This document shows, piece after piece, positions 1 to 64,000 of a stretch of 64,000 nucleotides of DNA (positions are counted from its first letter, which is position 1; each line of letters opens with the position of its first letter). The notes beneath the pieces were generated by a model. It ran no database searches, was not told where the DNA came from, and saw only the letters and a program-made list of their open reading frames with translations. Source of the DNA: Amoebophrya sp. A120 (lineage: Eukaryota; Protista; Dinoflagellata); assembly GCA_905178155.1 (NCBI GenBank), contig CAJINV010000004.1, positions 3,567,320 through 3,631,319 of the forward strand. Direction: 5' to 3'. Position numbers and translations under genes: made by a program.

Positions 1-27
1 AAGTAGAAACGATCGCAAAGGAATAAA

Positions 28-3000
28 ATGTCTTCGTCGCGGCCTCCCTTTTGGGAGGTCACTGACGTGGAGATCGTTCGGAAGGAGGGTAGTTCCACGA
101 AGGTTGCAGAGGCGGTTATCGAAGCTAGGCCGACCTCGAAATACCCGAATCTATGGGTGTGCTGCAGTTCCCGCGCGGAAGGCAGCAGCAAATTTGACGA
201 CGTGGAGTTGACCCGGACCATCTTTTTGCTGAAAGACGGGTGTCGGGCTAGTGGGCGCAGTGTGGTACTTCAGTTCAAGCCCACCGGGAAAAAGTTGGTC
301 AGTTTGAAGGCCACGTTCCTGACGGAGGCCGACGTCAAAGGGTTTTGCACGGTGTGTGGGCTACCGTTCGGGGAGGTTCCGCAGCCAGCAGTGGCGAGCA
401 ACAAACGAGAAGAGCCAATAAGCAGTGCACCGGCGTGGGCCACGGACCCGATGGAGCGGGCGAAGCGGGCGCGCCTGGAGAAGCCGGTGGTGAAAAGACC
501 ACCCGATCAGCACGAGTAAGCTGAATGATAAGAAAGCAGCGAATTGCAGCTTCTATACAGACGCGATTATTTTGATGTCGGACACGACGTTAGCTGATAT
601 CAAACAACTTTGTTCTGTAGAGAGTTTATCACGCATCAAAGCATGTGAGAAGTCATACAAGAGGTTTATCTCACACAACAACAACTACCTAACTCCGCAG
701 CCCCAGCGTCGTGATGGGTACGAACGCACTGAAAACGAAATCCCTGCCCCAACACCTCGCAATACTCGTGACGCACCCGAACAAGAAGAATTTCGGGCTG
801 CAGCAGAGCGACAAACCCTACATGCCCCCGACTGACACCGCGTGGCGCACCAAGCGGGACCTCACCACCGCACGCTGGGAGCAACAGATGGCGAAGGTCC
901 CGGCCCCCAGCTCCCAGTACAAGCGGGACACCCCGGCGCCGAGCTTCACGAATGGCTTGATGAGTCTTTCGAACGCGCCACCGCTCCCCAACGGCACGGG
1001 AACCACGTCTGCCTCGTCGAGCAGCAGCGGTGGCGGTGGCGGCCTCGTGAACCTCGGCAACACCTGCTTCTTCAACGCGGTGTTGCAGTACATCCGCAGC
1101 ATCCCTCTGTTCGAGGAGATTTTGCTCCGTGCGAGGACCGTTGCGAACGGCATAGAAAAAGAACCGGGACTGGAGGGGAAGGGAAAGACAGAAATGAAAG
1201 AGCCTGCCGCTACCACTGCTTCTGCCGATGGCGCCCTTGTTGCTGCGCAAGGAAATAAACATCAAGGCGAAGAAGGTGTTCTTCTTGAGCCGGCAGCGTC
1301 ATCAACCAGCACCATATCCGCAGCTTCACCACCAGAGCACCCGGACGCCTTTCTCTCCCCCGCGAAAGAACCCACGACGAGCAAAACTGCCTGCGACTTG
1401 CGGGCGTTGCCAACGCCGCAACGGACACGGAAGGAGGATGATGAAAATAAAAACGAAGATCACGTCGTGGCAAATAAAGTAAACCTGAATAAACCATCGG
1501 AGACGAGCAGGCTGAATTCCATCGAGATTTACGCACTGTCGGTGAAGGTGTTGGAGGGGTTGAAGAGCAACAGCACGGCGGTGAACCCGGGGGAGCTGCT
1601 GCGGTGCATCAGCAAGAAGAACCCGATGTTTGGGAACCACATGCAGCACGACGCGCACGAGTTTTTCTTGGAATACATCAACCACCTTCACGACGCGCTG
1701 CTAGACCAGGTCCAGGAACTCCCAACGGTGCTTTTCGACAGCGAGGTGTCCCTGCAGCTGGACTGCCGCAGGTGCCACAACTGGCAGAGCGACAACGTGG
1801 AGAAGTTTCGCGACTACAGTCTCGATTTCCTCCCGGCAGGTAGGGCACAGAAGCTGGAGGAATTGCTGGAAGCGTATTTTCAGGACGAGGAGCGCGATAT
1901 TGCAAGGAAAAATCCCCCCTCCCCATATTAAAAACGTATCTGAAAATTTGTGATGCAGATCTGCGGCCACAAATCCTGTCTGTCTTGCTAGAAGGCAAAT
2001 CCAGGCTCTCTGCCACGCTATGCAGGCGATTTGTGATGCTGTAAGGACTACAGGGCAGCCGTCTACCATGCTAGCCGCCTACACCAAAAGGCGCCTATCC
2101 AGGCTTGCAATCTGCGCGCAGTCCTATACTGCAAGACAAATCTGATTTATGTACGCAAATCCAGCACTACAGATTTCCTTTTCGATATGGGGAGGGGGGA
2201 TTTTTCCTTTTGATACGCGAGTACCGCTGTCCGCAGTGCGAGAAGCAGCCAGGCGCACCGGGGCAGGGCAGCAGTTCTTGTGAGGGGGCGAAGGGCGCGA
2301 CGACTACATTTGCTGCGCCCCCCCAAACGGTGATCGCCACCAAGAAAATCCGGCACCCCGCCAAGGCACTGGCGCTGCACCTAAAGCGGTTCAAGGCGGA
2401 TCCCGTCGCGCGGCGATACCTCAAGCGGCGCGAGGAAGTGGAGTTTCCGGAGCGGCTGGACCTGCCGCCGGAGTTTCTGCACCCGGAGCTCCTCAGCGAA
2501 CTCTACGAGGAGCGGGAAAACTATCCACAGGAAAAAGAAATCTAGTTTTATTACCGTAGACGTAATGCATGACAAGTGTCCTCCTCTTCGTGCGCCTGCC
2601 CTATCCAGCATTTTACCTTATACGAGGTAGCGAAAATAATTTTTGGCTGTAGTTCTAGTACGCGTGCGTGAACATCAAATTAAGTGGATTTCTATTGCAT
2701 AAAAGCTACGAGAAGGGGCAACGGCGCAGCAGTGGTGCCGTGTTGACGGCTGCGGAGCTCGACCAAATGTCGGAGGAAGACCAGTTGAAATGGGCGATGG
2801 AGCAGAGCGAGCGGGCCAACGAGAGCAGTGTACTACTAGACACCAGCAAGGACGAAGCTGCAACATCCTTGTTGGACACCACGGTGCACCTGGACGACCG
2901 CCCGGTGACCATCAGCTACCGACTCGCCAGCGTCGTCGTACACACGGGCGACACGCCACACTCGGGGCACTACATCACCTGGAACAGGCGGTGGGAAACC

Positions 3001-3129
3001 AAGACCTGGACCTGCTACAACGACAGCCGCGCGAGCGAGTTCGACCATTTACCCCCTTCGGTGCGCTCCCAGGCGTATCTGCTGCTGTACGAACAGAGCG
3101 ATCCGCTGGACAGCTCCTGTGGGAAGTAA
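28..3129 (+). CDS. Ubiquitin carboxyl-terminal hydrolase (USP/C19 family), 4 exons
   Basis: Cys box GLVNLGNTCFFNAVLQ, QHDAHEF, LHLKRF, His box VVVHTGDTPHSGHY and WTCYNDS, UIM-like SEEDQLKWAMEQS. GT-AG intron 516-700. Removing the introners at 1898-2215 and 2522-2701 plus one DR each joins the frames (DEEREYRCPQCEK). Confidence 0.92.
1898..2215. mobile_element. Introner family B
   Basis: TIR AGGAAAAATCCCCCCTCCCCATAT; DR CGCGA/CGCGA. Confidence 0.92.
2522..2701. mobile_element. Degenerate introner
   Basis: TAT...ATA ends, weak IR, DR AAAAC/AAAGC; removal restores the USP frame. Confidence 0.6.
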
Positions 3130-4333
3130 AGAAGGGACCACGTCGGCTACCTGAAGCCACGTCGGCCTGAGGGCGCGGGCGAGAAGCTCTTGTGATGTGG
3201 AGAAACAAAGTATGGATGTTGGCAAAACGATGTTCATCCAGCGCGAGAAATAAAGTGGCTGCAAAGAGTCCTCTTGCAGCGATGAACGTTATTGCCTCCG
3301 CGTGGAGTTCCTCTGTGCGTTTATTTTCGCAGGAGCGGAAGGGACAAACTGAAACTTCTACTTACTTCGGGTCACGAATTCTACAAGGGACGCAGCATTC
3401 CAGTTGTGATTGTGTACAGGGAGGTTTTCTTGTCTGCTGAATTTCTAACAAACCGCAGAAAGGTCGTCAAAGACTCACTCGCCGTGTTCAAGTTGTCATG
3501 GCCGAAAAGCAAGAAATCTTGCGGTTGTTCCCATTTTCTCCAAAGGAAAGAACTCAGATCTCATCTCTAGTGCACTACACTCAACGTACTTATTATGATT
3601 GTCTCTCCAAAAGATCCGCAATCTGAAAAGATCACGGTATGATGAAAGCACGACCGGAAAACAAGCCGCAAAGGTTTTGCATGGCGATATATTTCACGCA
3701 ACATATTTTTCCAGCATTTTGTGATAATATCAAAGCAAATATCGGATGCATGATTTATTCCCAGGCAAAAGCATCGCAGTGGTGCTTTGTGTAGTGGTCT
3801 TGAGGTGCGCTACTAAATTTTTGTACCGCAAAAATATATGAAGATGATAGTACACGACAGCAACACTACCGCTTAAGTTTCTAAGGCGAACGCGAACAAC
3901 AACATTTTGAGTAAATTTTTAGGCTTTGAAGTAGTAAAAGTATAAGTTTATTTTCTAGCGACAAGACTTTATCTTGTCGCAGTAGGCACGACTATAGTAG
4001 AGTTTTGAAGAAGGTTGTGTATATCTCAAAAAAAAATATAGGCCGTTCGTGTCAACATCCTTCACACAAAAATCCTCACATCAGCAACATAGCTCCTTTC
4101 GGGAGAATAAAATCAGTACCACAAACAACGCAAAGTAGCATTGAGCGTAATTCCCATCATTATAGCGCAAGAAGCGCAATTATTATGCAGCAACCGTCAT
4201 GAGAAGTACTAGAACGGCCCTGACTGTCGGTTTGATGATTATATCGTCCGGTCCATTACTTCGCTGCTAGTCCCTGCATCAAGACAACCGTTGATTGTTC
4301 CTTGCTTTAACATTTAAAGGAAAAAAGCAGTCA

Positions 4334-7300
4334 ATGATGCAGGCACAACCGTTGTACATCCAAGCCGGCTGCAAGCTGGGCGACCAGGGCATTGGTGCCT
4401 CGGCTCTCTCCTTTGCCAACCTGCAGATGCAAAGCGACAAGTACCTCTGCGTGAAAGATGCGGAGAAGGGGCAGGTTATCCTGAGTAAAAACGTCCCCAC
4501 CCCATAGTCACGATGGGAAATCTGCTAGCCAAATCAACAAGCTTAGGCTGTTACGCATGACAAGCTTGGGTCCGTGATGTAATCCTGTTTAGCTCGTTCA
4601 GTAGCATCACAGAGCTAGCCTACTATGCTGCTTGGAGCATTACAAAACTTCAAAACACGACTAGGAATCGCCTCTCATGGGGCTTCGCATGAGAAACGTT
4701 TTGAGGTTGCGTCTTTTGCATGATAAGTATGGGGTGGGGACGTTTTTACATAGGATACAGGTTGTGGTGTTTGATATCCAAAACAACTACGCCAAGGACA
4801 CAAAACCCATGAAGGCCGATACGGCACTGATGAACCCCTCCAAAAACTGGATCGCACTCAAGGGTACTTTACTTAATATTGCAGTTTATGCAATACAAAT
4901 CTTTTTCGTAAGGTCAATCAGCATTACAAATTCCTTTTCTCATGCTGAGGAAATTTGTAATGCATTTATACGAGTGATGTAGTTAATTGTAATTCGGATC
5001 ACACAACGAACTGCAGGTAAAAGTGACCAGGGGGGTGATTTCGTCCAGGTTTACAACCTATCAAATGCAAAAATGTCTGGGTCTGGAACTACAAAGCAAC
5101 TTGTAATGCTAAATCTGAATCATGTAACAATCTGTGTTGCGTGATTACCAAAAGCTGTCAACTTTTGACCTAATCGAGAGGCAGTTTCTCATGCAGGGTA
5201 GGCATGATAAAACTCTCACAGAATTTGTCATGCTCTGTCCTACATACCAGACCTGACGGGTCATGGAAAACCGGCACGACAAATCTTGCATCCTTCCAGA
5301 CCCAGACATATTTGCAATCCATACAACCTCGATACCAAAGCGAAGCTGGGGGTGTGGAACTGCCCGGAGGACCTGGTGCTCATGTCCTGGCTGAACGACG
5401 ACGTTCTGGGTCTGGTCCTGTCAAGAACGACCTACCACTGGAAGGTCGAGGGGTCCGCAGAAGCGGAAAAAATCATGGACCGCACAGGTAGAAGAAGTTG
5501 TCTTCGAAGGTTTTTTTTCTTTTTGATGGAACTGACTATGTGGAACGTCGACCATGGCACCTCCACCTGCGTGAAGAAAAAACACGTTCATTGCCTTCAC
5601 GTTAATAAAGTAGCGCTCCATCTTGAAACAAGATCTACTATTAATAACTATCTGAAAAAAAAACAGACAAGCTTGCGGAGCCTGCCACACAAGTGGTGTC
5701 TTACTCGATGGACCCCAACGGGTATCCAGGAAAAAAAGTGTGTAAGTGTAACTTTCTTTGAGAAACAGCATCACAACTTTGCTCTACATTAGAGAGAAAA
5801 CCTGGCATGCGTGGCTTGTAAGGAAAAACACACATGAAAAGAGGACTTCATGGCTGTCTGGCATGACAGGCGCAACTCTGTTGCAGCATGTCCTGCAACA
5901 CAAATTTACACTTACACAGTTTTTCTCTTGCATAACGGGGCCTGGTGTCTGCTGTGCGGAATCGCGAGCGACGACAAGAAAACCATTGACGGCTACATGC
6001 AGCTCTACTCCATCGAAAGGAAGCAGCAGCAGCTCATTCAGGGACATGGCGGTACATAATATGTATTTTGCGTAGCTGTGGGTGTAGCTATCCAGGTGAA
6101 ACAGTACTGCATGTTTATGACTTGTTTTTTGCATGAGAAGTTGTGCTTTTTGTTTTTCTCTTGCGCATGACAAGTTTGTGACTTTTTGAAAATCTATCAT
6201 CCTAGGTGCTTTCGGCAAAACTCTAGTGGACGACAGCAACGTGCCGGCAACGCTTGTCACATTCGCCAAGAGGGATAAGGGATCTTTCGCGACAACGTAC
6301 AACTTATTTATTTTTGTGTCGACAAGGATGAATGGACTGTCATGTTGCTGGTGTGCGAAATCCAAATCTTTGACTCTCGCTCTCCCAGAGCAGATGACAT
6401 GCTGCGCTTCGAGAAGCAAACCGCTTCTCTTTCTATTGATTCTGATTCCTTGTGCCATTAACAAGTACTTCCTCTAGTGGGGTTGTCAAATACAGGCGAT
6501 CATCCCAGTTGTGATCTGCTTGGAGTCGACGCGCCAGTCTATGCACGAAATAAGTACTTCTGAAACTACCCCAGGCTGCAAATCAACGAGGTCGGGCAGG
6601 ATTTCAACACTGCGGGGCGAAAAAAACACATGGTGCAAAAGGAGATCCTATCAAATGCAAAAATGTCTGGGTCTGGAAGACAGTAACTTGTGATGCTAAA
6701 TCTGAATCATGCTAAAATCTGTGTTGCATGAGTGCCAAAAGCTGTCCACTTTCGACCAAGTTGGGAGGGGATTTCTCATGCAGGATAGGCATGACAGAGA
6801 CCTGGCAGAGTTTGTCATGCTAGGTCCCGCATTCCAGACCTCATGGGTCATGGAAAATCTGCATGACAAGTTGCATCCTTCTAGACCCAGACATATTTGC
6901 AATGCATAGATCCCGATGCCGCCGGAGAGCCCGAACGACTTCGCCCTGTCGATGCACATATCAAATGTAAAAATGTCTGGGTCTGGAAGAATGCAACAAA
7001 CTTGTCATGCTAAATCTGAAGCGTGCAAAAATCTGTATTGCATGATTACCAAAAGTCGTCCAGTTTTGACCAAGTCGGGAGGGAGTTTCTCATGCAGGAT
7101 AGGCATGAGAGAGATCGCGCAGAATCTGTCATGCTAGGTCCTGCATTCCAGACCTCATGGGTCAGGGAAAAGCTGCATGACAAATCGCGCACTTTTCCAG
7201 CAGACCCAGACATTTTTGCATTTGATAGCACATCAGCGAAAAATTGGGAGTAATATACATGCTGATGAAGTCCGGAAACTTGTTTATGTTCGACGTAGCA

Positions 7301-10300
7301 ACAGGGGAGATGTTGTACCGGAACCCGGTCTCGAAGCAACCCATCCTGAAAGCCTGCAACGCACCGAAGACCGGTATAGTGTTAAAGACGAAGGCGTTGC
7401 GACAAATTTTTACGTCGAGCAACATATATGTAGTCAATGAGTCCTTTCTTGGCGGCACAGTAGTACCTTGACCTGCAGCTTGACTTCGTAGTTCCTACAC
7501 GTTTCACTGTATCGTCGCGCCGGTGCGATTTTTGCTCTGTGATGTGAAGATTTATTTGTGCGTAATATGTTTTGTAGTTCCCTCCGTGTTGTGTATGAAA
7601 AATCTTATCCGTTCTTCATCCTTCTTGTTCTCCCCCCCAGGCGGCATCCTGTTTATCAACAAGGACGGGCACGTGTGCAGTGCCGGCGCCAGCGAGCAAG
7701 GCCTGGTGCCCTACATCTTCACCTCCGCCATTCCCAACAAGCAGGAGATCGGCATCAACCTCGCCAGGCGGTTCGGTTTCGCCGGCGCGGAGGAGATTCT
7801 CAACACGGCGTTCCAGAGGGACTTTGCCATGCAGAACTACAAGGAAGCCGCTACCACGGTCGCAAAAGCGAAAGCCCTACGGACCAGCGAAACCATTGAG
7901 AAATTCAGGGTATAGTTGTGTTTTTAAAGCTAGTTGTAGAGAATCACCGTCGAAGACTTTGGACGCACGTGAGGAGCAGAAAAGTTCTTTGCATTCGATA
8001 AAAATCATACCGCGAAAAAAACATTTTATCGTTCTCGTTTTCGTGCAAAAATCACAGAACGCGCCGCAGCCCGCGGGGCAGCCGCTGCCGCTGCTGACGT
8101 ATTTTTCTACCCTGCTCGACAAGGCGGGGAAGTTGAACAAATACGAGTCCGTGCAGCTGTGCCAGCTGGTCGTCCAGCAGGGGAGGCACGACCTCATCGA
8201 GAAGTGGCTTAACGCCGACCAGTTGGACTGCAGCGAGGAGTTGGGCGACGTCATCAAGCAACTCCCCGCGCTGAGTCAGCACGCGCTCAAAGTCTATTAC
8301 AAGGGCGAGGCGCACCAGAAAGTGATCAACAGCTTTATGGAAATGGGGCAGGTGGACAAAATCATCGAGTACGCGAAAAAGGTACGGAATTCCCTATAAT
8401 TTTCATCGTTCTGCCATTCGACAGTTGGTAGAAGTGGTGGTGTCTATCGGATAGTTAACGCGAAAAATGATTCTACAACTTTTTTCTCATATGATCTTCC
8501 TGATGCAGCAGCAGGAGGCTAAGTAGCCTGTAGGTGTAGCTAAATGGCACAGTTTTTATGCAATGAAAACCATCGCAAAAAATAAACATGGTAGTATTTG
8601 AACACTCGTCTCTCAACAACAGGCCAACGCCAAGGCGGACTACTCCGGGCTGATGCGAAACTTGGTGGCGGTGAACCCCCAGCAGGCGGTTGAGTTTGCG
8701 AAGAGTCTGATGAACAACGTGCCGCCGCTGACGGACATCCGGCAAATCATCGACACGTTTATGAGCCAGAACCGGCTGCAGGAAACCACGTCGGTGCTGA
8801 TCGATTATTTGAAGGAAAACAAGCCGGAGCACGCGGCGCTGCAGACGGAGCTGTTCCGCATGAACTTGCTCCAGGCGCCCCAGGCGGCGGAGTTGATCTT
8901 CCAGTTGGACACCTTCACCCACTACGACAAGCAGGTGGTCGCGCAGCTGTGCGAGAAGGCCGGATTGTGGAATCGGGCCCTGCTATCAAACGCAAAAATG
9001 TGTCGGCCCGGAAGGAGGCAAGGTTTGCCATGCACATTTTGCATGACTCATGATTTCTGTGATGCATGCCCCAGCATCACAGATTTTTTAAGAGCTTCTT
9101 GATGCTAATTACGCATGAGAAGTTATGCCCTCTCCGCGTGCCAAGAACTGACGCCTCTGGCTGCTCATGCAACACAGATACTTTTGGAATTCGCAAACAG
9201 CATTACAAATTGCATTCTTCCAGACCTAGACATATTTGCATTTGATACCTGCAGGACTACACGGACATCTCCGACGTGCGCCGCGTGTTGGCGTACGCGC
9301 CGACCATGAACGCGGAATTTCTCGTGAATTACTGCACGAAACTTCCCCCGCAGACGTGCCTGGAGGTGATGGGGGACCTTATGCATTGCAAAAGTATCGT
9401 ACTAGTATAAATCGCAATACAAATTTCCTTAGCTGCATTAGAAATGGAATTTGTAATGCGGATTTGCCTTAAGAAAAAGATTTGTAATGCATGACTGCGA
9501 TTACTACGAGTGCGATACTTTTGCACAGGATAGACCTGATGAAAAACCGACACCAGAACTTGAACGTGGTCGTGCAAGTGGCCATCAAGTTATAACAGTG
9601 CACAACTCCCCGTGTCCCTCATTTGTCATGCAAAATACCCAATCCGCCCTTTGCTTGTTGGCACAATTTGCATGACAAGTTCTGATAGCCCAAATAGCGC
9701 TATACTCCAGTGCAAGTCTGTCATGCAAAACCGGCATTCTTGCTGATGCTTGTATGGCCGTTCGTGCTATACAAATGAGGGGGAGGGGGAGTTGTGCGCT
9801 GTGATACAAGTGCCACCAGCAGATCGGCGCGGAGAAGCTCATCGAGATGTTTGAGTCGTATTACAATGAAAAATGCCCCCACCCCACACTTGGCAGCATT
9901 TGTAATTGTATTGCAAACCTTTCCAATAGAAACATTTCCCGTCTTGCATATCTCAGCATCACAAATTTTCCATGCTGAATAGCTCGAATTTGTGTTGCGA
10001 AGGGGCCCAACAGCAGCTGGATATGTTATGCACAAGGTACCTTGCGCACCTAGATTCTGCATCAGAAAGGCTCGCAATCCTTTCATGCAAGACAAAAAGC
10101 TTTCATTTGGAAACTTTGCATGACAATTCGGGGGTGGGGGCATTCTTCATTGTAATAAGTCGTTCTCCAGTTTCGAGGGCGTATTCTACTTTGTGGGCGC
10201 GATCTCCAGCCAGATGGGCGAGGGCCACCCGGAAGTGATCTTCAAGTACATTCAGGCGGCCTCCCGGTTGGGCAACGTGCAGGAGGTGGAGCGCGTGCTG

Positions 10301-13300
10301 AAGGAAAACCCCAAAAGTTACGACCCCGTGAAAGTAAAAGACTTCCTGAAAGGCGAAAAACTCCCCGACCCCCGACCCTTGATCTACGTCTGCGACCTAC
10401 ACGGCTTCATTGAGGAGCTGGCGACATACCTGTATAGTTTGTTTTTGATGTCCGAGTTTTTTTTATTTCCTGGACACAGCATAAAGGGTAAAAGATGAAG
10501 GACCACTTCTTGGGTTTTCAATATTTTCTCACGCGAGATCATGAACTTGTATGGTTATCAACCCAATATTAAACTACAGGTACAACAACCAATTACTGAA
10601 GTACATTGAAGTGTACGTGACGAAGGTAAACCCGTTGAACACCCCGAAGTTCGTCGGTACCCTGATCGACCTCGACTGCAGCGAAGATTTTATCAAGCAG
10701 TTGCTCCAGGCGGTTCGTTCCGCCTGTCCGGTGGAGCCGCTGGTGACGGAGTGCGAGAAGCGCAACCGGCTGCGGCTGTTGCAGCCCTGGCTGGAGGCTC
10801 GCGTCTCCGAGGGGAACCAGGAGGGCCCGTTGCACAACGCGCTGGCCATGATCTGCATCGAAACCGGGCGAGACCCGGAAACGTTCCTGAAGAACAACCA
10901 CTTCTACGACAGCAAGGTCGTCGGGAAGTTCTGCGAGGAACGGGACCCCCACCTCGCCTACACATGTTACAAGCGCGCCTTCGGGCAGTGCGACGAGGAG
11001 CTGGTGGCGGTCACGAACAAGTATCCTGAGCAAAAACGTCCCCACCCCATAGTCAAGTTGGTAAATCTGCAACACAAATCGCCAAGTTTTGGGAGTTGTG
11101 CATGACAAGTTTCCATCTGCAGCGTTGTACTGGTTAACAAGGGAAGCCGCATGAGAAAGCCATTTTGTCATGGTGTTTACAGCATTACAACAGATTTCAA
11201 AACACGATTGGAAATGCCTCTCATGGAGATGCGCATTACAGATGCTCCTGTCGTTGCGCATTTGCATGACAACTCTGGGGTAGAGGGGGGGGGCAAAGTG
11301 TGCTGCAATTCCTTTAGCATGACAACTCTGGGGTGGGGACGTTTTTACATAGGATAACAAAAACGGCCTGTTCAAGCTCCAGGCGAAATACCTGGTGGAG
11401 CGGAAATCCCCCGAGCTGTGGGCCACGGTGCTCGGGGAGGAGGCGAACCAAGAATTTCGGAGGAAAACCATCGACCAGACGATCAGCTCCGCGCTCCCGG
11501 AGTGCATATCAAATGTAAAAATGTCTGGGTCTGGAAGAATTCATGTTTGTCATGCTTGTCTTGCATGACTCTTAAATCTGTCATGCACGGTTCCCAAGAG
11601 CTCTGATTTTCTGTGATGCAGAAGCGCAGTTTGTCATGCAGAATAGGCAAAACCTAGGAGCTCAGAAACTTGTCATGCTGAGCCAGCATCTGTAGCCTCG
11701 TCATGAGACGCCACCCAGCATCACAAGTTTCCAGACCCAGACATTTTTGCAATCCATAGTGCACCAACCCGGACGAAGTGTCCGTCACCGTGAAGGCCTT
11801 CATCGCGGCGGAACTGTATCAACTGTAAAAATGTCTGGGTCTGGAAGGTTGGAACTTGTAATGCTAGCTCTACATTCCTGGGAAATCTGTATAGCATAAC
11901 GAACAAAAGTCGCAGCCTCTTTTGTCATGCAAAAACGCAGTTTCTTATGCGGATTGCCTACGAGAAAGCGTTTTGGGAAGTTGTCATGCCGGACTGCATT
12001 CGGAAGTGTTTTCATCATGCACATGTTAGCATCACAAGTTTCCAGACCCAGACATTTTTGCATTGGATAAACTGCACTCGGAGTTGATTGAGCTGCTGGA
12101 GAAGATCGTGCTCCACCGGTCCGAGTTCGCCAACGCACGAAACCTGCAGAATCTGCTGATCCTCACCGCGATCCGCGCCGACCCCACAAGGGTGATGGAC
12201 TACATCAACCGGCTGACCAGTTACAACGGCCCGGAGATCGCGAAAGTGGCGCTGGGTCCAGAGTACAAGCTGTACGAGGAGGCGTTTGTGATCTACAAGA
12301 AGGGCGAAATGCACCCGGAGGCCATGGACGTTTTGCTGTTGAACATTGACAGCATAGAACGGGCCGCGGAGTACGCCGCACGGGTGAACGAGCCGGTCGT
12401 GTGGAGCAAATTGGGAAAGGCGTACTTGGAGTCAGGTAGAGTGACTTGCATAATTTTCAAAGTGAGCTCAGCATGACAAAAATGATTTGTCATGCTGATT
12501 GATCTACTGTGCGAAGCCGATGATTTATACGCAAAATGAAATTATCAGGTGCCGTGGCCGAGGCCATCGACAGTTACATTAAGGCGAACGACGCTTCGGA
12601 CTACATGGAGGTGATATCCGTGGCGGAGAGGCAGAACAAATTCGAGGAGCTGGTGACGTTTCTGAAAATGGCCCGGAAATCGCAGAAGGACCAGCACCTG
12701 GATTCGGAGCTGGTGTACAGCTACGCGAAGATCGACAATTTGGCGGACTTGGAGGAGTTCGTGTCCGGCACCAACACCGCCAACTGCCAGATGATCGGCG
12801 ACCGGTTGTACGACGAGGGCAACTACAAGGCGGCCAAGCTGCTCTTCCAGTCGATTGGCAACAACGCGAAGCTCGCGTCCTGCTACGTCAAGCTGGAGGA
12901 ATACAACGCCGCGGTTGAAGCGGCCAAGAAGGCGAACAATCCGAAGGTGTGGAAGGAGGTCTCCGTCGCCTGCGTCGCCGCGCAGGAGTTCCGATGCGCC
13001 AGTATCGCCGGCATGAGCATCATTGTGCACCCCGACCATTTGGAGGAATTAATCGCCCAGTACGAGAAGCACGGGTATTTCGAGGAGCTGATCCAGCTGC
13101 TGGACCAGGGGCTCTCCGCGGAGCGGGCGCACGTCGGGATGTACACGGAGTTGGCGATTCTGTACAGCAAGTACAAGCCGGAGAGGCTGATGGACTTCAT
13201 CAAGATGAACACGCAGAAGTGCAACATCCCGAAGGTGATCCGGGCCTGCGAGCGCCACTGCCACTGGGAGGAGGCGGTGCATTTATACACGCACTACGAC

Positions 13301-15261
13301 GAGTACGACAGCGCGGCCAACTGCATGATGCAGCACTCCCCCGTGGCCTTTTCCCACGACCAGTTTCTCTTCGTCATGCAGAAAGTCGCGAACACGGAAC
13401 TCCTGTACCGGGCCATCAGCTTTTACATCGAGGAGCAACCCCTGCTATTGGACGCGTTGCTGAAAACCATTGAGAGCAAGGTGATATTATAATTGCAATA
13501 CTGCATGACAATAAACGTCGCGTGTCCATTATACACTACAAAATTCCTTTCAGCTTGCCGCAATCTGCGGAAAAATGCGACTCATCGACTCGGGCCGCGC
13601 TATGAGAAGTACAAGAACTCTTGTACACTACTGCATAACCACCTAAAACTCAACTCAACTCTCAGGTCGACCACGCGCGCGTGGTGCAGCAGATGCGGGA
13701 CATGGGACACCTTCCCCTGATCCTGCCCTACCTGAAGCAGGTCCAGGTGCACAACATTCAGGCGGTAAACGAGGCCTTGAACGAGCTTTACCTGGAAGCC
13801 GAAGACCACAGCAACCTGCGAAAATCGATCGAGGAATACGTATCCTGTGCAAAAGTATCGTACTCGTGGCAATTGCAGTCATGCATTACTAATCTCCTTT
13901 CCAAGGTAAAACAGCATGACAAATTCAATTTTTCATGCTGAGAAAATTTGTAATGCAATATATACTAGTGCGATGCTTTTGCAATGCATAATACGAAAAC
14001 ATTGACCAACTCTCGCTCGCGGGAAAGCTGGAAAAGCACGAGCTGCTGGAGATGCGCCGAATCGCCTCCTTGGTGTACATATGGATTGCAAAAATGTCTG
14101 GGTCTGGGAGATTGCAACTTGTCATGCTAAATCCGAATAATGCGGAAATCTGTGTTGCATGAGGGCCAAATAAAGCTGTCCACTTTCGACCAAGTTGGGA
14201 GGGAGTTTCTCATGCAGGATAACATAGCAGAGACCTCAGAGCCTCTGTCATGCTAGGTCCCGCATTCCAGACCTCATGGGTCATGAAAAACCTGCATGAC
14301 AAGTTTAACACTCTTCCAGACCCAGACATTTTTGCATTTGATAGGACAAGAAAAACAAGAGGTACGGGAAGGCCATCGAACTGTCGAAAAACGACAAGAT
14401 TTTCCAGGACGCTATCCTAAGCAAAAACGTCCCCACCCCATCGTCAAGTTGGGAATCTAGCAACACAAATTTCCAAGTTTTGGGAGCCGTGCATGACAAC
14501 TTTCCCTCTGCAGTGTAGTGCTGATTGGCAAGAGAGGCCGCATAAGAAAGTTATTTTCACTTCGTGTTTACAGCATTACAAATTCCAAAACACGATTGGA
14601 ATTTCCTCTCATGGTGCTGCGCATGACAAATGTTTCTCTCATTTCACATTTGCATGACAACTCTGGTGGGGGGACGTTTTTACTTAGGATAGACGCCATG
14701 GAAACCGCGCGGGACAGCGGGAGCAGCGACCTCGCGCTGGAGCTGCTGCAGTACTTCATTCAGGAGCAAGACAAGGAGTGCTTCACGGCGTGCTTGTTCA
14801 CCTGTTACGCCTTGTTGAAGCCAGATGTGGTGATGGAGCTCGCGTGGCGCAACAACATGATGAACTCCGCCATGCCGTACCTGATTCAGTCCGTGAAGCA
14901 GTACACGGCGAGAATAGACGGGCTGGACAAAAAAGTGGAGAAGGAGGAAAAGGAGAAGGAACAGCAAAAATCCGCGAACAACGACTACGTGGCGGATTAC
15001 GGTATGATATGTGGAGACTTGTTTTTTTTTCAAGCTTGGTTGATATCAAAGTCAAAAAGTATAAAACACTATTGATACTACCAAGACCTATAATGGTTTA
15101 GTACCTGTTCCTTCTCTATCGCAGGTATGGGTCCTGCTGGGATGATGCCCGGGTTCGGCCACTTGGCAATCGGAAACGCACCCTTCCAGCCCGCAGCCAA
15201 TGGCATGATGGGCATGGGCGGCCCACCGATGGGAGGTCCCGGGAGTATGGGCGGCTTTTGA
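4334..15261 (+). CDS. CHC: Clathrin heavy chain, about 27 exons (15 introner introns + 11 GT-AG introns)
   Basis: N-terminus [17 protein letters not shown]; DCSEELGD; [12 protein letters not shown]; [12 protein letters not shown]; [14 protein letters not shown]; [13 protein letters not shown]; [11 protein letters not shown]; [19 protein letters not shown]; [11 protein letters not shown]. Reading frame is continuous after intron removal; stop TGA 15259-15261. Confidence 0.97.
4477..4757. mobile_element. Introner family C
   Basis: TIR TATCCT..GTAAAAACGTCCCCACCCCATA; DR CAGGT/CAGGT. Confidence 0.93.
5059..5323. mobile_element. Introner family A
   Basis: TIR TGCAAA.ATGTCTGGGTCTGGAA; DR CAACC/CAACC. 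Confidence 0.93.
5723..5934. mobile_element. Introner family F
   Basis: TATCCAGGAAAAAAAGTGTGTAAGTGTAA...TTACACTTACACAGTTTTTCTCTTGCATA; DR ACGGG/ACGGG. Confidence 0.9.
6649..6908. mobile_element. Introner family A
   Basis: Family A TIRs; DR GATCC/GATCC. Confidence 0.93.
6959..7227. mobile_element. Introner family A
   Basis: Family A TIRs; DR GCACA/GCACA; only 50 nt from the previous copy. Confidence 0.93.
8984..9247. mobile_element. Introner family A (subfamily shared with 37572, opposite orientation)
   Basis: DR CCTGC/CCTGC. Confidence 0.9.
9380..9532. mobile_element. Introner family D
   Basis: TIR TGCAAAAGTATCG(T/C)ACT; DR GACCT/GACCT. Confidence 0.9.
9591..9806. mobile_element. Introner family E
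   Basis: TIR TAT.ACAG.GCACAACTCCCC; DR CAAGT/CAAGT. Confidence 0.9.
9859..10157. mobile_element. Introner, family C-related
   Basis: TIR TATTACAATGAA.AATGCCCCCACCCC; DR AGTCG/AGTCG. Confidence 0.92.
11022..11356. mobile_element. Introner family C
   Basis: Family C TIRs; DR ACAAG/ACAAA. Confidence 0.9.
11507..11758. mobile_element. Introner family A
   Basis: DR GTGCA/GTGCA. Confidence 0.92.
11817..12069. mobile_element. Introner family A
   Basis: DR AACTG/AACTG. Confidence 0.92.
13841..13990. mobile_element. Introner family D (inverted relative to 9380)
   Basis: Starts TATCCTGTGCAAAAG, ends TTTTGCAATGCATA; DR ATACG/ATACG. Confidence 0.9.
14080..14343. mobile_element. Introner family A
   Basis: DR GTACA/GGACA. 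Confidence 0.92.
14413..14691. mobile_element. Introner family C
   Basis: DR GACGC/GACGC. Confidence 0.92.
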
Positions 15262-16792
15262 TAAGGAACCACTTATCATGATCTCTTCCGTTGATTCACA
15301 ATAAGAATATATTGAGACACAGCTGTACTACCCGAAATCCTTTCTGTTCCCAAAAAAGACAACGCTAAGGCCGTTGTCCTACTTTCCCATTTCATCTACC
15401 GATGCAAGTATTCAGGTTTTGCAAGCATCGAAATCGATGATCATAAAAACGCACTGACAGCTACACATCGAATTCTGTGAAGGATATTTTTTAAAGTTTC
15501 TACCACACTGTTTGCTTTCACTGAAGAAGCAAGCACGCATGTTGTTTTGGTTTTCCTTTGACCGCCTAAAAAGTTTTATAACTTTTACTTTTCAAAAAAA
15601 AATATCCAGCGACAACTAGCAAATAAAACGTCCGCACGTAATCTACTCTGCTCAATCTTTATTACGATACTCGCAAGAGCTTCTACGACCAACCTAGAAG
15701 CTCCTCTTCAGTTGTGGTTTAGAAACTTTGCTCGTTCACTTCATCAGTCTCGTGTTTGGCACTTATCGGAGAAGGGAGGACAAAAAAACTCGCACTCTTT
15801 CTGCTGCTGCTGTCTCGCCCCCGATCGGAATATTAAATGCTAAGAACAACAAGCATTAGCATAGTAGTGTCTGGCAGCTTTTCTGCAGCCTTTCGAGGCA
15901 GTAGCGAGAAACCTCCCACACTTCATGTTGCTACGGTTTCTGCTTAGCGATGTTGGGCTGTACTTTTCTACTTCTGCTTAGAAGGGGATGTTGAAATAAT
16001 GTCTTGTATCTGTTAAATTCTTGGGTCACTTGTTGTTGTAAAAAAGCTTTCAAAAATCATCTTCTACCGCTCTACTTCGGATCATCTATTTTTCGAACAG
16101 TGTAAATGCGATGAAATTGGTTTGCGGTTTCATTCTGTCGTTGTGCACAACAAGCATCGAGGTGACGATTATTCACAACACATGCTTCTGCGTTCTTTTT
16201 ATCTGAAGTTCATTTTCGCCCGGTCTGCAGTTCTATTCGACAGGCTGTATCGATATGGCGTTGCGTGGTCGGACCTTCCAATTCGTCGCATTTTCTGTAG
16301 GCGTATTCGTCGTCGTTGACATGCCGGAAATTTAAAAGGTCTTGAACAAGAGAGGTGGAGTGGAGGAAAGAAATTGCTGACAAGTGACCGTGTCGTGAGC
16401 GAATTACTGAAGTACTACAAAAAAGACATGATTGCTCCTGGGTGACGCGCTCCTCGCAAGTCGGCGGGGTCCTCCGATTTGCTCCTCCTATATCATTTTC
16501 GCGGCACTCCAGTAGCAGTTCGGGAAGAGTAAAAGTCCTTGTAAATGTCCTCAATTTATTTTATTTTTGGACCCTGTTGATTTGCGTTGATCTTGATCTA
16601 ACATAAAAAATCCACCGCTCTTACGCCACTCCGGGTCCCGACGTCGGAACGAGATTTTGTTTCTCCCGTAGTTGCTCCCGACCTAACAAATCGGACAACC
16701 ATACTAGACTTTCGCACGCTGACGGTACCGCTCGTCTGCGACCTGAACGATTCGACGAAGAGTCCTCTCAGGGACCCCTGTACTAGCTCTGT

Positions 16793-18566
16793 ATGCCAGA
16801 AACTACGGAGGAGCAGGAGCGGCTGCTGTCGCCGATGGAGCCAGCTACAACTCAGGCGAGGGGTGGTTTTTCACCCACACAGAACATCATGAAAGAAAAC
16901 ACCACAACCAGTACAGCGACATCTTCTTTTGCTGGACTACAGACGACTTCCAGTACAACGAATAGCACGGCTTCTTATTATAACACTGCAACGTCGAAGC
17001 TCCGGATGTTGAATAATGGCTCAACCAAGATGCAGATCCTCGGGGTGGAACCTCTCCTGATTCAGAACCCGGACGGCAGCATCGCCCGCAGCGTTCCGCC
17101 CGGATACAAGGAGAAATCGCCGAAAAAGAGCCCTTATCCTTGATGCAAAAGAATCTTCGCACTCGACCTGGTCTAAATTGCAGAAGACCTTCACTGCCTT
17201 CGGTTAAGTTGTACCTGATTTTTCCGCATGACAAAAGTTTTGCATGTTTGCTTCTGGACAAAAATTTGTCATTTGATTCATGGTAGTGTGATCATGTTTT
17301 TGTAGTGTTGCACAGTCCGCGGATCGGCTTCGCCAGCAACGGGCTGCTCTGGGGGGAGCTGGAGGAGGGAAATTTGTCGGCCGAGCTGGAGCTGCTGTAT
17401 CAGCGGCACGAGAAAATGTTCACAGCCCTCGTGGGGTTCGAACTTGTGGTGGAGATGGGCTTATCAACTGCAAAAATGTCTGGGTCTGCAACAAAGCAAC
17501 TTGTCATTCTAAACCTGAATCATGTAAAAATCTGTGTTGCATGATTACCAAAAGCTGTCCACTTTCGACCTAACCGAGAGGCAGTTTCTCATGCAGGATA
17601 GGCATGATAGAAGTCTCACAGAATCTGTCATGCTATGTCCTACATACCAGACATCATGGGTCATGGAAAACCTGCATGACAAACCTGGCAATCTTCCAGA
17701 CCCAGACACTTTTGCACTTAATAGGGCTTCTTGGCGCTTTTTTGGTTCACGTGGGGGAGGACCGTGGAGGAGCTGGAAACGGTAGTTAATCGGTTTAAAA
17801 TTGCAGTTGTGCATGACAGATCTGGTTTCTGCTCAAATGATTCAGCATTACAAATTCCATACTCGTCGTCCCTTCATAAACAGGTATACGGCCGGTCCCG
17901 TCGTTCCGGCGTAGAAACCGCCTTGGCGGTTGCGTTCACCTTATTGAGAGGAAAAATCCCCTCTCCCCATATCAAAGCGAAACTTCTGATGCTGGATTTG
18001 TGTACACAAATCCGAGCTGTCGTGCTGGAGAGCACTGCAGGCCCATACCAAGTGTGAGTAGAGACAGAGGTCTTGGCCTAGGCACTTAGCATGAAAAACG
18101 TCAGCACGGTAGGCCCAACACCATGACAAACCGCCTGCACAATGCGGCGGAGCCTGCGGAGTTGCCTTCTTGCAAGACAGACACGATTTGCGGCCACAAA
18201 TCAGCATCACAAACTTGCAAAAAATACCTTTTCAGTATGGAGAGGGGGGATTTTTCCTTTTGATACACCTGCCGCACTGTTTACGCATCAATCTACTACC
18301 TGCTCGCGGTCCACGCGTTAAAAGTGCGAAAAAGCGACGCGTTCAAACTGTTCGCGACGTTCAGCCTGTTGGGCGTGGTGTGCGAACTGTTTCTCACGTA
18401 CATCAACAAATTCAACATGGTGGTCTTTTTCTTACGGCTGTTGGCGTATTTGTACTCGAAGTTTTTGCGTTCTGTGTCCCAACACCAGCGACTGCTTCGG
18501 GGAGACGACAGCGAGAGCAACGGGAGCAGTGGCGGGGAAGAGAGCGACGGGGCAGACGTTGTGTGA
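16793..18566 (+). CDS. Hypothetical multi-pass membrane protein (paralog of next gene)
   Basis: Spliced frame through introners 17462-17723 and 17942-18265, a degenerate one at 17135-17314 and GT-AG intron 17782-17883. Hydrophobic segments; C-terminal KFNMVVFFLRLLAYLYSKFL. Confidence 0.7.
17135..17314. mobile_element. Degenerate introner (tentative)
   Basis: TATCC start, DR GCCCT/GTCCG, internal GCATGACAA; removal keeps the frame. Confidence 0.4.
17462..17723. mobile_element. Introner family A
   Basis: DR GGGCT/GGGCT; interior very similar to the 5059 copy. Confidence 0.92.
17942..18265. mobile_element. Introner family B (inverted relative to 1898)
   Basis: DR CACCT/CACCT. Confidence 0.92.
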
Positions 18567-19769
18567 CGAGCGAAGGCTCATGATGTGGGGACCGAAGGAG
18601 TGTAATAGAGGTTTTAAATTGATGATGGCTAAATTTGTACAATTTAGAAATACTTTTTGCAGAGGTTCACCTGGATTTGTATTCGTTTTTTTGCCCCTAA
18701 GTTTGTAGTAGCGATTCATTGTCCTTCATGTATGTAAAAATTTTCTCAGCTATATTATCCTGTATCAACAAGACAAGCACTATATAGTTTTCTGTACCGA
18801 ACAAACCACACAGTACAGTCACGCCCTTGATGACGTAACCTTGTTGTACGTACAAATGTAAAATTGCAGTGCGCGGCGGCACGAGTTCGCAATTGTATCT
18901 TGTTTCGGTTAAGCAAAAATCGGAGGCGAGAGCTCGATTGGTGGCACTGGTCTCCCCTGCGGAAACAAAAACCACTGTAGCTAGAAATTCGCTGTTCATC
19001 AGAAACAAGAAAACTTCGTGACATTAAATGCTCAGCCAGATGCAGAGAATGGCTACCAACTTATTCTTGCTGATATATCGGTCTTTTCATGCAGAAACTT
19101 TCCCCATTCGGTGCTATCGTGAGTATCTTGAGTAGGTATATAAGTACTTACACCTGCTTCTCGTTGACGGTAGTCGATACAGACAAGATACCAAAAAGAC
19201 CTATCGGTTTGTGATCGTGCTGATAGCTTGTATCGTGTATATCGGTTTTATTTTTCCAATATTCATTCGTAAATTTCGGTTGGACTTGCGATCTGTAGAC
19301 AAGGATAAAAATCGTCGGGTCGTCGTACATCACGGCTTTCGTGCAAAATGAAGCCATCGTCTCGTCCTAGCGAACTTTCATCCGTACAACTGAAGAACAA
19401 CTACCGGTTTGAAAATTAAGAACAACTCTCGGCCGTACATCAACTAACTATACTCGTCTGTAGTACTCCATGTGGTCTAAAGCAAAGCCTAATGTATTCT
19501 TCGTGTTAAATTTTGATTTTCTTTTTCGCAATCCAAATTCCTCAAGGGCCACGCGCTACTTCACCCCTGACTGAGAAGATTGTGGCTCTAAGTATTGCAC
19601 CACGCTCTATAATTTCTTTACTCATTTGCATTTTTAATTTGTTTCTGACCTCCACACATTTGTAACTTATTGTTGTTTTTTGTTCATCCCTAATATCCTA
19701 TTTTCAAACTATTGTGCATATGTTGAATTCGCCGACTACTATTACTTGTTTTTCAGTCAAAAAAAGTTG

Positions 19770-22700
19770 ATGGATTGCGGAGCGGGGGGCGGCGGAGCCC
19801 CGACGGGGGGAGTGGATAATATCATCGAAGGGGACAACACCTCGACTGCCGCCTTCACCACCGACACCAATTCCGAGGGGGACAGGGTATAATGCGTTTA
19901 ATTTCTGGTTTTTCATCGATTCTCGTCCGATGCTCCGTACTCTGGAATTATAGGATCTAGTTTTTTTGCTATGCTGCTCCCTCGTCAGGAGGTCCCCTTC
20001 GCATTCTGTCCAGTTCTGTCCCGGACGTATTTTTTTGATGTTCCGCTGCAAGACTTATGCTTTCAAAGGTGAAGAGTTGTGAAACTAACAAAGCAACTAA
20101 TATACTGCTCTACCATCACAGCGGCCGCCGAAGTCTTTTTCCAAGTCCCGCAAGACGTCTTCAACAACCCATGGCACCAGTGCAGCCGGCAGTTCGAGCC
20201 GCAGCACGCACGGCGGGCACCGCGGAAGCAGCAGCAGTTCCAGCAGCAGCTCGGCGGCGGGAACGGAGGACGAGTTCGAAATACTAACGTACGGTGCGGT
20301 CACCTACGTCAAGGACCCGAAGGACAACCGGAGCACGAAAGAGTTGAAGGAGGTAATCGCGAACAACCTCGCGTGCAACGAGCCGTTGGTTTCGGACAAC
20401 GAGAAGTCGGCACGCGGTGGGTCGAAGGACAGAAATGGAAACAAGGTCGAGGCGGAAGATGGTACTTCTATAAAGATTTGTGAATTATTGGGTGCTTGAT
20501 GCGATATCTGGAACTGGAAGTGAATTGGAGGTCAGAAAATAGAGCTTTAGTTAGAGCTTTACTTCTTTTAGCATGGGTTCGAGCAAGAGAAATTGTTCGT
20601 ACTGAAGCGTACTACACAACACTAGAATTATCGCATCACAACTTTCATCATTCCTCAGGCCCCTCCCTTCTCGACACGGCTGCGGAGTACATTTCTGGCA
20701 TGGTCTCCTCCTCCCCGGCCAAGAAGAAGAGCCGCGCGCTACGAATCAACGACGGACGTTCGAACAGCCGAGATCATGTTGGAAACAATAACGACACAAC
20801 CACCGCTGGTTCGCACATCGTGGACATGCTGGGCATTAGCGGCACAACTAATAACGCCGCGGGGACCTCCCATAACGACAACAACGACGCTTCTTTTCTG
20901 TCCACCTCTTCGTTGTCAAATACCAGCCACAAATCCGCGAGTTCGCCGGAGCAAGAGAACCCGAAATCTTTGGTAATCGACGAAACAAAACTCCTCGGCG
21001 TGCAGGCCCCGGACGGATCCTCTTTTCTCGCGTATTTTGGCGGCTACCGGAAGGAGTTCGACCGGATCAGCAGCCGCATTTTGAAGAAGCGCGAGAACAT
21101 CGAGCGGCGGCGACTGAACCCCAGCACGTTTTTCGGCATGGAGCACCAGACCGACGGGGTATCAAATGTAAAAATGTCTGGGTCTGGAAGGTTGGAGCTT
21201 GTGATGCTAACTTTGGACGCTAAAAAAATCTGTATTGCATGACCAGCAAAAGGAGTCTAGTTTGTGCCATGCGCGGAGGGCATTTGTCATGCGGAATACG
21301 CACCAGAAAGCCAAAAAAGAAAATCTGTGATGCTACGCCATGCATTACAGGCATCATGTGTCATGCAAATATGCATGACAAACCTCGCGCCTTATTTTTA
21401 AAAAAATCTACTTTAGCTTTTACTTGGGCTGTGGGAACGAGACCAAGGAGACGAACAAGACCAACATTTATTTTTCCACCCTGGTGCCACCTTTAGTATC
21501 ATTATGGCCTTTCCTTGTCATGATCTGTTCCGGCTTCCGGTGTTTGTCATGCATTTTCCGCCCAGGCCCACCCTGGTGCTGTTGTTCGGACTGTCCCCAC
21601 GTCCGGTTTCGTTGGCCTTTTGCATGCTAGTCCTAGGGTATTGTCTTCACCCGCACACTCTCGTGTTCAGGACACCTTTACTGATACTACTGGTGCTACC
21701 ACCTTTTAGGGTGATTTTTTCGACGTAGGTGGGACTGTGTCTTAGTTGCTGTTTTTCATCGTTTTTTTACTTTTCTTTTAATCCCTCGGTGCTAGGAAAA
21801 GTTTTTGCACAGGGCAATTTCTATCCAGATATCCACACAGCTGTCGTCGCGGCCGTCCCAGATGCTGTTGTGCTTGTCTTTCGATAGAAATCGCGTTGTC
21901 CAATAATTTCTTCTAGAGTTTACCGGGTATGAGGCTACCGTTTGTCGAATTAATTTACGAGGGGACGCCCAGCCCTTAGCCTTCCAACATGACAAACCTC
22001 GCACTCTTCCAGACCCAGACATTTTTGCATTTGATACAGGGTTTTGATTGACCAAATGTCCGACTTGGAAGTCTTGTACTCGCGGCACCAGGTTTTGTTC
22101 CTGTGTTTATTGTTCCTAGACTTCTTCGTGATGACGCAATACCTCTGGATCAGCTACCACACCGGCATGGAATTGTGGGGCCTGAAGGGGAACAAGAAAG
22201 GTACTACAGTGCAACTACTAGCTTAGTGCAGCGGACTGCTTGTGTAGAATATTTCTGGGACGACCACTTCTGGAACGATTTATTTTCGGTGATGTAGTAC
22301 TGCTTTTCAGGCTAAATCCTCGCAGCCAACGAGGACCTGTGGATGAACGTGGTTGCACAGAAGAAACATGTTAGTTCAGGACCGAAAAAAACTAAAATCT
22401 AACAATCACCCCACATCACGACACAGGTATGCACGACATTTACTGGATCCTTTTTCTGATCCAATGCGGGTTTTGCCTCTTCTACTACGGGTTCGGGCTC
22501 CGGGCGTGCATGGGCCGGCCGATCGAGAAGCACGAGTACATGGGACGATTTTGCGTCGCGTCCATTGTCGGCTTGGTGTTGATGATCTTCGCGGAATACG
22601 TGCGGAAGTTCAACCTGTTCATCTTTTTCATGCGGCTGGTGATGCACTTGTACAGCAAGTTTCTGATCACCCTGAACCAGCACTTTTTCCTGTCCAATTC

Positions 22701-22839
22701 CGGGTCGGACGTGTACCAATTACTCGCTACCCAAGCGGCGGAGGAGGACGAGTCCGCAGGGGAGGAGGACGACTACGCGGAGACCAGGCAAGCCTTGCTG
22801 GAAATCCACCGTCGGGAGGCCGCGGAGCAGGCGGCGTGA
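19770..22839 (+). CDS. Hypothetical multi-pass membrane protein (paralog of preceding gene)
   Basis: Exons with LEVLYSRHQVLF and KFNLFIFFMRLVMHLYSKFL resemble the upstream gene. The 5' exon structure is approximate. Introner at 21160-22036. Confidence 0.65.
21160..22036. mobile_element. Introner family A with nested insertion
   Basis: Family A TIRs; DR CGGGG/CAGGG; 877 bp. Confidence 0.88.
21389..21987 (-). mobile_element. Nested 599-bp insertion with 15-bp target-site duplication (truncated non-LTR retroelement-like)
   Basis: CATGACAAACCTCGC at 21374-21388 and 21988-22002; on the minus strand an ORF tail is followed by UTR-like sequence. Confidence 0.65.
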
Positions 22840-24396
22840 GACGGAGGATAGAAATTGCAATTGGTGCTTTCATTTTCCGCTCCTCGAAACCGAAAAATCA
22901 AAAATCTATCACAATGACTGGGACAAAGATACGTACGAGCTATAAGTTTGCAACTATTTACAACTCTCCAGGATGCTGGTGGTGCGTGGTGCAACGAGTC
23001 CTATTCGAGCAGCCGGTTTTTTTATTTTTGAAACGCGGCATTGTACTTACTACGCCGGTCGTGCACAACGTGAATTAAATACGTGAATGTACAAAATGTC
23101 ACTTGATGCTGAAGCAGCACTACACAACATGTACAACTACTCAAGACCACACAGCATGATTTTTGCCTAACGCATGAAAATTATAACCCTTGTAATAGAT
23201 TGTAGTTGTTTTTGATTGTACACACACAACATGTAAAATGCGACGGAACCTCCACACGGAGATGTAAATGCAGCTTGTATACGATACGCCAATATCAAGT
23301 AGTATTGATTTCAAACTATGCACAGAGCACTGCATTTTTGTACTTTGTCCTATCACATCAATCTGTACACCTCTACTAATACCTCCAGTTTGTGTTTGAC
23401 AGTGTGCGGTGTCGACTCACTTTCTTACACTTACATTTTCCTTCATACATCGAGATCATTTCCTATACCAGCGTTTTAGTATTTTCTTCTTGTTACACTC
23501 AAGTTACTCATTTGAAAAGGGTGAAAGGCTGTTTAGTTCCGCCATAACAAGTTTTTTCATCCGGTGCGGTTTGAAGATATTTTTCCACTGCAAGAAATTG
23601 GTTGTTACGTGGTCCATTGGATACTTAAACTCAAAGGGAGGTCGAGAGGTTGGATACTGTTTTTTTTTCTTTCCCGCCTCGAGACCTCTGAACAGCACGA
23701 CATGGTGGACCGGGCAACAGGATCGCCTCTAAATTCTTCTTGTACCAATATGTGTAACTTCTACTTCACCTAGCGAAAAAATAAATACAAGTTCAAGTAA
23801 GAACATGGGTGGTGAGGATTTGCTTTCCATCGCATACTCTTTAGGTTTTTTTCGGGACGACCATTTTGGGAAGAAGACGAGATCTATGTTCTGGTCGAAG
23901 GCGACTCGGTAGAACGCAAGAAAAACATGAGTCGGGTACGAATTCATTTGTACGTTTGTTTGCGGCGTGTGCGTGAAGATGTTGCGTCCCTGTCGGTCTA
24001 AATCGGTGAGTACTACTAGCACGGCCTTAATATTGATTCTTCGCCGGGAAGCAAATGCAAATGGCAAGGGCGTGCAAGTTTTTTGGTTCCTCAAAGTTGG
24101 ATCAAAGTCAAAGTAGGAGCTTCTTTTTGCAGGCGATGAAACTACGAATCGGGCAGGTTTTATATAGAAGTGATACTCATTCTCATGTAGTTGCGTATGC
24201 GTAGTTGACGGAGGTTTCTGTTCCTCCTTCGGCGTACTGTTTTTACTTCCGGTTCTTGGTCCTAATTCTAACTCCTGCTGAAAATTTTGTACTTCGCTCC
24301 TCTATCGTATGCTAGGTCGTGCAGTCTCGTCCTCAGAAGAACATCATCAGTTCATTTTGCAGCAACCAGAATTATTTTTAGGGGAAAATAACGATC

Positions 24397-27300
24397 ATGT
24401 TGATCCCAACTACAACATCGGGGGTCCGAGGAGACTCCACCCCCGACGGCTCGGCCGACGTGGTGACGCGTGCTTTCGCGCGGCTTCAGAATTCGCAGCG
24501 GCAATTTGAGGCGGTAGTGCACGACCTTGCGCAGCAGGGGCAGATGAGACGAGGCGGAACTAGTACTTCTACGTCGGTGAGGCAGCACAGTGCTTTCCCC
24601 TCGCACCACCCACATCGGCGGGAAACGGACGTAATGTTGTACTCGCGCAGCAGGAGTAGACCAGGGTCTTCGTCCGCGAATGTTGGTGTTCCTACAGCAA
24701 GAACTTCTTCCGCTCGGAGTGGAAACAATACATCAGCTAATAAGATGAACGACAGACCGGGCAGTTCCTCCACTTCCACCTCACGGGCGGACTTCGTTTC
24801 CTCATCGTCAGCTGCTCAGGAGGGGAAGAACTACGGGAAGCAAATGGGAGGTGTGCGAGGTGGACAAGAGCCCCGCGCAGGTGGTGTCTTCAGCACCGGA
24901 GATATAATTAACCGCAGTCAAACGTCGCACCAGCAGCGAGAGGACTGCTCGAGGCCTGGTTGTACCATTACTTCAAATCGACACTACGTCACGGAGCTGG
25001 TGCGCATGGCTCCGGAAGGAGTTGTGCTGAAAAAGCAGAGTGGTTGTATAGCCTCTACTACCTCCGCAAATCATAATCCGGGGAACATCAAAGGGCACGG
25101 TAGTACTAGCCGCACCAGCGCTGTCGTGCGGCCGTACGAAGGAGATTACGAACAAGTGCACGATCAGCAGAGAACTACTACGGCGCCTAGTCCTTCTGGC
25201 GGTCGTGCCCCCTACTTCCATCCAACAAAGCGGGTGGAGCGAAACGGAGACCAAAACCAGGACAAGAAACAAGCATTTCAGGAACAAGACAAAGCTAAAG
25301 CAGCAGCCGCGATGGTTGTTGTCCCGCCGCTGGTGAAGATTTCGGTTCCGAGGCTGCCTCTGCCGGTGAAAATAAACAGGCCACAGAGCGCGACAACTAC
25401 GGGTTCATCTGCAGGGTCTGGTTCAGTTGCGTCAGGAAAGAACATCAATAAAACCACTGTGAAGGTGGAAGAAGTCGATTTGCGAAATTTCTCCGCGTTC
25501 GAGTATCTCGCGGGCTCCTGTCCCTGGTTGTACGAAAATGAGGAAATAAGGGACGAAAGAACGACTGGAAGAAAAAGTGATGGTGTAGTTCACAACTCGA
25601 AAAGTACTGGTACAACGCCAGAAATTATCCAGTTCGTCACGAAAAACGAGGTGGTGTGCAGCACGTTTCTGGACATCAACGAGGAGGAAAACGACGACCA
25701 ATTGCTGAGCCCCAATAGTATGATCCAGTCCCCGATCGCCACAGCCTGGCCCGCGGACCGGCAGCTGGCCGAAGTGGAGGGTTCTTTGGGCCCGATGTTG
25801 CTGGTCGATGATGAGGACGAAGATGTTGACAAGATAAGGCAGGGACGAGGGGGTAAAGCAGCTGAGGTCAAGAAGTGTTGTACCACGACGACGAAAAACT
25901 GCAATGCTAAAGCCACAAATAACTACAGCTCGTTTATTGGCAACAAGTCCTCTGCTCAAGGTGGTGCAACATCCGAAGCCGCGGCATCCTACTTGTCGCA
26001 GGAGGTCAACGAGCAAGACACCACCGCGACGAGCACAAAGGTTGTACTCGGGACCATTTACGCCTCGGCGATCCAGAATTTCGTCCGGGAAGAGGAGGAG
26101 GAGGAATTTGTGCGCGAGAATCTGAAAATGCACACAATTGGGCAGGAGGAAGAGGAGCGGCGGGAAGGGGGAGATCACGATCGGGAACAGCAACAGGGAC
26201 ATTTGCAACTACTCGCAGAAGTAGACGCGGAGAGCAACCAGGCGGACTACTGCGGATCTTCTGATCAAAATCTTGGAGATGTTGAAAACCTTCTCCACGG
26301 CAGTACTCGCTCCTCGTTCGACGTCAACGACTTTCGCGGGCAGGGCAGCAAGTCGAACGTTGTGACCCGGGAGAACAGCAAGGAGGTGCTTCTTACTGGG
26401 CGGCCAGTAGAACCGGTGGACCATCTGTCACGGAAATGTGCGAACATCAAGGCATCTTCTGCAGGAAAGAACACTTCTGATGAGGAAGCGAGTAACCAGA
26501 ACTACACGCACAACGCATGTAGCAAGACCAACGCGGCCCGCACTGAGAAAGTAACAAAAACAGCATACACGACAGCAAAACCTACAGCAGCAGCTGCATC
26601 TTCCTCTGCCTGGTACCAAAGTAAGGTGCTACTGCCCAACCGGGGGCGACGAAACAAGTACGCCATGCGGCCGAAGTTTCAGTACTACAACCCGGCATCG
26701 AGGGAGACCAAAAAAAGAGGCGATCACGGGGGGCCAACGAAAGATGTATCTGCTGCAACGACGTCTACGTCTACCGCAGCTCCTTGCCCGAAGAAGCTAC
26801 TTCTCGAGGAGTTGCTCGGGGGAAGCAGGCCGCAGAGCCGGAGTGGAGGAGCGAAGATTTGTTCTGCCCGAGGAGATTCTAGTTCTACACAACAAGTCGG
26901 ATCTTCCGTGGGTGCTACTTGCCAAGGACCCTTCCAATTGCAGGTGACGGGCGCGTCCGCGTTGCCGCCCGCATCGGCTTGCGGAAGTTTATCTTCGCAG
27001 TACTCTAAAGATATCTCCCGGCCCGGAACTGCGGGGGCCGCGGTGACACCGAGCAGGGTCAGTACTGCTACAAATAGACCACCATCCGCTCCAGGGAAGA
27101 TAACGAGCCATCATGATACAAGAACTCATAGCAACCAAACTGCAGGAGAAGCAGCTCACGATTCTGCTGCTGAAACCAACATCAACCCGGCACGACAAGG
27201 AGTTGCTTTGTCCAAGCCCGATCACTCGAAGCACTTTCCCGCGCGCCCGACACCTCGGCGGATGCACCTCAGACCCTCGAGTCGCGGCGGAGTTGAGTTG

Positions 27301-29590
27301 AGAAGTGGTCACAACGTCGCGAAGAACGAGGATTTGTTTTTGCGAAGCAAGGAAGGATTTTTCCACAATCAATCAGCGGCGGTTCCAGGACGAGAAGTAG
27401 CAGATTCTACTTGTTTCGACGCTTTGCGCATCGATTCGAAGACTTGCGGACAGCGCGGTTATTTCTATGATCAGTTCAGCGGAGGTTATGGTGGACTAGT
27501 ACAGGATGTTTCTGGAGGAACTGCAGCTGGTTCTTGCAGCTCTAGTGTCGTGCGGCCGGGTTTCAGCGGGGCCTACTTTATGTCTCACCAATCGTATAGT
27601 ACTTCTTCGCGGCCGCAGTCGGCGGATTGTGGTGCGGCTCACAAGAGGAACTTCTGTAGCGGGTTACCATGCAAGCTTATCGCCGTCGAAGTGTATGACA
27701 GTGTGTACCAGTCCTCCTATTTTTCATTTGTCACGCAAAAGCCCTTGAGCACTATTTTGCATGACAATTTGCAGCAGCCCAAATCGCACCACCGTCATGC
27801 AGACGCTACATTTCTGGCCCTTTTGTGATGCTGCTCATGCCGTGCAAATGAGGGGAAAAGGGAGAGTTGTGCACTCTCATAAAGTGCCAAGCTGTGCTAC
27901 TACGACGCCGGGGTTTTATTGCAATACTACGCGGACTACTGGACCAGGTGGTTGCGATGATGCAGCAGTAGAGATACACTCTGTAGTTGATGTGGACCCG
28001 GCCGCGGGGCACTACCAGAGAAAGAAGGAGCACGTAGAAAATTGCAGCGACGTTCCACAAGAACTGCTACGTCCCCAATCCGCTGCCGCAAAATTGATCA
28101 ACAACATTCGTGAAAAATCGGTCGGTTCTGCGTTGGACGGGGAAAATGAAAATTCTACCTCGCGGCCTTCCTCACCGACGTTCTCCAACTTCGTCATTTC
28201 ACAGCAGATGATGGCGGGATTAGCTACAACAAACAGGGATGATTTTTATCCTGCGGATAAAAATTCCCATACAGCATCTTCAGCAGGCGACGATAGAAGT
28301 TCTTGTCCAGCAGCTCCATTGAAAACACAACAACAACACGACCATCCCCTCTGGACCGACCTGCAACCCGTGTTGCTGAAAGGGCAGATTTGCTGTTCCA
28401 CCCCGCGGTTCGCAGGAAGTCCAGCTTCGACCAGCGAGAAACAAGAGTCCAAAAATGGGACGACGAACAACAGTAGCGCAATGACGCCGAATTTTGAGAG
28501 CGCAAGCGACGCTCTTGTTCTTTCTCGGTCGACCACGCCATTGTCGTCCGTGAACGGGGGGCTTTCTTCCCAGGTAGACGCGGTTTTTCACGCTGGAAGC
28601 GGAATAAATCAGGTTGAGGAAAGAACGGATGGGCACTACCAGGAGAAAAGGTCTACGGGAATAATTTTGGGGAACGACGTGAGTACGAAGTTGAACGACT
28701 CGGAGCCTTTGCAACAAGAAGACAACGACGGTGCTAGTGTGAAGCAGGAACAAGATTGCACGAACAAGGCTTTCTGGAAGGTGAATCCGCCGCGCGGCGG
28801 CCAGGTGCTGAGCCGTCCGAGTACAGCGACTGGCTCAACATCCTCTGTTGTGGTTCGAAGCGGAAATAGGAAAATCAATGCGTCGAAAATATCTTCAAAT
28901 AGGGATAATAATAGAGACCACTACAACTCGCTGCTGCTAGCGGCAACAGTCCAGCGGATCATTCCAATGCCGCGGGTGGTGGAACAACCGCGGAATCATG
29001 GCGGAGGTTCGAGTACTACTGTTTCAGTTTCTGACGAGCAGGCAAAGTCAAATTCAAAACGATATCAGGGAAAGCAAGCTCAGTCTTTTGCAACCGAAGA
29101 CAGTAGAAATGCAATGACGATCGGAAGCTGTGTTGGGACTTCTACAGTGCTTTTCGAGCATAAGAACCACGATTGTAAAAAGAAACAGCCCCTTGTCAAC
29201 AGCACGGGTTGTAGCAGTGGTAGCAGTGGCGCTCCTGTTTCATCAAGTTCAACGCCGACGCGTAATCCGGTTGTGACACCGCCCCCGGGTTGTAAGAAGA
29301 TGAACAGTACTAGTCGTACGAAAACCTCTACAGCTGCACCAGCGCACAATAAACGCGTATACCAGACCGCGATGCAGGGCCAGAAGGTGGATATTTCGTT
29401 TCTCGTGCAGAGGAACGCGCAACAGCAGGAAGTAGTGCGGGACCACATGCGCGGAGCGGGTGGTGCTGTTGGTGTTCTCTCAGGGCCGTCTGTAGCGGAT
29501 GACAGAGTTGATGAACAACAACCCGGGTCGCCAGCGCAAGGGGACTGTCGAGAAGACGACGACCTGGCCTTTACGTTTCAAGAAATTTGA
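24397..29590 (+). CDS. Large Ser/Thr/Gly-rich low-complexity hypothetical protein (about 1670 aa)
   Basis: The 1143-aa and 609-aa ORFs join in frame (VEV|PSC) when 27694-27886 is removed. Repeated SRPxS/TA motifs. Start codon uncertain. Confidence 0.7.
27694..27881. mobile_element. Introner family E
   Basis: TATGACAGTG...GCACTCTCATA; DR AAGTG/AAGTG. Confidence 0.85.
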
Positions 29591-30369
29591 GTAGTATTTA
29601 CGATAATGTGAGAGTATCGATCATTTGATTTTTGCTTTGCGTTTCACTTTTATAATCACGGCATATTTCAGATTCATTTCCAGTATCTGTTTTTGTCATT
29701 TGAAAAATTTATGATTAAAGATTTCCGATTCGCTCAACAATTACAAATCACTTATATGGAAATTCTGATTTTCGACCTCTTTTCGTTTCATTATTTGATA
29801 GCTGGACGGCTTCTTGCACACCATTTTGTCGAAATAGTGATCGACTGTACACCATTGGAGACACAGTTTTACCTTGAAAATGCATTTTCTGAAAGGCGGC
29901 GCCGGTGGTCTGTATAATCCAGCCCAAGTACTAACTTCTTTCATTTTTCAGATTTTTTGTTGTTGCGCGTTTTCGTTTTTTTTCTAGCGAGCGCATACTC
30001 GAGTTTGGAACTGAGTTGCTGCGGATACGAGCAAAGCCGCTCCTTCTGCTGGAAAGATTTTTTTCCTGAGAGAAACCACAAAGAGGCACAAAGGGTTGGA
30101 TAGTTAGCAACACATTTTTTTGTTACATGCTTGGTTCGGAAGTGAACGGGGCGGTGTACGAGTATCATAAGCAGGCGCAGGACCCTTGAGAAGCAGTACT
30201 GCTCACCTCCCTCGATAGATATTATCACTCATTTTGAGCATTTTACGTGATTTTTTGTAAATTGACCGAGGTGGACGGAGAATCCTTTTCGTTTTCACTG
30301 TTTAAGTAATTTCTTCGCGCCATCTTGTAAATACGGAAAAAAGCACTAGCACACAACGAGAGAAGAGCC

Positions 30370-33044
30370 ATGCTGTCGCTGAACCGATTCCGATTAGCGA
30401 TGTCCGTCTTCCTCGTCGTGCTTTCCGTCTTCGGGACAGTTTCAACGGCTGCTTCACCACGCTCCCGTTCCGGTGACTTTTTCGATCTTCATTTCATCGA
30501 CGGAGCGCAATACCCGCTCGCCCGTTGTCTGGACGGGTCTTTGCCGTATTTTTACATCTCCAGACCAGCGGTGGATGAAAAATCATTGGCACCAGCAGCA
30601 TCTGCGGGAGCAGCTCCTGCAAGACCAGTCGCTGATACAACAACCGACAAGAAGAGAAATTTCATTTTCTACCTCGAGGGCGGCGCGTGGTGCGAGTCGG
30701 TGGAAGATTGCGTCGCGCGGTCGGAAACGTACCTGGGCTCCGGAAAATTTCTTCCGGAAAAACACGAGAACGTGTTCTTCCCCGCCAGAACTTCGGGCAT
30801 CATCCCCTACCTGGACAGCGACTGCGAGGAAGTAAATCCGGAGTTTTGCGAGTTCACAAAAGTGATCATTCACTACTGCGACGGAAACAGCTTCACCGGC
30901 CAGCGGAAAGATGTGGTGGAAATCGCCGAAGATGGTGAAGATGCAGGAGAAGTTATGATGACATCAAAATTATCGTCCACTTCTGCTGATGTGAAAAGGA
31001 AAACTACAAAAGTGCTAGTAGATCAGCACAAACTAGCCTCCGCTCGGGCGATTTACAAAAACCTGCAGCAAGAGTACAGAGGGTACGCGAAGGCACTTAT
31101 TAAGAGGAAAAATCCCCCCTCCCCATATCGAAAAGGTATCTTTCCGGAAATTTGTGTTGCTGATTTGCGACCTCAAATCACGTCTGTCTTGCAAGAAGGC
31201 AACTCCACAAGCTCCGAAGCATTGTGCAGGCGGTTTGTGATGCTGATGGGCCTACAGCGCGGACGTTTCTCATACTAGACGCCTAGGCCAGAGCCTCTCT
31301 ACTTTGGCTTAGTATGGGGCTGCATTCGTCTCCAGCAAGACAAATCTTATTTGTGTACGCAAATCCTGCGTCAGAAGCTTCGTTTTGATATGGGGAGGGG
31401 GGATTTTTCCTTTTGATAGCACTCGGCGGCTTAGTGAAGCTGAATCCTTCCGTCGACGGCGAGAGTGATGTTATTGGGGAAGCAGAACAGACACAGAATC
31501 GTGAAAGAAAAGGAAAAATAAAGCTCTACTTCCGCGGTCGCTACATCCTGGACGCTGTGATTGAATCGGTGCTCACGACACTGTCCGCTCCTCCGTCGGC
31601 CCCGAAAGGAATGAGCAGCGAAGTTGTTTTGCCTCCCGTCCAACCGCCAAATAGTACAACAAATGCTAATATCGGCAGCGTCCTCCTTGCCGGTTGTTCT
31701 GCCGGGGGTTTAGCAGTTTTGTTGCATGCGGATCGAGTGAAGGAGAAGTTTTTTAATAACTTGGAAATCAAGTTCCGGGCAGCGAGTTTTTCCGGGTGGT
31801 TTATGGACGTGCAGACTGTGTTTCCGAAGCAATTGGAAGATCCAGATTCTTCGGAAAACAAGAACAAGCCTCCAACTACCCCGCTCGTCCAGAAACAAGC
31901 GACCGCTGCGGTTTTGTTACACGACTCGTTTCTCCCGGGGAATTGTGTGGAAGCGCAGAGGAGGAAGGGAAGAGATCCAAATCGGTGCATTTTCGCCGCA
32001 ATAGCCTATCCGGAAACGGAGAGTACGATCTTCGTTCAAAATTCCGCCGTCGATGCGTACCAGATCGAGGACATCTTGACGCAGACCGACACGCTCTTCG
32101 GAGTGTATGCGATTGCAAATACGTCCAGGTCTGGAATAAACAAGTTGTGATGCTATGAAACGAATGAAAAACCGACTCCAGTTGTACGCGGCCACGTATA
32201 GGAAATTTCTGGGCGGTAGTTCTGTGGTCGTAACTCGCAAGAGAAGTCATGTTTTAGTTTTTGCATGAGAAATCATGCCTGCTGCACTCTTCCATAATTA
32301 AAAAATCATACATTTTCGGGTACCAGGCGGGTTCAGCATGACAAGTTTTCCAGACCCAGACATTTATTTGCAATTGATAGACTGTCAAGCCCTACGACGG
32401 AGACGAAAACAACTACTTCCGTCTTCACCTCCTGGGCCCTCTGCACGAAAGATTTGGAGTACTGCGATGCGGCAAAGATGACGGTCCTCCGGGAGTTCGA
32501 GACTGCTCTGGTGAAAAGTGTGGTGCATGCGTTTGGCCTGAAGGAAAAAAGACTGAAAAATAGAGACAAAGCTGATAAAAGCACTACATTCATTTTCTCC
32601 GACGTCTTTTTCCTCGACAGCTGCCTGCGCCACTGCGAAAGTGAGACGCTGCCTCTTTGGATGAACGTGAAACTTGGCGCGGAACAAGAACATCAAATGC
32701 AGGATGACTCCAGTTCAACACCTTCTGTGCAACAAAACAAAAACACCGCAAATTATTATTTTTCCCTGCAACAGAGCATGAGCAATTGGTGGAGAGGACA
32801 GGGAGTCGGAACTTTTGAAACTATCGGGACCACAACATTTTCGGTGAGCCAAAACAGTCAATATCCATTCCACGTGCTGCCCTGCCTTGTGAGCAACACG
32901 ACGCGACCGCGGCAGTGCGACAGACAGTGCTACGACGGTGTCTCAACAGGAAACGGGAGGGAAATCTTCTCCGATGACGCACCACAAGTGTTGGATGTTT
33001 TGCGCTGGTTATTTTTTGGTGGACACGACTTTTTCTGGGGGTGA
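30370..33044 (+). CDS. Secreted pectinacetylesterase/Notum-family hydrolase
   Basis: Signal-peptide-like N-terminus; ARCLDGS, YLEGGAWC, YCDGNSFTG, LYFRG, nucleophile motif GCSAGG. Two introners (31098-31418, 32106-32379). Confidence 0.88.
31098..31418. mobile_element. Introner family B
   Basis: DR GCACT/GCACT. Confidence 0.92.
32106..32379. mobile_element. Introner family A (diverged)
   Basis: DR GAGTG/GACTG. Confidence 0.82.
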
Positions 33045-33785
33045 TTTGAAACTCTACGTAATTTGTACGCGGCAAGCACAGAGGCCAAATGCCGAGGAAC
33101 GAAGTAAAGACGGGAAGTTCTCATAAGCAATAGCACTTCGTGCAACGAGAAGTTGGCCATTGTTATCCACCTGCGTGTGGGTGGTCTCCGAGCACAGGGA
33201 TTCGTGTTCGACTCTTTTCGTGACCCAAGCATTCAAGAGAATTGCACGAACTAAAACTTGGCACGAGAACATTCAAAACTGAGCACAAGAATTGATATCT
33301 AGAAACTGGCTCCTCCGCATCATCTGGACTACAAAATGCAATGTGGGCGTCGAAAAGTAGCACTAGTTCTTTCCGATCCACAAAATAAGCATTTCATCTC
33401 CGTGAAGATCATCGCGTTTGCGACATAAGCGGCGCTTTTCCACTAGCAATCGAGCCTCTAAGTCTAATCGACACAACGTATGAAGAAAAAGATTTAGCAT
33501 TTCGAAGAACTAGTTGTACCGACGGAGGAGGTGGCCTTGTTCTTCTCCCCCTGTAAGCCGGTTCTTTCGTGGACGTCTGATGTTCGTCTTCAGTTTCAGT
33601 TGTTGCGCAATTTCGCTACTTCTAATAATGATGAAAGAAAGTCGTGCGCACTTGTGGACAGGATGAAGAAAGTCCTCGTGTGGAGTTATTTTGCTTCTCT
33701 AAATATCGTTTTTTTTTTTTTAACCGCCGCCTTTTAATATTTTCCGCTCTGTGTGCTGTCCTCAGACACAATTCGCTTCGACCTG

Positions 33786-34460
33786 ATGGTGTTACTTGGG
33801 AAGGCTTTGTGCCGTTTTTTGCTTTGCTCTAGGCGGGGGAAGCCGAGCGCCGTCGTGCCGGGCCCTTCTTTGAGCGTGTACGACTTCTCGGCGAAACCTT
33901 TGGGAAGCGAGGAGGAAAAGTCTCTGGCGGACTATCGTGGCAGAGTTCTGCTCATCGTGAATGTTGCGTCCATCTGAGATGTGACTGACCGCGACTACGC
34001 GGAGCTGAATACGTTGCACGACAAGCACGCTGAGCTTGGGCTGTCGATCCTGGGATTTCCCTGTAACCAGTTCGGGAACCAGGAGCCCGGGGATGACGGA
34101 CAAATCAAACAGTTTGTGCAGGGAAAAAACGTACAGTGGGACATGTTTTCGAAAGTGGATGTGAACGGTCCGCGGGCGTTGCCACTGTTCGACTTCTTGA
34201 AGGCGGACCGAGCTGCTCCCGGCGACGCCGCGGCGAATCCAATCAAGTGGAACTTTACCAAGTTTCTGGTTGGTCGCGACGGGCTGCCCATCGAACGTTT
34301 TGCCACCGAGGTCAGCCCCTTACAAGTAGAGCAGCACATCGTCGCGGCGTTGCAGCAGCAACAGCCGCACACGGCACCTACGGCCGAAGTAGGAGCAGAC
34401 ACGGACGTAGACGTTACGTCTCCCCGTTTCAGTATCATTCACCCGACGTCCCCTGGATAG
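33786..34460 (+). CDS. GPX: Glutathione peroxidase with in-frame TGA (probable selenocysteine)
   Basis: LIVNVASI-TGA(33975-33977)-DVT at the catalytic Sec/Cys position; ILGFPCNQFGNQEPG, KVDVNG and IKWNFTKFLV in the same frame. Confidence 0.92.
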
Positions 34461-35049
34461 GGCTTGTGTGCTATCTTCTTCTGTCGTGTGCTAGCATTAT
34501 GCCGAAGTGCAAGTCGCGATCGTTTTTTCGTAGTGAAGTGACTACGCATCGTCCGCATGGTGGTGGATTTTCTCCGGATTTGAAACCCTTACGAGTAGTT
34601 GCTGATTTGTTTGAAATTATGTCTATGTCTTGGCGCGGCGCAAAAACAGGGGAGCTGGATGTGGTGGCACAAAGTAGATTTGCTCTGTAGTATGTTCATG
34701 CTGGTGGTGCAGCTCATAGGACGCTTTGTTATCCATCTGTCAAAAGAATGCGACGTAAATTTTTCAAGGTTTGCACAGGATTGTTTGGTGTTCGTTGTCT
34801 GATTTCTGTGGTCAGTTTCAGATACGAGAATCGTAAATCGCGTTCCTATTTGTCAGACCCGAAAGTAAAAACGCATGTATTTTCTGTTAATCAGCCCGCA
34901 GCAGGGACGAGAAGGATCTGGAAATATCAAAAAAGATACCTAGAAAAATATTATTCCTGCGCCAGTCCCAGTGATAAAGACCTGTTGGTAATTGATAAAT
35001 TTGCGACAACGTGGTCGCATAATTTCAATTTCCTGTCCCGACCAAGAAG

Positions 35050-36003
35050 ATGTCAAGCAGCAGCAGTAGCAGCGCGGCGCCCGCAGGTCGTGTATCATCT
35101 TCTCCCCCGCCGCCACCAAAGAAGAAGTCCGCCTTCCTCTCGGGTCTTGCGGGCGGCCTGGCGGGGGTCTGCGAGATTTCCGTCACTATGCCGCTTGATA
35201 CGGTGAAGACCCAGATGCAGTTGGGCGGGAAGCATGCGAGTTTCGGGCAAGTCGTGCGAGACCTTGCAAACACGCCGCAGCAGCCTCTCGCAAGCTTTTA
35301 CCGCGGATTCACTCCCATGGTCACCCAGGTATCCTGCAAAGCGGCGATACGGTTCGCGGCATTTCAGCAGTTGAAACTGCTCCTGGACAACAATTTTGTC
35401 GCCGGAGTAGGTGCCGGAATCGTGGAGGCCGCGGTCTGGGTCACGCCCACCGAGCGGCTCAAGGTGTTGCGACAGGCACAAGGTACACCTACTTCTACTG
35501 GTAGTCCACCACCGCCCTCGTCGATGACCACGCTGGTTCGAGAGCTGCACAAAGCTCAGGGCCTTCCAGGGTTTTTTGTCGGGTTCGTTCCTACCGCGGC
35601 GAGGCAGGGCGTCGCGATGGGCATCCGCTTTGCGCTGTACGATAAGGTGAAGAAAATGCTGGCGGAAAACAAAAGTGTGCAAGAAATTTGCAGCAAGCCC
35701 ACCCAGTTGCTCCTCGCCGGGATGGCGACGGGGGTGGTGTCGGCACTGGCAAACCAGCCGATCGACACCGCGAAGTCCAGAATTCAAGCGAGTATGGGTG
35801 GTGGCCAAGGAAAAAACCTCTCGACGACGAAGCAGTACACTGGCACAGTAGACTGCTTGCGGAAGATGGCGTTGCAGGAAGGCTTTTTATCCTGGTACGC
35901 AGGGTGCGGACCGAGGACGATGCGGTTAATGATCGGCCAAGGGATCATCTTCAGCTGCCAAGAAACCATTTCCGAATTCCTACATGCGAATTTTGCTACT
36001 TGA
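35050..36003 (+). CDS. Mitochondrial carrier (SLC25), citrate or succinate/fumarate-like
   Basis: Three PxDxxKxxxQ motifs (PLDTVKTQMQ, PTERLKVLRQ, PIDTAKSRIQ); KAAIRF; intronless 317 aa. Confidence 0.92.
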   Translation: MSSSSSSSAAPAGRVSSSPPPPPKKKSAFLSGLAGGLAGVCEISVTMPLDTVKTQMQLGGKHASFGQVVRDLANTPQQPLASFYRGFTPMVTQVSCKAAIRFAAFQQLKLLLDNNFVAGVGAGIVEAAVWVTPTERLKVLRQAQGTPTSTGSPPPPSSMTTLVRELHKAQGLPGFFVGFVPTAARQGVAMGIRFALYDKVKKMLAENKSVQEICSKPTQLLLAGMATGVVSALANQPIDTAKSRIQASMGGGQGKNLSTTKQYTGTVDCLRKMALQEGFLSWYAGCGPRTMRLMIGQGIIFSCQETISEFLHANFAT

Positions 36004-36629
36004 AGGGGGATGCTGGCGTTTGATTTAAGTGTTTGTGTTTCATCCAAGTTGTGCTGCTGTCGTTGAAAAGATATAAGAAAAAAATGATCTCGCAGCAACC
36101 GAAGTAGTATATTTATTTTCTAAATGCGATCATGCAGGTTGTAAGTGCACAGAATCTGGATCATGGTGAGTGCGTCAAGTGTAGAGAAATCAAATGGAAG
36201 AAAGACAGCACAGCAGCTGCAACTGCAACTGCAATCGAAGATCTTTTGAAGTGTCGCTGACCATGGAAGATGCTCCTGAAAAAATCATGGTGCGAACTCT
36301 TCTCTGAAAACTTGAAAATGATTGCTCCGCGAGGCCTCAGCGGCTTTGTCTGTCGTTCGATCAGATATGGTTCTTGCGTACGACCGTGTTTACAAACTTC
36401 TTATCTTGGAAATTCTTCAGGAAGGGCCGTTTGGAGATGAGAGCGAGGTGATGTAAGTCCGCGCCAGAATTGTCTTCGCCCGAGGGTGCTGTCGATTCGT
36501 ATCAAGAGTGGTATAATATTAGGCTTTTGAGTGTAAAAAGAAAAAGTGGTTTTTTTATGGTATCACGACTTGATTGTGAAGATTTCGATTTGTGTTTGCC
36601 ACATTCAAGAATCCCATTGAGAAAAAATA

Positions 36630-39129
36630 ATGGTCCGGTTGAAGCTGTGGTTCGATATTGGGTATGATGGCACCAACTTCAGCGGGTGGCAGGCGCAGGA
36701 GGCGGCTCACGGCACGAAAATTATATCAAAACCGGCGAGGACCACAGAGCAGGCGAAAATATTAAATGCTTCTAGCGGTGGGCACCAGCCAGTATATGAC
36801 GGGCGAGAACAAGCTGTAGTTCTTGCGTCTGAAAAGAGCACCAAAGGTGGATCATCGCCGCCCATATTTTGTCGTACTCCTACTGGAGGCAAAAGCGCAG
36901 CCGAAAGCGAGGCAGAAACCACATGTCCTCCTCGCAGTGAGGAACCGGAAACGGAAAGAAGTGTAGTTTTTACGCCACAGCAACCCGAGCTTCCTTCTAC
37001 CGAGGACTCGCTTTTATCCAAAAATTCCCTCGATGTTCACCGTGTGTGCCTTCCGCACAACCGTCGCAAGGGCTGCTGGCGGGGGGAAAAGTGCCTTCGC
37101 GTCCACGAGTGTAGCCGATGTGGCAGCCGGGAGCACGCGGCGTGGGAGCAGGTTTGCAGTGGTAGAGCTGGCTTTTTAGAGGGTGAAAATTGCGCAGGAG
37201 CTGCTGTTCCAGCAGCTGCGTTCGCCGGAGTTGGCATCAAGAGCGACACGACTTGTCTTTCCGTTGCGGAGCTACCAGCGGTGCAACCGGTGGTGGACAA
37301 ATGGATCCGGGATGCGGTGTTGCGAGTTTTTGCTGCTACTAATGAAGTAGACGAGGATCATGATCCACCTCGACGCACTGGTGACAACAACCACAGTACT
37401 AGAGCCGAACAAGAGATGAAGATGACAGGCGGGGTGGAGGTCACCATGATGACCGGAAGTTCTTGTACTTCTACAACTAGATCGTCCACGATGAAAACTT
37501 CTCCACTGCGTTCTTTGTCCGGCGTATGCGGCACCTCGCGGACCGATAAGGGCGTGCACGCGCGGTCGCACTATCAAATGTAAAAGTGTCTGGGTCTGGA
37601 AGGGTGGAATTTGTAATGCTGTCTGCGGATGATAAAAATATCTGTGTTGCATGAGCAGCAAGACCAGTCAGTTCTTGGCACGCGAAGAGGGCATTTGTCA
37701 TGCGTAATTAGCATCCAGAAGCTCTCAAAAAATCTGTGATGCTAGCACCAGCATCACAGACCTCACGGGTCATGCAAAATCTGCATGACAAGCCCCGATC
37801 CTTCCAGACCCAGACATATTTGCAGTTCATACGCGCTGGTGCTACGCAAACATTCACGGGGGCTTTTCCGCCAGTTGCCCCAAGGACCTCGATTTGGAAG
37901 ACGAGAGGAAATTGCTTTTTCTCTACGCCGAGTTGCGACGCACAGCGAAACACCAGCCCCACTGGATCAACCGCGTGCCGTTCATTGGCGGGTGCAAAAG
38001 CACGGCGGCGGAGGCCCTCGCGTTTGGTTTGAATACGGACGATCGAGGGGAAGAAGTTTTGGGAGCTTCAAGAGGAGCCCCAGGAACATCTCCAGGACGA
38101 GAGTGCTTGTTGCCTTTAGTACCCGTCGCGAAGGATTTATTGGATTCAAATTTATTATCTCCATCAGAGACCACGACCACTTCTGCACAGGAAATATATA
38201 CCCCAGCGGATTTTGGGGCCAAGGAATACCGCTACTTCATCCAGAGGAAACGACCTGGTGCGCCCGGAATTTGCAGCGGTACTGCAGGTAGGAGTTCTAC
38301 TCCGAGTTTTACTTGTCCCATCAACCTCGAAGAAGAGGTGGAGCTCCTGCAAACGGACTTTACTAAACAACTACATCGAGGCTGTTGGCAAATGCACGAG
38401 AAGGACTTCGACCGGATAAGTTTAGACAAAATCAACCAAGAGATTGCCACCAACTTGCTCGGAAAACGCGACTGGACGCTTTTTTCCTCTCGGTGCGAGA
38501 AGAAAAACTGTGTCCGAAACATGGTTTCGATCACAGTCCTCGAGTTGAGGAAGGATTCGAAAAATGAGAACTCTGGCGGAGCAGCAGCAGCATACGAAGT
38601 TGTGCACGACGGCCAGAGATATGAAGATCCGTATCTGATGATATCAAATAAACCCGGGGAAGTAGAAGTGGAAGAAAGAGAGGACGTAGAAGGTCCTGCT
38701 CCTAGGAAGGAACCTTGTGGAGGCCATTTTCGTCGCGAAGTGGAAAATGCTAGCGCTTTCCTTGAGTTCCGGTTTGTGGCCGACGGGTTTTTGCGCCACA
38801 TGGTCCGCCGCCTGGTGGGGCACTTGGTGGCGGTGGGCATGCAAGTTGGTGAGGACAAAGAGGGAAATAATAAACCTGCAGACCTTTGTTCTTCACCTCC
38901 TGCGAACGACGACCCCGCGACTCTGTGTGCAGCAACGTGCAGCACCCATAGCCAACAAGCCATGCACAGCACACCTCCTTCAACTGAGCAAGAGCAGCCG
39001 GGAAAATCGTCTTCAAGTGTCGAAACCGGCAAAAGACGCAACACAGAAGACGGTGGTCCTGGTTTCATCCACAAAGCACGCCGAGCGCCTCCCCAAGGAC
39101 TGTGGTTGTGGGGACTCGCGGAGATTTAG
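36630..39129 (+). CDS. tRNA pseudouridine synthase, TruA/Pus family, with large insertions
   Basis: YDGTNFSGWQ, catalytic SRTDKGVHA, GKRDWTLFS, ADGFLRHMVRRLVG, APPQGLWL. One introner 37572-37831 joins the frames. Confidence 0.9.
37572..37831. mobile_element. Introner family A
   Basis: DR CGCAC/CGCGC. Confidence 0.9.
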
Positions 39130-40154
39130 GCTGGTGGAACGAAGAAAATTTTTTTCTTCGCACTGAATCTAATGTACTAGTAGTAACTACACGACATCAT
39201 GGAAAATGTGGTGGAAGGAGATTTTTCGGACATCATAAGTTCCTCCAGATCATTCCAGCGACACGACATTCACGCGCTGAGGAACTTGTTCCAGCACACA
39301 AACAAGTTCACAGGCAAGGCGACCGCACAGCGACATATCAATCTCAAGTAAACGCTCCGTTTGTCCTCGAAGCTTGAGACTACCCTTAGTGGAGTCTCCA
39401 TGCAATGTGGGACTGCTCGCTCGCTTATGTGTGGTCTTGTTACTCTCATCTCGGATGGCGGTGCCTCGTGTTCATCAGTTATTTCTGTCAGCGCAGCTTA
39501 GAGTCAACTCCAACTCGGAGTAGATGATGATCATCGGTAGTACTTACTACAGACGTTTAGCACAGCCTCCAAGAAGCTCAAGCTTCTGTTTTATCCAACT
39601 GAAATATTCTGTTTCTGATTCTTGCAAGAAGTTGTAGTGAAGATATCATTTTTCCTGTTCATCATTTCTCACAAGACAGCTCGGTATGCAAAATACTGTC
39701 GGTGGTCCAACCGCTTCCTGAAAAAGCATCGGTCACCATCGTGCAAACCAATCGTGCAAGTACTTCTACACTCGTTCACATGACAGACGTACTTCCCATT
39801 ACCGTAATTTTTCAACACGATTTCTCGTCTCTATTGTTCCGAAACGTTTCTAATTTGCGAAAAACTTCTTCCAGGACCTCCTAGACATGCTGTCACTCCT
39901 TGAAATGACTTTTAGCCTCCTCTTCTCCCACCTCTACTAAATGCTTACCCATGATGAAGATGTGTACAATTGCCCAAATAGAGTACTTCCATTCATACCG
40001 GCCCTTTAGCGCACCAGCGAAGACCCTGACCTGTTGTAGCTCTGAATCTCCACGACGACCCCAGACACGACGACCCAATTTCTACTACTCAGTGGCCACC
40101 TCCTGCTAGATTGGACAATTCTCGGCTGTTCATCTCAGACAATATTATTAAAGC

Positions 40155-41117
40155 ATGGAAGTTCTGAAGAAGTGTTGCGGGGGAAAGAAGGCGAAAAAAG
40201 CGGTGATCAAGGCCGCGAAAGGCGGGTATGTGAAGGACCCAAACGATTTCCGCAATCAGGTGCAGGGGGTGCGGCGGTTTTTCCCGGAGTTCACGGACCC
40301 GGGAAAATTGAAAAAAGTGAAATTCCACGTCGACGAGGAGACGGGGAAGAAGAAATACTTTATCGAGGACCCGCAGGAGGGCCGACTGTTTATCACGCGG
40401 GACAACGACGGCCGACGCGTGTACTACATCGACACCTTCCTCGAGGTGCTCACGCACGCACACGACCGAGTGTACGTCACCTGGGACGCGGACGGGCAAA
40501 AGTTGCACTACGTAGAGGATCACGACCACGGGAAGGTGTACATAGAGCAGGACGTGTTCGGGCACCCTCTGCTGTGGGTGCACGACATCCACGACGACCT
40601 CGCGGAGCTGGTGTTCCTCCACCTCCCGGAGGGGGAGGATCTCCCGCACTACTTTTGCCACCCGATCGCGGTGTCCGACGAGGTGTATTTCAACAGCGGG
40701 TTCCAGCGGGTGGGCCACTTCCAGATCTTTTGGGGGCTGAAGGGGGACAAGCAGTTTTACGTGGCCGACGAGATGGAGAACACCACGCACATGCGCCGGG
40801 TGATCTACGACCGCTACTACGAGCACTGGCGGTTTTTCCGGCCCGCCGACCGGGATACCACTTTGTACGGAACCGACCCGCACTCGCGGGAGCACGACGA
40901 CGCGGAGGGCAGTTCTGCCGCGGCCTCGGACGACGGGCCGATCGACATAAATGACCTGTTCGCGGGCGAGGCGACCAGTCACCACCCGCTGCGCAGCCAG
41001 TTCGAGCACCAGCGGACGCTGGCCTCGGGGTCCCAGCTGTTCCCAGACGCGGAGGAGGAGTCAAAATCCGACCCGGACTCAGCCGCAAGCTACAAGGTGG
41101 ACGCCGAACAAGCGTAG
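40155..41117 (+). CDS. Hypothetical protein (intronless)
   Basis: 320-aa ORF with strong GC3 coding bias; N-terminal KKCCGGKK (possible palmitoylation); no family recognised. Confidence 0.75.
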   Translation: MEVLKKCCGGKKAKKAVIKAAKGGYVKDPNDFRNQVQGVRRFFPEFTDPGKLKKVKFHVDEETGKKKYFIEDPQEGRLFITRDNDGRRVYYIDTFLEVLTHAHDRVYVTWDADGQKLHYVEDHDHGKVYIEQDVFGHPLLWVHDIHDDLAELVFLHLPEGEDLPHYFCHPIAVSDEVYFNSGFQRVGHFQIFWGLKGDKQFYVADEMENTTHMRRVIYDRYYEHWRFFRPADRDTTLYGTDPHSREHDDAEGSSAAASDDGPIDINDLFAGEATSHHPLRSQFEHQRTLASGSQLFPDAEEESKSDPDSAASYKVDAEQA

Positions 41118-42282
41118 CGAAGACTAGACATGGGGAGTAATGTCTTGATAGATACGACGAGCTAATATGGGAACACGAACAGCGGATCTGATGTTAACAT
41201 CCGTAGTTCTTTCGCTTTTCTTGGTCAGGTAACTTGTACTTACTCCGCTGGAACTGCGGCTTCCGTTGTCGACGTGTGGTCGATGCGCGCCTAGAACGAC
41301 CTTTGTAGCTCCCCGTAGTGAAGAAGAAATAGGTTGATTAGAAAACTTCTGCTCTGAGCAGGTTCTTATTGATACTTTGAGTCGGAAAAACATTTAAAGT
41401 GCTCCTGATCAGCTTGCGCGCTGCGGCATTACAGGTAGGCTGTTTATTTCCGGAATAATCATCGGGTTCGCGATAATTTCATGAACCACGCATCAGAAGC
41501 GCAAAGAACGAACTACACACGTCTCTCTCGGTCAACATCAATCAAGAGGCGGAAGCTTTGCCAACGTTCTATCGTATCTGTACTTCGCGTAGTTTCTACT
41601 CATAAAGGACTAGTATCGTTTTGTAGAAGACATCGCCACATGGAATCGTACGGCGCGCACTGATGTGAGCGAGAAACCACTTACTTGCGTCCCTCATGCG
41701 GCAAGTCGTGGAAATTGCGATTGCAATAAAATCGGTCCACCTCTCGTGCAACCACTATACCATCGTGCAACGACGTCTAGGCGATAATTCATCTTCATCC
41801 AAGGTGATCGTGAGAAAGAAGGATGCGTAGCAGTAGCAGAGTCGGTGTCAACATCATATCACCATCACGTGCAACATCGCTGATTCGTGCCAGCAGACAT
41901 ATTTGTAGAAATACTCGTGAAGCAAGAAGAAGAACGTGCTTGATATCGGTCGTGCGTGAAAATGCTATCCCTCTTTATCCATGCTCGTGTAGAAATAGCA
42001 ATTGGTCATCAACACCGAAACATGAATAATACCATCCCAGGGAAGATATCATTATCTCACCTCAAAACCCAAACTGAAAAATCGCAAAACTGTTATTTTC
42101 AAAAAACGTGTCAACAACAAGTTTCGTGCCCGTGTGCATGTGACTTTGATATTCTGCACAGCACTTCATCCCAACACATTTTCCGAAATTCATTGTAACA
42201 TCACCAGAGCTGCGGCACTGCTTTGTTCAAAATCCCGCTTTTTTTTGAATCCTGCATTGGCAAGTGTTAAGTATCCGCAAAC

Positions 42283-43579
42283 ATGGGGAATGCGTGTGGA
42301 TGCGAGCCAGCCCCTGGGGCGAAGGATGTGAAGGCCACGGGGGAGATGAAGACGGTGACAAAAGTGTTGGAAGACGGATCCACTTACAAGGGGGAAACCA
42401 AGGATGGCATCGTCCGACACGGCAAGGGAACCTACACATACCCAGACGGCAAGACCAGCTACGAAGGCGACTGGATCGACGGCAAGGCACATGGGGTCGG
42501 CACCTTTAAGGACGGGGAGTCGGAGTATTCTCAAATTTGAAAATTGTTGTACTTATGTGCTCTTCGGTATTACTAGAATCTACCTGTCAAGAGTATATTT
42601 TTGGGACGCCTAGTGGTCCAACATTTACATTGCTGGCATTCGTATTCCGCTCGACCCGCAGGTACGTCGGACAGTGGGAGGACGACTTCAAGCACGGGCA
42701 GGGCACGGAGACCTGGGTGAACGACGGCAGCTCCTTCGTGGGGCAGTACAAGTACGGGAAGAAGGAGGGCCACGGCAAGTACACCTGGCACGACGGCAGC
42801 TACTACGAGGGCGCGTTTGTGGCCGACAACATCGAGGGGAACGGCACCTACTACTCCCATTCCTGCACCTTCACCGGCGCCTTCAAGGACAACGTCAAGC
42901 AGTATTCATTTTACATACTTGACCCTTTAGCTTTTCATTTTTTTTTCACCAAATGCATTTGCATTCCATTTAGCTACTTCGCATGGATAGGATTTTTTTA
43001 TCTTTATTAAAAAGCAAAAAAAGCAAAATCCATCTGGCTTCTAGAGTCTTGTGGGGTCAGAAGCAGGATCATGTTGATGGTGCAAAGCCTTGCAGGGGAC
43101 GAGAGATTTCGTAAAAGAACAGCACTTCAGACTAATCATAGGACGGTCAAGATGTTGATCCTTGTCCGATGCAACAGTTCCTGTGTATAAAGCGCCGCAT
43201 AGTAAAAATTTGAATTTTGTATTCTAGTAAGTTTGCCACCCTGAAGTAGATCACGCTAGACCTCACCCTGTATAGACCGCTGCCTCCGATGAAGGAGGAC
43301 TTTATCAAAACGTACGGATTCGTAAATCGAAAAGAATGAACAATCCTGATCAACAAAAACTGCAGTGGCTACGGACGGTACGAGTGGTCGGATGGCAAAG
43401 TGTACGAAGGCTACTTTTTCAAGGATCGCAAGCACGGCACGGGCACCATGACCTGGCCAGACGGTTACGCCTACATTGGACCCTGGGAGGAGGGAGTCCA
43501 GCACGGCAAGGGAGTGATCAAGGAGCCCGATGGCACCGAGGAAAAGTGCGAGTTCGAGCGCGGCACGCAGATCGCATAA
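42283..43579 (+). CDS. MORN-repeat protein, 3 exons
   Basis: Multiple YxGxWxxGxxHGxG repeats; MGNACGC acylation-like N-terminus; GT-AG introns 42525-42661 and 42902-43365. Confidence 0.9.
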
Positions 43580-45685
43580 AAAGAAGTACTGATAAAGAAA
43601 CCCTTCTTCAAGAATAAAAATAGGAAAGTCGTGGCAGCACAACTAGTACAACCGACGCTTTGACGTAAACACGAAGACTTTTGAAGAAGTATAGTCGATC
43701 TGCAAGAACTACGTGATCAGGCTCAAGGTGATCAAAACCGTACAGTACATAATTTCGATTTTTTGAAACTCATTTTCAACATGTAAAAGCGGCCATAGTC
43801 GAGTTTGTCAAGGCTACAGTATTATTATTCGCCGCCGTGTTTTTGCGTTTTTTTCTCGTAGTTCACGTACACTCTTTATTTTCAAGCACAGCCTGGCTGA
43901 AGGTCGTAAATGGTCAAAAGAAGAACTACTTTGTGGCCACTCGTCGTCCTTAAAAGGCCCACGCCAAGAAGTGCAAAGCTCGCATGCCTTTTTAGTTTTT
44001 TTCACTTTTGTATCATATTTCAACACCATTATTATATTTCAACATTTCAACACACGCTCACATATTTTTAACACGTCAACATGCATATAATCACTGCAAG
44101 TAAGTACTTATGACCTTCCGTGTGAAGGCTCAGGGAGCAGTCCTATCGAAATACCTTCTTCGAAGCAGGCGAACTAAATGGAAAAATACGGGGGACTATG
44201 TACAACTACAGAACACACACGAGAACAACTTCGTATTGCGGGATCAGTTGAAGTAGACTCGACAGATCATAATTTTTTATGATGTGTTAGTACGCTGCAT
44301 CCTTTTCATCGCTGCGCTGCGCGAGGTATCCCCGAGCTGCGGTCTGCGATGGAAATATCTTCGGGGCAGCACGTCCTCTCACGAGGAGCACGCAATATGG
44401 ATAGATAGCCTCTAAAATAACTCACATAAATCAGCGTTTTTTGTTCGCAACCAAATGCCATTACCTCACCCCCTGTAATTTCCACCTAGAACAACCTTTA
44501 GAAAATAACCACGCTCAGTTATTGCGATTCTGTGTGACACCAATTTTGTTGGGTATCAAAAGCAACATAGTACTACACTCTGAAATCAACCTAGTACATC
44601 ACCTCACTGCACACAAAAATATTCCTGTGTCGCCTTTGCGCGATTATACATTTATTTCTTGGACGTTTGTAATTGATTCTCGGACAGAGTCCTCGCCTCT
44701 GGGAACGAAAGATGGGAGGCATTTTACTGTGTGTTTCTGTATGCTGTGAAAGAAAGCGTCGTGGTTTGGAGTCATTCCAGGCGGAGAAATAAAAGAAAAG
44801 GACGCAAATCGAAAACTTGTCGTCGGTCGGCACTAGCTCTTGCGAAGTAGGATGAAGACGAGATTCAAAATTTCGGTCCTCTCAAAGATCATAATCAGAA
44901 CAAGATCAGCATCAGCTCAGCTGCGAAATTACTTGTTTTTCCGTTGTGGTCAGATCAAGACGGGAACAATGATCAACATACTGAAAAAAAAAGTTGTCTT
45001 TTCTGTTGTATACCCGTCGGTAACGAAATAGATCCACCCGTGGTACCGTGAAAGATTCTGCCGGTGACTGAGATGTTGATCATATTACTGGATGTGGATC
45101 GTTTGATACTGCAAGTCCCCTCGCGACCGATCACTAATGCGATCAACAGCAACAAACTCCTTATAAGTAATGGAACAGGTGGAACAGGAAAATCTCGGAA
45201 ACGCACACTGTGGACCTATCGGTGAAACGACGACGCCACTCGGTAAGAAATTAGCAACGCCATGACATGACGAGAGCGATACACTATCAAAAGAGGCGTT
45301 CTTCACAGAATGACTACACTAAAGCACGAACATCAGGCCCCTGATTATCCTAGTGATTCGCCCCACAATAATCAAGTCTTGAACTACCAGGAAACCAATC
45401 GCGATTTTATTTCTACAGCGCCGGCGCTCACAGCTCGGGACCACACACACCTTTATTTTCCAAAACACTTCGACGTAGGTAGGAACTACTTCTGCGTTGT
45501 CCGACGCGCTGTTTTCTTCTCTATGCACTCACTTTGATGTGTAAGGATTTTCGAAGATAGAAAACTCTTCCGCTTAAAGATCAACTGACACTTGTAAGTA
45601 CCTGCTTCGTCGATTTCCATTTTTCTGACTTAAAGTATAATACGCTACTTTCCATCTATCTTCTAGACGGCAAAAAAAGAAAAAG

Positions 45686-46904
45686 ATGGTGCGTTTGCTC
45701 CGCGGGACCAGCGCTGCTGTCGCTTCTCTGCTGCTTGTTGTTGTTCCGGTGTTCCTGCAACATCTGTCGTTGCCTGTTGTAAAGGCTGTGCAGCTGCGAG
45801 CAGCGAGTTCTTCTGCATCTGCAGGTGCAGGGTCGTCTGCTTCTGGCCTCAGCGCTGGCCGCCAGTCCGCCGCACCGGGGAACAGGTTACGCACCAGTCT
45901 CAGGAGTCGAGGCGGAGTTGTCCCCGGCGGCAACGGGGACCAAGCGCGGGAGGTTCAGATAGCAAATGGGGGAAGATCTCGTTCACAAGACCAGCCCGCT
46001 GGGGGAGGACACCGGCAGAACGGGAACCAAGCTGCACAGTTTCGACCGCGCGCGGTTCAGGACGGTGGTGACCCTCCGTCCTGTCCCTACCTCTGGCCGA
46101 TCGAGAAGGAAGTTGCAGAGGTATCCAGAGTAAAAACGCCACCCACGACGCCCCATAGTCAAAGTGGGGATGTTGCTACACAGACGCGGCCCCATAGTCA
46201 ATGTTGCTACACAGTATATTAAGCAAGGTTAGGCAATTCTTGCACAGGACAAGTTTGGATTCGCGACGTAGTCGTTGTTTAGCTAGTGCGGCCGTGATGT
46301 CTCAAATCGATCACACAATCCTGATTCTAGCATGTCACGTTCCGAAACAACAGTAGAAAATGCCCCTCGCGGGGCTGCGCATGAGAGATATCCTGAGCGT
46401 GCAAAAAGATATCTGGGGTGAGGACGTTTTTTCTCAGGATAAGAGGCAAAGGAAGCTATTCGTGTTTGCGAGGCTCGCGCGGCTGAATGGAGAGAGGAAT
46501 GCCGCTCATCTGTCCAGTCCTCAGGCGAAATTTTCGTGGGAGGTTGTGTCGCAGGGCTGAGCTGTTTAGCCGCCGGTGCCTGTTTGGGGCCGGGGGCGGC
46601 AGCCGCGGCAGGAGTGGCCGCGCCGGCCGTTGTCGGCGCCTCCAGCTGCGCTTCTGCGAGGTTTGCTTTCGATGCTGCGGATGCGTTCCTGGGCGTGGCT
46701 CGTATGGAACAAAAGGCGCATGCTTGTCGTCGATGGCTAGGTATTTTAGAAGCCGACCTTGCGCGCGCGAAGCGGCAAGTGCGTGACTACCCGTACCTGG
46801 GTCGACTAACGGAAGCGGGGGCTGTTCAGGAGAGGGAAAGGCAACGAAGCGAAAGGAGAAGGGCTGTGATTCGAAGCTTACGTCGAAACGTGCCGAACAA
46901 CTAG
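45686..46904 (+). CDS. Hypothetical secreted/membrane protein
   Basis: Signal-like N-terminus; ORFs 45686 and 46536 join in frame after removal of introner 46122-46441 plus one DR. Confidence 0.65.
46122..46441. mobile_element. Introner family C
   Basis: DR AGAGG/AGAGG; small internal duplication of CCCATAGTCAA..ATGTTGCTACACAG. Confidence 0.85.
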
Positions 46905-47851
46905 ACTATATGTAAAACCCAGTTACAAACGCACGTCTAGTTTCGCAGTAGTCTTACTGTCTTCTCCATGACCACTCAAAAAAAATTTCTGATAAAAAGA
47001 AAAAAGTACGCCGTTAATTTGTATTTTTACACTCTGGCTTTGTCGTCCCACGCGGACGCGAAGGCGACCAGCAGGGAAAAGGATCCTTTTCCGCGGAAGG
47101 TCTCCCGGTGATGTAGGGCAAGTCCTGAAGAGGACAAAGAAACCGCGGCGGAGGAAACGAAGAGCAGTCTCCTAGCCATTTCCAATCCTGTTGTTAGGAG
47201 CTCCTCATCAGATCCTTTATTATCGATTTCTACAGTTCTCTGTTCGCTCCGGCTACAGTGACCTACTCAAACTTCAGTTTTGATTTTGCATTGCAATGTA
47301 AAAAAAAAGTTTATTGATTTTTGATTGTGCTTATCATAGTGTTGTTAAATGCTACAACGGCCTATTTTTTCCTCTATGAAGGGTTGACTTTTGTTACGTG
47401 GGAGCAAGGCTAGCAAGTACAACGGCAAAAAAGAGGCACACTGTAGCTGTTTTGACGAAAAGTGGTACTATCAATTGCACTCCAATTGATTTTTTGGCAA
47501 GAATTCGTATTAAATCACATGAGCAGGTCGCTCATAGTACATACATTCATACTTCTGCTCATACCGACAACAGGGGAAGTGTGCTCGCCCGCCCGAAAGC
47601 CGTTCGGGCGCCCAGGGCGTCATGGAAGGCCCCACACAGTGGTACCGCCGGGACAAGTAAGACTTGTTAGCAGCTCCCAACATTTGCTGTACGCGCCGGG
47701 TATGAACCTTCACTATTCACACTGGCCACTTACCCAAGGTGTCTGGAAAATGCAAATGCCGCGCCCTCCCATAGGCCGGCCAAGATGCCTCAATCCGTAG
47801 AGGTGTCTTGAAAAACCTAACCTCAGTAGTTTTGTTTGCAAGGTCCGTAAA

Positions 47852-47921
47852 AAAATAACGACCTCGACTGAGGGGAAGCCAGCGACAGCGGGGACGACGC
47901 AAGATGTTCTGAAATCTGACA
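47852..47921 (+). repeat. Direct repeat copy 1 of 3
   Basis: Core TCGACTGAGGGGAAGCCAGCGACAGCGGGGACGACGCAAGATGTTCTGAAATC identical at 47864-47916, 49789-49841 and 50841-50893. Confidence 0.95.
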
Positions 47922-47951
47922 ACTGCTAGGAAAAGCCGTACCTCGGCGAAG

Positions 47952-48563
47952 ATGTTGGCTGCTTGCCGTTTAGCAGCGGACCCGGCTTCTTTAGCACAGT
48001 GCGTGCAATTTCTCGGGTCGATGACTTCTCTGTCATCGGGGTCGACGACGGCTTCGCAGATCCTGAAATACGCGAGGATAGTGAGGGCTAGCGGTGGGGA
48101 GCCGTGGCCGGTCACCTTTCGGCATCTAGAGAACTTTATCGCGGTCTGTTTGACGACCGCCTACAAAACGTTCGACGATGATGTGAGCCTGGTCTTGAAA
48201 ACAGCCAGGAAGCGGGGGGAAGTATCGCTGAACGAAGTCGAAGAAAGTTTTGTGTGGTCCCTCCTTGCGAGTTTGCGACGGAAGGGAGTTTTCAACCACA
48301 CCCAGAAAGCCCCGCTATTCCGCTCGAATATTATGAAACTGGTCAACGCTGTCGACCGGGCACAGCTTTTGCTGGTTTTCCTTTTTGGGCTTCGCAAATC
48401 GGAGGCCCAGGAAGTCAACAAGAGCATCCGGATCCTTTGGGGCGTCAAGTCGATCGGGCTTGACTTGCGGGGTGCTGTGCTGAAAAGCAACAGCGTGCAG
48501 GCAATTCGGGTGCGTTGCACCTGCGAGAAGGGTAAAGTAGTGCTCTCCATCATTTCTCAGTAG
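47952..48563 (+). pseudogene. N-terminal half of a tyrosine recombinase (DIRS/Ngaro/Crypton-like)
   Basis: Box I-like LLLVFLFGLRKSEA, preceded by a helical core-binding-like region and followed by RCTC. HxxR and catalytic Tyr are absent. Confidence 0.6.
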
Positions 48564-48580
48564 AACTCTTTTCGACCATC

Positions 48581-49354
48581 ATGCCCGGGGATAATGAAAT
48601 TGTGCCTGCTCCGGCGGCAGCGGGGGAGCAGATCGATGGGGAGATTTTAGCGGGCTTCGCTCGGGTCATCAACAAAGTTGTCAAGACGGCCGATGAGGAG
48701 AACAAGGATGTGGGGATGGTTCTTTTGCAAAAAGGCCTCTGCACTGATGCGCTGGCCGGGGCTGAAAAGTTCGCGGCTTTGGTGAAGCTGGTCCGCCGCC
48801 GGGGTTGCGGCTCGTTTACGGCGAAAGAGCTGAAGGACGCTGTTCAGCTGGCCGCCGCGATTTTAGTTGTGGCGAAGAAAAAGATCGCCTTCGCCAACAG
48901 CTGGGGTTTGGGCTTGTTCATCCGGTTCTCGGGTTCCCCCCACGCTATCGCCGATCTGAATAAGTCCATCAAGGAGTTAAACTCCTTGGTGGTTGAAAAC
49001 GAGTACGAAGAGGAGGACGCCGCAGCCGCGGCGGACGAAGATACTATCGAGGAGTGTGCTCTTCGCTGCTGGACTTACTTATCTACTTGCTTGTTTAAGG
49101 ACATGGAGACCCTGCAAAACGCCCGGGGCGGGGATGGCAAGGACAAACGTGACGCGGGTTTGAAACGTTTCAAACCCTCTGGGAGTGGGATTTGTTTGCA
49201 GTTTCTCAAGGAGGGGACTTGCCGCTTCGGCTCCTCTTGTAAATTCAACCACAACCCCCCCGAGTCGGTGGACGCGATCCGCAAACATTGCGAAAAAATG
49301 GGCTGGGGGAATGTCGACGCCGCGGCGGCGTGGAAAATCCATAGTAAGAAGTAG
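48581..49354 (+). CDS. Gag-like protein with C-terminal CCCH zinc finger
   Basis: CLQFLKEGTCRFGSSCKFNH (C-x8-C-x5-C-x3-H); adjacent to the recombinase fragment, as in YR retroelements. Confidence 0.6.
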   Translation: MPGDNEIVPAPAAAGEQIDGEILAGFARVINKVVKTADEENKDVGMVLLQKGLCTDALAGAEKFAALVKLVRRRGCGSFTAKELKDAVQLAAAILVVAKKKIAFANSWGLGLFIRFSGSPHAIADLNKSIKELNSLVVENEYEEEDAAAAADEDTIEECALRCWTYLSTCLFKDMETLQNARGGDGKDKRDAGLKRFKPSGSGICLQFLKEGTCRFGSSCKFNHNPPESVDAIRKHCEKMGWGNVDAAAAWKIHSKK

Positions 49355-49776
49355 AGGGGGGTTTAGTTGTTACCGTAGCGTGTCCGCCCGTACACACCCG
49401 ACCGGGGCCGGGGGTCGCCCCTTTCCCAGGGACGCTGTGGATTTCTGTTTGTAGGACCTACTACTCTACTTGGTGCGATATAGATTTTTCTTTGCGTTCC
49501 GTCACCTTGGGTTCCGCCTAATGGCTCGATGTTCGATATTTGCGTTTGGGTTAGGTCGTCGCGTCGCACCTCTCCGTGGGGGCGGGCTTGGTTTTCCCAA
49601 ATTCAGCTCCAGTCTCGTCTGAACTGGGCGGGTTCTTTGGGATCGTCGTTGCGTGGCGTCTCCTGTGGGGTTAGCCCACCACTTGTTGTTGGGTGCTTGC
49701 AGACCTCCTTACCGAGAGGAGATCAACACCGAAGACGATCATCCAAAGTTGATCCACCTGTTGCTACTTGTGTCAT

Positions 49777-49841
49777 AAAATAACGACCTCGACTGAGGGG
49801 AAGCCAGCGACAGCGGGGACGACGCAAGATGTTCTGAAATC
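49777..49841 (+). repeat. Direct repeat copy 2 of 3
   Basis: 65 bp identical to 47852-47916. Confidence 0.95.
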
Positions 49842-50925
49842 ACTCGTACTGGCGATCGTGCTCCGCCGCCTCCGCCGCGGCAACGGCGAGCGCCGTGTTG
49901 CGGTCCCGGAGGAGGCGGAGAATTTCCGAGATCGTTTGCCGCCTGTCCCGAAGAAGCTCCTGGTCGAGCTGAGATAGTGTTTGTTGTTCTTGAACACCTC
50001 CGGCCGAATTTGTACTGCTAACGCTTGACCGCCCGGCTGTTCCTGCAGTTCCAGACCCCGCAGGAGCTACTGCCCAGGGGTTTTTCTGTCCTTTCGCGAA
50101 AGAGACCACACCGGCGTGGATCTCATTCAAGGAATCGACCACTTGGTCCAAGTGCTGTGCATCGGAGGACCCTCGCTCAAGAACATCTCCCGGTGCGGCC
50201 TGGTTAGCGGCGCTGGCTCGGAGGCCCTTGTCAGAGGCGATGGAGGTTTTGGAAAGCGTGGAACTACCGGGAGCAATGGCGGCAGCGGGCAGCTGGCCAG
50301 TAGCTTGCTCCTCAGGTGGTCTTTCTGCTTTCTCCGCACCAGTGTCCTGTAGTTGTTCCTCCTCATCTTCCTCCGGAAGAGCGGGCATAAGGCTGATCGG
50401 CTGCTTCATACTCATATTACCTCCCATCATCTCCGAAGAACTACCGGGACCACCACCGTCGAAGGCGGAGGATGGAAACGGGTTGGCCGCCGACAGTGGA
50501 ACTCCTGCCATCATGTTGCCGTAATCGTCCAACATATTACCGTGGTCGTGGATCTCGAACTTCTGTTGCTGTAAGCGAAACGCGTCTAACGTCAGTGGGG
50601 AAGAAACGTCCGAAAAGTGGTATTTCGCGTCCAATGCATTCCGGAAGCACCGCAGCGCCTGCTGGCCCTGCTGCATGGTTTTCATGCGCTTTTTCCACAG
50701 ATTCTTGTCCCGGTCCGAAAACAAGCCCTCGACTTTGGTATCTTTCGACCAAGGAGCATGCTCGTCAGCGCAGGACTTGTAGTTCAGAGGATACCCAGTC
50801 GCAACATTATTCAGCTCGTCGACTTCCGCCTGCTTCAAATTCGACTGAGGGGAAGCCAGCGACAGCGGGGACGACGCAAGATGTTCTGAAATCTGACACA
50901 CTGTGGTGCCTGCACCACCATGCAC
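49840..50925 (-). CDS. Uninterrupted ORF fragment filling the second repeat-bounded cassette (unknown, possibly gag-like)
   Basis: 361-aa open frame; its stop codon is formed at the junction with repeat copy 2 and its N-terminus runs through repeat copy 3. Confidence 0.45.
   Translation of the reverse strand: MHGGAGTTVCQISEHLASSPLSLASPQSNLKQAEVDELNNVATGYPLNYKSCADEHAPWSKDTKVEGLFSDRDKNLWKKRMKTMQQGQQALRCFRNALDAKYHFSDVSSPLTLDAFRLQQQKFEIHDHGNMLDDYGNMMAGVPLSAANPFPSSAFDGGGPGSSSEMMGGNMSMKQPISLMPALPEEDEEEQLQDTGAEKAERPPEEQATGQLPAAAIAPGSSTLSKTSIASDKGLRASAANQAAPGDVLERGSSDAQHLDQVVDSLNEIHAGVVSFAKGQKNPWAVAPAGSGTAGTAGRSSVSSTNSAGGVQEQQTLSQLDQELLRDRRQTISEILRLLRDRNTALAVAAAEAAEHDRQYE
50841..50898 (+). repeat. 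Direct repeat copy 3 of 3
   Basis: 58 bp identical to 47864-47921. Confidence 0.95.
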
Positions 50926-52278
50926 AAGAGATCCCTACCGTGGTGTCTTCCGTTGTAGATCATCTTCCCTTTTTGCGTCTCCCGCGGAAGTTCGTCCCTC
51001 CCCGACCTGGAGCTCGTCCGTTGTAGATCGTCCCTCCCGCGTTTCTTCGTCATTCCCCGACCTGGAGCTCGTCAATACGCCGTACCAGCGACGCAGGGGG
51101 TGCTGCGGCAGATCACCGTGGACCCCGGGAAACGCCGGCCGCTACCGCGAGCTGGAACCCCCGACGGCAGGACAGGACGCGGCACCACAGTGTCGTCCTG
51201 CACCCCCCCCGCGATGATGTCAGGTCCCATTCCGGTGATCCTGGGGGGGCAACTGGGTAAGCGCCTGGGGGCACGAGAGGACCGCTGGAAAGAAACCACA
51301 CCACAGTCTCCCTTAGCCGAGGGTGGTATACTGCCAAAAAGAAATAGGCCTGTGCTCTCCTTTAAGAAGACAGCTTTCAACAACGTCTTTATGCCTGAGC
51401 AATCTTTTGGTACAAAAAAGCTTGACTATAGCCCTATTCGGAAGTTCCCTGCTCTTCGTGAGCAACTTGTTAAGACGAGCCGAACTGTGACATGGCCAAA
51501 GATCTTGTGTGTTCATCACGGTCCTGCCACGACTAGGATAAAGAAACCCTGAAGATGAATACACAATGTGAAAGAACCAACTGAGAGGCAATCGGTGCAC
51601 ATCGACCCCCACGCATTTTTGTACCTACCGTACACATCTTCACAGCAGGCACGATGAAGTCCACCAGGAGCTTCATTTCTTGAGAGTAAAGTACAACTTT
51701 TCGTTCCTTCTACTGCAGATTGTGGAGTAGTACATCACGAAATCCTTGAGCGATAGGTATCTAATTAGGCAGCGCTGGAGAGGTTTTGTTTTCCTGAGAG
51801 CATGAGCATGGCGGTCGGCGGTCGCTTATGGTCTTCTGTATCGAACCGGAAGATTTTTGCCCCGGAGAAAGGAAGAGCGCACCATCGAGGGCTTAAGTAG
51901 TCACTGTGACTTTTCGAGAGGTTTTCGTGAAGCGCATCGGAACTGAACGTGCTAAAGAAGTTGTACCCCTGAAAAGCACCAGCCACCGTAGTACTGATAG
52001 ATTTCAATGGCTCTTGCTGCACTCTCTTCAGTACACAACGATATCGATAAATACACTTCGTGGGTCTGTCAAAACTTCCACACTACGACAGGGCATCAAC
52101 ATCATCGTATTGACATAATTATTCGTGTGAAATAAATCGAGCGTCCCGATAGAAATCATGGGCCCGAGATTCCAATGGAATATTCCGCCAAAACTACCCC
52201 TCTTTCTAGAAAGACCACTTCTAAATGAAATTAAAATGTAGGGTACTTTTTTTTTTGACAACATAATGGTTTGAAGCG

Positions 52279-55134
52279 ATGGTTTTGGAGGAGGCTCTAT
52301 CCTGCGTAAAAACGTCTTCACCCCAGAGTAAAGATGCGAGGAACTCTGCGTACAAAAATCAACAAGTTTTGGCTGATGTTGCGCATGACAAGTTTGGGCT
52401 CGTCGTAGGGCAAGAGTCCGATGTTTAACCAGAATCGATCAGCTCATCCTGATTTTAGCATGACAAACTCACTCCCGGGCAACATCAGAATACGGAGCTT
52501 CCCATGGGGCTGCGTATGAGAAACGTCTCTAGGATTGCAGATTTGCATGACAAATTCGGGGTGGGGAGGTTTTTGCTCGGGATACGCTTTTATTCAGAAG
52601 TGCCGCGAGGCCTTCAACACATTCGATGCCGAGTATGACAAGAAAACAGAGCGTCAGGGTCAAAGACATCAAGAAGTAATTGCATCATATGTACGTTCTG
52701 CTTCTGTTGATGTTGTGTATCAGGAAATTGTACGCTTCGTGCTAGGACGTGGACGAGGAATAGTGAATGCACATCAACTCCTGCCTGCATGTTGTCCTGA
52801 TCCTGACGTATTTGCAATGCATAAAGCTGGGTCGGGGACTATCGACACACAAGGTACTACAGACGGCTGCTTTTTTTTTTTCTTTTCGTGCCCTGGAGAA
52901 CGAAGTTCTTGCAGTAAACGTAAAGTTTGCATGGTTACCACGGTCTGTTTCTAGAATGAAGAAAATCGAAATACCGCTAAACAGAGATGAAGCTTCTGCT
53001 GGAGTCAATTGGCGAGTCACTCACAGAAGAGGAGTATCTCACAGAAGATTTTTACCAGTAGCGTAGCACAAACTTTTTGTCATGCGTAAAAAAAGGAAAA
53101 GCATGATTGGGTCATTTTGCGCAAGACAGGTATGGTTTGGTTGAAACAAATTTCGTGTTCGATCATAATGGGCAAAAATGTAATCATGGTGGTAAGCTAT
53201 ATTTCGTTTTCGACACTAGACGCATGACAACAGAAGTGTGCTATGCTAGTAGCGGTTTTTGTTGGTATACGGAGCTCTTTCGGTTTATGGCGGACGTCGA
53301 CGAGGACGGGACAGGAGAAATTGGTACAGTCACTAGAGTTTTATATATTCTTGTACATGGAAATCTTTCCAGCACTCACAGGTTCAGTTGTGTTTGTGAT
53401 GCAAAACAGTTGATCGAAAACCAAATCCAAATCGTCTTCAGTGTTGATTGATCACAAACCATGGCAACACCACACAGAATTTGCGGAATTCCTGCGAGCA
53501 TTCGAGAAGCAGAGGGGATATGAAATGCAAATAGGTCGGCGGGGTCTGGAAGATTGCAAGACTTGTCATGCTTCGCTGATAAGACTAAGAGTCAAAAGCC
53601 TGCTGTCATGAGCGTCGCGAGACAGTGCCCTATGCTTGTCGGGTAACTAGTACAGTGCGATGATCTGATGTCATGCGCTTTTCACAAGTAGACGTAAAGT
53701 TGCCCAAGAACTTGTCATGTATGGCTCCCTGCTGTTGGGACTCCAGTCGGCCTCGCTGCCATTACACATCAGCATCACAAGAACTTTCCAGACCTCCCAG
53801 ACACACTTGCGTTTGATAAGGGAGTCAATGTAGCGATTGAGGACGAATTGGACACAATTGACGCGTTCGTGGCACTCGGTATAGCTGCAATTCTTATAAT
53901 CATCCTTGTGCATAGTAGGTGGAACTGAACAAAGGAGAAATGGAGGGTGAAGATAAATGAAAAATTTTTGATGCTGGTGCTGACGCGTTGTATAAATACA
54001 CAAGTTGTACTTGTAGCATCTGCTACTTTTGTGTTCATCTTCATGCATGCATGATCGATGCTGTGGGCAATATCGGTATTTTGTACTAGCTTGAAAAATA
54101 AATGAACTCTCCAGGCGGAAACGAGGACAAGTCTGGGTTCGTCGAGCAGAAGAGGCTTATCAAATGTAAAAATGTCTGGGTCTGGAAGAATGCAACTTGT
54201 CATGCAGGTTTTTCATGACAATCGAGGTCTGGAATGCGGGACCTAGCATGACAGAGTCTGAGACGTCTCTGCCATGCCTATCCTGCATGAGAAACTTCCT
54301 CCAAACTTGGTCGAAACTGGACAGCTTTTGGCACTCGTGCAACACAGATTTCTGCATGATTCGATTTTAGCATGACAAGTTGCATTCTTCCAGACCCAGA
54401 CATTTTTACATTTGATAAGGCTGGTGGCCGTCGTAAAAGAGGAGTTCGGTATGACCATCAATACGCGGGAAAAAAACTGTGTCAATCTCAATGTTTTTGA
54501 TGACCGTTCCGCAACACAAATCACACTGTCGCATAGTTAGTGGAAATATGCCTGTGAAGATGTTGTTGCGTCATGATTCATGTGTACAGCTAAGCAGGGG
54601 AAATAAAAAGCACCACCACCTGAATGGGCCGAGCTTGTTGTCGAGCATGATAAAAAAATGTATCAAGGAACAACTTCCGCAGTGCAAGTTGAGACTGATT
54701 TGCAGTTTTTTCCCTGCGATAGTCCAAATCGACCGATTAGTGGACGAGCTCGACAAGGATGGGGACGGAAAACTGTCTATCCTCAGTAAAGATACCCCTC
54801 CACCCCAGACTTGTCATGCAAATCTGGATGCCTAGATGTAATGCGAATGTAGTTTCTCATGCGCAGCACCACAAGGAGCATTTTCTTTTTCAGGTTGTGT
54901 TTTGGATTTTGTCATGTCATCATTGGGACAAGGCGGTCGATTTGTAATTCGACTGCACAACTCTCTAGATACGATTACACTTCGAAGTCAACAAGCCTGG
55001 TGTTATGCGCAACGTACAAAGCTTGGTGGTTTGTATAGCAAAATCCCCATTATCCACTTGAGTCTAGAAGGGTCGTGGGGAGGTTTTTTCTCAGGATGCT
55101 GGCCTACGACGAATTTGCGGCACTGTTTATCTAA
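52279..55134 (+). CDS. EF-hand calcium-binding protein, outer-arm dynein light chain 4 (18 kDa)-like; 11 exons
   Basis: Reconstructed: CREAFNTFDADGSGTID..EMKLLLESIGESLTEEELFRFMADVDEDGTGEIEFAEFL..DTIDAFVALGGNEDKSGFVEQKRLVAVVKEEFGMTIKIDRLVDELDKDGDGKLSYDEFAALFI*. 7 introners + 3 GT-AG introns; not visible in the ORF track. Confidence 0.85.
52298..52584. mobile_element. Introner family C
   Basis: DR GGCTC/CGCTT. Confidence 0.82.
52634..52823. mobile_element. Degenerate family A-like introner
   Basis: Ends TTTGCAATGCATA; DR fully eroded, but a 195-nt removal restores EF-hand 1. Confidence 0.6.
53035..53269. mobile_element. Degenerate introner
   Basis: TAT...ATA, imperfect IR; DR AGGAG/CGGAG. 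Confidence 0.7.
53519..53818. mobile_element. Introner family A (diverged)
   Basis: DR GGGGA/AGGGA. Confidence 0.8.
54158..54417. mobile_element. Introner family A (inverted relative to 6649), perfect 48-bp TIR
   Basis: DR AGGCT/AGGCT. Confidence 0.95.
54462..54721. mobile_element. Introner, family F-like
   Basis: GGGAAAAAA(A)CTG/CAGTTTTTTCCC IR; DR ATCAA/GTCCA. Confidence 0.72.
54778..55098. mobile_element. Introner family C (diverged)
   Basis: DR CTGTC/CTGGC; right end ATG. Confidence 0.75.
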
Positions 55135-55978
55135 GAGGGAGAAGACAACCTCGAAACAGTCGTCCAACAGAAAATTTACAGTACTCTGATTATGCGAAAG
55201 TTGCTTAGATGAACATCTTCGATTTCCTCTCACTGAATATGCAAACGTTAAACCTATCTATCAAACAAACAACGGTAAATATGATCCAACGGTATCACAG
55301 ACAGGCGAGTTGTAGTAGTACTATCCTACGAACAGTACGATAAAAAAAGTGTGCGTTGCACTACCCCGCAAAACTAAGCACGACATCTCTTGCGCAAACG
55401 CTTTCTCTGCCTGAACGAACTTGTAGGGTCCACCCGCACGGCCAGAAGAACTTTTGCTCCTGCCCCTCTTCAACAACTAGGACACCAGAAATAATTCAGT
55501 TGTGTGCTCCCTGTACATACTACGAACTAGTATAGCTACTTCTTCTGGGTAATACTACAACGAAGAACTATTGTGAACGCTTCGGGAGGTGGAAGCAGGT
55601 CGCACTAGGTGGCGGTTCTGGTTTTCCTGCAACTACAGTGTTCAGCTTGTTACTCTCGGAGAGACAATATGATGCAAAAGAAGAAGCCGCCTGTTGATTT
55701 TCTCAACGCCCTTAGCACGGATGCTGCTTGAGAGAAGAGTAGATAAGTACATGGCAAAGGCAAAAGGCGAGCGCAACGTCAGAAGTACAAACGGAATAAT
55801 GAGCGTTGGCTTTTAGAAGTATTTGAACACTTACAAGCGGACGAGGCGTTAGCGTTGCCCATGTTGAATATTACGCGGCGCCAAATATTAAGCGAAATTT
55901 AGCTGTGGTAGTTTCATTGGCTCACCAGACTTCTGGTGTAGTCTCATTCCTTATCTCACGCGGCCGCAGTAGAAAACC

Positions 55979-57955
55979 ATGTTGCTTCGCCTCCAAGAGC
56001 CCGAGGTGGGATCCACCCTGCGGGTGCGAGTCGCGGAGGTGTGTCCTAGATTGCGGTGGAAGAGGTTGGAGTTGATACGGATTGCAAATACCCCTGGAAC
56101 AAGTCTGGAAAGTTGTAATGCTAGAAGTACATGAATGAAAAGCTGACTCCAGTACGCAGCCACACATGATAATTTTCGTAGTGCACAATTCGCATCAGAA
56201 ATCCCGTTTTTCCCTGACAAAGAGACAGCGTACTGCATAGCATTGCATCCATCACAACGCTCGGGGGTACTTACTAGTATTCGGATCCAGCATTACCGGT
56301 CTTGCAATCTTCCAGACCCAGGCTGCATATTTGCACTTGATAATTGAGTGTCGGAGACTACGACGCACCGGTAGAGATAGAAAATACTGCGGCGAGCTCT
56401 TCGACAGCAGGTATGCGTATGTATGATTTGTATTGTACCTCGTCCATCAATAGATTCAGCAGTCGAATGGAAAGAACGCTGGGAGAAAGTTTAACGTAAT
56501 ATGCGGCATGCTGTATTACTATTACATTTACAACAAGAGCAGTGATTTTTCTTCTACATGTTTGTCGTGCTCGTGCCCCCTTTACTTAGATAAATGTAGG
56601 TCTTCTAAAATAAAATCATGTGAAAGGTCGCTACGAATTCCGGTGTCGTCCAGAGGATCAGTTGAGAATCAAGATCGAAGTGGAGGAAACCGACGACGAA
56701 GCAGGGTCTTCAACCGGCAGCAGAGCGTCGAAAAACAGTTTGTTTTCGTGCTGTTTTTCCCCTTCCTCAAGAGCCCGGAGCGGAGCCCTAGCGAATGCGA
56801 GCAGGACAGCCGGCGCGGGGACGACAAGCAAGAACGCCGGTAGCAGCAGCGGCGCGGGGTCGTGCTACTTGGAAGGATGCGCGGTGGCCGTGGTGGCGGA
56901 GCAGCTCCCCGTGACGCATACCATTTCGCTGCAGAAAATGTCGGATCACGCCGGTCGTGGCGGAGGTAGATTTTTATTGTTGCTTGTCTGTCGTGCAACT
57001 CAGGAGTACTTTTGTACGTACACTAACAAGATGAAGATCATCATGCTGCAGGTGCAGCAGATTTTAGAATTTAATACGCTGTTGAGGTCGTGTTCGTGAT
57101 ATGTAAAAGAGAAATTATGGTGAATATTGAAACAGTCTCGCCAGCCGCAGCATTGGCGTCCTCCCCTCTGACGAAAAGCCCTGTTAACAACGCCTCCTGC
57201 ACGAGCTTGCTCCGCAGCACCAGCAAAAATCAAGCCTACGTGAAGATTGAGCTGGCTTGGGCCAAGGACCTGTTCTCCGTTATGTCGGGAAAAATAAACT
57301 GTGTCGGTCTACTACCATAAACCTTTGCACAGTCTTCAGCAAGCGAACAAAGTTGCGAAGCATGGTTATACAGCTCATAGTACTTCTCAAGCAGAGATGC
57401 TGAAAGCGGCAGAAAAAATTATACACACGTATATCAATGACTCTGACTTGCTGTACGTACGTCGAACAGGACAGAATTTTTTTTGAGACTGAAACAGTAG
57501 TTTTTTCTTGCGATATCCGTTCCCGAGTACGTGATCGGAGCCTGCGCGACCACGGGGGACGCAGTGGGCACTGGAAAAGTGGCTTCCTCTTTGGCGAAGT
57601 TGCTGCAGGATGTAGCCAGCAGTGGGGAAAGCAGTGTATCAAATGCAATTGTAAGTGTGTCTGGGTCTGAAAGTAGATGAAAACAGACCTTTTCCATGCA
57701 ATTTTTGTGTGCAAAAAGTAAGAACAAACTTCGCGGAGGCGTCATGTTCTAAGACAGCATGAAAATGGATGCCTTCTCCTAGACCAAAAAATCGCGCATC
57801 ATGATCTCCTGGCGGCTATGCAATACAGGTTTTTATTGCCTGTTCGACAATCCGTATCACAACGTTCCAGACCCAGAAAAAATATTTGCAATGCATACAG
57901 TGTCCGGGACAACAACATAGACGCTGGCGGAGGGTCCTGCCGTGCCACGAACTAA
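55979..57955 (+). CDS. Hypothetical protein
   Basis: Frames join across introners 56076-56342, 57281-57515 and 57637-57897; the internal GT-AG boundaries are approximate. Confidence 0.55.
56076..56342. mobile_element. Introner family A (diverged)
   Basis: DR GTTGA/ATTGA. Confidence 0.75.
57281..57515. mobile_element. Introner, family F-like
   Basis: DR TCCGT/TCCGT. Confidence 0.78.
57637..57897. mobile_element. Introner family A (diverged)
   Basis: DR CAGTG/CAGTG. Confidence 0.85.
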
Positions 57956-58977
57956 AGGCCGTCTACCGTGCCACGAACTAAGGGCCCGGGTCCTTGTGAA
58001 GGATGTATCTAATAGCATCATCTTCAAAGCTTATTTTTATAATTCCACTTTTCGTTTTCTTCTAATTCTATTGCACCAAATTGATGTACCCCGCACGCTC
58101 GCGTGTCTAGTGAAGACGGTACATTACCGTGAAAAGGACAACATGAAGTTTCAAGCAGCAGCGCTAAGCTTGCTCTTTCGCCGTGAAGGTTCGCTTTATT
58201 TACAAGTTTCACGTTTCGAACTCAATACGATACTATGACGACGCTGTCGTGCCACACCCGTTTTTGACGACATGGCAGAATTCATGGCTGAGATTCTGAA
58301 AATGACGCGGCTTGATGGATAGTGACGGCATGTTATGACACACTCACACTCGTCAATGGGTGATCTTCTCGTGTGAAGGTTTCTGAGGACAACAAACATG
58401 AAACGAACAAGCATCGAAATCTGTATTTTTGAAAAGGATCATGATGATTTTTCTTCCACCTCGGCCGGCCCTGGTCCCTCGAGGTCTTCCGGTGACAGTT
58501 GTCTTGTTGATTTCGGATTGATAAGAACGTTTGTTCCTCTCTTGTTATTCGCATGCTTGGCATGCGGACGTCGAGAAATTGCGAAACAAAATGGCATTTG
58601 AAAATTGGCCCTGAGGTGGTCTTGTCTTCTTCCCAAACCAGTCTAGAGTGCCACTTCGGGCTTTAGAGCTTTCTTTTTCGGAGTCTAATTGAGCGAGCGT
58701 GGCGCCACTGCAAAGCTGCCAGCCTTTTGCTGCGTTGAGATGAAGGGGCTTTCGTTTCTTCATCAATCAAAATCAATAGTTCATCTTTTCGCAGTTTTAT
58801 AATGTTGGCGGTCTAGTATTCATTCTCTACTTTGCAGCGACGATGTTTATTTTGGTGAATTTTAGCAGCGACAGAGCATAGGAAAGATGAAGCGTTGCAA
58901 ACTGTTTATCATTTCATGATGTAGCTCACGCAACTTGAGCTTGACGTTGACCTGCTCCGCAAGCGCCCAAGCAGAAC

Positions 58978-61900
58978 ATGGCGGGCGGCGGGAGCGAGCC
59001 CGCGGCAGCCGAGGATGTCTTGGGGTTTATGTCTCCCATGTCAGAAGTATCCTCCGAGTTCTTGTGCACAACTACCTACTACTCCCCCTCATCGTGCAAG
59101 AGAAATGGTGGGAAAGAAGCCGCTTGAGCATGAAAAATGCACAGCCACAAGATTCGACATCAAATTCGTCCTGTTGCATCCGCTTCATCTTCCGCGAAAC
59201 TAGGAGTCTGTCATGCATGGTTGCGGCGAGAGGGAACAATAACAAAGGATGGAATGGGTGTTTGGCATGAGAAATGAGAATGAGAATGAATAAATTGAGT
59301 TCGTTGTCCACTGTCATAGAAAGCGAGCTCTGTTTTATCGTAAGGAAATATCCCCCCTCCCCATATTGAAAACACATTCGTCTGAAAATTTCTGATGCAG
59401 ATTTGAGGTCACACATCCTGTCTGTCTTGCAAGAAGGCAAAGCCAGAGAGTCCGCCGCATTATGCCGGCGGTTTGTGATGCTGTTGGGCTTACAGAGCCG
59501 ACATCTGTCATGCTAGTCCCCTACGTCAAAACCTCTCGACCCAGGCTCGGCATATGCCTGCAGTCCTCTGCAGCAAGACAGACTTGATTTGTGTACGCAA
59601 ATCCAGCATCAGAAACTTCGCATCTTATGGGGAGGGGGGATTTTTCCTTTTGATATGTTTCCGCGTCTCCCGGAGTCGACGGCGAAGAAACAGACGACAG
59701 CCACTCCCTTATCCCGTGTAAAAACATCCCCACCCCAGAGTTGTCATGCAATTCTGCATGCCAAAAAAGTTTCTCATGCGGAGCCCTAGGAGAAGCGATT
59801 TCTATTCGTGTTTTGGAATTTGTGATGCTAGAATCAGCATGCTAGGATAGATCTGTGATGCTTCTAAACTAGCGAAATAGGATTACACTACGAGGACAAA
59901 CTTGTCATGCCAAACAACCAAAGCTGGTTGATTTGTCTAGCAGATTTCCCATCTTGACTCTGGTGTGGGGACGCTTTTAATCAGGATATCCCTATCTGCT
60001 ATGGTACTTGTAAACACGTACGACCCATCTTCCCGTATTCAAGACGCCGGCTTTGCGTACAACAAGAGTCAAGAGCTTGTGGCTTATGTGCGTGACAACT
60101 AACTTCGGGCTCATAGTGTAGTAGTTGTGGTTAGTACGCCTGGTTGTGCATTCCTTCGCAGCACATCAAATCCACTTCGTTAAGATTGATCCTGGGTATT
60201 AGAGCATGACAAATTTGTTTCAACCAGCTTTGTAAAGAGAAAATGTTCCTCATGGATTTTTCTTGGTAATGGAGATTTGCATGACAAATAAATATGGGAA
60301 GATTGGTACATTTTTACTCTGGGTATCTGCCGAGATCGACGCGGCACTCGCCCGTGCCGGGGACGGAGCCGGCTTTCTCGGATACGCATTGCAAATATGT
60401 CCGGGTCGGGAAGATTCATTGCAACTTGTCATGACATTCAATATTTGAGAATCGCGCAAAAATCTGTGTTGCATGAACGCCAAATGTTTCCCCTTCTTGC
60501 CACACAAAAAGCGAATTTCTCATGCGTGATAAGAAGCTGGTGCACAATCTGTGACCACGCTTTCTGGGTGCATTCCAGACCATCTTCGTTCTCCACGAGA
60601 TGCATGACAAACCTTGCACTCTTCCCGACCCAGACATCTTTGCCATGCATATCGGAGGGAAGAGTGCAAAAAGTCCGGCCGCTGCGAAAAGTACCGCTAT
60701 GTTTTTTGACGTGGTAGATTAAGAATGAAATAGCGTTATTTACAACCTCGTTGACGAGAAGTCTATCCGTATCTAGTAAAGGAAGCAAGAGAAAAACCCC
60801 AGTTTCTTAGACGATTAAATGCAAAAAAAAAAAAAACTTGCAGAACTCTCGGAGCTGAACTTCGAGCTGACGTTGAAACCGGAAGAATATGCCCGGGGAA
60901 AAAGCCAGCGTACCACATTTGCATAAGCAAAAATGAACTACATTACTTTCTTTTTGCATGGCCTACACGAAACCATACTCTGGGGGTACCCATGACAGAT
61001 TTCTTTACTACCTTTCGGATGTACAAATGTGCAGCCCTGCAGCTAGCTTTTTTCTTCGGGATAAAGGAGCCATTTTGAAAAGCGAAGTCGACAAGGCGGC
61101 TTTCGAGGTGCAGCTGGAGCATGTATCCAGGAAAAAAGCTGCGGTAGTGTAACTTTCTTGGGGTGACAGCATCACAAATTCGCTCTGCATGAGAGAGAAA
61201 ACCTGTTACGCATGGCTAGAACGTGAAGAAAACCAAAACACACACAAGAACAGGACCACTTCGTGGTTGTCTGGCATGACAAGTGTAACTGTGTTGCATT
61301 TTGTTCATCTGCATCACAGACTTACACTAACACAGTTTTTTTCTTGCATAGCATGCGAGATGGATGCACAAGCAGGAACTGGAGCGGGAGCGAAAACAGA
61401 GCCAGGAGGTATCCGAGTGCACCGAACTCTCCAACCCCCTCATTTGTCATGCGAACACGCAATTTCAGTCATTCTCATTGCATATGCATTGCAGCCATAG
61501 CTTGCGTTACAAGCTGCAGCTGCATCCTAAGAACAGTACTACAATCGGAGTCCTCTAAATTTGCCATGCGAATAAAGCAGCTAGAGTTCTGCCCTTGTCT
61601 GTGTTGCTGTTCCTCGTGGGCTTTAGGTTGGGAGTCGAGTTGTGCACTCTCATACGAGGCTTTGGCCGTGCTGAAGCAGGAAATGGACCGCAAACTGCTC
61701 ACGCACTACGAAATGGCAAGTATGTCTTGGTCGGGAAGTAGAGTGAAACTTGTCTTGCGTGTTGGCAAATAGAGCTTGGTGTAAATGTTCAAGAATGAAA
61801 TTTGTAAAGCGGGCTAATACAGTGGCGCACGGGCATGCGAAAGCACAAGGTTCAAGAAACTTGTCATGCGCGGCTAGTCTGGTAACCAAATGCGTGCGCG

Positions 61901-64000
61901 CGCGCGCGCAGAGCGCGCGCCGGCCCACGAAGCCGGCGCGCGCGCTCTGCGCGCTTGCGACATTGCTTAGCAAACGCAGCGCGAAGGCAGTTGCCGTTAC
62001 CATATAGGGCAACCGCCGGGAGCCGTGAAGGTCAGGGAAATGGCCAGAAATGAAGCGGGAGAAGGGAAAAAAAGCGGACCAGATGGGAAAATGGCCAGGA
62101 GGTCAAAAATGTCGCAAAAATGGCAGAAACCAAGCGGGAGAAGGTGAAAAAAGAGCATTTTTGCGGTTTGGCCCACTTGATATCTGGAAAAGAGACGGAC
62201 TATTTTTTGCTCCGGCCGCTGGCCAGCTGCGTTGGAGAAGCAGGCCCGCGACCTGTTCGGAAGCCTTGGGCCGCTTCGTAAAAAGAAAAAGTTTGAAAAA
62301 AATGGCAAAAATTTGCTTCATAACGTGGGTGGAAGCAATCGTCGGATTTTGTCCAGATCACCCGGGCCACTTGGAAAATGGAAAAAGAGAAAAAAATGCG
62401 CAAAAGCGCAATCCCTCCGCAGGCTCCAAAATTGCCAGCCAGCTGCGGTCGGTGAAAATGTGCAGGTCGCCCGGGCCACTTGAAAACCAGAAAAAAGAGC
62501 GAAAATTAAAAAAAATCAAGAACCCTCGGCAGGCTTAGAAACTGGCCACCAAGGGCGGTCCGGCGGGCGCGCGCTTGCGCCGTACCATCGCGATTGGGAA
62601 AAAAAAACCGCACTAGAAGCGGGCGGGGGTATGTCACAAAATCCCCATTTGCCCTGGGTTGTGAGCAGAAAAGCGGCATCTTCTCCGGGTCTGAAATGGC
62701 CGACTTTGGTGGCCCAGCCCGGGTTCTTTGGTTTGCGGTTTTCCACATACCTTCTTGGCCAGGAGGCCAGTTTGTCATGCAGGGGGCTAGAAAGGATGCC
62801 CCGCTGCGAAGGTGGATGGCCACATACCTTCTTGGCCAGGAGGCCAGTTTGTCATGCAGGGGGCTAGAAAGGATGCCCCGCTGCGAAATAGCAAACCGGA
62901 TTTCGCCTTCAATGCTTATCGCAGGAGCCTGCGGGCCGCCGCGGGCGACGGTAGTTGTCCGCGGCCCTTCTCCTGCGATAAGCTTTGAATGCGAATCCGG
63001 AAGCCTCCGATGACCCGCGATAGATGGCGAGATTTACTTTCAACCTATGCGCACTAAAACTAGCAGCGTCGACTGACATCCCACCCGGCCGCGGCCATGT
63101 TCTGGAAGCGACACATGTGGACCCTAGTCTACGTGTTGATAAGGTGCGTCCGAAGCTGCTCCAGAGTGCGGGCATCAGCGGGCCGCAGTTTGCGGTCGCG
63201 GCCCTAAAGGGCCGCGAGCACAACTGCGGCCCGCGACCCAAGAAGAAGAAGTGGGATTCTAATTAAAAGAAATGGTGGTGGCAGCCGCGCGGCGAAAGCG
63301 CGGCCCGCAGGGCCGCGCTTTCGCCGCGCGGCTGGTTTGGCTTTCGCGCTGGTTAGATTTTCGCGCACGCATTTGGTTACCAATATCGCCCTCCGGGCGC
63401 GATCTTCATACAACACAACTTAGATGCGTCTTTCTCATCCGCAGTGAAGCAGCACAAGTTTTCCGACCCAGAAGTAGTCATATTTGCAATGCATACGCAC
63501 TACGACATGGCGAAGGATTTGCAGGCAATGAAGGCCTCGCTCGGGGACTTTTCTTTAAGTAAGTAGCTCGGCTCATCATTGGTTTTAACGTCTTTCCCAT
63601 GCTGCTGGCTAGTGTTATTGGTAGTCCCGCTGTGAACCAACAACAAAGAACGCAGATTTCAAAAACCACTACTTACATGCAGAAAGAAACAGGATGCACA
63701 TGGTACCAGTAGGCCACAAAGCTCTCAGGTATGAAAGACACTAACAGTAGTTATTGTTGAATGGCACAACTATAAAGAAGTTGTATAAAAAACATCACCA
63801 CTACATCTACACGCGACAGGTGAAAAAAACTACGAAGAGCTTCGAACACGGAAGGAGGAGGCGCTGAGTCTCCGCGAGTACGTGTTGTTTCGCGTGTACG
63901 AGGGGAAAAAGTCGATGCAGCAGCGGTTGAGGCTGCTGGAGCAGGAGAAGGAGACTGCGGTCTCCGAGGGAATGCAGCTGCAATTGCGTCTGGAGCGAGC
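58978..64000 (+). CDS. PIBF1: PIBF1/CEP90-like centriolar coiled-coil protein (runs off window)
   Basis: Spliced product contains LGDFSLSEKNYEELRTRKEEALSLREYVLFRVYE, resembling the conserved PIBF1 segment (recognised from memory). Nine introners in the 5' part. Confidence 0.7.
59048..59318. mobile_element. Degenerate family E-like introner
   Basis: GTGCACAAC/GTTGTCCAC remnant IR; DR AGAAG/GAAAG; frame restored. Confidence 0.55.
59336..59655. mobile_element. Introner family B
   Basis: DR TGTTT/TGTTT. Confidence 0.92.
59710..59988. mobile_element. Introner family C (inverted relative to 4477)
   Basis: DR TCCCT/TCCCT. Confidence 0.9.
60000..60325. mobile_element. Diverged introner
   Basis: IR ATCTTCCCGTATT/AATATGGGAAGAT; DR TCTGC/TCTGC. 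Confidence 0.75.
60383..60651. mobile_element. Introner family A
   Basis: DR TCGGA/TCGGA. Confidence 0.87.
60888..61063. mobile_element. Introner, family F-like
   Basis: GAAAAAGCCAGC/GCTAGCTTTTTTC IR; DR AAGAA/AAGGA. Confidence 0.72.
61124..61350. mobile_element. Introner family F
   Basis: Homologous to the 5723 copy; DR GCATG/GCATG. Confidence 0.9.
61410..61654. mobile_element. Introner family E
   Basis: TATCCGAGTGCAC...GTGCACTCTCATA; DR GGAGG/CGAGG. Confidence 0.8.
61880..63382. mobile_element. Nested non-autonomous TIR element with GC-rich hairpins
   Basis: Perfect 21-bp TIR TGGTAACCAAATGCGTGCGCG at 61880-61900 and 63362-63382. Confidence 0.8.
62743..62887 (+). repeat. 68-bp tandem duplication (period 77)
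   Basis: 62743-62810 is identical to 62820-62887. Confidence 0.92.

What the first reader, a model, noticed from the sequence alone, without database searches (positions are those of the whole stretch)
47852..50898. Repeat-cassette-repeat-cassette-repeat array holding kb-sized fragments of mobile-element-like ORFs
Seen: three identical copies of a 53-bp core (47864, 49789, 50841) separate a roughly 1.86-kb unit (tyrosine recombinase half + CCCH gag-like ORF, + strand) and a 1.0-kb unit (- strand). The second unit is one open frame from edge to edge, with its stop created at the repeat junction. The recombinase frame is also open right up to repeat 1. Repeat ends are staggered: copy 1 is the 70-bp union, copy 2 its first 65 bp, copy 3 its last 58 bp. 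That does not fit simple serial TSDs or LTRs. Inference: a fragment-capture locus (loosely integron/CRISPR-like or a small-RNA trap), or iterative template switching during repair or reverse transcription. Perfect identity implies recent origin.
Basis: partly seen in the sequence, partly recalled or inferred. Interest (0 to 1): 0.8.

Follow-up and report, generated by a model that had tools for sequence, protein, structure and literature searches.

The report
Mobile-DNA debris between nested duplications
Two broken pieces of mobile-type DNA sit between three identical copies of a 53-70-base stretch in what is likely an Amoebophrya (marine parasite) genome, and the layout is likely the scar of a one-off copying or repair accident that re-copied that stretch twice rather than a cassette-capturing array, although one piece belongs to a recombinase-plus-zinc-finger gene pair not found in the papers searched.

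Summary
The repeats and both units are real. The stagger is not anomalous: 70 = 12+53+5 is what a 70-bp duplication around unit 1 plus a 53-bp duplication around unit 2, inside it, gives. Unit 1 is a tyrosine recombinase lacking its last ~95 residues, followed by a CCCH protein; Amoebophrya relatives keep the full catalytic set and the same recombinase-then-CCCH order, so the pair is native, not assembled here. Unit 2 is a cut copy of a two-copy coding sequence under purifying selection. The repeat has no palindrome or hairpin, ragged ends, and no other flank was seen in read contigs. No reverse transcriptase, no A1-B1A2B2 layout. Best reading: one-off template-switching insertions with long target duplications (0.42), or an in-place rearrangement with copied filler (0.28). 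Against the first: neither unit has an identical donor. Capture array about 0.06. The scan noted similar long-duplication inserts elsewhere in this genome (e1-10627074, unchecked).

The parts
47570..47851 (.). Left part of a GC-rich island (56% GC against 43% in the host flank); has diverged relatives
   Evidence: a DNA-run contig matches 47828-47865 and its loose ends resemble 47794-47823 and 47866-47895 (21/30 and 18/30 by eye); reads of another strain match 47751-47782
47852..47921 (+). Repeat copy 1, 70 bp (12 + 53 core + 5); likely the original, since a diverged relative is colinear across its left edge
47922..48540 (+). Tyrosine recombinase, N-terminal two thirds (frame 47913-48563); keeps GLRKSE and LKSN, lacks HxxR, H/W and Y
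   Evidence: fold match of a relative's N-domain to Cre, Z 7.2, low-confidence model
48581..49354 (+). Intact 257-aa ORF with a C-terminal CCCH finger; homologous over its length to the protein that follows the recombinase in Amoebophrya relatives; 'gag-like' is by position and finger only
   Evidence: Pfam PF00642 E 1.3e-7; 27% identity, E 5e-22 to P0004
49355..49776 (.). Segment after the CCCH gene; relatives exist and one runs on without the exact repeat after a shared AAAAT
   Evidence: loose ends at 49732/49765 (X1) and 49667/49700 (X3)
49777..49841 (+). Repeat copy 2, first 65 bp of copy 1
49842..50840 (-). Unit 2: 999-bp piece of a coding sequence, cut at its 3' end by repeat 2, no in-frame Met before 50685; one other genomic copy
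   Evidence: no database homologue
50841..50898 (+). Repeat copy 3, last 58 bp of copy 1
50899..51330 (.). Right part of the GC-rich island (63% GC); covered by RNA-like contigs up to 51364-51421; 51186-51291 has relatives; three minus-strand ATGs in one open frame

Best explanation
Three identical copies of one short tract bracket two broken gene pieces, and they were likely made when DNA synthesis at this one site left it, copied a kilobase piece of mobile-type DNA or cDNA, and came back 53-70 bases behind its exit, twice. Shown: the nested geometry (70-bp duplication around unit 1, 53-bp duplication around unit 2 inside its right-hand copy); both units are cut pieces of longer sequences; short matches at both ends of unit 1 (TGACA plus an imperfect ACTG on the left, AAAAT on the right). 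Inferred: the tract is the target site, the site before insertion read left island - repeat - right island, and the jumps were guided by those short matches, during break repair or LINE-type priming (unit 1 is in sense orientation and its duplication starts in an A run). Because two independent duplications would not nest by chance, it was likely one two-jump event or two hits on one persistently broken site. The recombinase in unit 1 is cargo, and the repeat is not its recombination site. Together with the in-place variant (rival 1), 'one-off template switching, no capture system' has about 0.7.
For: Geometry. Unit 1 recombinase truncated against P0001-P0003 and against a relative in the same DNA run. 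Unit 2's second copy runs on past 49843 with non-repeat letters in an open frame. Repeat has no self-inverted word over 4 letters and folds like shuffles, z -0.26 to 0.28 for four repeat contexts. Contig breaks fall exactly at repeat edges, no joints listed, no foreign flank on the core in the rows shown; depth arithmetic fits 2-3 core copies and not 4 or more (depth is only a rough guide). Chance nesting of two independent events about 6e-4 per 64 kb. Known analogues: 'cycles' of templated insertions that re-replicate the host segment (PMC7025897, passages); long TSDs and 5' microhomology in LINE inserts (PMC4245944, abstract and passages).
Against: No identical donor: unit 1 is one unbranched 1915-nt contig at single-copy depth (42.2), and unit 2's other copy is up to about 10% diverged in blocks, while the repeats differ at 0 of 123 sites (95% bound 2.4%). 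The recombinase's conserved N-terminal patch begins 3 bases after repeat 1, where P0001 has its start, which suggests repeat 1 may natively precede the recombinase. Three ATGs of the right flank fall in frame with unit 2 if only the 53-bp core is left out (1 in 3 by chance). No poly(A) tail. No empty allele seen. No second long-duplication insert in this window. Microhomology could be judged at only 2 of 4 unit junctions.
Confidence: 0.42

Rival explanations
1. In-place rearrangement with copied filler. The whole 3.75-kb GC-rich island is the remnant of one composite mobile region: repeat 1 natively precedes the recombinase, the right island is the promoter and start of the unit-2 gene, and copies 2 and 3 are filler copied from repeat 1 during template jumps (repair or faulty reverse transcription), copy 2 at a large deletion and copy 3 as a frameshifting 53-bp insert.
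For: Needs no distant donors, and none identical exists. Conserved recombinase start abuts repeat 1. All three minus-strand ATGs in 50894-51100 are open and in frame with unit 2 without the core. Every part of the island is GC-rich and most have diverged relatives. RNA-like run X5 covers unit 2 and the right flank at similar depth (17, 22) and unit 1 lower (3.5-6.4) (contig depth, weak).
Against: Needs two jumps to the same 70-bp tract 2-3 kb away. Unit 2's relative is much closer (270 identical bases) than the recombinase's (107 of about 620 bases laid at 80%), so the two have different histories. No relative of 50871-51040 was laid at 80%. The relatives' 49-50-aa N-terminal extension is not detectable in the left island or repeat 1 (best local placement ranked 1260 of 127,702). 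The same right-flank frame also reads 68 codons on into the core and left island.
Confidence: 0.28
2. Native architecture. The repeat is a real repeat of an undescribed tyrosine-recombinase element (recombinase and CCCH gene on one strand, a further ORF on the other, as with the inverted recombinase of Kangaroo), and this is an internally deleted copy.
For: Recombinase-CCCH order is shared with Amoebophrya relatives. The relative of the segment before repeat 2 continues with AAAAT and, a few bases on, GACC, which could be a diverged repeat; only 30 letters were visible. Inverted recombinases and internal repeats next to the recombinase are known in PAT-group elements (PMC4157794, passages).
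Against: One repeat in three overlapping copies, with the union copy at an end in both possible contig orders, is not A1-B1A2B2 (PMC8547959, PMC6681497 passages). Unit 2's relative runs through the position of repeat 2 as open coding sequence. No RT/RNase H by Pfam in 18 flank frames or the ORFs.
Confidence: 0.13
3. Capture array. The tract is a fixed attachment site at which a recombinase or reverse transcriptase acting in trans adds kilobase fragments one after another, as an integron or CRISPR array does, perhaps as a small-RNA trap.
For: Repeat-unit-repeat-unit-repeat layout, identical repeats, both events at one site; RNA-like contigs cover the whole array (RNA status is a guess).
Against: Crossover points differ by 12 and 5 bases between events; no dyad or hairpin; no other flank or array seen; units are broken genes; the local recombinase is dead; no exact core match in viral contigs.
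Confidence: 0.06
4. Assembly artefact: the array is a chimera of separate loci joined through the repeat.
For: No contig bridges a whole repeat; the order unit 2 - unit 1 is equally compatible with the 31-letter contig graph. The best DNA run may be the source of the window.
Against: All six junctions are in contigs at the depth of the unique flanks (39-46 in X1), and each unit has the repeat at both ends, so any path keeps both units at this locus unless one is a free circle at chromosomal depth.
Confidence: 0.04

Closest known systems
Cycles of templated insertions (Li et al. 2020, PMC7025897, passages) and FoSTeS/MMBIR complex insertions (PMC5120786, passages)
   Same: Foreign pieces strung into one locus, return to the departure chromosome with re-copying of a host segment, short microhomologies.
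   Different: There the templates remain elsewhere as copy-number gains; here no identical donor was seen. Here the path returns to the same tract twice. Germ-line protist DNA, not tumour or patient DNA.
LINE insertions with long target-site duplication, L-TSD over 20 bp (PMC4245944, abstract and passages)
   Same: Long duplication, microhomology at the 5' junction, A-rich start of the duplication for unit 1.
   Different: No LINE sequence, no poly(A) tail; unit 2 is cut at its 3' end; two nested events.
Split-direct-repeat YR retrotransposons: Ngaro (PMC8547959), PAT/Kangaroo (PMC4157794), VIPER/TATE (PMC6681497); passages read
   Same: Tyrosine recombinase next to a zinc-finger ORF, short direct repeats, deleted and tandem copies are common.
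   Different: No RT/RNase H found, recombinase lies upstream of the finger ORF, one repeat in three copies instead of A1-B1A2B2, finger is CCCH rather than the CCHC box described for VIPER.
Amoebophrya recombinase-CCCH pair (P0001-P0005; AT5.2 g7586/g7585 in supplement file 2 of PMC6482013)
   Same: 54-56% identical recombinase, homologous CCCH protein, same order in transcript ORF P0005.
   Different: Relatives keep R-K-HxxR-H/W-Y and about 130 codons between HLRW and the CCCH start; the window copy has lost that stretch.
Cryptons (PMC13465315, passages)
   Same: Eukaryotic tyrosine recombinase with an optional second gene, no RT seen.
   Different: Crypton direct repeats are 4-6 bp; these are 53-70 bp.

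Membership tests
Ngaro/PAT/VIPER split-direct-repeat retrotransposons | Tyrosine recombinase ORF | tested here: met
   Truncated here; full motif set in P0001-P0003; weak Pfam PF00589 (E 0.027-0.2); Cre N-domain fold Z 7.2, rmsd 3.4, 89 aligned, low-confidence model
Ngaro/PAT/VIPER split-direct-repeat retrotransposons | A1 ... B1 A2 B2 repeat layout | tested here: not met
   One tract in three overlapping copies; no second repeat pair in 46900-52000
Ngaro/PAT/VIPER split-direct-repeat retrotransposons | RT and RNase H in the element | tested here: inconclusive
   No Pfam hit in the ORFs or in 18 flank frames read through stops; a deleted copy may have lost them, and relatives' neighbours were seen only for their first 400 aa
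Ngaro/PAT/VIPER split-direct-repeat retrotransposons | Gag-like ORF1 upstream of the recombinase | tested here: not met
   The CCCH ORF is downstream of the recombinase here and in P0005
Integron-like cassette array | Catalytically complete integrase at the array | tested here: not met
   HxxR, H/W and Y missing
Integron-like cassette array | Palindromic, hairpin-forming site with a fixed crossover (feature recalled, no call) | tested here: not met
   Longest self-inverted word 4; z about 0; ends differ by 12 and 5 bp
Integron-like cassette array | Different cassette sets between strains or loci | not testable with these tools
CRISPR-like array | Constant repeat and near-constant spacer length (feature recalled, no call) | tested here: not met
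   Repeats 70/65/58, units 1855/999
Crypton | 4-6 bp direct repeats around a recombinase gene | tested here: not met
   Repeats are 53-70 bp (definition)
Cycle of templated insertions / long target duplication | Path returns and re-copies a segment of the host site | tested here: met
   Nested 70/53 geometry
Cycle of templated insertions / long target duplication | Microhomology at junctions | tested here: inconclusive
   Present at both unit-1 junctions (5 bp each); unknown at both unit-2 junctions
Cycle of templated insertions / long target duplication | Template still present elsewhere as an identical copy | tested here: not met
   Unit 1 single-copy; unit 2's other copy diverged in blocks
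Cycle of templated insertions / long target duplication | Empty allele with one copy of the tract | not testable with these tools
   No joint listed (96 rows hidden) or 18 (none); no DNA of another strain
Amoebophrya introner | 8-20 nt terminal inverted repeats, 3-5 nt direct repeats, removed from RNA | tested here: not met
   No terminal inverted repeats on the units; RNA-like contigs run through unspliced; definition from PMC7789003 passages

The most novel reading that the evidence does not exclude
An undescribed Amoebophrya recombinase family, encoded with a CCCH RNA-binding partner and no reverse transcriptase beside it, targets this tract in trans and adds kilobase fragments of mobile-element genes one at a time, building a transcribed eukaryotic integron-like or silencing array of which this is a young two-cassette stage.
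Probability: 0.06. Interest if true: 0.85.

Novelty: new member of a known kind. Interest (0 to 1): 0.27.

Why it matters
As read here it is an example of a known kind of scar, useful mainly because two events share one site and the junction letters are readable. The more lasting lead is the cargo: an Amoebophrya tyrosine-recombinase gene natively followed by a CCCH gene, an order unlike the gag-first order of the described YR retrotransposons; four paper searches (listings, plus passages of PMC12130899 and PMC7789003) showed no description of it. If strain comparison showed polarised gain of units at the repeat, it would be a eukaryotic capture array, which would be very surprising.

Tried and rejected
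No whole genome held. Unit 2: no homologue by word search or by phmmer over 1.84 billion representatives, none in Pfam, NCBIfam, PHROGs. CCCH ORF: no hit by word search; its homologue P0004 came through cluster membership. Idea that the CCCH ORF is a diverged recombinase C-terminal half: rejected (hhalign probability 0.2). Idea that the left island and repeat 1 encode the relatives' N-terminal extension: a by-eye register was not significant. A 29-nt GT..AG stretch at 48532-48560 would fuse the two frames, but no joint was listed. A 13-bp inverted pair 50898-50910/51181-51193 is not spliced in X3 contigs. A 7-bp match at the island edges (47580, 51351) also occurs at 49055 and is within chance. 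No tRNA or Rfam family. Scans for related loci were empty: metagenome contigs, viral contigs, prokaryote genomes. PDB sequence search: one hit at E 0.15, uninformative. Both structure models were low-confidence (pLDDT 44 and 43); only the recombinase model was searched. Atlas features of P0004: unnamed eukaryotic clusters at 0.92-0.93, no family. No listed holder run is on record as RNA. Raw RNA run X8, which differs from the window at fixed sites, shows no cover from 47840 to 53851, including the neighbouring host gene, so the blank says nothing. Earlier-finding look-ups by sequence and near place were empty. Supplements of PMC6482013: file 2 held cut with sequences trimmed at 400 aa, file 4 cut before g7584, files S1 and S2 too large; the unseen parts may show an RT beside the AT5.2 pair.
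Full report
Observation. The 53-bp core occurs at 47864, 49789 and 50841; copies 1 and 2 share 12 more bases on the left, copies 1 and 3 share 5 more on the right. The units are 1855 and 999 bp. These are the longest of 23 exact direct-repeat pairs of 20 bp or more within 0.1-6 kb in the window. Contigs of public runs break exactly where the repeats begin and end: 47892-49806, 50671-50870 and 50869-53571 in DNA-like run X1, 47246-47881 in X3, 49812-50893 in X5. So all six junctions exist. No contig bridges a whole repeat, so the order unit 2 - unit 1 is equally compatible with these contigs. Table 8 showed 16 of 43 pieces.

Setting. The window is eukaryotic, with introns and many dispersed inverted-repeat families. 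The closest named homologues are Amoebophrya proteins, and earlier notes assign the genome to that genus (unchecked). The array lies in a GC-rich island, about 47570-51330 (53-63% GC by part, host flanks 43% and 47%), between a spliced + strand gene on the left and an intron-rich gene on the right.

Geometry. Write the tract as x (12) c (53) y (5). The copies are xcy, xc and cy. A 70-bp duplication around unit 1, followed by a 53-bp duplication around unit 2 within the right-hand copy, gives exactly this. But two independent duplications would nest by chance only about 6e-4 per 64 kb, so it was one multi-jump event or one site hit twice.

Unit 1. The + frame 47913-48563 is 54-56% identical to three proteins. 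These keep GLRKSE, LKSN, HS[LF]R, H[IL]RW and YY; the window copy has only the first two and departs from them at about 48540. A diverged recombinase contig in X1 also continues past that point. A low-confidence model of P0002 matches the Cre N-domain best (Z 7.2, rmsd 3.4, 89 aligned; the tool notes that Z under 8 can be a common arrangement), with Ndc10, integron integrase and Xer lower in the list. The second ORF (48581-49354) has a CCCH finger and is homologous to P0004 (27%, E 5e-22). P0005, a transcript-derived ORF, holds the recombinase followed after 131 residues by P0004, and in AT5.2 the two are consecutive gene numbers (strand and distance not seen). P0004 is letter-identical in the two Amoebophrya sources, so they count as one lineage. 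The order recombinase-CCCH is thus native, and the window copy has an internal deletion of roughly 0.4-0.6 kb (inferred). No RT or RNase H was found in the locus.

Unit 2. No database homologue. One other copy is present in X1 and X3, identical over 270 bases and about 10% diverged in other blocks; its ten listed gaps group into frame-preserving changes. Of the 40 substitutions shown (21 more hidden), single-change codons in the unit-2 frame are 16 synonymous and 5 not, and 12 and 1 in the gap-free block 50554-50665; the other two minus frames give 3 and 0 synonymous. So it is a real coding sequence. The other copy runs on past 49843 in an open frame without the repeat, and upstream of 50797 with different letters. 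The stop at the junction is thus a cut, not a design. Whether it is a host gene or an element ORF is not known.

The repeat. It has no self-inverted word over 4 letters and folds no better than shuffles. It is no tRNA or Rfam RNA. A diverged X1 contig is colinear with the left island and the first 44 bases of copy 1 (21/30 and 18/30 by eye around a laid stretch), so copy 1's left edge is original and the left edges of copies 2 and 3 are derived. That contig does not show what followed the core. None of the 11 loose-end rows shown (3 hidden) puts a foreign flank on the exact core, no joint was listed, and bin depth fits 2-3 core copies against 39-46 for unique DNA and not 4 or more (depth is a rough guide and the run may be the window's source). 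The sequences right of copies 1 and 3 share TGACA and, after a one-base gap, ACTG. A relative of the segment before copy 2 shares AAAAT with the start of the tract. These are the short matches expected of template switches.

Mechanism. Best (0.42): the tract is a target site; synthesis left it, copied unit 1, returned 65-70 bases back, left again, copied unit 2 in the other orientation, and returned 53 bases back. This is the 'cycle' class of PMC7025897 (passages); LINE-type priming with a long duplication is a variant (PMC4245944). An earlier, unchecked note reports the same kind of insert elsewhere in this genome; it moved me from reading the repeat as a native element piece to this model, and my check in this window found no second case. 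Against it: no identical donor for either unit; the recombinase's conserved start sits 3 bases from copy 1; and the right flank's three minus-strand ATGs are in frame with unit 2 if the core is left out. These points feed rival 1 (0.28), an in-place rearrangement with filler copied from copy 1. Against rival 1: two jumps to the same distant tract, unequal divergence of the parts from their relatives, and no trace of the relatives' N-terminal extension upstream. Both are one-off template switching. A native three-repeat element (0.13) is not excluded because only 30 letters of the key relative were visible. A capture array (0.06) lacks a fixed crossover, a structured site, an active enzyme and further arrays. 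A chimera (0.04) could at most change the order.

Transcription. Runs X3 and X5 are guessed to be RNA and show spliced host genes; they cover the island up to 51364-51421 and not 51514-51847. Contigs give neither strand nor level, so this shows presence only.

Comparison and novelty. The locus fails the split-repeat layout and ORF order of Ngaro, PAT and VIPER (passages of PMC8547959, PMC4157794, PMC6681497, PMC3783388), the short repeats of Cryptons (PMC13465315 passages) and the introner pattern (PMC7789003 passages). Integron and CRISPR features are recalled, not from a call. It works like an insertion with long target duplication, with the donor criterion not met. The recombinase-CCCH pair was not described in what four searches returned (listings only, except passages of PMC12130899, where the recombinase mention concerns Crypton introners in general, and of PMC7789003, which has no occurrence of 'DIRS' or 'recombinase'). 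The library lacks most subscription papers and Repbase was not available, so this is weak. Verdict: real, new member of a known kind of rearrangement, interest 0.27.

Noticed in passing
P0001-P0005; window 47922-49354: Amoebophrya carries intact tyrosine recombinases natively followed by a CCCH protein; no RT was seen beside them. Could be a permuted or tandem YR retrotransposon, a Crypton-like DNA element or a domesticated pair.
   Followed up: partly
window 49842-50840 and its second genomic copy: The two copies form a mosaic of fully identical blocks (270 bases) and blocks about 10% diverged, as from gene conversion or recombination between copies.
   Followed up: partly
window 48532-48560: A 29-nt GT..AG stretch at the recombinase break would join the recombinase and CCCH frames if spliced; no such joint was seen in contigs.
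   Followed up: partly
window 47751-47782: About 400 RNA reads of another strain share this 32-base stretch and resemble the sequence before it: an expressed relative of the left island.
   Followed up: partly
window 51186-51291: Shared with other contigs in X1, X3 and X5, one of them at high depth in X3: a dispersed repeat at the right edge of the island.
   Followed up: no
window 50933-51073: Short imperfect tandem sub-repeats (32 and 40 nt, spacing 68 and 55) right of repeat 3.
   Followed up: no
window 47590-47610: A small GC hairpin with an 8-bp stem at the left edge of the island; region folds no better than shuffles overall.
   Followed up: partly
window 1900-60650, e.g. 54153-54422: Many dispersed inverted-repeat elements; those at 53031-53270, 53515-53819 and 54153-54417 are skipped in RNA-like contigs with non-GT-AG ends, as published for Amoebophrya introners.
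   Followed up: no
window 7599-15075: Exons that read like a clathrin heavy chain (recalled resemblance, no call), interrupted by such elements; MORN-repeat exons near 42510-43010.
   Followed up: no
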